In this document: positions 1 through 64,000 of the stretch, piece by piece
Layout: each line of letters begins with the position of its first letter
How positions within the stretch are numbered: position 1 is the first letter of the stretch
Position numbers and translations under genes: made by a program
Notes under the pieces: model-generated
Told to the model about the DNA's origin: nothing
What the model saw: the letters and a program-made list of their open reading frames with translations, nothing else
Database searches by the model: none
Assembly (NCBI GenBank): GCA_037447605.1
Contig: CM074809.1
Location: 1,292,689 to 1,356,688, forward strand
Direction of reading: 5' to 3'
Length of the DNA: 64,000 bases
DNA from: Zygnema circumcarinatum SAG 698-1b
Lineage: Eukaryota > Plantae > Zygnematophyceae

Positions 1-470
1 CCGTCCGCCGTCCGTCCGTCGTTCGCTACCTCCAATGGCGACCGGTCCGTCCCCCCGTCCTTCCGTACGGATGACCGTACAAGGTTCGTACCGTTTCCGT
101 ACGACGTCCGTTTCTTGGACGGAGCGAAGGTTCGGAGGGGCCCATGCACCGCTTTGCACGCTCCATCTCTCCCACTCCCTCTCCCTCTCCCTCTCCCTCT
201 CTCTCTCTCTCTCCCGCTCTCTTCTTCGAGCCTCCGCTGCCCTTGAGAGCGATGGATTTTCTCGAATAAGACATTGAATCGCGGTAAAATCTAAAGGGAT
301 TTAGTGATCAATGATTCCTGCAGGATTCGAGTTGTGTGGGAGAGGGACGGGGTTGTAGAGTGGGAGAGAAGGAGAGAGAAAGAGAGTGGGGATGAAGGTG
401 TATGAGAGTAAGCTGGATCCAGAAAGGTGGTACGGATTTTTTCTGAGGAGAAGGATATGAATCGAAGTGG

Positions 471-3400
471 ATGGAAGGCGGGGACGTTGCCATGGATGAA
501 GGAGAGGGCTCGAAGCATGTGAAGTTTGAGAGGGAGGAGGGGGCGGGCGTTGCGGAGGATGCGCTGCCGAGGACTCTTTCAGGGGATTTGGAAGCCGAGA
601 ATTTTCAGCAGATGTTCTGGATGGAGGAAGGAGGCCGAAATGCTACGGCGGGAGCTGAAATTCGAGGAGTTTCATACTCATGCAAGGAGTGCAGGCTGGA
701 GATGCAACGTTTGCAGAACGAGTTGCACGAAGGCCGGCTCACACAAGTATCGAATCTAAATCTTCTATTTGATTCCTTTCAAATATTTCGTTTTTTTTTT
801 CTGAAACCGGGAAGGGCATGGAAACCAAACAGGTGCCATGCTGTTTTGGTAATTGGAGAGAGCAGATTTAAGCTGGAAAAATAATTTAATTGTCGACCGT
901 GTTCCATGTTCTGAAACGTGAATTTCCTTATCGTTTTTTTTTTCAACATAATCACATTCGATGTAGGTGCTTGTTTGCGCACATGAAATAGTCTTGTCAG
1001 GTTTGGATTGATCACATCCTTAGAAGTTATATGCATGACAAAGAGGAGCGGAAACGTTACAGGTTTTCTTGCTAAACTTTGAGCGGCCTTTAGTCGGTAA
1101 CTTCGAACTGAATCCATGGCTTTGAGAGTTCCATGTGAGGCTTTACCCGAACGTGTCAACAAGATTTTTCGTGTGACTTTGGCAAGTGTCTTCAACCCAC
1201 GCAATGATTTCATTGGCGCTTTCAGCTATTTGGATTCATGTCGTTTTCTGCTTTCTTAATGTTCGAGCGCACCCTTTTTTTTTTCAGGCTGCCCTTGAAT
1301 CGGAGCTGCGGTGGGCAATGGAGGGAAAGTTGAATGCCGAAGCTGCTCTTGCACAGCACCTCGTTGGATATCGAGTATGCAGTTCTAAAACTTGGAAGGA
1401 ACGCTGATGCTGGAGGCTGCACTGGTATCTGTATGGCGTTCAGTTTTGATGTTCTTGAAACTCCAAATAATTTGGTATTTGCTTTGCGCAATTGAAAAAT
1501 TTCTTACGTCAGTCGTCTTTAACACCAATTGGTATTTTTAATCCGCCAAGTCGATTGAACGAGACTGAACTCTGTATTTTTACCTTTTTTTTTTTTTTGT
1601 CTATTCTCTACATTTCCCTGTTCACGGCTCACTCGTCATATTTTTTTGTTCTACGTGCGCCTATAGGATGAGCCTTTGAGGCCCCAAACTCCACGCCAAC
1701 AGCAAACTTTTTGGGATGGTAATACTTCTTCGGAACTGCGATCAGTTGGGCATGCTTCCGCCAAACCACATTTGCATGCACTCAGGTCAGTTCCTCCTTC
1801 CTTCGTCCATTTCAGAGTTCTTTTTTGTATGCCTTTCTTTGCCTATCCCCGATTGTTTCCATATTGAATGGCAGTGCGCGCTTGAAAGGTGCCTTACATC
1901 TTATCATTTCTTTCCCTTAAATCAGTGTCGGAGGTTCGCCAGCATCCCGCTTGTTTCCAAGTACGACGGAGAGGTTGTTTGCAAATTCTTCCGATGCGAT
2001 ATACAACGATGTACAGGCAATCGCGCAGCAGAAAGTGAAGGAGCTTGAGAGTAAGCTGGGGCGCCTATCCAGCGAGTTTCAAGGTTTGGCTGAGAGCTAT
2101 AATGCAATGGTGATACGGTTTCAACGATCACAAGAGGATGTCTATCAGGTAAAGAGCTTGTTTCTCTTGCAACTGCCGAAATCATCAGCTAGTTCATAAA
2201 GAATGTAGAAAATTCCACGCAGTCGCAACTTGCAGCGTTACGTTATCCATTTTAAGTTAAAACCGTCACGATCATTGGCAAACAACAGACTAAAACCCGA
2301 AAAATAGTGACGAAAGTAGTTGCACACTTCTTGCCTTTGTGCAGCTTCACAAAGAAAATTTGGATTTGCAAACTGCCAATAACGAGCTGGTAAAAGCCTG
2401 CAAGCTGAGGGACAGACGCGTTCGCAAGCTTATGGAGCGCTGTGGCCTTGCAACCGAACAAAGCCCTCCGCCCACTGCTCCCTCCCACCTGCACCCACGG
2501 CCCCTTCTCTCACCTCCTGTGAGATCGGCGCCCTGCTTGCTCACCCCCGCCATTGAAATCCCCAAGCAAGAGCTCAAGAAGAAAGCAGACACTGCTTCTG
2601 AGGAGCAGAAACAAACAAGAGAAGGGTTCAACTTGCATTCTTGCACTACAAAGGCGCAAGCACAAGTGCTTTCCCCTGTGATGGATCAACTGGCAGTGGG
2701 AACCACCATCTTGACTACTGAAAAGAGGCATACTGCTGCTCAAGGTGTAGGAGTTATCGGTCAGAAAGCTTCTGCTGTGAGAGAACCACCACAAGCGGCG
2801 AAGGTGGGAGAAGTGAAGCCGGAGTCTTCTGCGCATCTAAGTGGGCCGCTTGCTAAGCGGCTCGGCCTCCCCCTGGGAAATTCAGTTAAGGGCACCACTT
2901 GTGTGGTGGATGAAACCGCAAGTACTGCCATAGTTTGTGAAGGCACCGCGCTAATGCCCGTGTCGCCTGTGAAGGTTCCCGCCCTTCCAAAGAGCATCTC
3001 TGTGAGGGCGAGTGCGCAAGCTGCCGTGACCAACCGCAAGAGGACTATATCGCCGGACGGTCTTAAAGGGGCCGGAAAGCCGCAGCAGCCGCCAAGCCAC
3101 GTCGAAAGGCCCAGTCGGCAGCGTACTTCGGCCGCCGGTGAAGAGGTGAGGAGAGGGGGGAGGGGGGGGGGCAGGGGCGGTGGGTCCCTCTTGGAAAGAA
3201 AGCTAATAATTTAGAATTGTGGGGGTTGAATTGTTGTCTGCGTGCAGCTGTTGGATGGGTTTGATCAAGGAGATCAGGAGTTCTACGAGGCTCAATTGGA
3301 TGTGTACACACAGGGAACGTACAAAACCGAGCTTTGCAACAAGTGGGAGGAACTTGGCAGATGTCCCTATGCTGAACGTTGCCAGGTATGCAGGTCTTAT

Positions 3401-3962
3401 ACACATTGTGGGAGAGATATGGAGAATGAAACATCTTATCCCGTCTTGTAACTTATTGTCATCTGTTCAAAACTTGGTTTCTGACTTTTCGCAATGTCGA
3501 TTAGGTAAAGGTTACGTAGGTTTTTATGCCATACGGAACACGTCTAAGCGTGATATTCAAAGTTCTCTGAAAACACGTCTCGCACATGCACTAACATCTC
3601 CCTTTCTATTGCCCTTCTCGTATTAGTACACTTCCAATTCACGTTCCTGTAAGTCAAGCATACAAACATATTGCTCGAAAAAGTGGAGAACCCTTCTGTC
3701 CTATGACGAGAGGCCACTCTCTAGCCTTTCATACCATGCTGGATTTATTTTTATGAGCTATCTGGAAGCAGACTTACTATTCGAAGGGTGAGGGGCCAAA
3801 CAGTTTGCCCACGGCGTAGAGGAGCTACGGCCTATCTTGCGCCATCCGCGATACAAGACAGAGCTCTGCAGGATGGTCGCCGCGGGAGAGACGTGCCCAT
3901 ATGGCCACCGCTGCCATTTCCGCCACGCGCTCTCACCGGAAGAAGCGGCTGCACTCGTGTAG
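471..3962 (+). CDS. Tandem CCCH zinc-finger protein (TTP/TIS11-type, AtC3H14/AtC3H15-like) with long N-terminal coiled-coil and low-complexity region; 7 exons, ~600 aa
   Basis: Exons join in frame across GT-AG introns (e.g. CAA|gtatcg..ttttcag|GCT; GAG|gtgagg..gtgcag|CTG; CAG|gtatgc..cag|TTT). The C-terminus reads [25 protein letters not shown]|[41 protein letters not shown], i.e. two C-x8-C-x5-C-x3-H fingers, each with a YKTEL lead-in. Stop TAG at 3960-3962. Confidence 0.9.
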
Positions 3963-4662
3963 GACACACCCCCTCCCCTCTTTTTGAAATTCTGTTTAGA
4001 TCAGATAATAATAGACTGGCCAAAGGCCGCCTTGAGAGGCCTAAGTCTAGAAACACGCTACGGCCTCTAGCGTGCGCTAATGCAAGATTGCGTGACCTAA
4101 AAGACAATCTCTGTCTTCTTACATCCGTGTCCAGTGCCACCTATGTTTAGAGGGGCTACGAGGCTACCCGCAGACTCTTAGGTAGCTATTGTAAACTCCA
4201 CTGTTAGCGTTAGCAGTGTTGAAACTATTTAGGAATTGAAACTTTTTGGTGGCTTTCTGACGAAAGTAGAGTAGTACATAGGCTTGTCTACAAGCCTGGC
4301 TGACTGAAGCTTTATATCTATGGCGAGACATTGGAGAAGTATCTATGCAACCATGTGATGGCCACCAAAGCGGAAAGAAATGCGAGTTGACAGGTGCCAG
4401 GAACTCATTTGAAGGCAACTTATTTGTGGATGCTTGAGAATTGTCATCATCGTCATTGCGGAGATTGAGAAGTAGCGAATGATGTAAAATTACATTCATC
4501 GACCACATGCTTGTCAGTAGATTAGTCTCTTGTCAAGTTTTACATACAACACTTAAGACTGCCTTAGTCTTAACCACAAGCTTCTTAACAACTATACATC
4601 GCTCACCAGACGAGTTGATGAACTCGATCCAAAAGCTACTCAAGAAGAATCGTCCAAACCTA

Positions 4663-6406
4663 TTAACTCGAGGGTGTATCCGCACGCAGCATGTGCCCGC
4701 TCGTGTTCCGCGCGTGCTTGGCAAGGTAGGGCATAAAGTCGGTCCCTCCAGTCCCTCGCTCGTCTTCTTTTGGGCTGTGTTTCTTAATGTAAGCATACGC
4801 AAAGTTCTTGTGCAAAGAGCGAAACTTGAAAAGTTCTTCCAGGCAGCAGTCGTAATCAGCAGCTAACTCACTCACATGTGAAAGTACGAAGGCCCTTATA
4901 GAGGGTCCACCTTCTATTGATTTCAGAAACAACCGATGTTCTTTAGGCATGTGATCACGCATGACCTGCACAGAAATGAAATCAATCAGATGTGTTTGAG
5001 TCCTGTGGTGTAAGGTCCCCAAAAAAGGAAACATGATTTCCTGGCACAGATTAGTAAGAGTAACTCGTACCTTGAGATAGTCAGACAACCATTCGGAGGG
5101 ATGTGAGACTCCCAAAGCCGCATCTAATGAAGGGATAATTGTCGACTGTGCCCCAGTCTCTCCATACAGTTTTTGAGGTTCGTCATGTACTCCGCGATAG
5201 AGGAGGCCAGATGGCAGTGCTGGATTATCACGCCAGCCAGACATAAAGATACGGATACGATGGTAATAGATATATGGATCGCACTTTTCTCCCATGCGAT
5301 TTAATGTCTGCTGCATGGCTTGAAGCACTTTCATGATAGACCTTAAACTGATGGCCACCTGATGCATCAGACCGATGAAAAAGAAAACTAGGTCATGGAT
5401 GACATTTCTAATCCATAACTTTGCATGTAGCCCTTAAAGCAGAATCGATTCACAAGAAATACGTTACTGTCTTTCAGCACCTTGCCTTGAGAGAATGCAG
5501 GACGCCGTGTTTCACTCTTTACACTTCCGTTCTTGTTCAATTGTCTTGATGAACCAGAGATGCAGCACTCACTCGATTCCCTTCCAGTACGGACTTTGAA
5601 ATTGGGACATAGTTGAGCCCCACCTTCCCCAAAACGCCCATTCTCACCTGTTCTGTGTTATCGTTTGTTACTGCCTTTTGGGCCATCAAAATAGCCTCCA
5701 TGGCTGTAGAAGCCTTTGCCTCAATATCCACATGTACAAGACGGAACCATTCCTCATCCACTCCTCCAAAAAAGTTGTGAAGACACACAATGTTACCAAG
5801 CTCTACCGGACCTTCCGGATCCAACCGTCGCCAATTCAAAAGGTTGTATGTGGCATAGACCAAAACGGGGGGCATATCCAGACTCGCTGCAATCTTGTGC
5901 CACGGAACAGCAATGCGGCTCGGCAACTCCGTGGAAGCAGGCTCTTCACCCCAAACATAGGCATGTGCAATGAACGAAAGGAGAAAGTGTGCTCGCCATA
6001 TCTCCCTTTCATCCTTCCCCTCCAGTAAACCCTGTGCATCAAACTCCGGCAATCTCTCTAGGCGAATCCTGAGTTTCCCATTTCCTGCAGCCACTAACAA
6101 CTGTGGTAGCTCTAGCAGAGTATCCTCCCAGACAGAATACTTTGAGCTGGACAGCCGCCTTAACGGATCTTCTGCAGGCAGAAAACCACGCTTGGCTGTT
6201 ACTGCAAAACAGTCTGAGGACGCTTTTGTTTCAACAGCCATGAGTGGATACCCTCGTTCTGGAGTAAGAAAAATGCGAGCTCGGGCTGGTAAGGTAACAG
6301 CGATTGTAGACACAGTGGAACTGCGAGCGCTTGCTTTTCTTGGTGCTGGTGAGCTAAGGGTGTTATACAACGTGGATGGGTTCCGCGCACTATGCAATGC
6401 TTGCAT
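4663..6406 (-). CDS. IDO: Indoleamine 2,3-dioxygenase family heme enzyme, 3 exons (6406-5648, 5358-5071, 4965-4663), ~449 aa, with presequence-like N-terminus
   Basis: IDO motifs: RGFLP, AHAYVWG, MPPVLVYA..L.NW, FFGGVDEEWFRLVHVDIE, RIRIFMSGW, GETGAQS, MRDHMP.EHR.FL, FRSLH (proximal His), GTGGTDFMPYL. Both introns are phase-0 GT-AG. Confidence 0.93.
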
Positions 6407-7296
6407 CTCTCAAAGTAAATGGCTCAGGAAGCCTCCTGGGTACCTACTGAAGTCCAGCCTCACACTAGCAGCAAGCAACAGCTTACGAGCTGCATGAAGT
6501 TCATTCCTCATTTAGGAACGTTACTTGGACCCTCGTCTAGCCTCAGACCACATACCTGCAGAAGCAACACGAAGAAAGTCTCAACGTCACTGGATCAAGA
6601 AAAAAGAAAAGGACTGAAGCCTCTCTTTGCTTTTGTAAGAACTCACAAGCAATGCTCTCCAATAAAATTCCAATGCGGAGGATAATTCATATGTTAGCCA
6701 TTTCCACTAACGAAATTCCACAAGAAAAGCCAGAGGGATGCACTGATATCAGTGCAAGTGTGTGATCAGGGGTCTACTCCAGCCATTACTGCTCCACGCA
6801 CTCCAAAACACTTCCTGCAAGCAGAGCGCAGACGATTACAGCTCATGCAGAAACCATTGGTGAGATCAACCACTCACTTCCAGGAACATTGCTCCTCTTT
6901 ACCGACTCCACTCCTTCCCCAACAGGCTGCTTCGGCAATCTGTCCTTCATAACGGGTGACACATGTACAGATGCCACAGCAGCGAGGAGGCCTACTATCA
7001 TCGTGGTTACAACGATTTTCCCTCCCACGCCTCCCTTTGCTGCGCTCGTAGAAGGCGGCCTTGCAGCCATGGCTGAGGAAGAACCAAGCTTTCCTGCAAG
7101 CAGAGGCGAAGGGAAAACGACAGACGACCCTTAGCCCTAACGCAAACCGTCCTAGCCGACGACCGAAACTGTTACTATTTATGCTCAAAAGTACGAAACT
7201 AGGATGTACGATCAACCGATTCAGTTACATCCATGTATCCGTACGAAAGCTGCTCTTGTCCAACTGGGAACTTTCTTTGGTTGCAAACTTTCAGCC

Positions 7297-10200
7297 ATGG
7301 CTGCCTCTCTTGCAGGTCTGCCTGTGCTTCCAGCTCCTCCTCTTGCGGCGGAATGTCATTCCATTTCTGGTCGTCTCCCTATCCGCCTCCCTCCCCTCTC
7401 TATTCCGGAGCTTCCTGATGAGCCTTCTCGCGTTTCCAGCAGATTAAGGAGTGACCATCATGGCCTTGAAGGGCGCATACCGAACCTGAAACGCTGTTAT
7501 AATGTTGACTTTTCTGCTTCAATTGCATCTTCAAGAGTCAATCGTATTGTCTCTGCATTTAGAATTGTGCCCCTATCTTCACATGTCCCACAAGGCCGCC
7601 TAGGACGACGAGCTTCTGACAGCTCGGCAGGAGGTTTCTTTAGAGCAAGCAATAGGGACGCAAGCGTTCTCTTAGGACGCGCTGCAGGCAGGGTCGAAGG
7701 AACTTTGTGGGAAATGCTTGGCTCAGGGGAGAGAAGGCAGCCCTTAGGAACTCTGCAAACAGAGCCAAGCGGGAGTAACTTGAGAAATTTTCGAGTGCGA
7801 TCGTCGTTCAGGGAGGACGATGGTGAGACTAGCTGCGCGCATTGTATCAGCTGAAGACCTGCTGTAATCGTTAATTTTGGGATTGACTAATTTTGCACTT
7901 ATTCCACGTCCTTTACATCGAATAAATTTTTAGTTTGTGCAAAGAATGTTTTGAGATTAGGATACACAATTTGCCTGTACGAGTCTCTGAAGTGAAACAT
8001 TGGGCTCATCTTGCAACAGAGTTGAGAGAAGCAGAAGATCCCATGCTACAAGCTGTAGAGGAGGCAGCAAAGCTGCACCCTTCATCATCTGGCACGGGCC
8101 TCTCCAGCCTGGACAGTCTGGGAATATTTTCAAACCTGAACGAGGCTACATTGCAGCACGAACCAGGTTTGCTCGGTGCTATTCCTCTAAGCGGAGTAAT
8201 TGAGATGTTCGTTAGGGGGTGATGAGAGTTGCTGAATGGCAGCAGACAGTCTACCATTCTCAACCATTTGAATCGAGACTGCAAGGGTTTCCCAGTGACT
8301 TGTCTGCGAAGCCTGCTTTGACCTTTTGCCCGTCATTGGTTCAAATGTTTCAACTTGAGGTCTTCTAATAACTGACGGATAACATTCGTCTACTGCTGTG
8401 CATAATGGTTACGCAGGAACTCTGGCAAGTGCTGTCCTTCTGGTGGCCGGAACCACGGTGTGCACCTTCTGCATTCCCATGAACTGCCTTGGAATGTCTG
8501 CACATCTGGCGAATGTCTGAAAAGTATTAATGGCATCGAGAAATTTGGGCGGGCAAGGATTGGATAAAAACATGAACGTCTCCAGGGTTAATTAAAGAAA
8601 ATGGATTTGTCTGGATGGAGCAGCCAGTTCATCAGAAAATGGAATTCTGTAATCGTGCATGGAGACAGGCAAGCAGTCCTCAGCGAGACAAAGTTGTCAC
8701 AGCAGCAGGCAGTCTTGAGTGATAGAGGGTGTGGGAACGACAGAGAGCATCTTGGTGGGAGAAAACGGGCCTGTTATTTTCGTTTACTGGTAATAATTAT
8801 TTGTCTGTTCACAGATGTCACTTTTATTGAAAACACTAGGCTTTCGTGAAGAGTGGAATTTGGACTCTGTGGAGAAGAGAAAGAGAGAATTTTCCAAATG
8901 AGAGGCTCGAAGTGTTTGGACGCAAAACAGAGTGTGGAATGCGGATGCCAACTGTTTCTGCAGGGCTGATGGCTTGCTGCAAGATAGGTTGGCGCGGGCA
9001 TCCTGGCTATCCCAGCAGTAACGCAAGAAGCTGGCTTCTTAGCGTCGGCTCCAACATGCATCCTCTGCTGGCTCTATATGGTGGGTGATCTTGGCTGTTG
9101 CTACACAGATTGACTTCACTATCATGTATCATAGGAGTCCGGTTGCAACAGCCTTGGAAATGTGGAACATGATTCGAGAAATGGGCCGAGCTTAACTTGA
9201 GAGGCGATGCTGCTGTGCCGTCCACAAGGACTAGGCTGTTATGACAATTCGGCACATTCAGTTTGAGAAAGGGTGATGTTTGTGCTTGGTCTAATGCCAA
9301 ATTCTGGAATTCAAACAGGTCACAACAGGGTTGCTGGTGGCGGAGGTGAATATCAACACTATGTGTGAGCTGGGCTCTGGAGGTGTTTCTTTGGTGAGCT
9401 TTCCCGCTCTTTCAACTGATCAGTTAGTGACGCTGTATTCGGATTTCCTCTACAAATCTTATTTTGAATGGAGCGACCCAGCCACTGACCTCGTAAAGCG
9501 TTGGCCCGGGCAGAGTCCAGTGTGGCAAGAGATATTTTAGCACTTCATCCGAAATCTCTCAATTTCGTTTTTCTTGTTAAACACAGTTGCAGAGGTAGCA
9601 TAATCACCACCGGTTCATCGTTTTCGCAGGAGTGTGTTCCAGGGATTATAAATACCTTATTATTCTGACCGTCATGCATCATGTGTGCCGGCAGCAAGAT
9701 GATAGAGTCTCTGACTACCTTTGCCTTTTAATCTTTTACCAGGTATCTATGGCAGATCGGACATTGGGAACGGTGGGAGTGATCGTTTCCTGTGCGGCAT
9801 ACGCCTTCATTCATTACGCCCTTCTTGTGGCATATGTTTCTCGGTCTTCTGACATCATTGCTCAAGCTTCAGGGATGCCTGTATGGCTTGCCGCAGTCCT
9901 CTTCAGTGCTAGTCTCGGCGGTCTCTGTTACTTCTCCAGGTGCGTGAAATGAAGGGTTTCTCTTCGAAGCAGTAGAGACCCAATCAAGAAGATGCCTATA
10001 TGCACATGATTATGGAAAGCTTTCTAATAACGTTGTCTGAAAAGCTGATCGATGTGTGGTGGAGTCAGGGGTCCTGGGGTTACAGCCAACGAGTGATAGG
10101 AGCTGTAAACGGTGGACTTGTGGTTGGGGTTGTTGGGAGTTTCACTCTGCTTTTGGTGCTCGCTGCTGGAAACACCGATCCTTCTCTTCTTCTGCAAGCG

Positions 10201-11503
10201 GACTTCTCGGCCGTGCCAAAGAGTGTGCCGATAATCGCACTTTCTTTTGTCTATCAGGTGAGGTGTGCGCTTCCCTTTTCCCCGTTGCTCGCTTTTACAA
10301 AGTCCTCGTAGGAACGATGTCTGCAACCTCTGAAGGCAGCTGTTCTGACATTTTGCCGAAGTAATGTTCTGATTCAGTCTAAGGGACGGGAGATGCTGCA
10401 GAATGTCGTCCCCGTTATTTCTACTCAACTTGAAGGCAATCTTCCGCGTATTCGCTGGGCAGTGATCCTGGGAACTGCAATCCCGCTTGTGATGTTCCTT
10501 GCATGGGATGCCGTCATTTTGGGATCCCCCATTGCTGCCTCAACAGGTGCATCGGATGTTGCTGCTTCTGTGGTCGACATGGACCCCCTTATGCGTCTAC
10601 GTGAGGCCAGTGGAGCTGTTGGGGTAAGGCCTAACATTTGCTTGAAGGTGTAGAGGAGAGAGAGTTCCGTTGCAGGAGCGGCTTTCTCCATTCAGGATGG
10701 ACATAGTGGAAAACAACATGGCATCTGTCATTTTTCCTAACGACCCGCTTTGCAAATTGGAGAATCTTACTGGTCACTCAGTACGCTGAAGGTTTCATCT
10801 GTTGTTTTGTTTGCAGCCCCTTGTGGAGATATTTTCGTTCTTTGCGGTGGCGACTTCATACATCGGCTTCGTGTTGGGCCTCTCCGATTTTCTTGCAGAT
10901 TGTGAGTAGACTGTTTAACTCCGTTTAGGTCGAAGGACCTGAAAGTATGGCTTTGCCATATGGAGGAGTGTTCTCCCAGCCATAAAGCAAGTATTGCATG
11001 GACGCATTATCATTACAGCAGGGTGATGGGAGCAGGGCTGAAACTTCCTTCAGGAAGAGGGCAGCACCCTGTGCCATACATTCTCACTCTACTTCCGCCC
11101 CTTGTGCTCGCCCTCCTTGCTCCCAACGTCTTCTTCTCAGCCCTTGATGTAGCCGGAACTTACGGAGGTAGCCACACAACTCTATGGTACCTTTGTGATT
11201 TCAGTGGGTGAGAGGGCATGGGCTTGATGCTCGTGTTTTTGTTGTAAGATGGAGAAATGATTGTTTAATTCTTTATGCTCCATTTTGGGGATCACTATAG
11301 TGGAGCATGTTTTTGCTTTTGCAGTGTTGGTGCTGTTCGGTATCGTTCCAGCAGCCATGGCGTGGTCCGAACGGTACTCTTCCGGGGGTCTCCCTCCGGC
11401 GGTGAAGCCCATTGTGCCGGGAGGGCGCCTGACATTGGGAGCAGTCATTGGGGGGGCAGTTTTGATCATCGGAGGAGAGCTCTGGTCAGACCTTGTCACG
11501 TGA
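7297..11503 (+). CDS. Tryptophan/tyrosine permease family (Mtr/TnaB/TyrP-like, plant type) with long N-terminal presequence
   Basis: Spliced segments: FSNLNEATLQHEP|GTLASAVLLVAGTT|VGAGILAIPAVTQEAGF..CWLYM|VTTGLLVAEVNINTMCELGSGGVSL|VSMADRTLG..HYALLVAYV..|..VPIIALSFVYQ|NVVPVISTQLEG..IPLVMFLAWDAVILG|PLVEIFSFFAVATSYIGFVLGLSDFLAD|..PPLVLALLAPNVFFSALDVAGTYG|VLVLFGIVPAAMAWSERY. The start codon and first junction are less certain. Confidence 0.9.
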
Positions 11504-12387
11504 ACGGCATATGAGCGATAAATTTAACCAGGAATAAGCTCCGGAGGTTTCAAACACTTTGTAATGTAAATGTGTTTTCTACTAAATCTCTCTCTCCCTC
11601 CTTTCGCCCTGTGACTCCCTCCCTCTGCGTCCCTTCATTGAAATAAGAAGTGCTAGCATGAGTGGCAACCTTCAACGTGAATCCCAAATCTGGAATTCTG
11701 TAAGGCAAGCGACTTACATACGAATGAAGCAGGAAAAGAGGCAGGAGTAAAAGGGTGGGATCCAAAGCACAGCGATGTTGGAGTAAGTTCAGTTCAGAAC
11801 CGTCCTGTCCCTCCTCTCCTGCTCCCCCTCCCATGCCTCTCTCCCAACAGTCTACACTCTGAAACTCCTTTGTGTCCTAAAGTGAAGCAGACCAAAGAGA
11901 AAGTGAGAAAGGGACTGGCATTGGCGCCCCCTTGTGCCTGTTAGAACGAGTGGAAAGGACGTGGCAGAAACGGTCCGCGTAGGCAACACTGGCAAGCCTT
12001 TTTACAGACACTCAGTTTTTCCAAATTTCGACTCATTTCTGCCCAAAGCAAAGACCAAAAGGTTGCAGGCCACAAACCGCAACACTCGAAATGCCGACAT
12101 GAAACTCATCAAGTTTTTGATGACGTCAGTTTCCCTCATGATTGTGACACATGTCCTTTTATAATGACGTCATCCGGTTTATCAAACTGAAAGATCGTGA
12201 AGTCATAGTTTGTCATTTCTGGTTTTCTGATATTTTTTCGCAGTTTTGAAGTCACACTCACATTTGACCCAGGTCCAGCGGTTCGGTTACTTGTATGACG
12301 TCATTCTCTTGCATAGCTTACGCCATACTCCCTCCCTCTCTGGCCCTCGGAAGTGGAGAAGACTGCCTCGTCCTCTTGGAAGGCGCC

Positions 12388-14115
12388 ATGGCTGCCACTG
12401 CTGTGCTCGTGCCGCCTCCTTCCTTTCTTTTTACGCACTCACCCTCCATAGCCTGCGTCCCGGTCTGCAAAAGGCTTCAGAGAAGAGTTAGGGTTTCCAC
12501 ACGTCTTTGCCGGAGTCCCCAGGCAACCGCAGAGATTGGAGGGGTGGTGGCTGAGATTGGAGGAAAGTCTGAAATCACATGGCAGGTGCTTGTTGGAAGC
12601 ATTGGTACGTTTTTTGGCTGATCCTGATGCACATAAATTCTTCAAATGCTGAGGGATGTGCCACTTGTCCACAGTATATTCATGAAGCAGTAAGAGATTG
12701 TAAATTGGTTGCTGCAAGCAGTCATGCCCACAACTGTTGATCGATGGCTTAATTTTTCCATTTCAAATTTGACAAATATTTCTCAACAATTACGTTCCTC
12801 GCTGCTCCTCTTTTACCACTATGATTCTCAAGGAAGTTCATTTTTTTCATATTAAGGCTCAAGAGCATCTGCAAGACAGGAAAGAGCTGCAGGAACTTCC
12901 ATTTGCTTTCTGTTAGCAGCGCATCACCAGCTCGGTGCTGCGTCAGCATTGCTTCTGATTGCTCAGTGCAGCGCAGTTCTCTTGCAGTTGTGAAAATTTG
13001 CCTAGAAGGTTTGGCAGAATCAGGAAAGGTTCATTTCGTGTCTCTGCCCTAAAAAGGAACCGCTGAAAAACGCAGCTTTCGCTGCTTACACCGCTTTCTT
13101 TGAAAACCTTTGCATTCGGTACTGTTTGTTAAGGAGCGACCATGAGATGACGACCACGATCCACTGACCTCCAAGTACAATTGTGCGCTAATGACTTTAA
13201 ATGTGACAGCCGGCGTCACTCCGTTTGTGGTAGCTGGCATTGAGTTCAGTAAACGCATTGTGAGTATACCACATGCCACATCCTCTCCCCATTGTGAGTA
13301 TAGTAACATGACACACGTTCCACAAAAGAAACAGTGAGCTGAAGTTACATTAAACAACTTGGTGCAACAGCAAGATGCATATTTGCCACGGACGTGTGTG
13401 CATTGGTTTGCACGAAACTTGGAGAAATTAGTCTTCATTTGATGTCCTATGTTAAGAGGCATGTCGAGGCAGTAACGCGAATGGGCGATGATGCGCCATG
13501 GCTGTGTAGATTGAACAACGGAATTGTGAGGTCTGTGGAGGTTCTGGGCTTCAGTTGGTAGGCCGCTTTTATCGGAAGTGCTCAGGATGCGGTGGGTCCT
13601 CATTGCTTTTACTATTGAATATTCTTCATGCTATCTTCTTTCCAGGACCTTCAACTCGGTGGTCCTCAGTGGTTCTCATGTCTGTTGATTGTCCTTGCAG
13701 TACAATTCTCGCTCTCTGAATAATGTCTCACCCTCACGTTAGCAGCAGAAGTTTGCGCAGGATAAACAAATCAGATCCCATGTCTGCCTGATGCATACAA
13801 AGTGCCTCACAATGACTCGAGTGAAAGCGGCTGATGTGTTGACATTGCAGGTCAAGAATGTCCAGTGATGGTTGCAATGGTAGCAACTGTAATGGAAGCT
13901 AAACAATTAGTTGGCTGTGTTCCCTTTCTTCAGCAGCAGTATTCCAACTTGATTTTGCCTTAATTCTTGATAAAGAAGTTTTACACTAGGAGTCTTTTGT
14001 ATCAGCCATAAGTGCGTGATGCGCCTGAGCTTACCGATGTGGCTGTTCTTTCGCTGCGGGGGTTGCAGGAGGCTTTCTACCTTGGCAGTCGTGGAAACGG
14101 TTCTTCTCTGGATGA
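12388..14115 (+). CDS. Small plastid-type DnaJ-like zinc-finger membrane protein (CxxCxGxG; DnaJE1-type), 4 exons
   Basis: MAATAVLVPPPSFL..(transit-like)..SEITWQVLVGSI|AGVTPFVVAGIEFSKRI|IEQRNCEVCGGSGLQLVGRFYRKCSGC|GGFLPWQSWKRFFSG*. Canonical GT-AG junctions at ~12604/13210, ~13261/13510 and ~13591/14069. Confidence 0.85.
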
Positions 14116-14652
14116 CACAATGTGGGGACACTACAGAGATTTTTTAAGCTCGTCTTGCAATATTTTGCTACTTTACCGTGGACTATTGTTCATTGAGAGC
14201 GTTCCTTTGCACATATTTTCAGATACCATCAAAAAAATAAAAAAATGACCATTATGAATATCAATATCAACTTTCATACTGTAGACAATGACATTTGAGT
14301 GTAGATCCACCCTTGATGGCGGATCAGCGCATGATGTGTGTCCAATTGTTCATGTGAATATACTCAATCGTTATTATGCGATAAGTTCACCATGTAAATG
14401 CCTCCCCACAATACTTTGCTGGAGCGTGCACCCTATCGCTGAAAAACACATGCCATGTCCCATACTCATGCCATGCCATACTCATGCCATGCCATACTCA
14501 GACATGCACATATCCCATGCTGAGAGCAGACCACAAGCTCCACCTTACAGAGACGCAATGCAATTTCCATTAAGCGGCCTTTCTTATGAACACGATTATA
14601 AAAATTATACACCGCTGCCGTTCCTAAACATGTACAAAGGGGAGCGCTCTCT

Positions 14653-15737
14653 CTATCCGAAGTAGCCGTCGCCCCTGCCCTTGAAGCCGACCTGGCCGAG
14701 GAGGAGGGCAATGAAGAGGCCGGTGTGCCACAAGATCATCCACAGCCTGCACCCAATAACAGCTCGCAATGAATATCTATAAATAAATTCTTATACGAAT
14801 GAAAAAAATTGGCCTGCATTGTACCTCACGCAGCTCATAAGACCTAGATACCCCGAGCGCATCATCTACTCACACTGCCACCCTCAGCACTACCAGTCAC
14901 GGACCTGATGAGCTACATGAGGGCATCACGTTACGAGAGCGAGTTTGAGACGACATGTGAAAGACTTGGATGACGATGAAGACGACGCTCACCAGAAGGG
15001 AGAGTCGAGGGAAGGGCCCACAGGGAACTTCGCGAGCTCAGGGCCGATGCTGCCGAAGAAGAGGCCGGTCAGGCTCTCGCCATTGATGGCGGGGATGCTT
15101 GAAGGTGCGAGCCATCCGATGAGACCGAAGCCGACGACGGAGAGGTCCTTCCTCAGCCAGTTAGGGCTAAAGCTGCAGGTTCACACCCCTTCATCTTCTC
15201 TCAGTAACTGTCCGCCTTTTCATAAACAGCAAACCAAAAATCCTACGAGTAGCGAAGGAAGTGAATGAAGTGAAGGAAAGATAGGTGCATTCAGGGCACA
15301 AACCAGGTCACGCGGGCAGCACCGGCGGTGCGCTCAAGCTGCACTCCGGAGAAGCGAGCGCCGCTGCCGGACACGAAGGCTGCACAGCACCTCGAGCAGT
15401 CTCTTAGAAGGCACACTAATATGCTAGAGCACTTCCATTACCATTATAAGCCGACCTACTCTCTGGACAAGTAAACGAGAGAGGCATCCTACAAGGCCGG
15501 GGGTAGGAAACGCAGCGCACAAGTATCTTACTATCTTCCAACCCTAAAACAACCTATTCAAAGTCCCCGTTTCCCACCGTCCTCTCAAACACACAAACGC
15601 TTTGCAGTCCCTCCCAGACAGAAGGCCCTTCCGGAAGCAATACCAGACTTGAGCTGAACGTTGGAGCGCACGCTCAAGGAGGATCCGGCCAAGCCAGTCA
15701 CAGGCACGGCCACGGAGCAGGCAGCTGCGCACGCCAT
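14653..15737 (-). CDS. psaO: Photosystem I subunit O, 4 exons
   Basis: Transit peptide followed by CFSPNWLRKDLSVVGFGLIGWLAPSSIPAINGESLTGLFFGSIGPELAKFPVGPSLDSPFW|LWMILWHTGLFIALLLGQVGFKGRGDGYFG*, which is the typical PsaO sequence. Confidence 0.95.
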
Positions 15738-15972
15738 GGCTGCAGAGCGCGAGAGTGTGCTAGTGCGAAAGCGTGAGAGAGAGTGCGTGACCAGACTCCC
15801 TCTTCCTCCCCTCTCCCTGAGTGTATGCCTCCGCGGGGGGACGCCATCGCGGAGCGGATCGCGCGGGCAGGCGCCGATTGGCGTTGCGGCGCGCGGGCGG
15901 ATAAGGACGCTAACGGCACCGCCCAAAGGGCCAGGAGGTGCGCGCAGCCGGGGAGGGGGGTACGAATAGGGA

Positions 15973-16088
15973 GCCACGTGGACGATTGTCAGCATGTGTG
16001 GATCACCGCAGTCTGCCACGTGGACTATCGCGGGCTGCCATGTGGACTATTGAGGGCTGCCACGTGGACGATTGCGGGCTGCCACGTA
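15973..16088. promoter_or_regulatory. G-box (GCCACGTG) array upstream of psaO; four units at 22-bp period plus one more copy
   Basis: Unit starts at 15973, 16015, 16037 (GCCATGTG variant), 16059 and 16081 (GCCACGTA variant). Unit consensus GCCACGTGGACKATTGCGGGCT. Confidence 0.75.
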
Positions 16089-17183
16089 TCTGACCTACTA
16101 CACCTATGGAGAGGGTAGGAGGCTAGGGAGTAGGGACGCCATGGCTTAAGGTTAGGAGTGGTGGTAGGTGCACTATGTGGGGTAGGAGTGAGGCCCTAGA
16201 CTCAAGGTGATGGGGGGGTGTGGGGCTAGGAGGAGTGGGTTTTGTTAAACATGGATGCATGGCGCGAGAGAGGGGTGTAGACATTGGAGCAGTTCCACTT
16301 GCTTGCAGGTGGTCGGTCAGTGATGGCGAGGCGGCGCGAGGAGGCAATGATCTCAATGATCATGGTGGTTCATGATCATTCGTGGTTTGCGATCGCATGC
16401 ATGCAGTCGAGAGAGTGCCGCATGGGGGTGTTGAAGTCATTGGGATACATTCGGAAAACGAAGGCTCAAGTGAGGAAAATGGCATTGATCTCACGATGGC
16501 GAGGCCTTCAAATGTACATGGACAAAAGCACTTAAGCTCGTCCTATTGTTGCGGTGGTGGTGGTGTGATGGTTCACAACATCACATCAGAAGAGAATAGG
16601 CAACTGAATTCGTTGGATGAAGCTGGAACTCAGCGGCGCAGTTGAAACACAGTTTAAAGCGGAGGGCGCAGCTGCCCATCAGACAGACTTCAAGCGTCTC
16701 TTAGACCAGCAGAACACATGGAGACATGCCCTCCTGCTCGGCAAAGCTTACATGTACAAGAGGCGCAGTTTCTCATAGCCGTTATTGAGCACCGTCTACA
16801 AAAACGCTGAGAATATTGAACAGACTCAACAGCGCTAAACAGCGCGTACGGAGGGCCTACCCTTACTCCCAACCTGCCCTGCAATCTGCAAAAACCTAAG
16901 GAAAAAGGTCTGTTTTCGTCGCTTCCAAAATACATCTGCGAATATACAAGGGCCTAGCTACATTGAAAGCGGATAATGAAGAGATAGAAAAAAAAAACGA
17001 GAGCATACAGCGCATTTTGGACTGTGCTCTGTCGGCTGAGCTTCAGAGGCATGTAAGCAGCCATAAACCCTTTCCTTGGCTTCCGTATTGCCGGCTTGCA
17101 GCTTACATGCAGGGTCTGCTCCTTTCTTTCTTACTGAACAAGGGGGTGGTGGCTGTACAAGGAAGGGACCTTCCCCTACGCCT

Positions 17184-23358
<6,175 letters not shown>

Positions 23359-23876
23359 GGCCGACCCCTCCCCGCCCCGCCCCTTCCAGCACCCCGCGCA
23401 CTCGCTGACAGGCAGGCAGCCAGGCAGGCAGGCAGGCGGAGGGAAGGAGAGGAAGAGGGAGAGGAAGAGGGAGAGAGTGTGGGAGAGGGGGAGGGAGGGA
23501 GAGGAGGCGCGAGGAGGGAGGGCCACGTGGCGGAGGGCGGCGTCAGCAGGCGGCGGAGGGCGGTTGTGAGGGCGCCACGTGGAGATCCGGGGACGAATAT
23601 TCGGACGGGCGGTGAAAGATCTTGGGGTGGACAACGACAGGCTCGGGGCCGTTCGCACTAGGTCCAGGAGTCAGACGCCACGTGGCAGACACGTAGCGGC
23701 GACGTGGCGCGGGAGGGGCTGTCTTTGGAGGGCGGTTGCCACCTGGACGTCGGTTCGCAAGTGCGGTGATCCCTCCTCCCGTGGCAGGGGGCCGGCCCGT
23801 CCATGGCAGATGGGCGGAGCAGGCGGAAGCGGAGCCTTTTTGCGGTCCGGTCCGTCGCGAGCGGTCCTCGTGGTGG

Positions 23877-23951
23877 TGCACGTGCATGGGCATGTGCATG
23901 TGCATCGGCATGGGCATGGGCATGGGCATGGGCATGTGCATGGGCATGTGT

Positions 23952-23989
<38 letters not shown>

Positions 23990-23992
23990 AGG

Positions 23993-24042
<50 letters not shown>

Positions 24043-24172
24043 CGGGCATGGGCATGGGCATGGGCACGGGCATGGGCATGGGCATGTGCATGTGCATGTG
24101 CACGTGCATGTGCATGTGCATGTGCATGTGCATGTGCATGTGCATGTGCATGTGTATGTGCATGCGCATGTG
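23877..24172. repeat. Hexamer tandem array (GGCATG)n then (TGCATG)n in the divergent intergenic region
   Basis: About 295 bp, roughly 49 units. GGCATG dominates ~23907-24083 and TGCATG dominates ~24084-24172. Confidence 0.95.
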
Positions 24173-24802
24173 CGCCAAGCTGCATTGTTGGCGAACAGTG
24201 GCCGCATGACAGTCCGTGCCACGTGGGCGCCAGATATTGTCTCCTAGTGACTTGTTTTAATTTGGATCCCAAAGCCATCGGTTGTACGGACGGTGGCGGC
24301 GCGGCTGCGAGCCTGCCGCCCGGCAACGCGACAAATGGCAACCCGTAGGCCTCCTGGCAAGCCGTACAGTTCATTTAATGTCCGTACACTTCCCTCGTCC
24401 CTACCCCATGCTGCCCGCCACGTAAGCCAAGCCCTCACTGCATGTTTGCATGACGTCAAGAAAACCTGACGTCATTTCGTACAAACCCAGATGAACATTG
24501 ACTTTAAGAGGTCCGTTGGGGGCTGCTGTTGCAGTAAAGAGAGGGAGGCTCGCTCGATAAAGTCACATTCGGAGTCGTTCCTTTTCAGTTCTCAACTTCA
24601 CACCCTCGCCAGTTGTCCCTGCCCATTCTCCCTCCCTCCCTCCTTCCCTCTCGCTCTCTCCCCCTCCTGTGGTGGATTAGGAGCTGCCACACACCGGCGG
24701 CCATGGCAGGCGCGCCCTCGAGGGCGGAGCTGCCGCTGTGGTAGTCGTGCGGGTGCAGCGGTCGTCGCTTTTGGCTCTTGAGATCGAGCAGGGCCTCCCT
24801 CC

Positions 24803-25464
24803 ATGATGGGCGGGTGGAAGCTGCCCCTCGGCGGGCCGCCCGGCCGCCTCTTCAAGGTCTCGCAGCGCGTCCATGTCCGCCAGGCCTCCGGAAGCAGTGC
24901 TGCTCCCACTGCACCTGTCTCTTCCTTCAGCAAACCTCCTCTCAGGTAAGGTATGCGTCAGGCCCGCCGAGAGCTGCTCTGCTTCAGAACATATGCATCC
25001 AAAGAGCATATGTATCAGAAGGAGCATTTTCCCTATGTTAAAGCACTTTTTGGTTTTCCTTGGAAGACATGGAATTCCTTCAGCTTTTGCAGGGATCAGT
25101 TTTCTCGTCGCCCTTGCTTTTTACTACTGAGGATTTTAAGGTTTTTTTGGTTTTTTAGGGGGGTTTTTTTTTTTTTTTTAAGTTAGAGATTGCCTTTTGG
25201 CGACTTGCAATGTGTGTCATTTCGTATACGTTCAATACGTAGTGTTTTTTATTGAAATCGCTAGCATTACTTGGTCACCTCATCACGATTCAAGATCATA
25301 CATTTTTTTTTGCTGAAAAAGCAACTAGCGGAAGGAAAATCAAAAGAGGTAAACGAAGGAAAGATTCTTGCCTTTGTATAGAGAAAAGAGCGTTGCTCCG
25401 CATAGAATCCTTTCCCTTTGAGGCAATTCTTCAAGTTTTCATCACCTTCGTTCTACATTTTTTT

Positions 25465-25507
<43 letters not shown>

Positions 25508-28500
25508 CGTTCTCAAAGTGTTGAGCGGAGTGTCTCCATGAAGTAACTTCACATGTGGAGATTGCCGTTTTATGCAGAATTTAGCAAGCAAAAGTTTGCT
25601 GGGACTAGTCTGTTCGCGGCGACTTCTTGTTACAGATTCTGATAAGAACAGACTGCTAACAATGAACCAACAGCTGTCAAATGCTAAGGGTTTACTGGAG
25701 CCATTCATCACTCTAGTGAAAAAAGGGGAACGTAAGTCATGAAATTAAAAGCTGGAAGCGGGACATGCCTTGCTCCAGCGATCGTTTATAGGATTTTTTT
25801 TAGTGTTTTGGGTTATCGACTGCGAACAGCTAACCAGACAAGTCAATAGCTTCTACCTTCGACTCACATAACTTCTCTTGGTCCCTGGTATGGCAGAGTT
25901 TCATCATGGCAAACAACCTTAAGACGATGGACTTTGCAACTGAGCTATTTGGCTGTACTCTTTTCAATCGCCTTATATGCAAGTGTGGCAGTAGAGGACT
26001 TTTCACGAAGACTGGCAAACACTCCACACACACCCTTGCCCAAGAGGGCACAGGCAATTCTTAACCTGGTGGGAACAGGAGTATTTGGTGAGCAATCACT
26101 TACCTTTCGGCCTATTGACAAATTGCCTTTGACTTACTGATTGAGGACTCCCAGGTATCTGCGTACATTCAAGGAAACCGGTAAAGGGTCATTGAAAAGA
26201 TATCACGGCTATTTGTTTCATCATCCAATCACTTACATTTTGCAATGTAGTTGACGTGGGCTTCCGTTTTCAATTCAACTATCTGGATGAGAATCGACTT
26301 AGATCGGGGCTGCTTGTTTGTCATGTTTTGGTTCGAAGGATATCAGTTTCCCTCAGCTGTTCCTCATAGGTAGAAGAAACTTACAGGCCTTAGTGTCCTT
26401 TCTCAGCTGGTTGGTGAACAGAGCTACTGTCAGTGATATGACCATGTTTTGAGGTGTGAGTGTGGGTGTGTAGAGCCAGTAAAGCCCGTGCTATTGGAAC
26501 AGCAAAATGTGGTAAAAAAAAAGCCGAGGCAGCAGGATTGGAGAAGACTTCCTATTTACGAGCAGACACCTGTTGTGTTTATCGCCAGCCATGTCCCTAA
26601 TGAACCCGACCATCCGGCCATTCGCGTACTCAAACAAGTAAAGTGGCAGTCACAGAACACTCTTAGAGAGCTAAAAACACCGATGAGTGGTGGAACCATG
26701 TAGGTGAAAGGGGATTAAAAACTAGTTAAAAGGAACAATTTCTCATGCGTTTGAACTTGGGAGCTTAGGAGGGAAAGCATGAGGCATTAATAAGGTGACA
26801 GCTGTCACGAATGGAGGTCGAGTTGGTGGTAATATAGCGACTTCTCAGGATATGTGTAGCTTCAGGATTGCAGGAGAAGGGCATGGTAAGGGAGACAAGG
26901 TATGTGAGGCAGGGAGCAGAAGAGAAAGGAAGTGGGCATGAAGTAGGTCAAGCTGTCAATTCCTCAGAGGTTGCATGGGAAGGGTACAAAAACATAGAGA
27001 AAGAGAATAAAGTTTTGACATTAGCAAGATGTATGCATTAAAAACTAATCAATAGACTGGTGAATGTAATCAATCATTTTTGGTGGCTTGGCCAGGCTAT
27101 CATAGTCTTCAAACAGCACTCTACAATGAGCATTGGAACTAGGGTGGAGCCAAGAGTTTCTTGGAAAATATAACACTGAACGTTGGATCAAACACAAGAG
27201 GGCCGCCTATCTATGTATTTGTTAACTTCGTATCTTCCTCGTTTGACTTTCTTTCCCTATCTTGGGCGAGGATGCAGGCTCGGAAACTTAACGAACTGGT
27301 TTATTTGTTGGGTCCCAAGCCTCACCCACATTTGCGGAAACTGAATGTAATCGTTGAACCGAAGGAGATTTACAATGAAACAATAAATTGGGTTTGGGTG
27401 AGTTTCAAATCTTTCTCTTTATCGCTTTCGTCAGTGCGAAGACATTTCTATTAACCTGAGATAGCCAAGATGTTGGATAGACGAAGAAATGAAGGCAAAG
27501 GACGGGATGAGGTGGAAGTTCAAATGAGGAGAAGGGACTCACTTTAGGACAAATGAAGGGAGGTGTTAATGATTTAGAGAGTAGTGAAATAGAAGTCAGG
27601 TAGGAGCGAGAAGGAAAAACATTAAAAAAAAGGCATTGGCATGGAGAATAAGGAAGCATGAAGGGAGTGAGAAAGCTTTGAAATGATTCCTTTGCTAGAA
27701 TGAGCAAGGTGTTATCAAGCAGGAATTCCTAGCTTATCATTTGAGAGCGTTAAAACAGAACTTCTAAAGCGGGGAGGAGCTCCTGCTTTTCGGTTTTTCG
27801 TTTCCGAAAGTATTGTTCCAGGGTACAGGATACGTCTTGTTCTATATGGATTAAAGTAAAACGCATGTATTGTTCAATGAAAAGAGTGTACGAGATGGCA
27901 TGATGACTGTGATGTCAAACTTGAGATGACGACAGCTTGATAAGGAAACGGAAAGTAAGACTTCGAGAAATGAACCTCCAAGAGAGATGGATCAGACATG
28001 TAGACAGGGGACAGTATAGGTGAGAGGGATGATGAAGAGTATGATGTGAGTGTTTACTAGCACGAAAGTCAGAGGAGCAGACTGGTAGGAGGCCATGAGT
28101 GAAGGCTAAGAAAGGGCTCTGGAAACAGAGGAAGACTTACAAGATCGTGGCTTCTTGCTTGAAGACTGTAGCAAGTCCACGTGCTCTTTGCTCTTCCGTT
28201 CCGCTTTTTCTCCTGTCGCTGAGCTTTGGGGTTGATGGAGATTGTCTGGACAGGCCAACATTGGGAATGTGAAGATGGATGTGTTCCGGTGGTGGATGCT
28301 CCGATCCTTCATGCATCGTCATGGGTACAAGCGCGCCCTTCTTCTCTCAGTGGAGGTGATGCTGTATGCCAACGCCACTGAATGGGCCGCATGGCTATTT
28401 CCCACAACCAAGTTGGCCTTACCAGTTCGCTGGCCAAGTCTGCAGCCTCCCCCTTCCCCAAGCCAATACATCTCCACCGCTGTTTCGTCCCACGCTGGTC

Positions 28501-30165
28501 CGATGCGTTCCCTTCCACCACTCCCTCTCATCACTCTTCAAACCCTAAAGGTGTAAAAACTTGGAAATCCTCCTTATCTGCCGCACTTCCTCCCTTTTGA
28601 AACATTCAAAGGGGGGTTACACTATGATTTTGATATGTCTGTTCAATGTTGACTCTTTCTGTTGTCTGGGCATTGCGGCGTTTGCCTTCTTCCCAGCTTT
28701 TAGGCTAACACGTTAACTTCTTGATTCTTCTTGATGGTCTGTGCAGGGCTTTGGTCTGTTGAAGCTTTGACGGACTTTGTGGACTTTTGGAGGGCGGCAT
28801 TGGCGGTGGGGCTATTTGGGGGTGAGCCGGGCAGCCTTGAGCTCATGAAGAGGAAAGAATATGGTGAAGCCAATCTGTTGGGTTGGTATTCCTACAGTGA
28901 TTGCTGGGTGCAGCCCAACTTGGATCCGCCGTGCATGGCTGAGGCACACGTCGGCATCACGTGAGTTTTTTTTACTCCCAACATCATTGAGAGTTTGTTT
29001 TCGGATTCTGGTGGTTTATGGGTTTATTTGGACCATTTTTGGGAGAGCTGGTTATGCCCTGTTGCTGCTGCTTTGGGAGGGAATCTGACTCCCATAGTGA
29101 GCCCAGCGACCTGGTCGTCTGCCGGAGGAGTGTGAGTAACAAGAGCATCGGTATGCTTGGTTTAACGAGAAAACAAACTGCCGAATAGTAAAATCTGAGA
29201 TAGAGATTAAGTTAATGTTGAGAATTTTGACGTGAGGAGACAACAGATTTGGTAATCATAGGGCAGTAAGGGGCTGGGAAAACTTGCAGGCCGAAACTGG
29301 CAGCAAAGATAAGGCGCAAGTTCACTCCCAAGTTTCAGGTGGAGTCCCTGTGCCAACCAAGATGGTGTCAGAACTCTACGTGGTCAGAGTTTGGCCTCTG
29401 CGTTTTTGACAACAACTTTTCAGTGGCCACACCGTCACGGTTCTTTAGGTTCACATTGAAGGACAAGTGCCCCTCTTCAAAACTCTACGAACACTTTGAT
29501 GCCTGGATGGAGGGAGCCCCCAAGAGATCTGTGCAGTTTCTTGTAGTGCATTTTCAGGTCTGCAATTTACCCCTTTGCTCTCGCCCCTTTTTCAAAGACC
29601 CTTTGCTGCTTTCAAAATACGAACTTTTTGGCCCACTATGCTTGTTTGTCTTTAGCTTTTAACCTTCAGAGGAAAGAGTTGACCCAGTTTCTTGTCTAAC
29701 AGCCCGCTTGTGGCGGCTTCTTGGCAGGGAAGTAGAAGAGAATTTTTGAAATTGGAGGACCCGGACCCCTCGAGGTCGTGGGGAAGCTCCCCTTTTTAGA
29801 GCACTTTTTTGTACCCAGATTTGTCAATAATGTTAATTTGGTCACTTGAAGCCCGTGTAAAGCGTAATTGATATTAGGAGGCGTGTGGAGCCTGAAAGCA
29901 AAGCCTCCTCTGCCTGTTAGCCATTTGTGACTGCCACTAGTCATGAAGGTATGATCATCGGATTCTTGTTTTCATCGTTGATGGAAAGTGTCCTATTTGT
30001 ATGGCCTTGCACGGAGTCTTCAATTCCGCTGATCTCAGGATTGGCGAGAAGATTCTCAGGAAGACTGCGAGCAAGGTCTTTGCAAAACTGCATCCATGGA
30101 GCCGTTCTTTGTTGACTGTGCAGCAAAAGCACAATAAACAAACCCGCGATGTATTTGTGTGCTAG
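24803..30165 (+). CDS. Putative type II membrane glycosyltransferase-like protein of unknown function (exon structure and ends uncertain)
   Basis: Exon-like segments bounded by splice signals: signal anchor RRWTLQLSYLAVLFSIALYASVAV (~25920-26000); PPIYVFVNF..ARKLNELVYLLG (27200-27400); FRWWMLRSFMHRHGYKRALLLSVEVMLYANATEW (28280-28390); GLWSVEALTDFVDFW; FDNNFSV..VVHFQ|GSRREFL. Resemblance to GT-A-like proteins is from recall only. Confidence 0.5.
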
Positions 30166-30627
30166 GAAACTCGAAATTTCAATCCCATGCAAGGCCATAC
30201 AGCCAGTTGTGTTGAATAATCCTAAAACTAACTTGAAAAAGCTAGTTCAGTAACGGATTTTCCAGCCGATTTAAGTCTTTGCAGGCCATCTCCATTGTTT
30301 GAAGAGGGCGGGTGGGCGGCCCTTCGGCGAGGCGCATCATGGCTCAATCTTCAAGTGAATAAAAAAAGTCTTGTAACGACCATTTTCTCCCAAAGGTGAA
30401 AGCCGTTTTCTATTTGCTTTTTGCTATGTGCTCCCTGTTCTATCTGCTGCTATTTTCTTGACTCATTTCTATCGTTGACAGCATAATTCACATTTAAAAT
30501 GCCATGCAGCAACCAGTAACCCATAGCAGACATACGCACACCTGCGGAAGAGACGATTCATCACTCTCCCAATCTTTTTATTGCGAAGTAAACAGCTAAG
30601 CACAGAGTTCAAGAGGCCTCGTTCTCA

Positions 30628-33600
30628 CTAGCCTCCCCTCCCCCTCCCTCTCCCCCTCCCGCTGCCACCCCTTCCTCGAGACCCCCCTCCTTCCCGAGAC
30701 CCTCCTCCCCGGGACCCCCCTCCTCCCCGAGACCCCCCTCCTCCCCGAGACCCCCCTCCTCCCCGGGACCCCCCCCTCCCTCGGAACCCCCCCCTTCCCC
30801 TCCCTCTCCCTCTCCCTCCAGGAAGCCCTAATGACTTCACACCTCGACGCTGAGGACGATCAGCGTCACCATTATCCGTATCTTTCCTCCCGAAGTTTCC
30901 CCTTCCGCCGAAAGGCTTGGCTACAAACTTAACCTCTCGACTCCCTCCAACGCGTTTTACCTCCGTTTGAGTCTCAATGGCTGCAGCCAGTCGCTCTTCC
31001 AAAGGCAGACTCTGCACCAGTTTTAAGGATGTGTTGCTTCGGAAAGCAGCCGCGTGTTCCTCATCCTTCGCAGCATAAAGCCTGCAATAGGATCAAACCA
31101 ATCTCTCAGAACACTACTTTATGCACTAAGGAAGCGACATGATCCCTACCTCCATGATTCGCACTCATCAACAATAGATCCACAACACACAGAGTCCCAC
31201 ATGCATGCAAGTATTGACGCAGGCTGATGTCCCACCTTGGCCCTTTCTCGCTGTGTTGGCTACGGCCCTTCTGCTTGTCCTTTCCATCATGCTCTTCTTG
31301 TTCTTCATCCCTTTCATCGTCATCTTCAGCTTCATCCTCATCGTCATCAATCAGCTCAAAATGTTCGTCCAAAGCTGGAGCCGGCTGCTTTTCCATCTTG
31401 CGAGTGGCCCCATGGAGTGCCTTGTACTCATCTGACTGATCATCAACTGTAAATTCCTGAAATATAAAAAAAAAAAAAAAAAAACAAGGTAAAAAGGAGT
31501 CGTTGATTATCATCATCAGCAGAATACATGACTCTGCATGCGTCCTGCTTGAAGCACCCACGACCCATTGCAATAGAAACTTTCCAAAACGCAAACTTAA
31601 GGAATCCATAAACCAAACAAGGAGCTTAGCAAAGAAGAGGGTCAATCATCCGTACCTGATCAGTGAAAAGAGCTGCAAACCGGTCATCTGTTAAGGCGCT
31701 GACAGTTCCACCCTTCTTCTTCCGCTTCCTTGCTCCCGTCTCATCTTCTTCATCCTCAGCATCAGGAGGTAGTGGGTCATTCAGCAGGCGAGCAGCCAAC
31801 TGAGCATTCACCTTGGGAAGTTTACGCTTAACCTGCAAGATTAGGAGTGCCCACAGTGAGAGGAAAATACTAGAAGTTCAAGTGAGCAATAGCTTAGAAC
31901 AGCCAATGTTAAAAATTTCAAGCACATATTGCCACCATATGTAGAAGCTGATGGTAATACATGACAAGGCTCTTCAACATGTCCAAAACAGCATCCAGTT
32001 TAAGCTTCACTTATCGGGCGACTGCAGGGAAGAAAAATCATGATTGAAGACGTTCTGAAAGTCTATTATTGAGAACTGGGCCTTCATTGAAAGGAGCAAT
32101 CATGAAAACAAGTTCACTCCCATACCGAGCCTTATGCGCTCTGTGAACAGGGTCAAATTGAGCCCAAGAAGATCTGCCTGCTCTAGCTTAGTGTATAAGA
32201 AGGATACTGCATTATGTGAAGAGTTTGTCGGGTGAGGATGATTTGCAGTACTAACCGTGATGCGAGCTGCTCTCTCAGCCTCCATCTTCTGTTCAATACG
32301 CTTCTGCCGATATGCTTCATACGCAAACGGATCAACCATAGCCTTAGCCTGTTGCAACCACAGTTCCAAGCCCAAGTCAATGAATCAACACTACGTGCCA
32401 TGCTATGGGCGGGGGCATTGGCTCCATAAAGAAAAGTGTAACCCCCCATATCCTGCAATCCACGTTCCATCTTGCGACATTACAGAGACACGGCGAGGAA
32501 AAAGCCAAGGACTCTGTGGAAAAGGATTAGCACATATTGGGAGTGTGTGACAGGTGAGGATAATTTGCCTTGTTATAGAGACGAGCATCGATGAAGAAAC
32601 CATGCATGTAAGCACGCAGCAGGTTGGAGCCCAGCAAGCTGCTCAGGTTCAATCGGTCCAAATCCTCTCTCGTGACAAACTTGAAGTCATCATATACCGC
32701 CGACTCCCCTGCTTCCTCCATCTCCTCCTGCCCACCTCCCTCTTCTCCAAACGACATCATGAGACAGAAAAATCCTCCAATGGCGATCACCAACCGAGAA
32801 GACAAAGGCGGCCGAATAACATTTGAAATCTCCAATGAAAGTACGGAGTAGTTCTGTGCTCGACGGTGTCCTCCAAAGTGGGTTCAGAAAGTTTGTTCAT
32901 TCCTTTCCATAAAACATCAATTTCCGAATAACCTTTCTGGTGTTGCTCTAGACAGAATGCAAGTGCATGTATCCGTACCGTGAGATTATCGAGAAAGGAA
33001 CACCAACGCGGGGCGGGTCCTAACGCAGGGATGAAATAGTTTTGCATTCGAGGAACATCCAAAGCCATAAGGAGTAGACCGCTATCCTTTACTGCACATA
33101 CATCGTTGATTTCGCCCTCTGATGGCTCCACACTCGTAAGATTGGCCCCCTAAAAAACAGCACAAACAAGCAGGTGTTCAGGTGAACCATCATCTGCTTA
33201 CTTAAGAGCTGCCTAACTCTCTCTTTGTAGACTTATATGCTCTCGCTTCAAACCTACCACTCACACAGCTGTCAAACACAGCACAGCAGGCTTAACAAAT
33301 TTAGTAAAGAACATTGCTTCTGTGAGGATGAGTTTCCATCCTTTTCTTTCCACTTTCACCAGCCTCCTGCCCTTCCGCTGTCGATGTACATCCGTACCAT
33401 CACCCCATCACCCAATCTCCCCCTACCACCTTCCTAATCTCTAGTGCTAGTTATCACTTATCACATGCTTAAACTCACCGTGGCGGGGTCCCAAATTTTA
33501 ACAATTTTGGTGTCAGTAGTTATGAGCTGACGCTTTGCCTGGGTAACGGTTGAATGCCACTTGATATCCAAAATACGGCTGCCATACCTGCAGGTCCAAA

Positions 33601-36600
33601 GTGGGGTTCAAGCAGCAATACAAGGTCTAAGGAGGGAGAAATTGTACCATTTGTATAACGGACTGATGCGAAGTCCCCAGCGATTCTACTGATCCCCATC
33701 TCTCCAGCAGTAAGCAAATGCCTAACATTGGCTATCATGATATATCCATCAATTAATAGAAAAAAAAAGAACGAAAAGTACTACCATTCGTAAAGGACCA
33801 GTTCTTATACTGGACCCAATGAATTTTGCAACCATCATTGTCTCAGAGAGTAAGGGTTCAGAGGCAGGGAGGGGCTCACATATGATCCTTTGTCCGCAGG
33901 GGGACCGGTGTACGCAAGTCGTAGATTAGCACCTGCAAACATGTGGCGAGTGCAGTAAACAGAATTGAGGGATGGAAATACGCATCGACTTAAGGCTAAC
34001 AATACAAAAAAAACAGACACATGCATGAGTGTTTGTTCTCAAGACCTAACAAAGGAAAAGGAAAACGAAAGGGACAGGAAAAAAGACGAAACCCACAACT
34101 AAATATGTAAAATGAAGGGAGATTACCTGTCCTCCGCTTGTCCCAACAGCCAACTGCATGGAGTCCGTATCCTCGAACCGTAAAGCTGTCACTTCCTGCA
34201 TATCCAGCACCTTGTTCAGGACCTCCCCACAAAAATGAACATACGCTATCGCTAGTAACTCCAACCACCCACAAGCTGCCTCTGAAACTTCTTCGTTCGT
34301 ATCTTCTACAAACAAAGGGCAACGTAAGACGAAGTTTGCCTTTCTGAGAGCGGAACTAACCCCACCAATGGCAACCCAGAACACAACGGACCTGCCAGCC
34401 AGCCTTCCAGATGGCATGCAGCAATTGGCTGCATCCTGACCCACTCCCTGCAGCCTGCAGTCTCCTCTCCCTGCAGTCTCTCTCTCTCTCTCTCTCCCTC
34501 TCTCTCTCGCCCTGCAGCCCTCACCTGATCCCCCGCGTTTGCAGGGCCCACTGCGTCAATGCGCGAGGCCGGTCGCTGCTGCCGGGGGTCGAAACACTCC
34601 ACCGCGCCGTCCTCCCCTCCGCATGCCAAAAGGCCGAACACTGGGCTTTTCCCCCCCCTCGTATAGCCCAAGCCCCCCTCTCAGAAGCAGCAAGCAAGGG
34701 AGCCCAACTAACTAGTATCGTTTGAGCTAAGGGGGAGACACTAGAGGTCCTCTAGCTTAGACTTGAAAGCAGTCATTGTCGAACGGGAAAGGGGGGGGGG
34801 GGGGGGGGNNNNNNNNNNGGGGGGGGGGGGGGGGGGGGGGGGGCAGCTCGCAAGCTTTGAAGCAGCACTCTAAAGTAGGTGGGTGGGTTATGAAGGTTCA
34901 TGAACATGTCTATTGTTTCCCTTTCAAGATCGTTGTTCATGCGTACAGTACAAGACAGATTTCAACGCGGAAAACCACAACATTGGCATAGAAGGATATG
35001 AGGAAGTACCTTCTTCCGACAACATTGATGGCTGGAGATCTCGTCGACAAAGGAGTTAGGAATTGGCCCTGACATCCGACCATTCCTGCCAATTGTAAGG
35101 CTACACATATGCCTTCACCTTGAGCTTTCCCAGCACTCTGACTTGATGTCAACAAAAGACTGCTTCTTCGACGAAAGGTTCAGAACAAGAAGCGAAAATG
35201 AATTATTCGTTACATAAAACAAACTTGCTTGAGATTTCTTTTTTTGAGAAAACTTGTCCAGCTCGGGAAATTGTTCAGATAGGCATGCCAAAACTCGTTT
35301 TTTAGGTTTTTTAGAACCAGTGTCTATGGACCTCCCTCGCGATGGCCCTCAAGCATACCTGTTCAAGATTGAGTCGATAAACATCCGGAGATGAGGCCGC
35401 TACAAGAAGGTCACATGACCAGCGATCATAGGCCAAGTCTCGCCCCATTCTGCCATAACCCAGACCTTCCAACCCTATGAAAAAGCAAAAAAAAAAAAAA
35501 GAGCTTCCAGTTTTACTGTCTCTTTACCTAGGCAATGCTTAGTTACAAGGCGGGGGGGGGGGGGCGAACAAGAAAAAACTTTACTCAGGTTTTGAAATGC
35601 CATTGTCTTGAATTTCTGCCTCTCACTTACTTGGCAGACAACAAACTTTCCAATGCACCTAATGGATCAGTCTCAGGCAATTCTGGCTCATCTATTCAAA
35701 CATGTGTTTCATTTTCTATTCGACGATGTATGCCTTGAAACACAGACTCTGCAAATTAGATATTCAAAAATATTGTACAGGAAAACGAGCAAAGGGAGTT
35801 ACCCATTTGGAGAAACTTCAATTGTACCGGCGGCTGAAGAACCGAACCTCTCAAAATGCCTTGACTTACTGATACGTAAACTTAATCTTCCTTCCCACTG
35901 GACAAGCTGCAACTTCAGCAATCACTATGCAGACATAGCCTCTTAATGGTAGCCAGGTATACAATCTCGTCTAAGTCTGAATTATCGTAGGTCATAAAAT
36001 ATGATATTCGACATGATGACAAGCTGCATACCGAGGAATGCGTGTGCTGAAGTATGCTCCAAACTTGGCATGTAAACAGATGGAACGATCCGAGCACAAC
36101 ATGGCTAGTTTCGAATAATCATCAGCCAGCACCTGCATCACACGAAACAAAATCGACTTTTGCGTTGCTGCATGCTCTCATGTTTCGCGGCCTTCAGAGG
36201 TGCCATCGAACACAAGATACAGACTTGCTCGGCTAAAGCGTTGACCACATTCGCATTCTATGGCCAGCACGGCCGAAGACTCTCGACTACTGACAAAATT
36301 CACCTCAAAATGATGACTCCACCTCTCCTCTCCATCCACGGACCCGCTGCCTACGAATTAAAAAGAAAAAGTTCGAAGAGTCATCGACCTGCCAATATGA
36401 CTTAGTGACCGTGTGGCTATGCAGTGATCTGTCAACGGGTGCAACATCCAATCAGACACAAGTTGTGATCTCTTTTACAAGTATGCTAAATGGTCGATAC
36501 AATTCCAAACTCTCTTGAAGAACACATAAAGACTGTTGTTTTGAAAGGCCGCGGGAGAATCTGGCTCGGGCTGTCTTGGCATGACTGATGTTTCTTCTTC

Positions 36601-38225
36601 TCTTGAAGGGCATTTGGGTATCGCTCGTAAGTGGAGACTCTTGAACGGGCAGTGAGCTAGTGTGAACCAGATCCACAAACTCCCATACTTACAGGAAACC
36701 CAAAAACCCACCCCAAAACCCAAAACCAAAAACATCCAAATCAAAAACATCTGAAACTCAGAAGCTGGCAGGTAAAGGAAAGTCCTGAACCTGAAAGTCG
36801 ATAACTTCGGCTTCAAGATGGCGAACGAACTTCATGGAAAGTTGCGAAAGTTCGTAAACGCGCACTTGGGGCGGATAGACACCTGCACGACAACCACTCA
36901 TAGATGTCCTGAGACATTTACCTCTATATGCTCCATGATCGGTGGCAGGGCGTCAAAAATACACAATTGACCTTGTCGCTCTAATTAACACATTTGAGTA
37001 CTCTATAGCAAAGTTATTATTCACGTCAGCTCGCATATCCCGTCAGTATCTGCCTCGCTAACGTCATCCTCAAAGCCTTCTAGTGTTGTGAATCACACGC
37101 ATCCACACAGCTTGATGATGAGCATACATCACTTAGACCTACAATCTCCTCGTCAAGGACAACTTGTACTAGTCTTACCAGTTCTATACAATAATGAGGA
37201 GCCCTGTCTAACCATCCGCCTTGCTCAGTGTTCACTTCAAACGAACCTATGCAGTCCAGTTAACCTTTTGCATTCACAGAATGCCAAGTCAGTAGTTTAG
37301 ATGCCGAAGAACGATGAAGGCTTTCTGTGCATGTAAACTCGAAATATTTCTCTAACCGAGTCTCACACGCGAATGTCACTAGAAGCTTGTTACCGCAAAC
37401 TGAAAGGGCTCGCCTCCATTGTAGTCTTCACCAGAAAATGAATTGACAAGCAAAAGGAATCATTTCCCTTGTTGTTCAGGAAAGCAATGGCGATCAAAAA
37501 CAATAATTTCTGACACGACCACGGGTGGGAAAGAAGTAAAGGCGAAAAGAAAACAAAGCAAAACTGTGAATGAAAAGTGTAGGGTGCTCACCAGACGCTA
37601 CAAGGTACTGCCCATCTGGAGTCGCCTTGACACGTGTCGCTGCTGTGTTGAATTGCATGTCTTGTATGAGTTCGATGCGGCGAAGATAATCTGGCAACCA
37701 GGAATAAATTCCCTGGGTGACCATAGTTAAAAAAGTTACAGGGCCCATAGAGGAAAACGGGAGGAGCAAATAATTGAGAACTTGTACAATTATGTCGACC
37801 TCATCCTGATAAAACCAGGAAGAAGAAGCAGCAGCGACATGCACTGCCTCTGACAGACATTGCCGTCAACCCAAGCATAGAGCTGCATGGCTTCCATTCC
37901 AAACTCTCCCCTTTGGACGCTTGAGATTCCCTCGAGATTTGAATAAAAATGCCAGAGGGTCTCCCACTCCCAGAGCTAACTTGGAGCCAGCAAGCTCACT
38001 AATTAGGCAAGCTAAGAATTTAGGATACGAAATTTCTTAAACTCGAAACAATTGTTGCAAAATTTTCGGTGTGGCTGCAAGCTTTGCCAGCTGCATACCT
38101 TCATCCTTGCGGAGCGAGCGCCTCTTCTTCTCCGAGAGCCAATCCGGCAAGCTCTTGCCGCCTGACACGTTGTACACCTTCACTCCATTGAGAGTGGTGG
38201 ACTTGAGAGTTCCGTACGAAGCCAT
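30628..38225 (-). CDS. NOL10: Nucleolar protein 10 / Enp2 (WD40 + NUC153, 40S biogenesis), multi-exon
   Basis: Segments: NGVKVYNVSGGKSLPDWL; RRIELIQD; GVYPPQVRVYEL; DDYSKLAMLCSDRSI; GRDLAYD..CDLL; GLLACGGEDGAVECFDPR; FIPALGPAPRWCSFLDNLT; VYDDFKFVTR; LLRAYMHGFFID; DDRFAALF; RRGVKSL followed by an RGG tail. Confidence 0.95.
34788..34842. other. Assembly gap (10 N) flanked by poly-G runs inside a NOL10 intron
   Basis: Ns at 34809-34818 between G homopolymers. Confidence 0.95.
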
Positions 38226-38283
38226 GGCGGAAAAACCTTCCGAAAACGTCACTCTATTGTGACTCCTTCCTTTGAAGCCTCTC

Positions 38284-38340
38284 CCTTAACCCTTAATCCT
38301 AACCTTAAACCCTCAACCCTAACCCTAACCCTGAACCCTG
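38284..38340. promoter_or_regulatory. Degenerate telomere-like (CCCTAA/AACCCT) repeat just upstream of the NOL10 start (telo-box-like)
   Basis: ccttaacccttaatcctaaccttaaaccctcaaccctaaccctaaccctgaaccctg, 60-115 bp upstream of the NOL10 ATG. Confidence 0.6.
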
Positions 38341-39514
38341 AACTGCATCCCCAAACCCGGCCCTGCTTCAGCGGGTAAGCTCGCCGGTCTCACAGCAGGA
38401 TCGAGCTGCCCCTGCAAAAAGCAAGCGCTGCCTCAAATTTCGGAGGACCAAATTTGAAAGTTTTTGAGTGCCATGGAACAACGCTCCCCGTAAAACGGGC
38501 AGGCAATCTGAACATACTGCATAGACCTCGAGGGCAGTAGGCCCTATGGACATCCCTAGCTTGTACCGTACCGTACGGTAGCCTCGAGCGCTAGACGCAC
38601 ACCCGTATGTACGTCAGCCACAAAGAGGGTGGATCTCGCTCAAGGATGTCGGTCAGATCCACTCTTGGATCAACTGTCCGTTTCAAATGCATGAATTTGA
38701 TTGAATTCACCAATTCGAACCACTTCCCATGGGCAAATTCGTTTTTTGGCTGTTCCGTACTGTTCGTACTGTCCATACTTTCCATATTTTCCGTTTTGTC
38801 CGTACTATCTGTACTAGCCGTTACGGGCTTACGCAAAACTCACCTAATCTCCCCGCTCGTGCCGCCGTAAGAGGCGCTCGCTCTTCTCCCCGTCTTCTTG
38901 ACTTCGATACGATACGGTGCGGTACGGTACGATATGGGACGGTACGATACGTACGGTACAACATGAACTCTAACATAATACCGCCCGTCTATTCGTAACA
39001 CGAACCTTATATATGCAAAATTAATATTTTCGCCTCATATTGGCCGGAACCAGGGTGGAAAATATGAGGACCCCCCACTGTACTGTATGGCACCATCCGT
39101 ACACTGGCATGACGTCAACATCCCTTGGTCCGACGACGTTCCCGCGCCCTGTCCAGTGTGGCCAGACGCAGTCTCTTATTCCCTGCCCGCGATATCTGCC
39201 CGAATTGAAACGTTTTATCTGCCTGCTCGGTCTGGCATCTGCCGGACCTTTCCAGTTTCCCTCACCTTTTTTTTTCTTTCTCTGCCCGCTGCCCGCGGGC
39301 AGGCCCAGGCCGCGGTCATTCCAGGAAGGCCCCGCGTCTGACCAAACGTTCCGTTGCCTCCTTCCAACCGACCGCCTCTCCTTTTTCTCGCCCTCTCCCT
39401 CCCCCGTTCCCTCTCGTCGTCTCTCTCTCTCTTGGTGCGGGAGGCAGGGATAGAGGAGGAACAGGCGCACGGACTGTGAAAGTAGAAGGGCAGGGAAGGC
39501 AGAAAAGAAGCGCT

Positions 39515-41877
39515 ATGGCGCCGCAGAGCCTGATTTATAGTTTTGTGGCCCGAGGGAAGTCTGTGCTAGCGGAGTATAAATCGTACGAGGGAAATTTTGA
39601 TAACGTGGCTGTGCAGTGTTTGGACAGGCTGCCGGCAGACAACAAGAAGGCGTCGTACAATCGGGATGGATTTGCGTTCAACTTTTTGACCGAGAACCCT
39701 TTCAGTGAGTATTTGCTTCTGTGTCCTCCAGCACTTCTGATGCCCCCTCGCCTGCATCTAGTGCCTTCAATGAATCTTCTAGTCTGCTATTTATATATGG
39801 GCTTTGAGACAATAGTGATGTAGTAGAACGAGAAGGTTCAACTGGATCCAGACTTGCAACTCTATATCAACTATAGAGGATTGAGAAAACCTGGCTGTGT
39901 TATGTTTGGTCAATTACATGTTCGTGACGTGTATTGCACAGACTGACTGATCAGCCGCCTGGCACACTGGGCGCCCTCTTGAGAATCGAGCACGCTGCAT
40001 GACCTTCTCAAGATCCTCATAAACAGCGTAGTTTGCTGTTGATAGTCAACTCTTACGCGCCTACTCTCAACTCTATGTATCCATTGTGCATCGACCACAT
40101 TTCGGAAACGTCATGTATAGCAATGACAACTAGTTCTTCCTTGATTTTGTTCACGTAGTCACTTGAAGGAATTGCTTGCGTGCTTGCTGTTGGTTCTGAA
40201 TAAGCATGCTGGGTGGTTTGAAGCTTGTGGTTGTTCTTTATTTGGTCGAGAAAGTGCTCGTCCCGTCCTGCATCACTGTTTTTTGTTGCTCTTGATGTCG
40301 ACTCTCCTTATCATCGGGTCGATTTTTTTTGAGATTTTCCTTACAGCTGCTGGGTGCTTTTTGCTGAACGACTCTAGGTTTACAAATAGAAATTCTAGTA
40401 CTGTTTTTGGCTGGGTCACCGTAGTTCTCATTTTTAAGTGGTGAGCTTTTGCCTGAGATCCCTGCGTTGCTGTGCTGCAAACCTTGTGCGATTGGCCGAT
40501 TTCTTGACGGGTGTCTTGGCTACATACTGAACAGCCAGTCCGTTGCCTCTGCAGCTTTTTGTGTTGTGACAGAGGACGGTTTTTCCCGGGCAGTGGCATT
40601 CGCATTTCTCACCCGCATTCGGGAAGATTTTCTTTCTCGATATGGTGGTGGAAAGGCCGAGTCCGCTTTTGAGCATTCCCTTGATCGGCATTACGGGTAC
40701 GTGTGTTTCATTTGTGGTTGCGCCAGATCCCGAAGTTTATACCTTTGGAGATGCATTGTGAGAAGTTAGGTACAGTAAATTCTGCTTTAGGTTTGGCTTT
40801 TATTTCTCTTTAAGGCTATTACCCTTAGCTCTTGAACTGACAGTAAAGTCCAGTTATCATTCATTTGTATTCTGCTGCGGAAAGCCATCTTGAACTGTGA
40901 AGTTTCGACTGGGTGCTCAAAATTTAAGTGTCTCAGTTGCACACAGGTTACAACCTCAATATTATGTTGTGGAAAGTGTTATACATTAAGGCGCTTAGTC
41001 AGCTCCTTTGACTTATATCAGTCCTTTGAATTTGGAAGGGATGGATGAGCACTTCCTTAGTTCTGAACGGGCAAACGTTATTAATGTGACTACATATTTG
41101 TCAATTTGGCAGGCCTAAGTTGAAGGAGGAGATGGAATATTGTGAAAAGAACCCAGGGGAAGTGGAAAAAACCGCTCGTGTGGGAGAGCAGTTGAAGGAG
41201 GTGAAGAGTGTGATGCTGAACAACATTGACGCGGTGAGTTTTGTCGTGAGATTGAATTCGAAGTCTCTGTTATCACGACCCTCTTGTCTGATTGTTTCTC
41301 CTCTGTGGTTTTTTAGGTGTCCATGTAGTCGTTTCACTGGTATGTTTTTGACCCGTTTCTGTACACTGTAACTGAGTGCGTCACGCAGGTGATGACTAGA
41401 GGCATTCGGCTCGAGACTTTGGCTGACAAGACTGAAGACCTTCGCAATGATGTAAGTACTTTACAATTTTCAGTGAACATAAAAAAGCAATGGATTGAGG
41501 AGTTTCAGATAATGAGTTGATGTGCAGAGCAGCCATGGTCAAGGATTCTTGTCCGCAATAACACTGCTGTGGAGAACATAACGCTGCCATCAACGTTGGG
41601 AGTTACAATGCTACCGTGAGAATTAATGCATGGATGGTTCTTCGTTGATGCGTGCCAGGCCCAGCGCTTCCAAGATACAGGCAGGAGAATCAAGCGCAAG
41701 ATGTGGTATGACAATTTGAAGGCCAAGATGGTCGTGATCGCCCTAATAGTGATTCTTGCTCTTGTGATCTGGTTATCCGTGTGCCGAGGCTTCACCTGTA
41801 GCAGCGGCAGCAGCCCGTCGACCACTACGGCATCGCCTCCCCCTCCCACCCTTTCTCCCCCTCCCCCCGCCAAGTGA
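39515..41877 (+). CDS. VAMP72: VAMP72-family longin R-SNARE (paralog A) with Ser-Pro-rich lumenal tail, 5 exons
   Basis: [29 protein letters not shown] (longin); [19 protein letters not shown]; [17 protein letters not shown]|..[16 protein letters not shown] (SNARE motif, R at the 0-layer); [11 protein letters not shown], a TM segment, then CRGFTC. Confidence 0.93.
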
Positions 41878-43553
41878 TCACACTACCAGTAATTCTGTTT
41901 TCAAGTCTAAATGATTGATGTCTGTGGTAATTTACATCTACTCTTCTGAGGGATTTGGTGTGGATCCTCCAATAAACTACCACTTGGTGCGGAAGAAAGG
42001 CGCTGAGAGACAATCGTCTTCAGTTCCGTTTTGAGCCTGCAGCCATAGTAACTTAAGGAAGTGGTGTTGGCGGTCAAGCGGTCGACTAGTGCAGGAAGTT
42101 GTGAAAGGGTGAGGGTGGGGTACTGCACCATTTTCCTTTTTCCTTTGTAACATTTTCAGTTGTAGTTACACTACTACTAGAGAGGGGGAGAGAACCATTA
42201 CTTTAGAGCAGCCGTGTATGGGATGAGGAAGAAGTCGGGAGGAGATGCAGCAGCTTGTATTGGGAATGTGGCGTTTCGGATGCATGTGGAGGTCCTCCTC
42301 CTCTTCGCTTCATGGCAGCTCCAATTACCATCTGGAAATAAATTTGATTTTGCCTTCACGTTGGAGTCAACCGTCTACCCAACCGGGCTTTCTTGTAGGT
42401 GTGCGGCCTCCCTTGGATTTCTTCACAACCATCACAGTCAGAGCCCAAAGGAAAGCGGGCTTTAAAAAAATAATAACTACTATAGTAGTGGGTTTTGAAA
42501 TGTGTTATCGAAGTACGAGGAAGCAAAGCAAACCTTGGCATTTGTCAGAAACCACGAAGAACCATGACTCAATGACTTCCAGCCCTTGATTCACAAGTTG
42601 GGTTCACAGTTCTGACTCACAACTGAGGACTCTTCCAAAAGCTTCAGCAACGACCCCAAAAGTTGCTATCAAGAGGAGCGATGGAAGTGGCCTGCATTTG
42701 AGGGTGGCAATGTCCAATCATGGCTCGCCACGTTGGACATAACACTTACGTGGCAGCCCTAGATTGGTCGATTCCATCCTCCCACGTCAATGGAGGCAAG
42801 TCAAAGGCGTTGAGCGAGCAGCCCTTTCCATGGAGCGCGTATCGAGAAGGAATCCCGATATATCCCAAAAACATTCCTGTGCCGTATATCGATAGGTATT
42901 GTATAGATATCGTCACTGGCGATATACCACACGATATCTCCTGCAAGCAGGGCAGCGACAGCCATGGCTTCCCTTTGCTCGCCATCCAACTTCCATCGCT
43001 TCCCCGTCGACGCTATGCCCACGGTCAGTGTTTGCAGCTATGGACAGGGATTAGGTCGCAAGGTATTGGCTGAATAATTTTCAGTGGACTCTCTTTGCAT
43101 AAGTGAGGTGTGTAGGGCACACAAGGCGTTCCTGCAGATGCAGACGTTCGTGCAGATAATTGGAAGCGCTTTTGAATGAATGCCTTGTTGTAGAGATGGT
43201 TAGAAGACACTGCAGCATTTTCAAAGCGAGTATATGTATGGCCTATTTTGCACTACACTCCCTAATTCAACGTATTTTACGTTGAATGCTAAAAAGGATG
43301 AATGCTTGCTTCTGCCAGCGCTATTAGAGGGCGGAAACCATACTCCATAGTTTTGGGCATGTAAAATGTGCTACCACATATCGTGCATTCCTAAATACTG
43401 CATGCATTTACTCGTCTCTTCGTTCAATTTGACAAAAAAATATTAAAGAGCGCAAATAATACATGTGAAGTTCAGACTTTGTGTCGACAGGAAAGCAGAG
43501 ATGGAAATGCCTGACCTTCCAGTTCGACCTCTTTGAGAGTGTGTAAGGAGGTT

Positions 43554-46479
43554 ATGCTAATGCTGCCCTGCATGGCCGCGTTTCAGGCGTTTGGATGCAT
43601 GAGCCCAATTCGGCATACAGTGCTGCAACTAGCAAAGCCTCTGCCCAAAGATCTTGAATTGGCGCACTTCCATCATCTCCTTCCAAACAATCTCCAACCA
43701 AAATCGCTTTGTTTGCAACCCTTCTGTTCCCTCAGTTTAGCATCCCGTTCATCACCAGGAAACCTTAGCAAGGCAAACCCGTTCGATAGAGGCTCACACT
43801 GTAAGGTGCTGCCAACGTACACGACGTACTTCTGTAGCTCAAGGCTGGTCGGTGGCCATGGGCAGCGTCCAAACTTATCATGCTCTTCAGTTTATGAGTT
43901 GTACCGGAATCATCATGCCCCAAAACATAGCTTAAGTACCGCCGTCCAAGCCTTCGTGGGGAAGTCAACTTCAATTTTTCAAGAAAGTCGTCCTTTATGT
44001 ATACAAAATTTGAGATTCAACTTTAGACGGTCCCTTCGCAATGACCTTGGTAAGTTCTACAACACTGCGTTCAACGAATGCAGATGCAAACCTATAAGCT
44101 CTATACAGTTTAGAATAATTAGAGTCGTTTTTTTGAAGGGCATTGTCCACGGGTGAGCACAAGTGGTTAACTATAAGTCTTGTGAATTCACGCTTGGTTA
44201 CGGGTCACGATTGAAGCTGTTGAAGCTGTCGCTTCACATAATTGATGTACAGCTGATTATGTCTTCCATGTCACTTTCCGTCCGCAGGTCCCGTTGTATG
44301 TCTATTGAAGGCAAAAACAAGGACTACTAAGGCGACCCGGAAAACAATAGTGATAGAGGAAAATGAATCTGAATCTGCATCAGCCATTGATGTGCTACAA
44401 GCGGGAGAGGAAGACGTGGAACAATCTGATGGGTTTTTCGCTGCATTCGAGATGGCAGAGTTAACTGCTGATACTATTCCTTTAGCAGAAAGTGAAACTC
44501 CATTAACGGATGCACCTTTGGTGATTGGAATCGACCCCGACTTGAATGGGGCTCTTGCCGTTTTAAGACCGAATAGCATGGGGACTCTTGCAGAGGTGAC
44601 AACTTGGCACGACATAAATTACCTGTCGGTCTCCAAAGTTTTGAAGCAGACTAAAACTACTATTGCTCCTTATCCCTGTTTTTGTAGGTGGTGGATGTGC
44701 CTTGCATTACAGTGAAGGTTGGGAAGACCATGCGACGGCGGCATGATGCCGTTTCAATAGCAGGAATTTTGCGCCAGCTTGAGCCTCCAACAGGTGCGTC
44801 TGGTTTTCATTTCCGGAAGTGTGCTCCGTCTATCCAGTTGCTTTGTTTTCAAATCGACACAAGGAACTTTGTGGAAGCAGATGCACATGTGAAGCAGTGA
44901 CACTTGTAATGGAGGAGAAAAGAATTTCCCTACGAACTTGTTTGGTCGGTCTGTGTGAAGGTGAATGTCATTTGCATTGTTTGCGTTGTGAGATTGGAAT
45001 GTCGTTTCGAATGCTGTTGTGAAGAATCACTGCAAAACTGCTCTTTTCTTGCTGTTTTTCAATGCGCAGCATCTGTTTTTTATGACGCAGGCAGTATGGC
45101 ATATCTTGAGCAGCCTACTCCCTTCCCCAAAGACGGAAAGCAGGTGTGAGTCTTTCCATCTCTTAAAACTAAGCAATTCTTCAGAGAAGCATTGTGTCTG
45201 GACTATGACGCAACAGCGCCAGATTTTAGTGGGTTTGCTCACATAACGTGCCTTGGACTGCAATGGGGACGTTTCTTCACATTCAGGGCTTCACATTACC
45301 TTCAAAACATTTTGCATTTTAAAGTAAAGGACGTTTAGAAGTGTGAAATCAATAGTTGTGTGCCAAAAGCTAAAGGAGCCTTTAACTGCCAGCAGATTGG
45401 ACCCCCCATGTGATGACCTATCTTCAAACGAGAGCCTTTTTACATGAGTGGATTCAGCTATTTCACATAAAAACGCTTCAGATTGGAACGAAAACAATAG
45501 ATTGCAGTACATGAAACGGTTGCCATGCTCCCTGAATGTATCAAGTTCACAGATAGGTTAGGCTTCTCCTATTGATCGTTGAGGTAGAGTTTCTGACCAC
45601 TTCATAGAAGACTCCTTCAAGAAACACAGCCTGATATTACTCTTTGTTGAGGGGGATTCTTTCTGCAGGGATGGTACAGCTCAGGATTTGGATATGGCGT
45701 GTGGATCGGCATACTCGCAACTCTTGGCTTTTCCATCGTGCCAGTGCCGGCGGCGACCTGGAAGAGAGCTTTGGGCTTGACCGGCTGTCTATCTCCGAAG
45801 GTAAGTGGCTCTTCAAACTGCTCTTTTCCACTGCCCGCCTTTTCGTGTTCTGATGCCGACCTAAGTGCCTGCCCTACTGCTCCTGTTCAATATTTCGCCT
45901 TCGTGGTGGGAGCAGAAAGCTGCCTATACCGGACCACCATTCCATTCTTTTGGGCAGCGTTTGTTTCTGGTTGACAGGACGAAAGCAGAATACTGGCAGC
46001 ATCGATTTTTCCCTCGGTGGCTTCAAAGCTCAAGCGCAAGAAGGATCATGGTGAAGTCCCCTTTCAACCTGTGGCGACTTAGTTTCTATCATGTAAAGCC
46101 AATTGGCAGCCGAATGAGTCCGGCTGTTCTGGAGATAGCAATAGTCGTGGAGCTTGCTCTTGTGAAATTTATACGGAGTTGCTTCTCGTGAGATGCAGCA
46201 CGGCCACTTTGCTTCTGTGTCTGGAGATGTGTGCTTGGAAGGGCCAGTCAGTCAGTCATTGTCAGAGGTTTGGTCCATGCCCGTAGTCAAGAGTGCTGCC
46301 TTAGTCAGCACATGCCGGTCCTGTACCCGCCCGTCCGCTAACAGAGCGGCGTGGGGTTGCCCGGGCGGTCTCGGTCCGGCGGTGCAGGCAGGGCGGAGGC
46401 CCTCCTCATCGCGGCGTGGGGCCGCGGCGTGCGCAACAACTGCGCGCTGGACGAGGACCGCACTCGGCCGCTCCGCTGA
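43554..46479 (+). CDS. MOC1: Organellar Holliday junction resolvase MOC1 (RuvC-like); N-terminal exons uncertain
   Basis: [15 protein letters not shown]|[16 protein letters not shown]|[15 protein letters not shown]|[28 protein letters not shown]|[19 protein letters not shown]|[12 protein letters not shown]. The RuvC catalytic D, E, D, E positions are present. Confidence 0.9.
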
Positions 46480-46491
46480 CCCGCCGCCGCT

Positions 46492-46584
46492 GCTTCTTCT
46501 TCTTCTTCTTCTTCTTCTGCATGCACGCATGCATGCATGTGCATGCATGTGCATGGATGGATGGATGGATGGATGGATGGATGG
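46492..46584. repeat. Stacked microsatellites (CTT)n, CATG-rich, (GGAT)n downstream of the MOC1 stop
   Basis: Directly visible in the sequence. Confidence 0.85.
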
Positions 46585-47745
46585 ACGTGGCCGGGCGAGC
46601 CCATCATTCTGCTGTCGCCTGCAGGCGATGCTTTGAATGGCTGCCGTATTTTATCTTTTAAGTCTTATCTTTACTTTTGGTGCCGTCTTTTTATGAGCTC
46701 AGAATGAGACCTCCCTCCTCCATCATCTGTAAGTCGCGGTGACCCGTCCTTGAATCCTAGTGGTTTTTGAATCCCAGCCTTGAAGGAGAACGGATTCAGT
46801 GAAGGGTAACGCAACGCTGCTGTCCAACTTAAAGAAAAGCCTGTCCAGTTCCAGCAGCTGTTGAACGTTACTCTCTATGTGAATACCAACAAGTCTTCAT
46901 GCAGTTCCGTTCCCCTTAACTTTTAACGGCGCATGTAAACCTGTCGCCCAGGGCGGCTATCGACCAATAGATCTGGCGAGAGAAACCCAGTGGCCGCCGA
47001 AAAACCAGCTCGAAAAAATAAAAACAAAAATCGAGGCGGTATTCGAACCGACCTTTCAAATCTTCATTCAATTTCCGCTCCCACTTCCAACGACCAAAAA
47101 AGTGCCAGGCTGGGAAATCCTCTCATCTGCCCAGCTGGCGCCGCCACGTGTCACAATCGACGGTCGTCCCACGTCCCGGAGATCCGCCCTCCTCCGCCAC
47201 CGCGCGCTGATTGGTCCGTAGGCCGCCAAAAATTTGATTTTCTTCCGCGACCCGCGGGCTGACGTCACGCCAAACTTGCTCCCAATCTCCGCCGCGATTT
47301 CTGCTGCCAGCCACTTTTCGTACGGGTAGCCCATCCGTACCCTACGGTGTCGTGTTCTCCGTACATGTCCGTACGCATCCGTCTGGAGACATTGGAGCGC
47401 CCCCGGCCTCGGCGACCTCACTGACGCTTTTGCTCCCTCTCCGTCTGTGCCTGTCCCTCTCCTTCTCTCTCTCCCTCGCCCTCTACGGCTCGCCGGCCTC
47501 TCTCGCCCTCCCTCCCTCTTCCCTCCGTGCAGGGCTGCACCTGCTCAGGGATCTTCATGAGAGGCAAGAGTTTCGAAAGGAGCGAGCTGGTAGCATTCAG
47601 GAGCTTATGGATTCAGCCTAGCTGCTCGGTGTCGTGCTAGCAGCAGTGGGAGGTACCGGGGAGGTAGCCGGGAAGCGAGTAGGTGTGAAGGTCTGCGGAG
47701 GTTTGGGAAAGGGGAATGTTGTTTTAGGAAGGTGGTTATAATACA

Positions 47746-50700
47746 ATGTCTGTACGGAATAGATGGAGAAGAAGCGGAAGCAGCAAGAGGAGGAGTTGGA
47801 AATGTGTTCAAGGAATCCTTAGTATAGTGCTCCTGCTGCACCTCCCTTTGTTTAGCAAAAATCAAGGGCGAGTTGCCGCTCAGAATGCACCTATAGCGCC
47901 GGCATTGGCACCATTGCCCTCGTCTTCCCCTCCGCCAACTGGTCCTCCACCTCCGCCGACCCAAATTACTAATGGAGTAGAAGTGACATCTACTATTCGC
48001 TTTTCAGGGGCCAATCTGACTGCGCTTACTGAATCTGCTACTAAGTATACAGAGTTACAGGTGAGCTTTCGTCTGAGTTCATATGTACGACTAAGGGTTG
48101 TCCTGTGTTTGCATTGTCTGTGTAATAGTGAGCGTCGTGAGTTTGGATATCTTCTTTCGGTCTGAAAATGATGAAGGGTGTACCGAGCCTTTTTTGCAGA
48201 CAAATTTTAAAGACAGACTTATTTTATCTGCGCAAAGCACAGGCTACACTGGCCAGTTGCAGGTGTGTTCGCGTGCCCAACATTACTGTGAAGAGTTTTA
48301 CCGTCTATATTCCCAGGCCTTAAATCCAGTTAGTCTTGGGGAAGGCTTGTACAGGACTGGTCCTTATCAGGCCTAAACCTGCCAAGGAGAATTGAGAGGT
48401 GTATTTAGCTCCCCCTGATTTTGCGAGCTGCATCTCCCACATTTCGGACATTCCCTGCATTAGTTATCTAGTGTATGGGTTTCAAAACGATGAGCCAGCA
48501 CGCGTTTGGAAGGCGCTTGCTTTGTTGGTCCATCTTTAAGTTGGAACGCTACCATCTGCCGCAACCCTAGCGCGGTACTTCGTGATCGACCTTTGGAACA
48601 TTGACAGAGTCGTTTGCATTACAGAGAAAAAGTTTCGAAGTTCCTTTTCGGGCACCGTTGCGGTTTGTGCAGGCTGCAACCGTATTAATGACTTCCTTGT
48701 GTTCGTGCTAATGCAGGTTCGCATAGATGCCATAAAGACAGGGGGCCTGACAGTTGACTCGACAACATGGTTCATGCAAGCCACCACTTTTGACCAGCCA
48801 CAAGTATTTGCTGACATTTTAATGTGCGTCCTGTGACTTAATCCATTCTGTCCTATGGTCAAGTACTGCCAGCCTTGGTTGCACCTGCTCTACTGCGTTT
48901 CTCATTTGGCTTGTCGCTTTCTCATTTCTGAGGTGCACATGGAAAACCCACTGCTTGGCATTTTAGCAAGGCTGCGCAGTTGCTTACAAAGATGAGCCTT
49001 GTTTAGCTTGTTCAAGAAGAGGTCCAATCTTCGCGCACCATTTTTCTACCTATTTCAGTAAAGCACCGTTAATTCAAAGCAGGGGCAATGACATTCTGCA
49101 TGAATTGATTGGAATCTCTTTTTTGCAGAAAAAATGTGGCAGTGGTTTTTGCCAGCAGTTCGTATTTTATCGGTTTACCTTCAGGTCAAATCACTTCATC
49201 TAATGTGACCGTAGCCCCCGCAGCTTCTACTGGATCAACATCAAGTTCTGGCGGGGTATCGCTGGTCGTATGGGTGGTGGTGGGTCTTGGAGCCGCACTA
49301 GTTTTCGCAGTAATCTGCATTCTCTTCATTCGTTACAGTGTGTTTCTCTCTCCTCCTCTGCTCATTTTTCTGTTCGCGATGATTCATGTGTTTTTTACAA
49401 ATGAGACATCCCTGTTCATAATCGTCCAGACTAAGAATTGAGGCTCAGTGTGTAGAGTCTGTGAATGGATTCGTTGTTTTTGAAACTTGTCTGGTTCAGC
49501 TTAGGCGCGTGAATAGAGCGTCTGTAACTGATGAAGGGATACATTTTCTGAGTGCCAATGCGCGGTGGCATGCTCAAGAAATGAGGTTGCTGAAGTGTTT
49601 TCTTTTCATGGTATTGCAGGCCTTCGCAAAGAGGATGACTTTATCCACACGCCGTAAGATTTCGTTTTCCTTTTCTCTGCTCCTCCCCTAGCCTTGTTTC
49701 AGATTCAGGCAAAAAGGAACTTGAAAATGAAACAGGCAGTCTCACAGTTCCCAAATTAGGCTGTGAATCGTAACCTTGCAAAGTTGCAAAGCTTTGACTT
49801 AGCTGAAGACACATAATGCTTGAAAATTGCCCGTCCGTGTCGCCCTTTCGCGCAGATACATCTTTACTAAGGACGGAGAGTTCAAATTCATTTCACTGAA
49901 AACAAATTTGGGGGATGGTGGCCATTGTCTGAAATTGGCATTTAAGCAAACCTCTGGAATCATGCTAAGAAAATATTTAATTGAATGACATATGTTTTCT
50001 AGTCTCTATTAAACAAAAATTGAACTAGGGAATTTACTTCCAATATTCCTTTTGTCTACACAGAACTTTTTGTTTGAAGTCTAAGTGAATCTTCCGGCTT
50101 CGAAATGGCAGAGGACCTGCTGCCTTTGGGCAGGCAGACTTTTTTCTTGCTGGAATTTCTCACGCACAGAAGTTTGCCGTTTGCCTTCCATTTTTCCCCT
50201 TTTGATGATCCTTAGGAGGGTTAGAGAGATTTGAGGGAATCCTGATTTCACCGTCCTTTGTTCAACCAAGTACCGCGGTCTTGCTGAAGCACTGAATCGA
50301 AAACATTGTCTCAAAGATCAGGTTCACTATAGAGTATGGTTGTAGCCTTGCTACAGACCATTGGCCTCTCCATACGTGTCAAGTCAGATGTCCTTTGAGC
50401 TCGAATAGAGACCGAAATGGCTAGTGGGCTCGTTTGATTTGCGACATGTGGGACTTGATATCATTACTTGATTTTCTTCCTCCAGACATATTTGTAGCTT
50501 GGTATGGAACCACACAGGCATTGAGTCTATTAGTGTTTGCTGATTTGGTGGCCGCAGAATGGTCGAGGATGGAGATGATATGATTGACTATGATCCGGAG
50601 GAAGCGTATGCCCAGGTATGAAGAATGATCCACTTGGAAGAATCCCCTTTCTGGCTACTCCTACAGAAATCCATTCGTGTGCGCTAGTTCCATTAAAATA

Positions 50701-53700
50701 TTTTTCTTTCATCAGACGAAGTGGAGGAAAGCAGGTTGATTGCCCAGTGTCGACTGGTAGTTGTTATTTTGCTGAATTTGAATCTTTCAGAGTAGTCGAA
50801 CATCATATTACTGCTGTAGTCGATGAACCAGTGGTCCTTCAATAAAACGTAACGCATATCAAGATATTCTAATTCTTTAGAGTATTTGGTTCGGAAATGA
50901 ATTGTTTTTGTATTGGTTATTTCTCGCTTTTGCTCAGTCTTTACGAACTGAGATCAGTTTGGCATTAGACCAGATTGGGTGCAAGTCTCTTTAAACTGTT
51001 GAAGGAACTGTTTGCAAAAAGCTCAATATGATTTTCCTCATAATTCTGAACCTTCAGTTTCAAAAGAACGCGCGACCAATTTTTGACTGCATAAAATAGC
51101 GCCAAACTGTGAGAGTTAGCACAACTGAAGTTCAGGATGGATATGGGTGATGGTCTGAGCAGCTTGTGGCAGAAGCTCAAGGGTATGAGCGGCAACATCC
51201 GCAAGACGAGCTGCCTGATGCGGAGAAGATCAGCATGCCCGCAATGCCGGAAGAGTCACCTTGGCACCCTGCTCATAAACCCAACATCAGAGGTCCACGG
51301 AGCATGTTTCCCGGCCGAAGAAAGGCTACATCTGGACCGATCATGTTTACTACGTGAGCTGCTTGTCACGGGGACTGCTGGGCTTGCTTGCTCTCATGCA
51401 GCGCTGTCCAGTTTGGCTCTCTATGTATGTTTTTTTCTGCAAATGAAGTGGTATATTTCTTACAGGCAGAGATGGGGAGAATGGGGTGATACATGCAGTG
51501 ATACTCCCGACTCCCGCAGTGGCCCTGTGGCTGGGAAGTCTCCCTTTGAGCCGGCTGCACCTACCGATGCTCTCGCAGGCGGAGCACCCAATCGGCTGCG
51601 ATCCCTCATTCGATCGATTTCAGGACCCGTCAAGGTGCTCTTCTGAACCCTTTAAAGAAACCTGCACACGATTGAGCTGAAATTTGTGCTTGCAGTGGGA
51701 CATCTCAACATTCAGAAAGCAAAATTTGGGACCTGCCGTAGCCTCTTGCAGCCAGTTACCCAAAAAAACCTAGCAATGTCAGCAGCAGGGAATCCACGGA
51801 AGATAAAGTTACAACTTCATAGCACAAACTTTTCACAATCAACTGACTATCTTCATGTAAAGTTGAATCCAAGGCTGCTGTTGAACAAATCTGATGCTCC
51901 TATCCCTTATCTTCATTAAAACACTCGTGCAGGTTGTATGGCCGAGCCCTCCTCCGACGGGAGGAGGTCTTCAACCCAGCAACCGAGCTGCTTCGGGAAA
52001 CTGGTCGGGTCTTTTAGGGGGGCGTTGGTCCGGCGCATTGGCACAACCCCAACGTCCTTCCTCAGCTTCATCAAGAAGGTTTTCGGGGCCAATGGATGGG
52101 TCGACAGGCAGCAGCAGAAGAGGTGCAGCACTCTCGTCCTTCCCTGCATGAAGTCTTTTGGACGACTCTCTTTCCCAGGCACACTTTCCTACTTCCAGCA
52201 TTTTGTTGTTGCACGGTATCGCTTCATCTGCAAAGTGTATTCATTTAACAGAGCTCGTTGAGAGCGGACTGCGGTCTTAGAGTTGAGATCATGGGTAAGA
52301 TCCGTGATGAGTTCTTTTGAGGAATTCAGCTAAGGTTCAACTTTCAAACTAAAACTGCGCAGGAGGAGGTATCGGAGATGTACCCACTTTTGATGGAAGT
52401 GAGAAGTCCGTACCCGGATCGGCAGCGAAGGTTTGGCTTCTGAGCCTCTCACGTCTGCAGTTGATGGCAAACACTTGTTTGGCTCATCCATCCTTCTTTT
52501 CTATGATCCATATCATAGTTTCGAGTAGAGTCCACAAACCAAATGCACTATTGTTTATGTCACTGCCATTGCCGGAAACTGCCGACCAATGCTCCGTGGT
52601 ATCTGTACAAGTCATACTTGTAGAAAACAGTGTCAGAAGATCATATAAAGGTGTCTTGGATTCCACTCCGTAGTGCTTTCTCTGAGCTCAATTGGGAACT
52701 TGCACTGTTCTCACTTGTAGTGCCACTCGTATGTGGAGTCCAGGTGCCCCCTCGCCCTCCTCCATCAGTTAGTGCGGGAAGCACAGATTCCCCTGCTCCA
52801 CGTCGCTTCTACTCGGGACCTCTCTCTCTTTTCTCAAGTCCGGGACACGCCGAGTGAGCTTCACATCCTTCTATGCATGTCCCTTGTTGCAATTGCTCAC
52901 ATTCGCTTGTCCCCCTGGTGGCACCAATTCTCAAAGCTTTCATGTTGGCACAGGATTAGTGTTGTTGCTAGACCTAAGATGTGCAGCTCTGCAGTGTTGA
53001 GGAATCAAGAAAACTTGGTTACAGATCACGGTTTTGAATTCTGGAATAGACTGCCTCTCATATCAAATCTCAACCGAGCTCTGACCTCACGACTAGCCAC
53101 CAACTGCTCATCAAGTGCTTCTTGTTTGATGTGTTGTGGGCCATGTATGACCTTTCACAGTTCTACGACACCGCTCCCAGAAGCAGATGGTAAGTTCTAC
53201 TCAATTTCCTTCTGTTCCCCGCCACCCTCCTATGCTGAAAGAGCTGCCATGCATTTTCTTTCTGCTCTCTCCTTGTTGTATGTGCATGCATATGCAGCTA
53301 TATCAACCTGTGGTTGCTCTTTTGACCTTCGTGCTTTCAGCCCAACACACGGAAGATACTTTAATTTGTAAAGTATCTTTTGTAAAGTATCTTTTGTACA
53401 TTTGTTGCGTGAGCTGCGTCCTCGTTCTCACTTGACATTCATTGCTTCTGTCGTCTGCAGTGTCTCCTCTCTTCGTCCCGGGGCAGAGGCACGACTCCGC
53501 CGTAGACCCTCCTGAGCCAATGGCGATGCTGCGTTCTGACAGCCACAAGTGGGGGAGAGGCTCCGGCCCCTTCAGAGACTTGAGGTTCACTTCGGGCCCT
53601 CTCAACTCCAATGACCCACAGTCGGTGGGAGAGAGAGACAGCAGCTCCAGTCTGGCCCAAATGAGGAGGCCTCCCCCCCAGTACATGGCCGCACAGTTGG

Positions 53701-53942
53701 CGGCAGTCTCCAACAGCACGCCGGGAGGCGGCAGCGGGAGAGGCGAAGCCGCGGGCACACCCTCGTCCCAGCTGCCGACTAATTCGCAGGAGATGCGCTA
53801 CTCTGGGAGGCTGGGGGGAGGGGCTGGGTGGGGAGGGGGGGGGCTCAGGAGGGAAAGTTCGGGGCCCGTGAATATGGGAAGCTATATCCCGCCACGGAAT
53901 GTGAATCAAAAGCATGTGTCAGGTCCTGTTTATTTTGCATAA
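47746..53942 (+). CDS. Unknown type I single-pass membrane protein: signal peptide, Pro-rich stalk, small ectodomain, TM, long disordered cytoplasmic tail with repeated SGP[VILM] motifs
   Basis: Hydrophobic ILSIVLLLHLPLF followed by VAA|QNAP; APALAPLPSSSPPPTGPPPPPT; TM VSLVVWVVVGLGAALVFAVICILFI. Later exons join via GT-AG and carry the SGP motifs. Some middle exons (49.7-51.1 kb) are tentative. Confidence 0.7.
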
Positions 53943-56272
53943 ATGGCATAGGATGGGAGGGGATTGGGGGGGGGGGGGGGAGGTAGGCTAGTAGGCCTTG
54001 TCCTTCTCAGAGCTTAAATTAGATATGTAAACAGAGTTAACTTGGCAGTGTTGCTTCAAATTAAAATTTATTTATTGGCAGGGCGTACTTTGGCGGTAAG
54101 AAGAAGTCTGGGGAGGTGGTGTGATTCAGCAAGTCGCAAATAATGCAGAAATTTTGGGCACTGTCGGTTTGTCCTGGCAGCTGGCCCTGTCGGCGGCCTT
54201 CATAGGCATAATGTTGACCTTTTTTTTTTTGTTTATTTTTTATCCTGAAATTTCCTTCTGCAATGCATTTTCAAATCTCTTATTGCCGAAAATCCTCAAA
54301 ATATGTATCGCCATCTTATTCTGAAAATTCGTTACACAGTGTGGCGTCGTTACACCGGGTTATGCAATCGGCGGATGTACCGCATTACGAGGGAGGGAAG
54401 GATGGAGAGATATTGGGAGCGAGGTGACGCAGACAGTGCGGCGAGGGGGGGGGAGGGAGAGAGGGAATCTTGTGTTAGACTGTTAGTCAGCAAGTTATTT
54501 CTGGTATTACTGGTCACCTTAATGTGTTAATTACGGTGCTGGTTGTTACTGGTATAAGCAATTGAATCACTTCAGCGACTCCCCAACGATGATAATAAGT
54601 AGCGACCACCACCGCATGGGAGGCCGCCCAACTCGGCCCTGCCGGGACGAGGACACACGCATCCGAAAGGCTCGAGAGCGGAGGGCAGACTGAAGACACT
54701 CGCTGCAGTGCAACCAACGCCAACGGTTGGTCCCTACAGCTGTTGTTGAAGCCCAATAACAAGCCGTTTATCTTGAAACACAAGCGTCTCAGAGGGAAGA
54801 AGAGATTGCGTGGGAGAGAGAGAGAGAGAGAGAGATGCAGTCTGAGAAGCGGTCCTCCATTTTTCGAAGCTAAAGGTTTGCGCACACATGAGTTCTCGTC
54901 TTTGTCCTGTCCATGCAGAAAGATTTTTCCTCCCATTGCCATCTGTCCCATGCTCCCGGATGCGCACCATGGTCGCTTTCACTTATCCTAAGTTCAGTCT
55001 CTCGAAACATTGAACATTGAATAGAATAAGAATTTAATTTAATAACAATAATTTGCTAATTTTGACTTCCCCAATTTCGCCAACTCTGCGAGGCCCACCA
55101 TTGTTGGACAGACTGGTTCAACTGTCACCATGCTCACCTGTGCAGCGTATTTGTGCCCACTTCTGTGGTTCAGTCCGTAGAGCCCCGCGGCCTTCACGCT
55201 TGACTGCGTCTCCATGCGAAATATTTCTCGTTGAAATTAACTGTAAGAAAATTTAGCGGTCGCATAGTGAAATCTGGCTGAATTGAACGGATCATAAGGT
55301 GACACGTCAACAATCATACACGTGGTACTCTATAGTTGGACAGTACGAGCTCACATGGAAAATTGTACTGTATGAACAGATTTTTTTTTGCGAGCCAAGC
55401 TGGTTGAATCACGTGTGGATACGCGGCAATGGAACAAGTGGACAACCGTTGGTTTCCAAATTCTTTGAGCCGTCCGGCTAGCTGGCAGCTGTCCGGGCGG
55501 GAGATCTTGTCGTTCAGCTGCCGGACAGCCGCACGGTGCGGCGGGATCCCCGCAAAATTGTCGGTGCCGCCCGGCGGAGAGTGTCGGCGCTCAGTACGAG
55601 GTCGGTTGGGACATCGGTCAAGGAAAATTTCCTAAGTCGAATAATAGAACGAGTACTCCTAAGTATCACGATCGACCCGCAGCGGAGTACCGTACTATAT
55701 TACTTCGCAACTTTTCGCCAACTTTTCGTACGAATTTGGTAAGTCTGACATGTGTAGCCAGTCTGCAACTGGAACGGGGAACGGCAACGGACCTGTGCCA
55801 TAACGGCCGCTCCATGTGGCCATGCGCCGGCCAGCTGGCACCGACCACTTCGGCCCGGCCTGTACTGTAAGTCCGCCCCGCAAACGACAAACGCGCCCGC
55901 CCGCCCGCAACGTGCAGCGCGCCGGGTCGTGACGACACGTGGAAGCAGATGATTCGTCCACCTGAAATGCAGGGTCGACCTTACAGTCCGCCTGCACGAC
56001 GGGGCAGACGACGTCGCACGTTGCGCTGAGGGAGGGAGAGGGAGAGAGGGCGGCCATGGCGGGCGGGCAGGGAGAGCCAAGGGAGCAGAGCCTGCCTGCC
56101 GGGGGACGTGAGAAGGAAGGAGAGAGGCCGGCGGGGAGGACGGGAGAGGGAAGAGGGGAGAGGGGAGGGTGGGAAGAGAAGAGGGGGGAGGAAGGAAAAG
56201 AGGAAGGGAGAGAGGAGGGGGAAGAAAGAGAGGGAAGGGGGGGAGCGACCAGAGGGCACTTCAGCATCTGCC

Positions 56273-57997
56273 ATGGCTCCGAAGGTGAAGAAAGCAAAGG
56301 TGAAAGCGGAGATCGTGGAGGGCTCGGATGGGGAGGAGGAGGTGAAGGTGAAGAAGGGCAGCAAGGTGAAGAAGGCAGGTGAGGAGGGGGGATCGTCTCG
56401 CAGTAAGAAGGAGAAATCGAAGGAGGGGAGTTCCCATAAGGAGGAGGGAGGCTCGTCTCGGAGCAAGAAGGAGAAATCGAAGGAGGATGGCTCCCATAAG
56501 GAGGAGGGAAGCTCCAAGTCGAGCAAGAGTTCGGGGAAGAAGAAGAGCAGCACCAAGCATGTGGCGGGCCATCAAGCCAACCTCCTGTATGCCATGGTGA
56601 CTCGTGGCAAGGTGGTTCTGGTCCATCATACTCCTTTCACAGGGAACTTTGCAGACGTGGCTCTCAAGTGCTTGGAGGAGCTGCCTCATAACAATAACCG
56701 CTTTTCGCTCAACCATCGAGACTATGTTCTGAACTTCCTCATCGAAAACGGCATAAGTAAAGCTTTTACTTTCTAATTGCGGCTCGCTCTCAGCACCAAA
56801 TGTTTTCCGCATGTTGAAGCAACAGAATGAGCGGACTGGCAGGCGGGCAATGAGGGCGGCGGTCCCTATTTTTTTGCGATAGTTTTGCATTTTGGTCTTC
56901 GTCTAATGAAAGCAGATGGTTTCGCAGACATGGCTAACAGCTTCTGCTTCTTGCAGCCTATGCGGTGGTATGCGATAAAAACGTGCCAAACGAGACAGCG
57001 TTTGGTTTCTTAGGGCGGGTCAAAGATGATTTTTCGATTCGTCTCGGCAAAAAAGCGGCACAAGCAGCAGCTTACGGCTTACAGAAAGAATTTGGGTAAG
57101 TGTAAGAGCCCTGTCCTGCTGCTGCTCGCCAGACATCAGAATTATGTTTAAAGCTTGCTCTCCCGAACAAAAATAGTCTTCCAGCTTGGGAGCGATTCAG
57201 GCACTACCTGTGCGAATTTGCTGCCGCTACTGTACTCATTATGTTTTCTACATAGTTTGCTTATATTAAAGTAGATGATCGCCTACGTGTTGCAGGTCAA
57301 GGCTAAGCGAGCATATGCAATACATTACGGAGCATCCGGAGGAAGTCAACAAGTTTTCAAAGATCAAGACACAAGTGGCCGAGGTTAAGGGCGTGATGAA
57401 ACAAAATATTGAAAAGGTATGTCACGTCACTTGGTCCACGCTGCTTTTTTACTTCTATTCGGCTCCTGGGAGTGGAAGCTTCGCTGGGAAGGGCATACAG
57501 CTGTTGGTTATGATCTCCAGCATTTCGCTGCATCAAATTGCTTGAATTGGTTTGGAATAATCTCCTGCCTTATGATGCGTGATGAACAGGCTTTGCAACG
57601 TGGAGAGAAGCTGGAGACATTGCAAACAAAGACGGACATGATGAAAAGCCAGGCAAGTCATAGGAGAGAGAAACCGGTACTGTGCAGAGGTGGAATCTGT
57701 GCGGAAGTTGAAAGAGTTCAATTCAGTCTTTTGGGACGGGCAAGTTGCAAGTTCATCCTTTTTCGATGCTGTATATCTTGCCAGAATCTTGAGATTTGGG
57801 TTAAACAAAGAAATATTTCATTGACTTTTGCTGTGGCTGCTGTCTGTCTACAGGCGCAGTTGTTTCAAAAGCAGGGCGATCAAATCAAGCAAAAGATGTG
57901 GTTCGAGAACATGAAAGTGAAGTTGATCATATTCTCCGGATTCATTGTCCTCGGGCTTGTTGCGTACGTCTCCCTCTTCGGCAGCCCCTTCAGTTGA
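56273..57997 (+). CDS. VAMP72: VAMP72-family longin R-SNARE (paralog B) with ~100-aa Lys/Glu/Ser-rich N-terminal extension, 5 exons
   Basis: [35 protein letters not shown] (longin); [12 protein letters not shown]; [28 protein letters not shown]|[15 protein letters not shown] (R 0-layer); [12 protein letters not shown] followed by a TM segment. Confidence 0.92.
56382..56510 (+). repeat. 60-bp tandem duplication in the VAMP72-B first exon ([15 protein letters not shown][G/D][S/G]SHK x2)
   Basis: gaggaggggggatcgtctcgcagtaagaaggagaaatcgaaggagg.. is repeated 60 bp downstream with few substitutions. Confidence 0.9.
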
Positions 57998-59286
57998 GCA
58001 TGCTCCCATTCTCTGCGGCCATTCACCTCCTTCGTTCAAACGTCATCCAAGCTCGTCACATTTCGAGCCTTGCGGTTTTCGCTCTTTAGGAAGAAAATGG
58101 AGGAGGCAATCTCTTTTCTTTTGTTTAATCATAGCGTATATAGCCGATGGGATCCCCTGTAAATTTTGTTCAGTTACGCTCATCTCCTGTACTCTCCTCG
58201 GTAGAACATTAAATGTTCTATCAATTCAGAGGGGGGTGTAGGTGTTCACGTAGGGCTGACTGCATGCGGCAGGCCCTGATTGGACCTGCAGACAAGAAGT
58301 AGTGGAAATAACGCTGGTGCTCAGCAGTAGTAGTCACTCTTTGGGGGCTTCCAAGGAGAATTTTTATTTTGACGGTAGGGCTTTCAGATGAGAAGGGATA
58401 GGGGCAAAATGAGGTGTGAGATATATGACATAGGTTTGGCGCACAGTTGCTGTGGTGGGAGGCACAGCTCAAGTGAAGTTGTGAGGCATCAGGATTTTGC
58501 GGTTGGTCGATTGTGAACAGAAACCATTGAATTCATTGCTGTTCAAACTCGTCCAAATGTGTGTGATTCCGAAATGTGTGAGTCAGATCTCTCGGAAAAG
58601 ACAAAACGCTTTACGTATTTTCTTGTCGAGTTGGTTTTGTGCCTACGGACAGATGTTCAAAACAGTGTTCTGTTTCGAGCCATGAACGAGGGAGGCCCTT
58701 TCACGGCTCAAGAACGTTCGTTCATTTTCGGTCCTTTGAGAGTTGGCGAGTTTGTCACTGCATTTTCCAATTCAGTGCAGACCCAAGTCTCGCCGATTCC
58801 TCCGATGTCCTCTCGTCGTTCAACTCTTTCAACCTTTTCGCGGCTGCTTTTAGGGCTGCGCTGTTGCGCCTAGGCGTAGTTTTCCGCTCCTAGCTTTTTT
58901 CTCTTGTGCTTAGGTCCTTTGCGACCAGTTAGTTCCTCGTGGTTCCCCATGCTGCTGATTTTGTCCATGCACATTTGATGGCCTCATCGCCATCGTCAGA
59001 CCAATACCACTTTCCGTTGTTCTTCCAACCGTTGCGGGTGTGGGTCGTCGACATCAGCGAAGTCTGTAAACGCCGAAAAAGTCGAGCTCGTAAAAAGGTA
59101 AACGAAAATCAAGCAGGAAAACACACCGTTAAGCATGAAACAACAAGCACATACAAAGAAATAAAAATGGATGTTACATAGACATAAACATCCTCGTGCT
59201 CGCCACAGAGCCGCACGGCATCACTGAGCAAGCAAGCGCACTGACTGCTAGCGACCACTAGACCTCTCTCTCACAGCCCTCGTTCG

Positions 59287-59673
59287 TAGGGATGGCCCGC
59301 GTTATAAATTCCGAATATATTATATAATTTACAACGGGTTTAAAAGTAGTAATATATTACAAAGTAAAACATTTTATTACATATATTATACCCACTCGTT
59401 TTGAACAATTAACGACCGTACGACCGTACTCATACGGTCGTACCATACCAAAATTAGGTCGTTTTGGCGTTGGCGTTGCGAAATGCGTCCGTCTGGTTCA
59501 CTCTGTCTGCTCGTGCATCCGTACCGCATAATACCGTACAGTCGTTCGACCGTACGATCGTCCGACCGTACATGTTGTAAAGGCGTTGTAAATTAATATA
59601 TATCAGCCGTTATCTAGTCGTCACAGTTGTATAATATAATATATATTATATAGTCGTAACAAATCCATCCCTA
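59287..59673. mobile_element. Non-autonomous hAT-superfamily (Ac/Ds-like) MITE, 387 bp
   Basis: Left end TAGGGATGG (59287) and right end CCATCCCTA (ends 59673) are perfect inverted repeats resembling the Ac/Ds TIR (C/T)AGGGATGAAA. Flanking 8-mers CTCGTTCG (59279-86) and CTCGTTAG (59674-81) match at 7 of 8 positions. Internal inverted pair AATTTACAACG (59326-36) / CGTTGTAAATT (59584-94). Repeated ACCGTAC motifs. No ORF. Confidence 0.85.
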
Positions 59674-60544
59674 CTCGTTAGTAGCTGTCAGAGTCAGAGC
59701 CAGCTCACGATTCTATGATAAATCAACCTCTCAAAACCACTGCCGTAAAACCGATCAGGTTGGAAAACAAAAGAAATTAAAGAGCTTGACTTCTCAAAAA
59801 AAAAAAAACTTTCAAAACCAGTTTCTCAAAAAAAAACCCTATGTTTGTGAACACGATTCAGTTTGAGAAATGAGAAATGGATTTCTATTTTTTTTTTCAT
59901 CAATTGATTTTTTATTGAGAACCAACTGAACATTGAACAAATGATTATCGTTCGTGTTCAGTTTGAGTTTTCCTTGGGTCCACCGAGCAACAATGAGATT
60001 TTAGCGGATCGCAAAGCACGTGGACCCCGAGGCCCGTACACAAAATGTTGATCGGCTCGCGCGAAAATGGGCCCCGGGTTAACCGATCCCTCGAACCGCA
60101 CGGGGCTAACGTAGCCAAAATTGGAATCCACACGACCAAACATATCGAGTCTTTGAACTTTTTGTTTTTGCTTTCTTAAACCGAAAAAGTTTGGACCTTG
60201 ACTGCTCTAAGTTCAACCCCATTCAATAAGACTGAGAATTGAGAAATTAAGTAAACTCGTTTCATAATTTCTCAACCTGTTCGGATTTACGGAACTGCTG
60301 AAAACTACAGGTACTGTACTGCAAAATACAAAGAAAACCTAACTGTTCACACTAAAGCCTAGAACAGGCGCACCGACGCCCACAAACATGGCCAACACAC
60401 ACTACCTACAAAAGAGAAGGCTCTAAACGTCACAGCACATGAAGCGCGCACACTTATTGAAGGGCGGCTGTGTCGGAGAGCTCCCGCGAGGGGGATGAAA
60501 CCTCCCTGCGGCAAAACCTACGCCTTGCATTTACCTACCAGGCC

Positions 60545-63500
60545 CTACACGCTCCTTGAGAACATGTGCACGGACGACATGGCGGCAGGCGGTGCCGCCC
60601 GGGCCCAGCTAGGGAGAGTCCAGCCCCCATGGCGTTTGTTCAGGGTGTACTCGTCTTGGGGCGAATCAGGACGTGACACCTGGCAAAGCAATGCCGGTCC
60701 ACGTCAGAACGTATGCAGGCAAATACACGCATTTTGACGACTCAGGATCGAGGAGGTTTCGTGCACGAGAGTGCATATGGGCTTGGAAGTGAAAGGAAAA
60801 AGCAGAAGTTTCAAGAGCAATAGTTTAATGATGATAACTACTGAGTTTCAACCGGGGGTATAAAGCTGGGACATACTCTCATCGTCTTCAACGACGGGCG
60901 TGAAGATTTCACAATTCGCAGAACTTGATCGCGAGAAACTTGCAGGCAGCCGACTATGTTGAGCTCCTTCAAATAAGTCGAGCTCCTAACTGCAGTGATA
61001 AGGCTTTCTGCAGCCAGCTGGCAACTATGGGGGATGGACAGGTGCTTGAGGTTGCTGCAGTTTGCAATAATAGACGTAAGCCCTGCACACGCAGATAACA
61101 ACATGAATAGCAGAGATCAAAACCTGGTCAGGATAAAATATATCTTAAAATGATACACATACACGGTGTGACAGAGGTTGCCACAGGGAGCAAGAGTGTT
61201 CGACTACAAAAAGGAGGCTCTTACTTGAAGATGTTCGGATGCTTTTCCTGATATGCTTCCACTACTTGAACATATTGGAATAACAGCAAGCACTGCCACA
61301 AAGGTGCAATTGTTCCAAACCTCACCTTCATTTGTGATTCCGCAGGATGGTAAGCTAAGGGTCTCTAAAGATGGGCATGCTATGGAAAATGAAGTGCCAG
61401 TTATCTGCGGTGAGCTTTTGCTAGTCAGCATGGTCAGACGCTTGCAGCTTTTCAGAACCATCTCTAGCCCTGCATCACTGATAGTGCTGCAGTTTGCTAG
61501 ATACAGCTCTGTAAGGGCAGCGCAATTCGTTGCGATTCCCTGCGACATCAAACAGCAAAACCAAGAATTAGAACTTAGCAGGGAACGAGTTAAGTGCAGC
61601 AAGATGACTTGCAATACATTGTTCTGCACTGTCAGAAATGCTGGCAATACAACTCTCCTACCTTGCATTTTCTACTGGCAACATCCACAAGAGAGACTCA
61701 CCTGAAGAAAAATGTCGGTGATCAGTTCCCCGTTGACACGGAGACTCTGAAGACATGCCAAACCTCCATTCTGAACATTGATGGAGTTTGCTCCTACTCC
61801 AGTGCCAGACAGCACCAAATTCTCAAGCTGCGGAGCGGGACAAACCACCATAGCCGTCAGTGACTTGATTCCAAATAGTTGATGCCATTGCCATATCAGG
61901 TCCGAGATGCTGAGACTAATGCCATACAGATACTCAAATAATGGTAAACCTACCTGTTGCATGAATAATACAACTTTGCAAACATTTGAAAAGTTTCCAG
62001 AACAATCTGTAAAGATGAACTAACAAGTCAGTTTGATGCCACACCTTCTTGCAACCCTTTATCGCCGCATCAAGGCCGACATCTCCAACTCGCTCACAGG
62101 CATGGAGATCCAGCGTAGTTAGCGAAGGGCAGCCCCTGGTAAGTCCTTGGAGAACATCATCATCAACATGCTTGCTTCCACGCAAACTGAGCACCTTCAA
62201 GCGTTGACAACCTTTAGCGACCTTCATCATTGCTTCACGGCTGAGTTGTCCCCATTTCCCCCAACCATAGTCGAGGTAGAGCTTCTCCAAAAGCTTGCTG
62301 TTACAATACCATATCACAGGAAGGACACTGAGTTAGAGACCAATCCAAACAGAATTCCAGTTCAGGACGTACGGCTAATTATCAAGTCGATCTTTACCCT
62401 CAGAAAAAAAAAGCATGGAGAAAAAAGACAAACAACATCAATCGGTGAGGCAAATGGTTCGAGACCTGTGTTTGCCAATAGCTGCAAGGCCCGTTTCTCC
62501 TACATCCACAACTCCCAAGTGCAAGGTCTGCGCCAAAAAATAACGCATTTTAGTCAATTACATCCTCTAAATGCAACAACGGTTTCCGCGAACCACTAAA
62601 AATAGTTTTGTTTAACTACAAATGGGTGCAATTTCCAAAAAAATAGGAGTTACATAAGAGACTTCTGTCCTCCCAAGTGTTTTTCCACACTAGAAAATTT
62701 CTATCAGCCCGCACTCGCATCCAGTTTCTGAGCCACTGAGGGTGCAGCCACTAATGTGAAACTGCCCAAATGAGATATACCTGAAGCTGGAGACATCCAG
62801 ATGCAACATAAGCGATACCTTCTCCAGTCACCGATTTGCAGTGCTTCAGATCTAGTTCGCGTAATAATGGCATGCCCTCACCAATAGCTTGAAGCGCAAC
62901 ATCTGCACACACAATAAATCTGATCACATTAGCTGAAATACTCCTCTTTGCACTTGTAAAAATCTAAACACAGTCGCTCATTTCTCAGCTAATAGTTCCT
63001 CAACGACACGAGTTGATTGCATGTCTTCTTGCTGCAGTAACTATGACTTTACAACGCAACTTACCCGTTACATCAGTGAACGAAATGTCAAGTTCTTCGA
63101 TCTTGTGGCAATTTCTTGCAATATTGACTACAACGCTATCACTCATGCAAGGAGCTGATCGCAGTCGGAGTTGGCGGAGTGCCACACAATATGTGCCGAT
63201 TGCCAACAGCGCTGTATCCGGCCCTTTGTAGCCAGTGATGGATAACGATTCCAGTTTGCGACAGCCACGAGCCAGTGCAATGAGACCGGAACCGCCATCC
63301 GTGTGCTTATAACTGTCAGATACTTGCAGTTCCTTTAGTAGTGGACAGCTTCGCCCAGCTTCAGCAAGTACCTCTTCGGAACAATCGTACAGAAAGCCTA
63401 GATTGAGATATTTGAGGTGCCTGAAGCGGCCCAAGATTCTATGGATCTTTGCAGCCTGCACATGATAAGCATCAGTGAACAACAGAATAAGACAACAGCG

Positions 63501-64000
63501 GTGATACTGGAAGCAAGAATAAGCAAAATCAACTCTCCAACGACAAAAAATGGTATGCACACCACAAGGGCGTGTCAAACTTTGATAACGCACTTCGGGA
63601 TCTATTTCGAACACAGTACTCTCGAATTTCGAGCTTAGTGCTTACGCAGGAATGCATATACTGGCTTGAAATTCAGATTGTTTGGAAAAGTCAAAAGGTT
63701 TATAAACCTACTACGAAAAGAAACATCTCGATTCCAATGGAAGTTACTGTCCGAAACAACTCACATTGTATCCAAAACGCACAATTGTAACAACAATTGC
63801 ACACGAATCTTCATTTTACTGAGGAAGTGATTGTTTGTATGCCTCACCTTGTGGCCTTGCAAGCTGAGAGAAGATTTGACAACATTGGCTACACTGTACC
63901 AGCGCCTTGAGACTAGCGAAATATCTCGAAAAACAAGTTTCTTGGACGTATCTTGCGTCTCCAGCTTCTGCGTACACCAATCACTAAGTTACCAAAACTG
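60545..64000 (-). CDS. F-box/LRR-repeat protein (FBXL/RNI-like cysteine-containing LRRs), 5' end beyond the window
   Basis: F-box-like end SLVSRRW near 63900. Repeats such as RSCPLLKELQVS, ARGCRKLESLSIT, RNCHKIEELDIS, RGCPSLTTLDLHAC, TNCAALTELYLANC, ANCSNLKHLSI. A probable last exon VSRPDS..FSRSV* follows the donor AGA|gtatgt. Confidence 0.88.

Follow-up and report, generated by a model that had tools for sequence, protein, structure and literature searches.

A divergently transcribed IDO and Trp/Tyr permease gene pair and a conserved upstream open reading frame in the IDO mRNA of a streptophyte alga

Introduction

In the tnaCAB operon of E. coli, the TnaC leader peptide (24 codons), the PLP tryptophanase TnaA and the Trp permease TnaB are encoded by three genes on one strand and one mRNA. 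The algal locus described here resembles this system in that a Trp-degrading enzyme (IDO) adjoins a permease of the HAAAP/Trp_Tyr_perm family, and in that a short upstream peptide ORF lies ahead of the enzyme ORF in the IDO mRNA. It differs in that the two algal genes point away from each other and have an mRNA each, in that a haem dioxygenase stands in place of the PLP enzyme, and in that the upstream ORF is longer, at 75 codons, and includes a hydrophobic segment, Trp sensing forming no part of the known likeness. In a survey of 80 bacterial IDO loci, none had a permease like that of tnaCAB nearby.

Chlorophytes are known to have bicistronic mRNAs whose first ORF is small, and these first cistrons are often small membrane proteins, e.g. 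TOM22 and OST4 (PMC11291117). Like these messages, and like plant mRNAs with conserved-peptide uORFs, the IDO mRNA of the alga has a short leader and a small conserved ORF 1, and it further shares with the chlorophyte messages a larger ORF 2 about 100 nt downstream on one capped mRNA. In contrast to the chlorophyte cases, ORF 1 appears to start in a strong context and is split by an intron, nine ATGs lie ahead of ORF 2 with no ATG depletion there, and the organism is a streptophyte, the arrangement being one seen here at the transcript level. The chlorophyte rule of a weak ORF 1 start context with ATG depletion before ORF 2 (PMC11291117) does not hold for this mRNA.

Efficient Trp dioxygenases make up one of three IDO branches, the other two being poor (PMC4217691), and green plants have been reported to be without the kynurenine pathway (PMC4217691, PMC7455551). 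As relayed by a review, tomato carrying a rice IDO transgene had less melatonin (PMC6150314, citing Okazaki 2010). For plants, the TyrP/Mtr-like permease is an unstudied candidate for a plastid Trp/Tyr transporter (PMC4916741, Cenci et al. 2016); its family was not recovered from plastid proteomes (PMC4916741). In the literature we found no paper on Cre17.g710200 or on IDO in streptophyte algae, none on At2g33260, and none putting a tyrosine permease in the chloroplast envelope.

Results

Locus layout and promoter region

The window, meaning the whole 64,000-nucleotide stretch of DNA that was analysed, comes from a freshwater-type green alga, a streptophyte. A Pfam search of its ORFs placed a PF01231 (IDO) gene on the - strand back to back with a PF03222 (Trp_Tyr_perm) gene on the + strand, and spliced contigs of both transcripts were observed in 4 runs from 3 studies. 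Pfam matches and expression of both genes confirmed the divergent pair proposed by the sequence-only reading, and its ATG positions (6406 and 7297, 890 bp apart) were correct. The spacer of ~890 bp that it described holds for the distance between the ATGs but not between the transcript 5' ends; because the IDO leader is spliced, the furthest contig ends (IDO 7089, - strand; permease 7271, + strand) lie ~180 bp apart. Transcription was observed to be divergent, with a common promoter region of less than 1 kb (Table 1). Contig word depths in the 4 runs were 116/98/73/67 for IDO and 85/103/68/83 for the permease, depths that cannot rank expression. Within the 64 kb, the palindrome CAGCCATGGCTG was observed in two exact copies only.

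ORFs of at least 65 aa in the flanks at 1-4660 and 11550-16650 matched no Pfam family, and no further Trp-pathway or kynurenine-pathway domains (formamidase, KMO, kynureninase, HAAO) were observed among the flanking ORFs of the window. The sole Pfam match in the flanks was a phosphatidylserine synthase exon at 19562-20284.

Table 1. Features of the IDO and permease locus, in window positions.
Feature	Position	Strand	Details
IDO last coding exon	4663..4965	-	100 codons and stop 4665-4663; His of FRSLHKNF, GTGG loop; Pfam, IDO2 alignment; acceptor AG 4967-4966
IDO coding intron 2	4966..5070	-	105 nt, in frame, no stop; inferred from alignment and GT..AG, outside the read-covered stretch
IDO middle coding exon	5071..5358	-	96 codons; Pfam, alignment
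IDO coding intron 1	5359..5647	-	289 nt, GT..AG; joint in contigs of 4/4 runs
IDO first coding part	5648..6406	-	253 codons from ATG 6406; first ~55-70 residues presequence-like
Spacer, upstream ORF to IDO ATG	6407..6520	-	114 nt, out-of-frame ATGs inside
Upstream ORF, end	6521..6555	-	last bases of split codon 65, MWSEARRGSK, stop 6523-6521
IDO leader intron, splitting upstream ORF	6556..6877	-	322 nt, GT..AG; joint 6553/6876 (cut +2) in 4/4 runs
Upstream ORF, part 1	6878..7070	-	ATG 7070, codons 1-64 and first base of codon 65; hydrophobic 19-mer IVVTTMIVGLLAAVASVHV
Palindrome CAGCCATGGCTG	7064..7075		12 nt, around upstream ORF start codon
IDO leader	7071..7089	-	19 nt; furthest 5' end of contigs; run X3 adapter follows at 7088
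Shared divergent promoter region	7090..7270		~181 bp between contig ends; depth 0-12 in bin 7100-7299
Palindrome, identical copy	7292..7303		12 nt, around permease start codon
Permease exon 1	7271..7822	+	26-nt leader, ATG 7297, 175 codons of non-conserved extension; transcript contigs
Permease exon 2	8020..8166	+	49 codons, acidic end of extension; transcript contigs
Permease exon 3	8417..8457	+	conserved core begins, GTLASAVLLVAGTT; transcript contigs
Permease exon 4	8988..9080	+	transcript contigs, TIGR profile
Permease exon 5	9319..9393	+	transcript contigs
Permease exon 6	9743..9939	+	Pfam, transcript contigs, TIGR profile, homologue search
Permease exon 7	10086..10257	+	transcript contigs
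Permease exon 8	10402..10623	+	Pfam, transcript contigs, TIGR profile
Permease exon 9	10817..10901	+	transcript contigs, TIGR profile
Permease exon 10	11036..11167	+	transcript contigs, TIGR profile
Permease exon 11, coding part	11325..11503	+	stop 11501-11503; acceptor AG and frame checked

Gene models

The IDO product has 449 aa, encoded by three coding exons separated by two coding introns. PF01231 was matched by the - strand ORFs at 5537-6406 (E 9e-47, profile 4-190, 160 bits) and 4663-5367 (E 9e-44, profile 188-408, 150 bits), each against a cut-off of 26 bits; the two halves jointly span positions 4-408 of the 412 in the profile and identify a full-length family member. A stop codon lies in frame 2 codons 5' of ATG 6406, and the 35 codons of coding intron 2 have no counterpart in the aligned sequences of the IDO homologue P0001 and human IDO1/2. 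The H of FRSLHKNF, the proximal heme His, aligned with the H of LRSYHITM in IDO2; the alignment columns of this H and of GTG hardly vary, and the exon translation contains ERGTGGTDF. An N-terminal extension of 72 residues precedes the RGFLP motif, versus a median of 19 in bacterial homologues. Rich in Ser/Thr/Ala/Arg, it has no acidic residue before position 50, where the first occurs, and a second Met at codon 56 is kept in P0001.

The permease has 622 aa in 11 GT-AG exons. Its transcript contigs start at 7271-7359, so that ATG 7297 is the first ATG, and exons 1-2, which make up a 224-aa N-terminal extension, were observed on the same contigs as exon 3. Five + strand ORFs between 9632 and 11503 matched PF03222 collinearly with the profile (positions 69-118, 137-201, 199-241, 317-345 and 345-390), while TIGR00837 was matched at positions 11-41, 63-110, 195-236, 271-297 and 312-339. 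Exon-wise matches to the TyrP, Mtr and TnaB equivalog models were weak for all three and far below the cut-offs; profile and homologue searches for both IDO and the permease were run exon by exon and not with the joined spliced protein. At the exon 10/11 joint, loose ends at 11167 in 4/4 runs matched 11325 onward, and run X1 also uses, as a minor variant, an acceptor 17 nt upstream of exon 7 (10069), which shifts the frame. The extension begins with MAAS, and its first 40 residues are Pro/Leu/Ala-rich with an acidic residue already at position 19; a Ser/Arg-rich middle and an acidic end follow. Long extensions were found on both proteins, as in the earlier description, but the Ser/Ala/Arg-rich composition given there does not fit the permease along its whole extension, given its Pro/Leu/Ala-rich start and acidic end. 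The extensions of both proteins are absent from their bacterial relatives.

The upstream ORF of the IDO mRNA

The IDO mRNA opens with a 75-codon upstream ORF that is predicted to encode a small hydrophobic peptide. It begins in a leader exon (7089-6878) and lies on one transcript with the IDO coding exon, as two contigs join 7088/9-6876 to 6553-5645. Its start codon at 7070 is preceded by no other ATG, lies 19 nt from the 5' end and has the context GCCATGG, and eight more ATGs precede the IDO start, giving nine in the alga versus four in a second species. Six transcript contigs of that second species (L006-L011) also carry both the upstream ORF and the IDO ORF. The two upstream ORFs share 48% identity, the same length and the same stop position, and their mismatches by codon position (29/21/46) show a third-position excess (p 0.006) in a comparison of two species only; the inter-ORF spacer is without similarity to the second species. 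The substitution pattern is of the coding type, and by this sequence comparison of two species only the upstream ORF is judged to be conserved at the peptide level. No Pfam match, no word-search homologue beyond one species and no meaningful Atlas look-alike was found for it.

Relatives of the two proteins

In the tree, the 13 green IDO sequences formed one group (SH-aLRT 100) with two parts, one of streptophytes plus Ginkgo and the other of chlorophytes. Most of them have 37-103 residues before the RGFLP motif versus a median of 19 in 86 others, and the IDO of the alga is 72% identical to P0001. Among the matches listed, this clade was found only in green algae and gymnosperms, with no angiosperm sequences among the listed relatives, so the rice IDO gene may be unrelated to it. 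The alga's IDO shares with human IDO1/IDO2 and the bacterial homologues the full-length domain, the proximal His, R-I-x-x-SGW and GTGG. Its resemblance to the human enzymes is much the lesser, human IDO2 matching the first coding exon at 86 bits and bacterial homologues at about 200 bits (45-57% identity). The clade has an invariant His where human IDO2 has Thr, a position which we take to be Ser167 in IDO1 numbering. Unlike the human and bacterial enzymes, the algal protein has an N-terminus resembling an organelle-type presequence. Judged from sequence, it is a member of an uncharacterised green plus bacterial clade. The conversion of Trp to N-formylkynurenine that had been ascribed to it holds for one of the three IDO branches and does not carry over directly to an uncharacterised clade (PMC4217691).

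The nearest relatives of the permease were fern and angiosperm proteins annotated as 'tyrosine-specific transport protein' and Closterium proteins (62-69% identity over exon 6). In these relatives the core begins at residues 110-170, so they are extended too. The Archaeplastida TyrP/Mtr-like permease (PMC4916741) has the same Pfam family as the alga's and likewise an N-terminal extension ahead of the core; the 224-aa extension of the alga is the longest among those compared, and the whole family is uncharacterised. The family is universal in land plants, which except for gymnosperms are without this IDO, and by similarity the algal permease is orthologous to a transporter present across the land plants.

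Linkage in other genomes

Synteny of the pair, which the sequence-only reading had put forward as a check, was absent in every genome and contig examined. No permease was observed beside IDO in three chlorophyte genomes (C. eustigma, Monoraphidium, Sanguina), a metagenomic bacterium or 80 bacterial loci (+-8 kb), and no IDO beside the permease in two Closterium genomes (annotation and tblastn) or three further algal contigs. The two genes of C. eustigma lie on different contigs. The genomic contig of the P0002 species (L005) showed no trace of the permease or upstream ORF in the only 568 bp that it has upstream of IDO, and the P0001 sequences are transcript contigs and uninformative on synteny. 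The survey left out the P0001 and P0002 species and the IDO-bearing gymnosperms, which are the likeliest to have the pair. Seemingly conserved neighbours of bacterial IDO genes were rejected as shadow ORFs overlapping IDO itself, with no truly conserved neighbour.

Divergent neighbours are common and this pair was chosen out of about 1000 windows; the adjacency of two tryptophan-related families is therefore alone not beyond chance. From the earlier proposal of a co-regulated pair on a bidirectional promoter, a very short divergent promoter region in common was retained, but linkage was absent in the other genomes tested.

Discussion

On balance, we think it probable that the locus holds two separate, expressed nuclear genes, transcribed in opposite directions from a promoter region of ~180 bp, with ordinary family jobs, a uORF-gated IDO and a lineage-specific adjacency. 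IDO and the permease would each most likely do the ordinary job of their own family. We infer that the permease is probably in an organelle (plastid) envelope, moving Tyr and/or Trp. IDO would be a haem dioxygenase of a clade inherited within green plants, and its most likely reaction, we infer, is the opening of the indole ring in Trp or a related indoleamine; its presequence-like N-terminus and conserved second Met would allow organellar and cytosolic forms. The conserved 75-codon upstream ORF, either a conserved-peptide uORF or the first cistron of a bicistronic message, probably gates IDO translation, and the adjacency may give correlated transcription. The adjacency appears to be lineage-specific.

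Several points count against this explanation. It is suggestive that a Trp-family permease and a Trp-family enzyme have a 181-bp promoter in common, and the pair may be conserved among close relatives, the likeliest genomes lying outside the linkage survey. The compartments are guesses, the upstream ORF comes from two species only, and nine leader ATGs stand against the ATG-poor bicistrons of chlorophytes.

A co-regulated unit, in which Trp crosses an organelle envelope or leaves the plastid by way of the permease and is then oxidised to N-formylkynurenine by the adjacent IDO, setting Trp availability, is unlikely in our judgement. It would account for 5' ends ~180 bp apart with both genes transcribed in 4/4 runs, for N-terminal extensions on both proteins, and for a palindrome that recurs unchanged at the first start codon of either transcript, which suggests a mirrored regulatory layout; characterised members of both families handle Trp, and a role in plastid Trp transport has been proposed for the plant permease (PMC4916741). 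These points are opposed by the absence of linkage in the 3 chlorophytes, 2 Closterium genomes, 3 algal contigs and 80 bacterial loci, by plants that keep the permease without this IDO, by flanking ORFs with no further Trp-pathway domain, and by the reported absence of a kynurenine pathway from green plants, with one IDO branch efficient on Trp (PMC4217691). The adjacency is no evidence for an obligate tryptophan import-and-oxidation unit. We give a similarly small chance to melatonin or another organelle-made indoleamine as the IDO substrate, with AFMK-type products and an irrelevant permease neighbour. IDO enzymes accept many indoles, the rice transgene effect on tomato melatonin relayed by the review (PMC6150314, citing Okazaki 2010) is consistent with such a substrate, as are the absence of the rest of the kynurenine pathway from green plants (PMC4217691, PMC7455551) and a presequence-like N-terminus conserved across green IDOs, but with no angiosperm among the listed clade relatives the rice gene may be an unrelated one.

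The first ATG of the - strand transcript, its 5' proximity and GCCATGG context, and the eight ATGs that follow before the IDO start would also fit a transcript that chiefly encodes a 75-aa membrane peptide, with IDO as a poorly or conditionally translated second cistron and a small protein, not IDO, as the true divergent partner of the permease. The peptide's conservation carries a coding signature, and small membrane proteins such as TOM22/OST4 are often chlorophyte first cistrons (PMC11291117). We nevertheless regard this as quite improbable, since an intact IDO ORF is conserved, with 72% identity to P0001, and must therefore be translated, the search for homologues of the small ORF led to a single species, and a leader this short makes leaky scanning past ATG 7070 more likely. 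Very improbable, in our view, is a mirrored unit in which a ~180-bp promoter, flanked by identical palindromes at the start codons, drives the permease in one direction and a bicistronic message in the other, where a conserved small membrane peptide or peptide uORF would gate translation of an organelle-targeted IDO in answer to tryptophan or an indole metabolite, as a eukaryotic analogue of tnaC-tnaA-tnaB.

As found, two known gene families appear to adjoin here in a lineage-specific way. The new element is a conserved upstream ORF of the IDO mRNA, which, together with the spliced leader, was missed by the sequence-only reading. If the pairing is functional, it would offer a first handle on two unstudied green-plant proteins, the permease being a proposed plastid Trp/Tyr transporter and this IDO an orphan of algae and gymnosperms without a known pathway to feed. 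More is gained, in concrete terms, from the conserved upstream ORF, which offers an example of possible uORF or bicistronic control in a streptophyte alga that could be tested at little cost, bicistronic messages of this type having so far been described in chlorophytes.

Gene models and transcripts of the divergent pair

Intron-rich genes and nearest relatives point to the window as nuclear DNA of a streptophyte alga. The divergent IDO and Trp/Tyr permease pair proposed in the sequence-only reading proved real; the 890 bp given there between the two ATGs was correct, and the arrangement is tighter than described, with transcript 5' ends about 180 bp apart. The larger window ORFs on either side of the pair showed no domain of a Trp or kynurenine pathway.

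Seven public runs contained 54-65% of sampled words of 5300-11299, and transcript evidence came from contigs of four of these, in three studies. Contigs from all four runs were identical to the window with GT..AG introns spliced out, and are thus RNA-derived. They confirmed one IDO coding intron and a leader intron upstream of ATG 6406, and in one run (X3) sequencing adapter followed at position 7088 of the 5' exon. The ORF start is fixed at 6406 by in-frame stops just upstream. A second coding intron, outside the RNA-covered stretch (5300-11299), is predicted from its GT..AG ends and from 35 codons, in frame and stop-free, that are missing in human IDO1/2 and in P0001, a transcript-derived relative from a second species (72% identical). 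The product is 449 aa. A low-depth contig (6531-6887) ran unspliced through the leader intron, and a + strand-type GT..AG joint (6634-6770) was observed within it in one run; both may represent antisense or intron-retained RNA.

The five permease ORFs follow the order of the Pfam profile, and the NCBIfam aromatic amino acid transporter model (TIGR00837) matched the exons collinearly. Permease contigs had 5' ends at 7271-7359 and joined exons 1 (with ATG 7297), 2 and 3, the third of which opens the conserved core. A total of 11 exons, all GT-AG, gave an open frame of 622 aa. The acceptor of exon 7 was 10086 in three runs, with an alternative 17 nt upstream (10069) in run X1 that would shift the frame. 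Retention of intron 3 in low-depth contigs (8430-9016) and an additional GT..AG joint in run X7 (8788 to 9015) look like minor isoforms.

Features of the IDO-permease locus and of compared loci (window positions unless a contig is named)
Feature	Position	Strand	Details
IDO ORF, PF01231 profile 4-190	5537-6406	-	Pfam, E 9e-47
IDO ORF, PF01231 profile 188-408	4663-5367	-	Pfam, E 9e-44
IDO coding intron	5647-5359	-	RNA contigs
IDO coding intron, predicted	5070-4966	-	Alignment
IDO mRNA upstream of ATG	to 6555	-	RNA contigs
IDO leader intron	6556-6877	-	RNA contigs
IDO 5' exon, outer end	7088/7089	-	RNA contigs
Small ORF	7070-6878 + 6555-6521	-	75 codons, spans leader intron, stop 6523-6521
Small ORF, P0001 species	L006:104-328		74 codons
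Palindrome at small ORF ATG (7070)	7064-7075
Palindrome at permease ATG (7297)	7292-7303
Permease ORFs (five), PF03222	9632 to 11503	+	Pfam
Phosphatidylserine synthase ORF, unrelated neighbour	19562-20284	-	PF03034, E 1e-11
Monoraphidium flavin amine oxidase	L002:5742-9947	-	Head to head with IDO at 10001, 54 bp between gene models

A conserved upstream ORF and mirror-image start contexts

The first ATG of the IDO mRNA lies 19 nt from its 5' end and opens a small ORF that stops 114 nt before the IDO ATG. A matching ORF was present in all six P0001 transcript contigs (L006-L011), with 137 nt between its stop and the IDO ATG. The peptides from the two species share 48% identity with one single-codon indel, and both contain GGVGGK, a 19-residue hydrophobic stretch (mean Kyte-Doolittle 2.3) and the ending VPGS-x-WSE; their similarity continues unbroken over the splice junction of the window. 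Mismatches at codon positions 1/2/3 numbered 29/21/46 (chi-square p 0.006), and the spacer between small ORF and IDO ATG had no nucleotide similarity between the species. This pattern, from two species only, is the one expected when purifying selection acts on a translated ORF. Homologues of the small ORF were not found by Pfam or word search, nor was there an Atlas look-alike.

In chlorophytes, leaky scanning is known to allow translation of bicistronic mRNAs whose first ORF is small (PMC11291117), and the IDO mRNA resembles these in its short leader. However, the start context of its small ORF is strong-looking and nine ATGs, four of them in the small ORF frame, precede the IDO start in the mature leader (6407-7089, - strand), unlike the chlorophyte bicistrons. 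A repressive, conserved-peptide upstream ORF would on these grounds be at least as likely as the first ORF of a bicistron.

Within the 64-kb window the 12-nt palindrome CAGCCATGGCTG has just two exact copies, one around the small ORF start codon and one around that of the permease, so that the two ORFs begin in mirror-image contexts flanking the shared promoter. Allowing one mismatch gave three matches against 0.28 expected, and no shuffle reached as many as three. Together the two exact copies make a perfect 14-nt inverted repeat whose arms are 214 nt apart.

N-terminal extensions

The long extensions described ahead of both conserved domains were also borne out. IDO has 72 residues before its conserved RGFLP motif, within the 37-103 residues of most green homologues; 86 other, mostly bacterial, homologues have a median of 19, with only two above 40. 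Residues 1-50 (Ser/Thr 28%, Ala 16%, Arg/Lys 12%, the sole acidic residue at position 50) have a composition that suits an organelle presequence without pointing to one organelle in particular. P0001 shares the second Met found at codon 56. The permease has 224 residues ahead of its core, and its relatives (Cucurbita, Pteridium, Psilotum, Closterium) have 110-170.

Relatives of the two proteins

In a protein collection that does not contain the window's own IDO protein, the best IDO matches included two Logan sequences (72% and 60% identity) and Ginkgo Gb_14362. They also included chlorophytes (Chlamydomonas reinhardtii, C. eustigma, Monoraphidium, Sanguina, volvocines) and many bacteria at about 45-57% identity, while the first coding exon scored only 86 bits against human IDO2, far below bacterial homologues. 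Searching from the Ginkgo IDO added Cryptomeria and Wollemia, and no angiosperm, fern or bryophyte was among the matches listed. A 91-row tree placed the 13 green sequences in one group (SH-aLRT 100) with two parts, streptophyte-plus-Ginkgo and chlorophyte, which fits inheritance within green plants with many later losses. Many of the bacterial relatives are from intracellular lineages (Coxiellaceae, Legionellaceae, Chlamydiales; e.g. L026, L038, L050, L060, L079, L081, L085); these cluster together, and the green clade does not branch from within their group.

The protein retains the proximal His and the R-I-x-x-SGW and GTGG motifs. His225 (first coding exon, region 5733-5731), in the motif EEWFxLVH, was invariant in 27 of 27 aligned green and bacterial homologues, and its column is Thr in human IDO2 and would correspond to Ser167 in IDO1. 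With a His in the distal pocket, the site would be more like that of TDO than that of IDO1.

Permease exon 6, searched against all cluster representatives, had best matches of 62-69% identity in ferns (Pteridium, Psilotum), angiosperms (Stephania, Diospyros, Cucurbita, Populus, Bienertia) and two Closterium proteins; the fern and angiosperm matches, where named, were 'tyrosine-specific transport protein'. Judged by these matches, the protein is the algal orthologue of the TyrP/Mtr-like permease described by Cenci et al., a never-studied candidate plastid Trp/Tyr transporter of probable chlamydial origin (PMC4916741).

Conservation and meaning of the pairing

Recurrence of the linkage in other genomes was the first criterion set by the sequence-only reading, and the linkage was absent in every genome examined. 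No PF03222 gene lay within 10 kb of IDO in C. eustigma, Monoraphidium or Sanguina. The IDO neighbours were a DEAD/HA2 helicase and a TMEM128-family gene in C. eustigma, where permease (g760) and IDO (g954) are on different contigs, a flavin amine oxidase in Monoraphidium and an FtsX-domain gene in Sanguina. One metagenomic bacterial locus had no PF03222 gene beside IDO, and tblastn queries with TnaB of E. coli and with exons of the alga itself found a permease at none of 80 bacterial genome loci (8-kb flanks on either side), which also had no conserved neighbour of any kind. Annotation and tblastn found no IDO beside the permease of Closterium NIES-68 or Yama58-4, where an exportin-4-like gene and a 1933-aa gene lie upstream, and three further algal contigs had no IDO near the permease. 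This comparison leaves out the likeliest sharers, namely the P0001 species (transcripts only), gymnosperms with IDO, and the species of another relative, P0002, whose sole genomic contig reaches just 568 bp upstream of IDO. One metagenomic contig, picoalga-like, carried the permease tail to tail with a flavin monooxygenase of PF01494, the family that includes kynurenine 3-monooxygenase.

The literature search turned up no account of IDO in streptophyte algae, nor of IDO paired with a permease. NAD synthesis in green plants starts from aspartate, these plants reportedly lack the kynurenine pathway, and efficient Trp oxidation is demonstrated for only one of three branches of IDO sequences (PMC4217691); Prasinoderma is an exception with the full pathway (PMC7455551). 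Indoleamines besides Trp are plausible IDO substrates, since a rice IDO transgene lowered melatonin in tomato, as cited in a review (PMC6150314). A unit for Trp transport and oxidation remains a hypothesis, with putative substrates for both proteins. Most likely, the pair represents two ordinary family members that would have become divergent neighbours in the Zygnema lineage, with IDO under the control of an upstream ORF.
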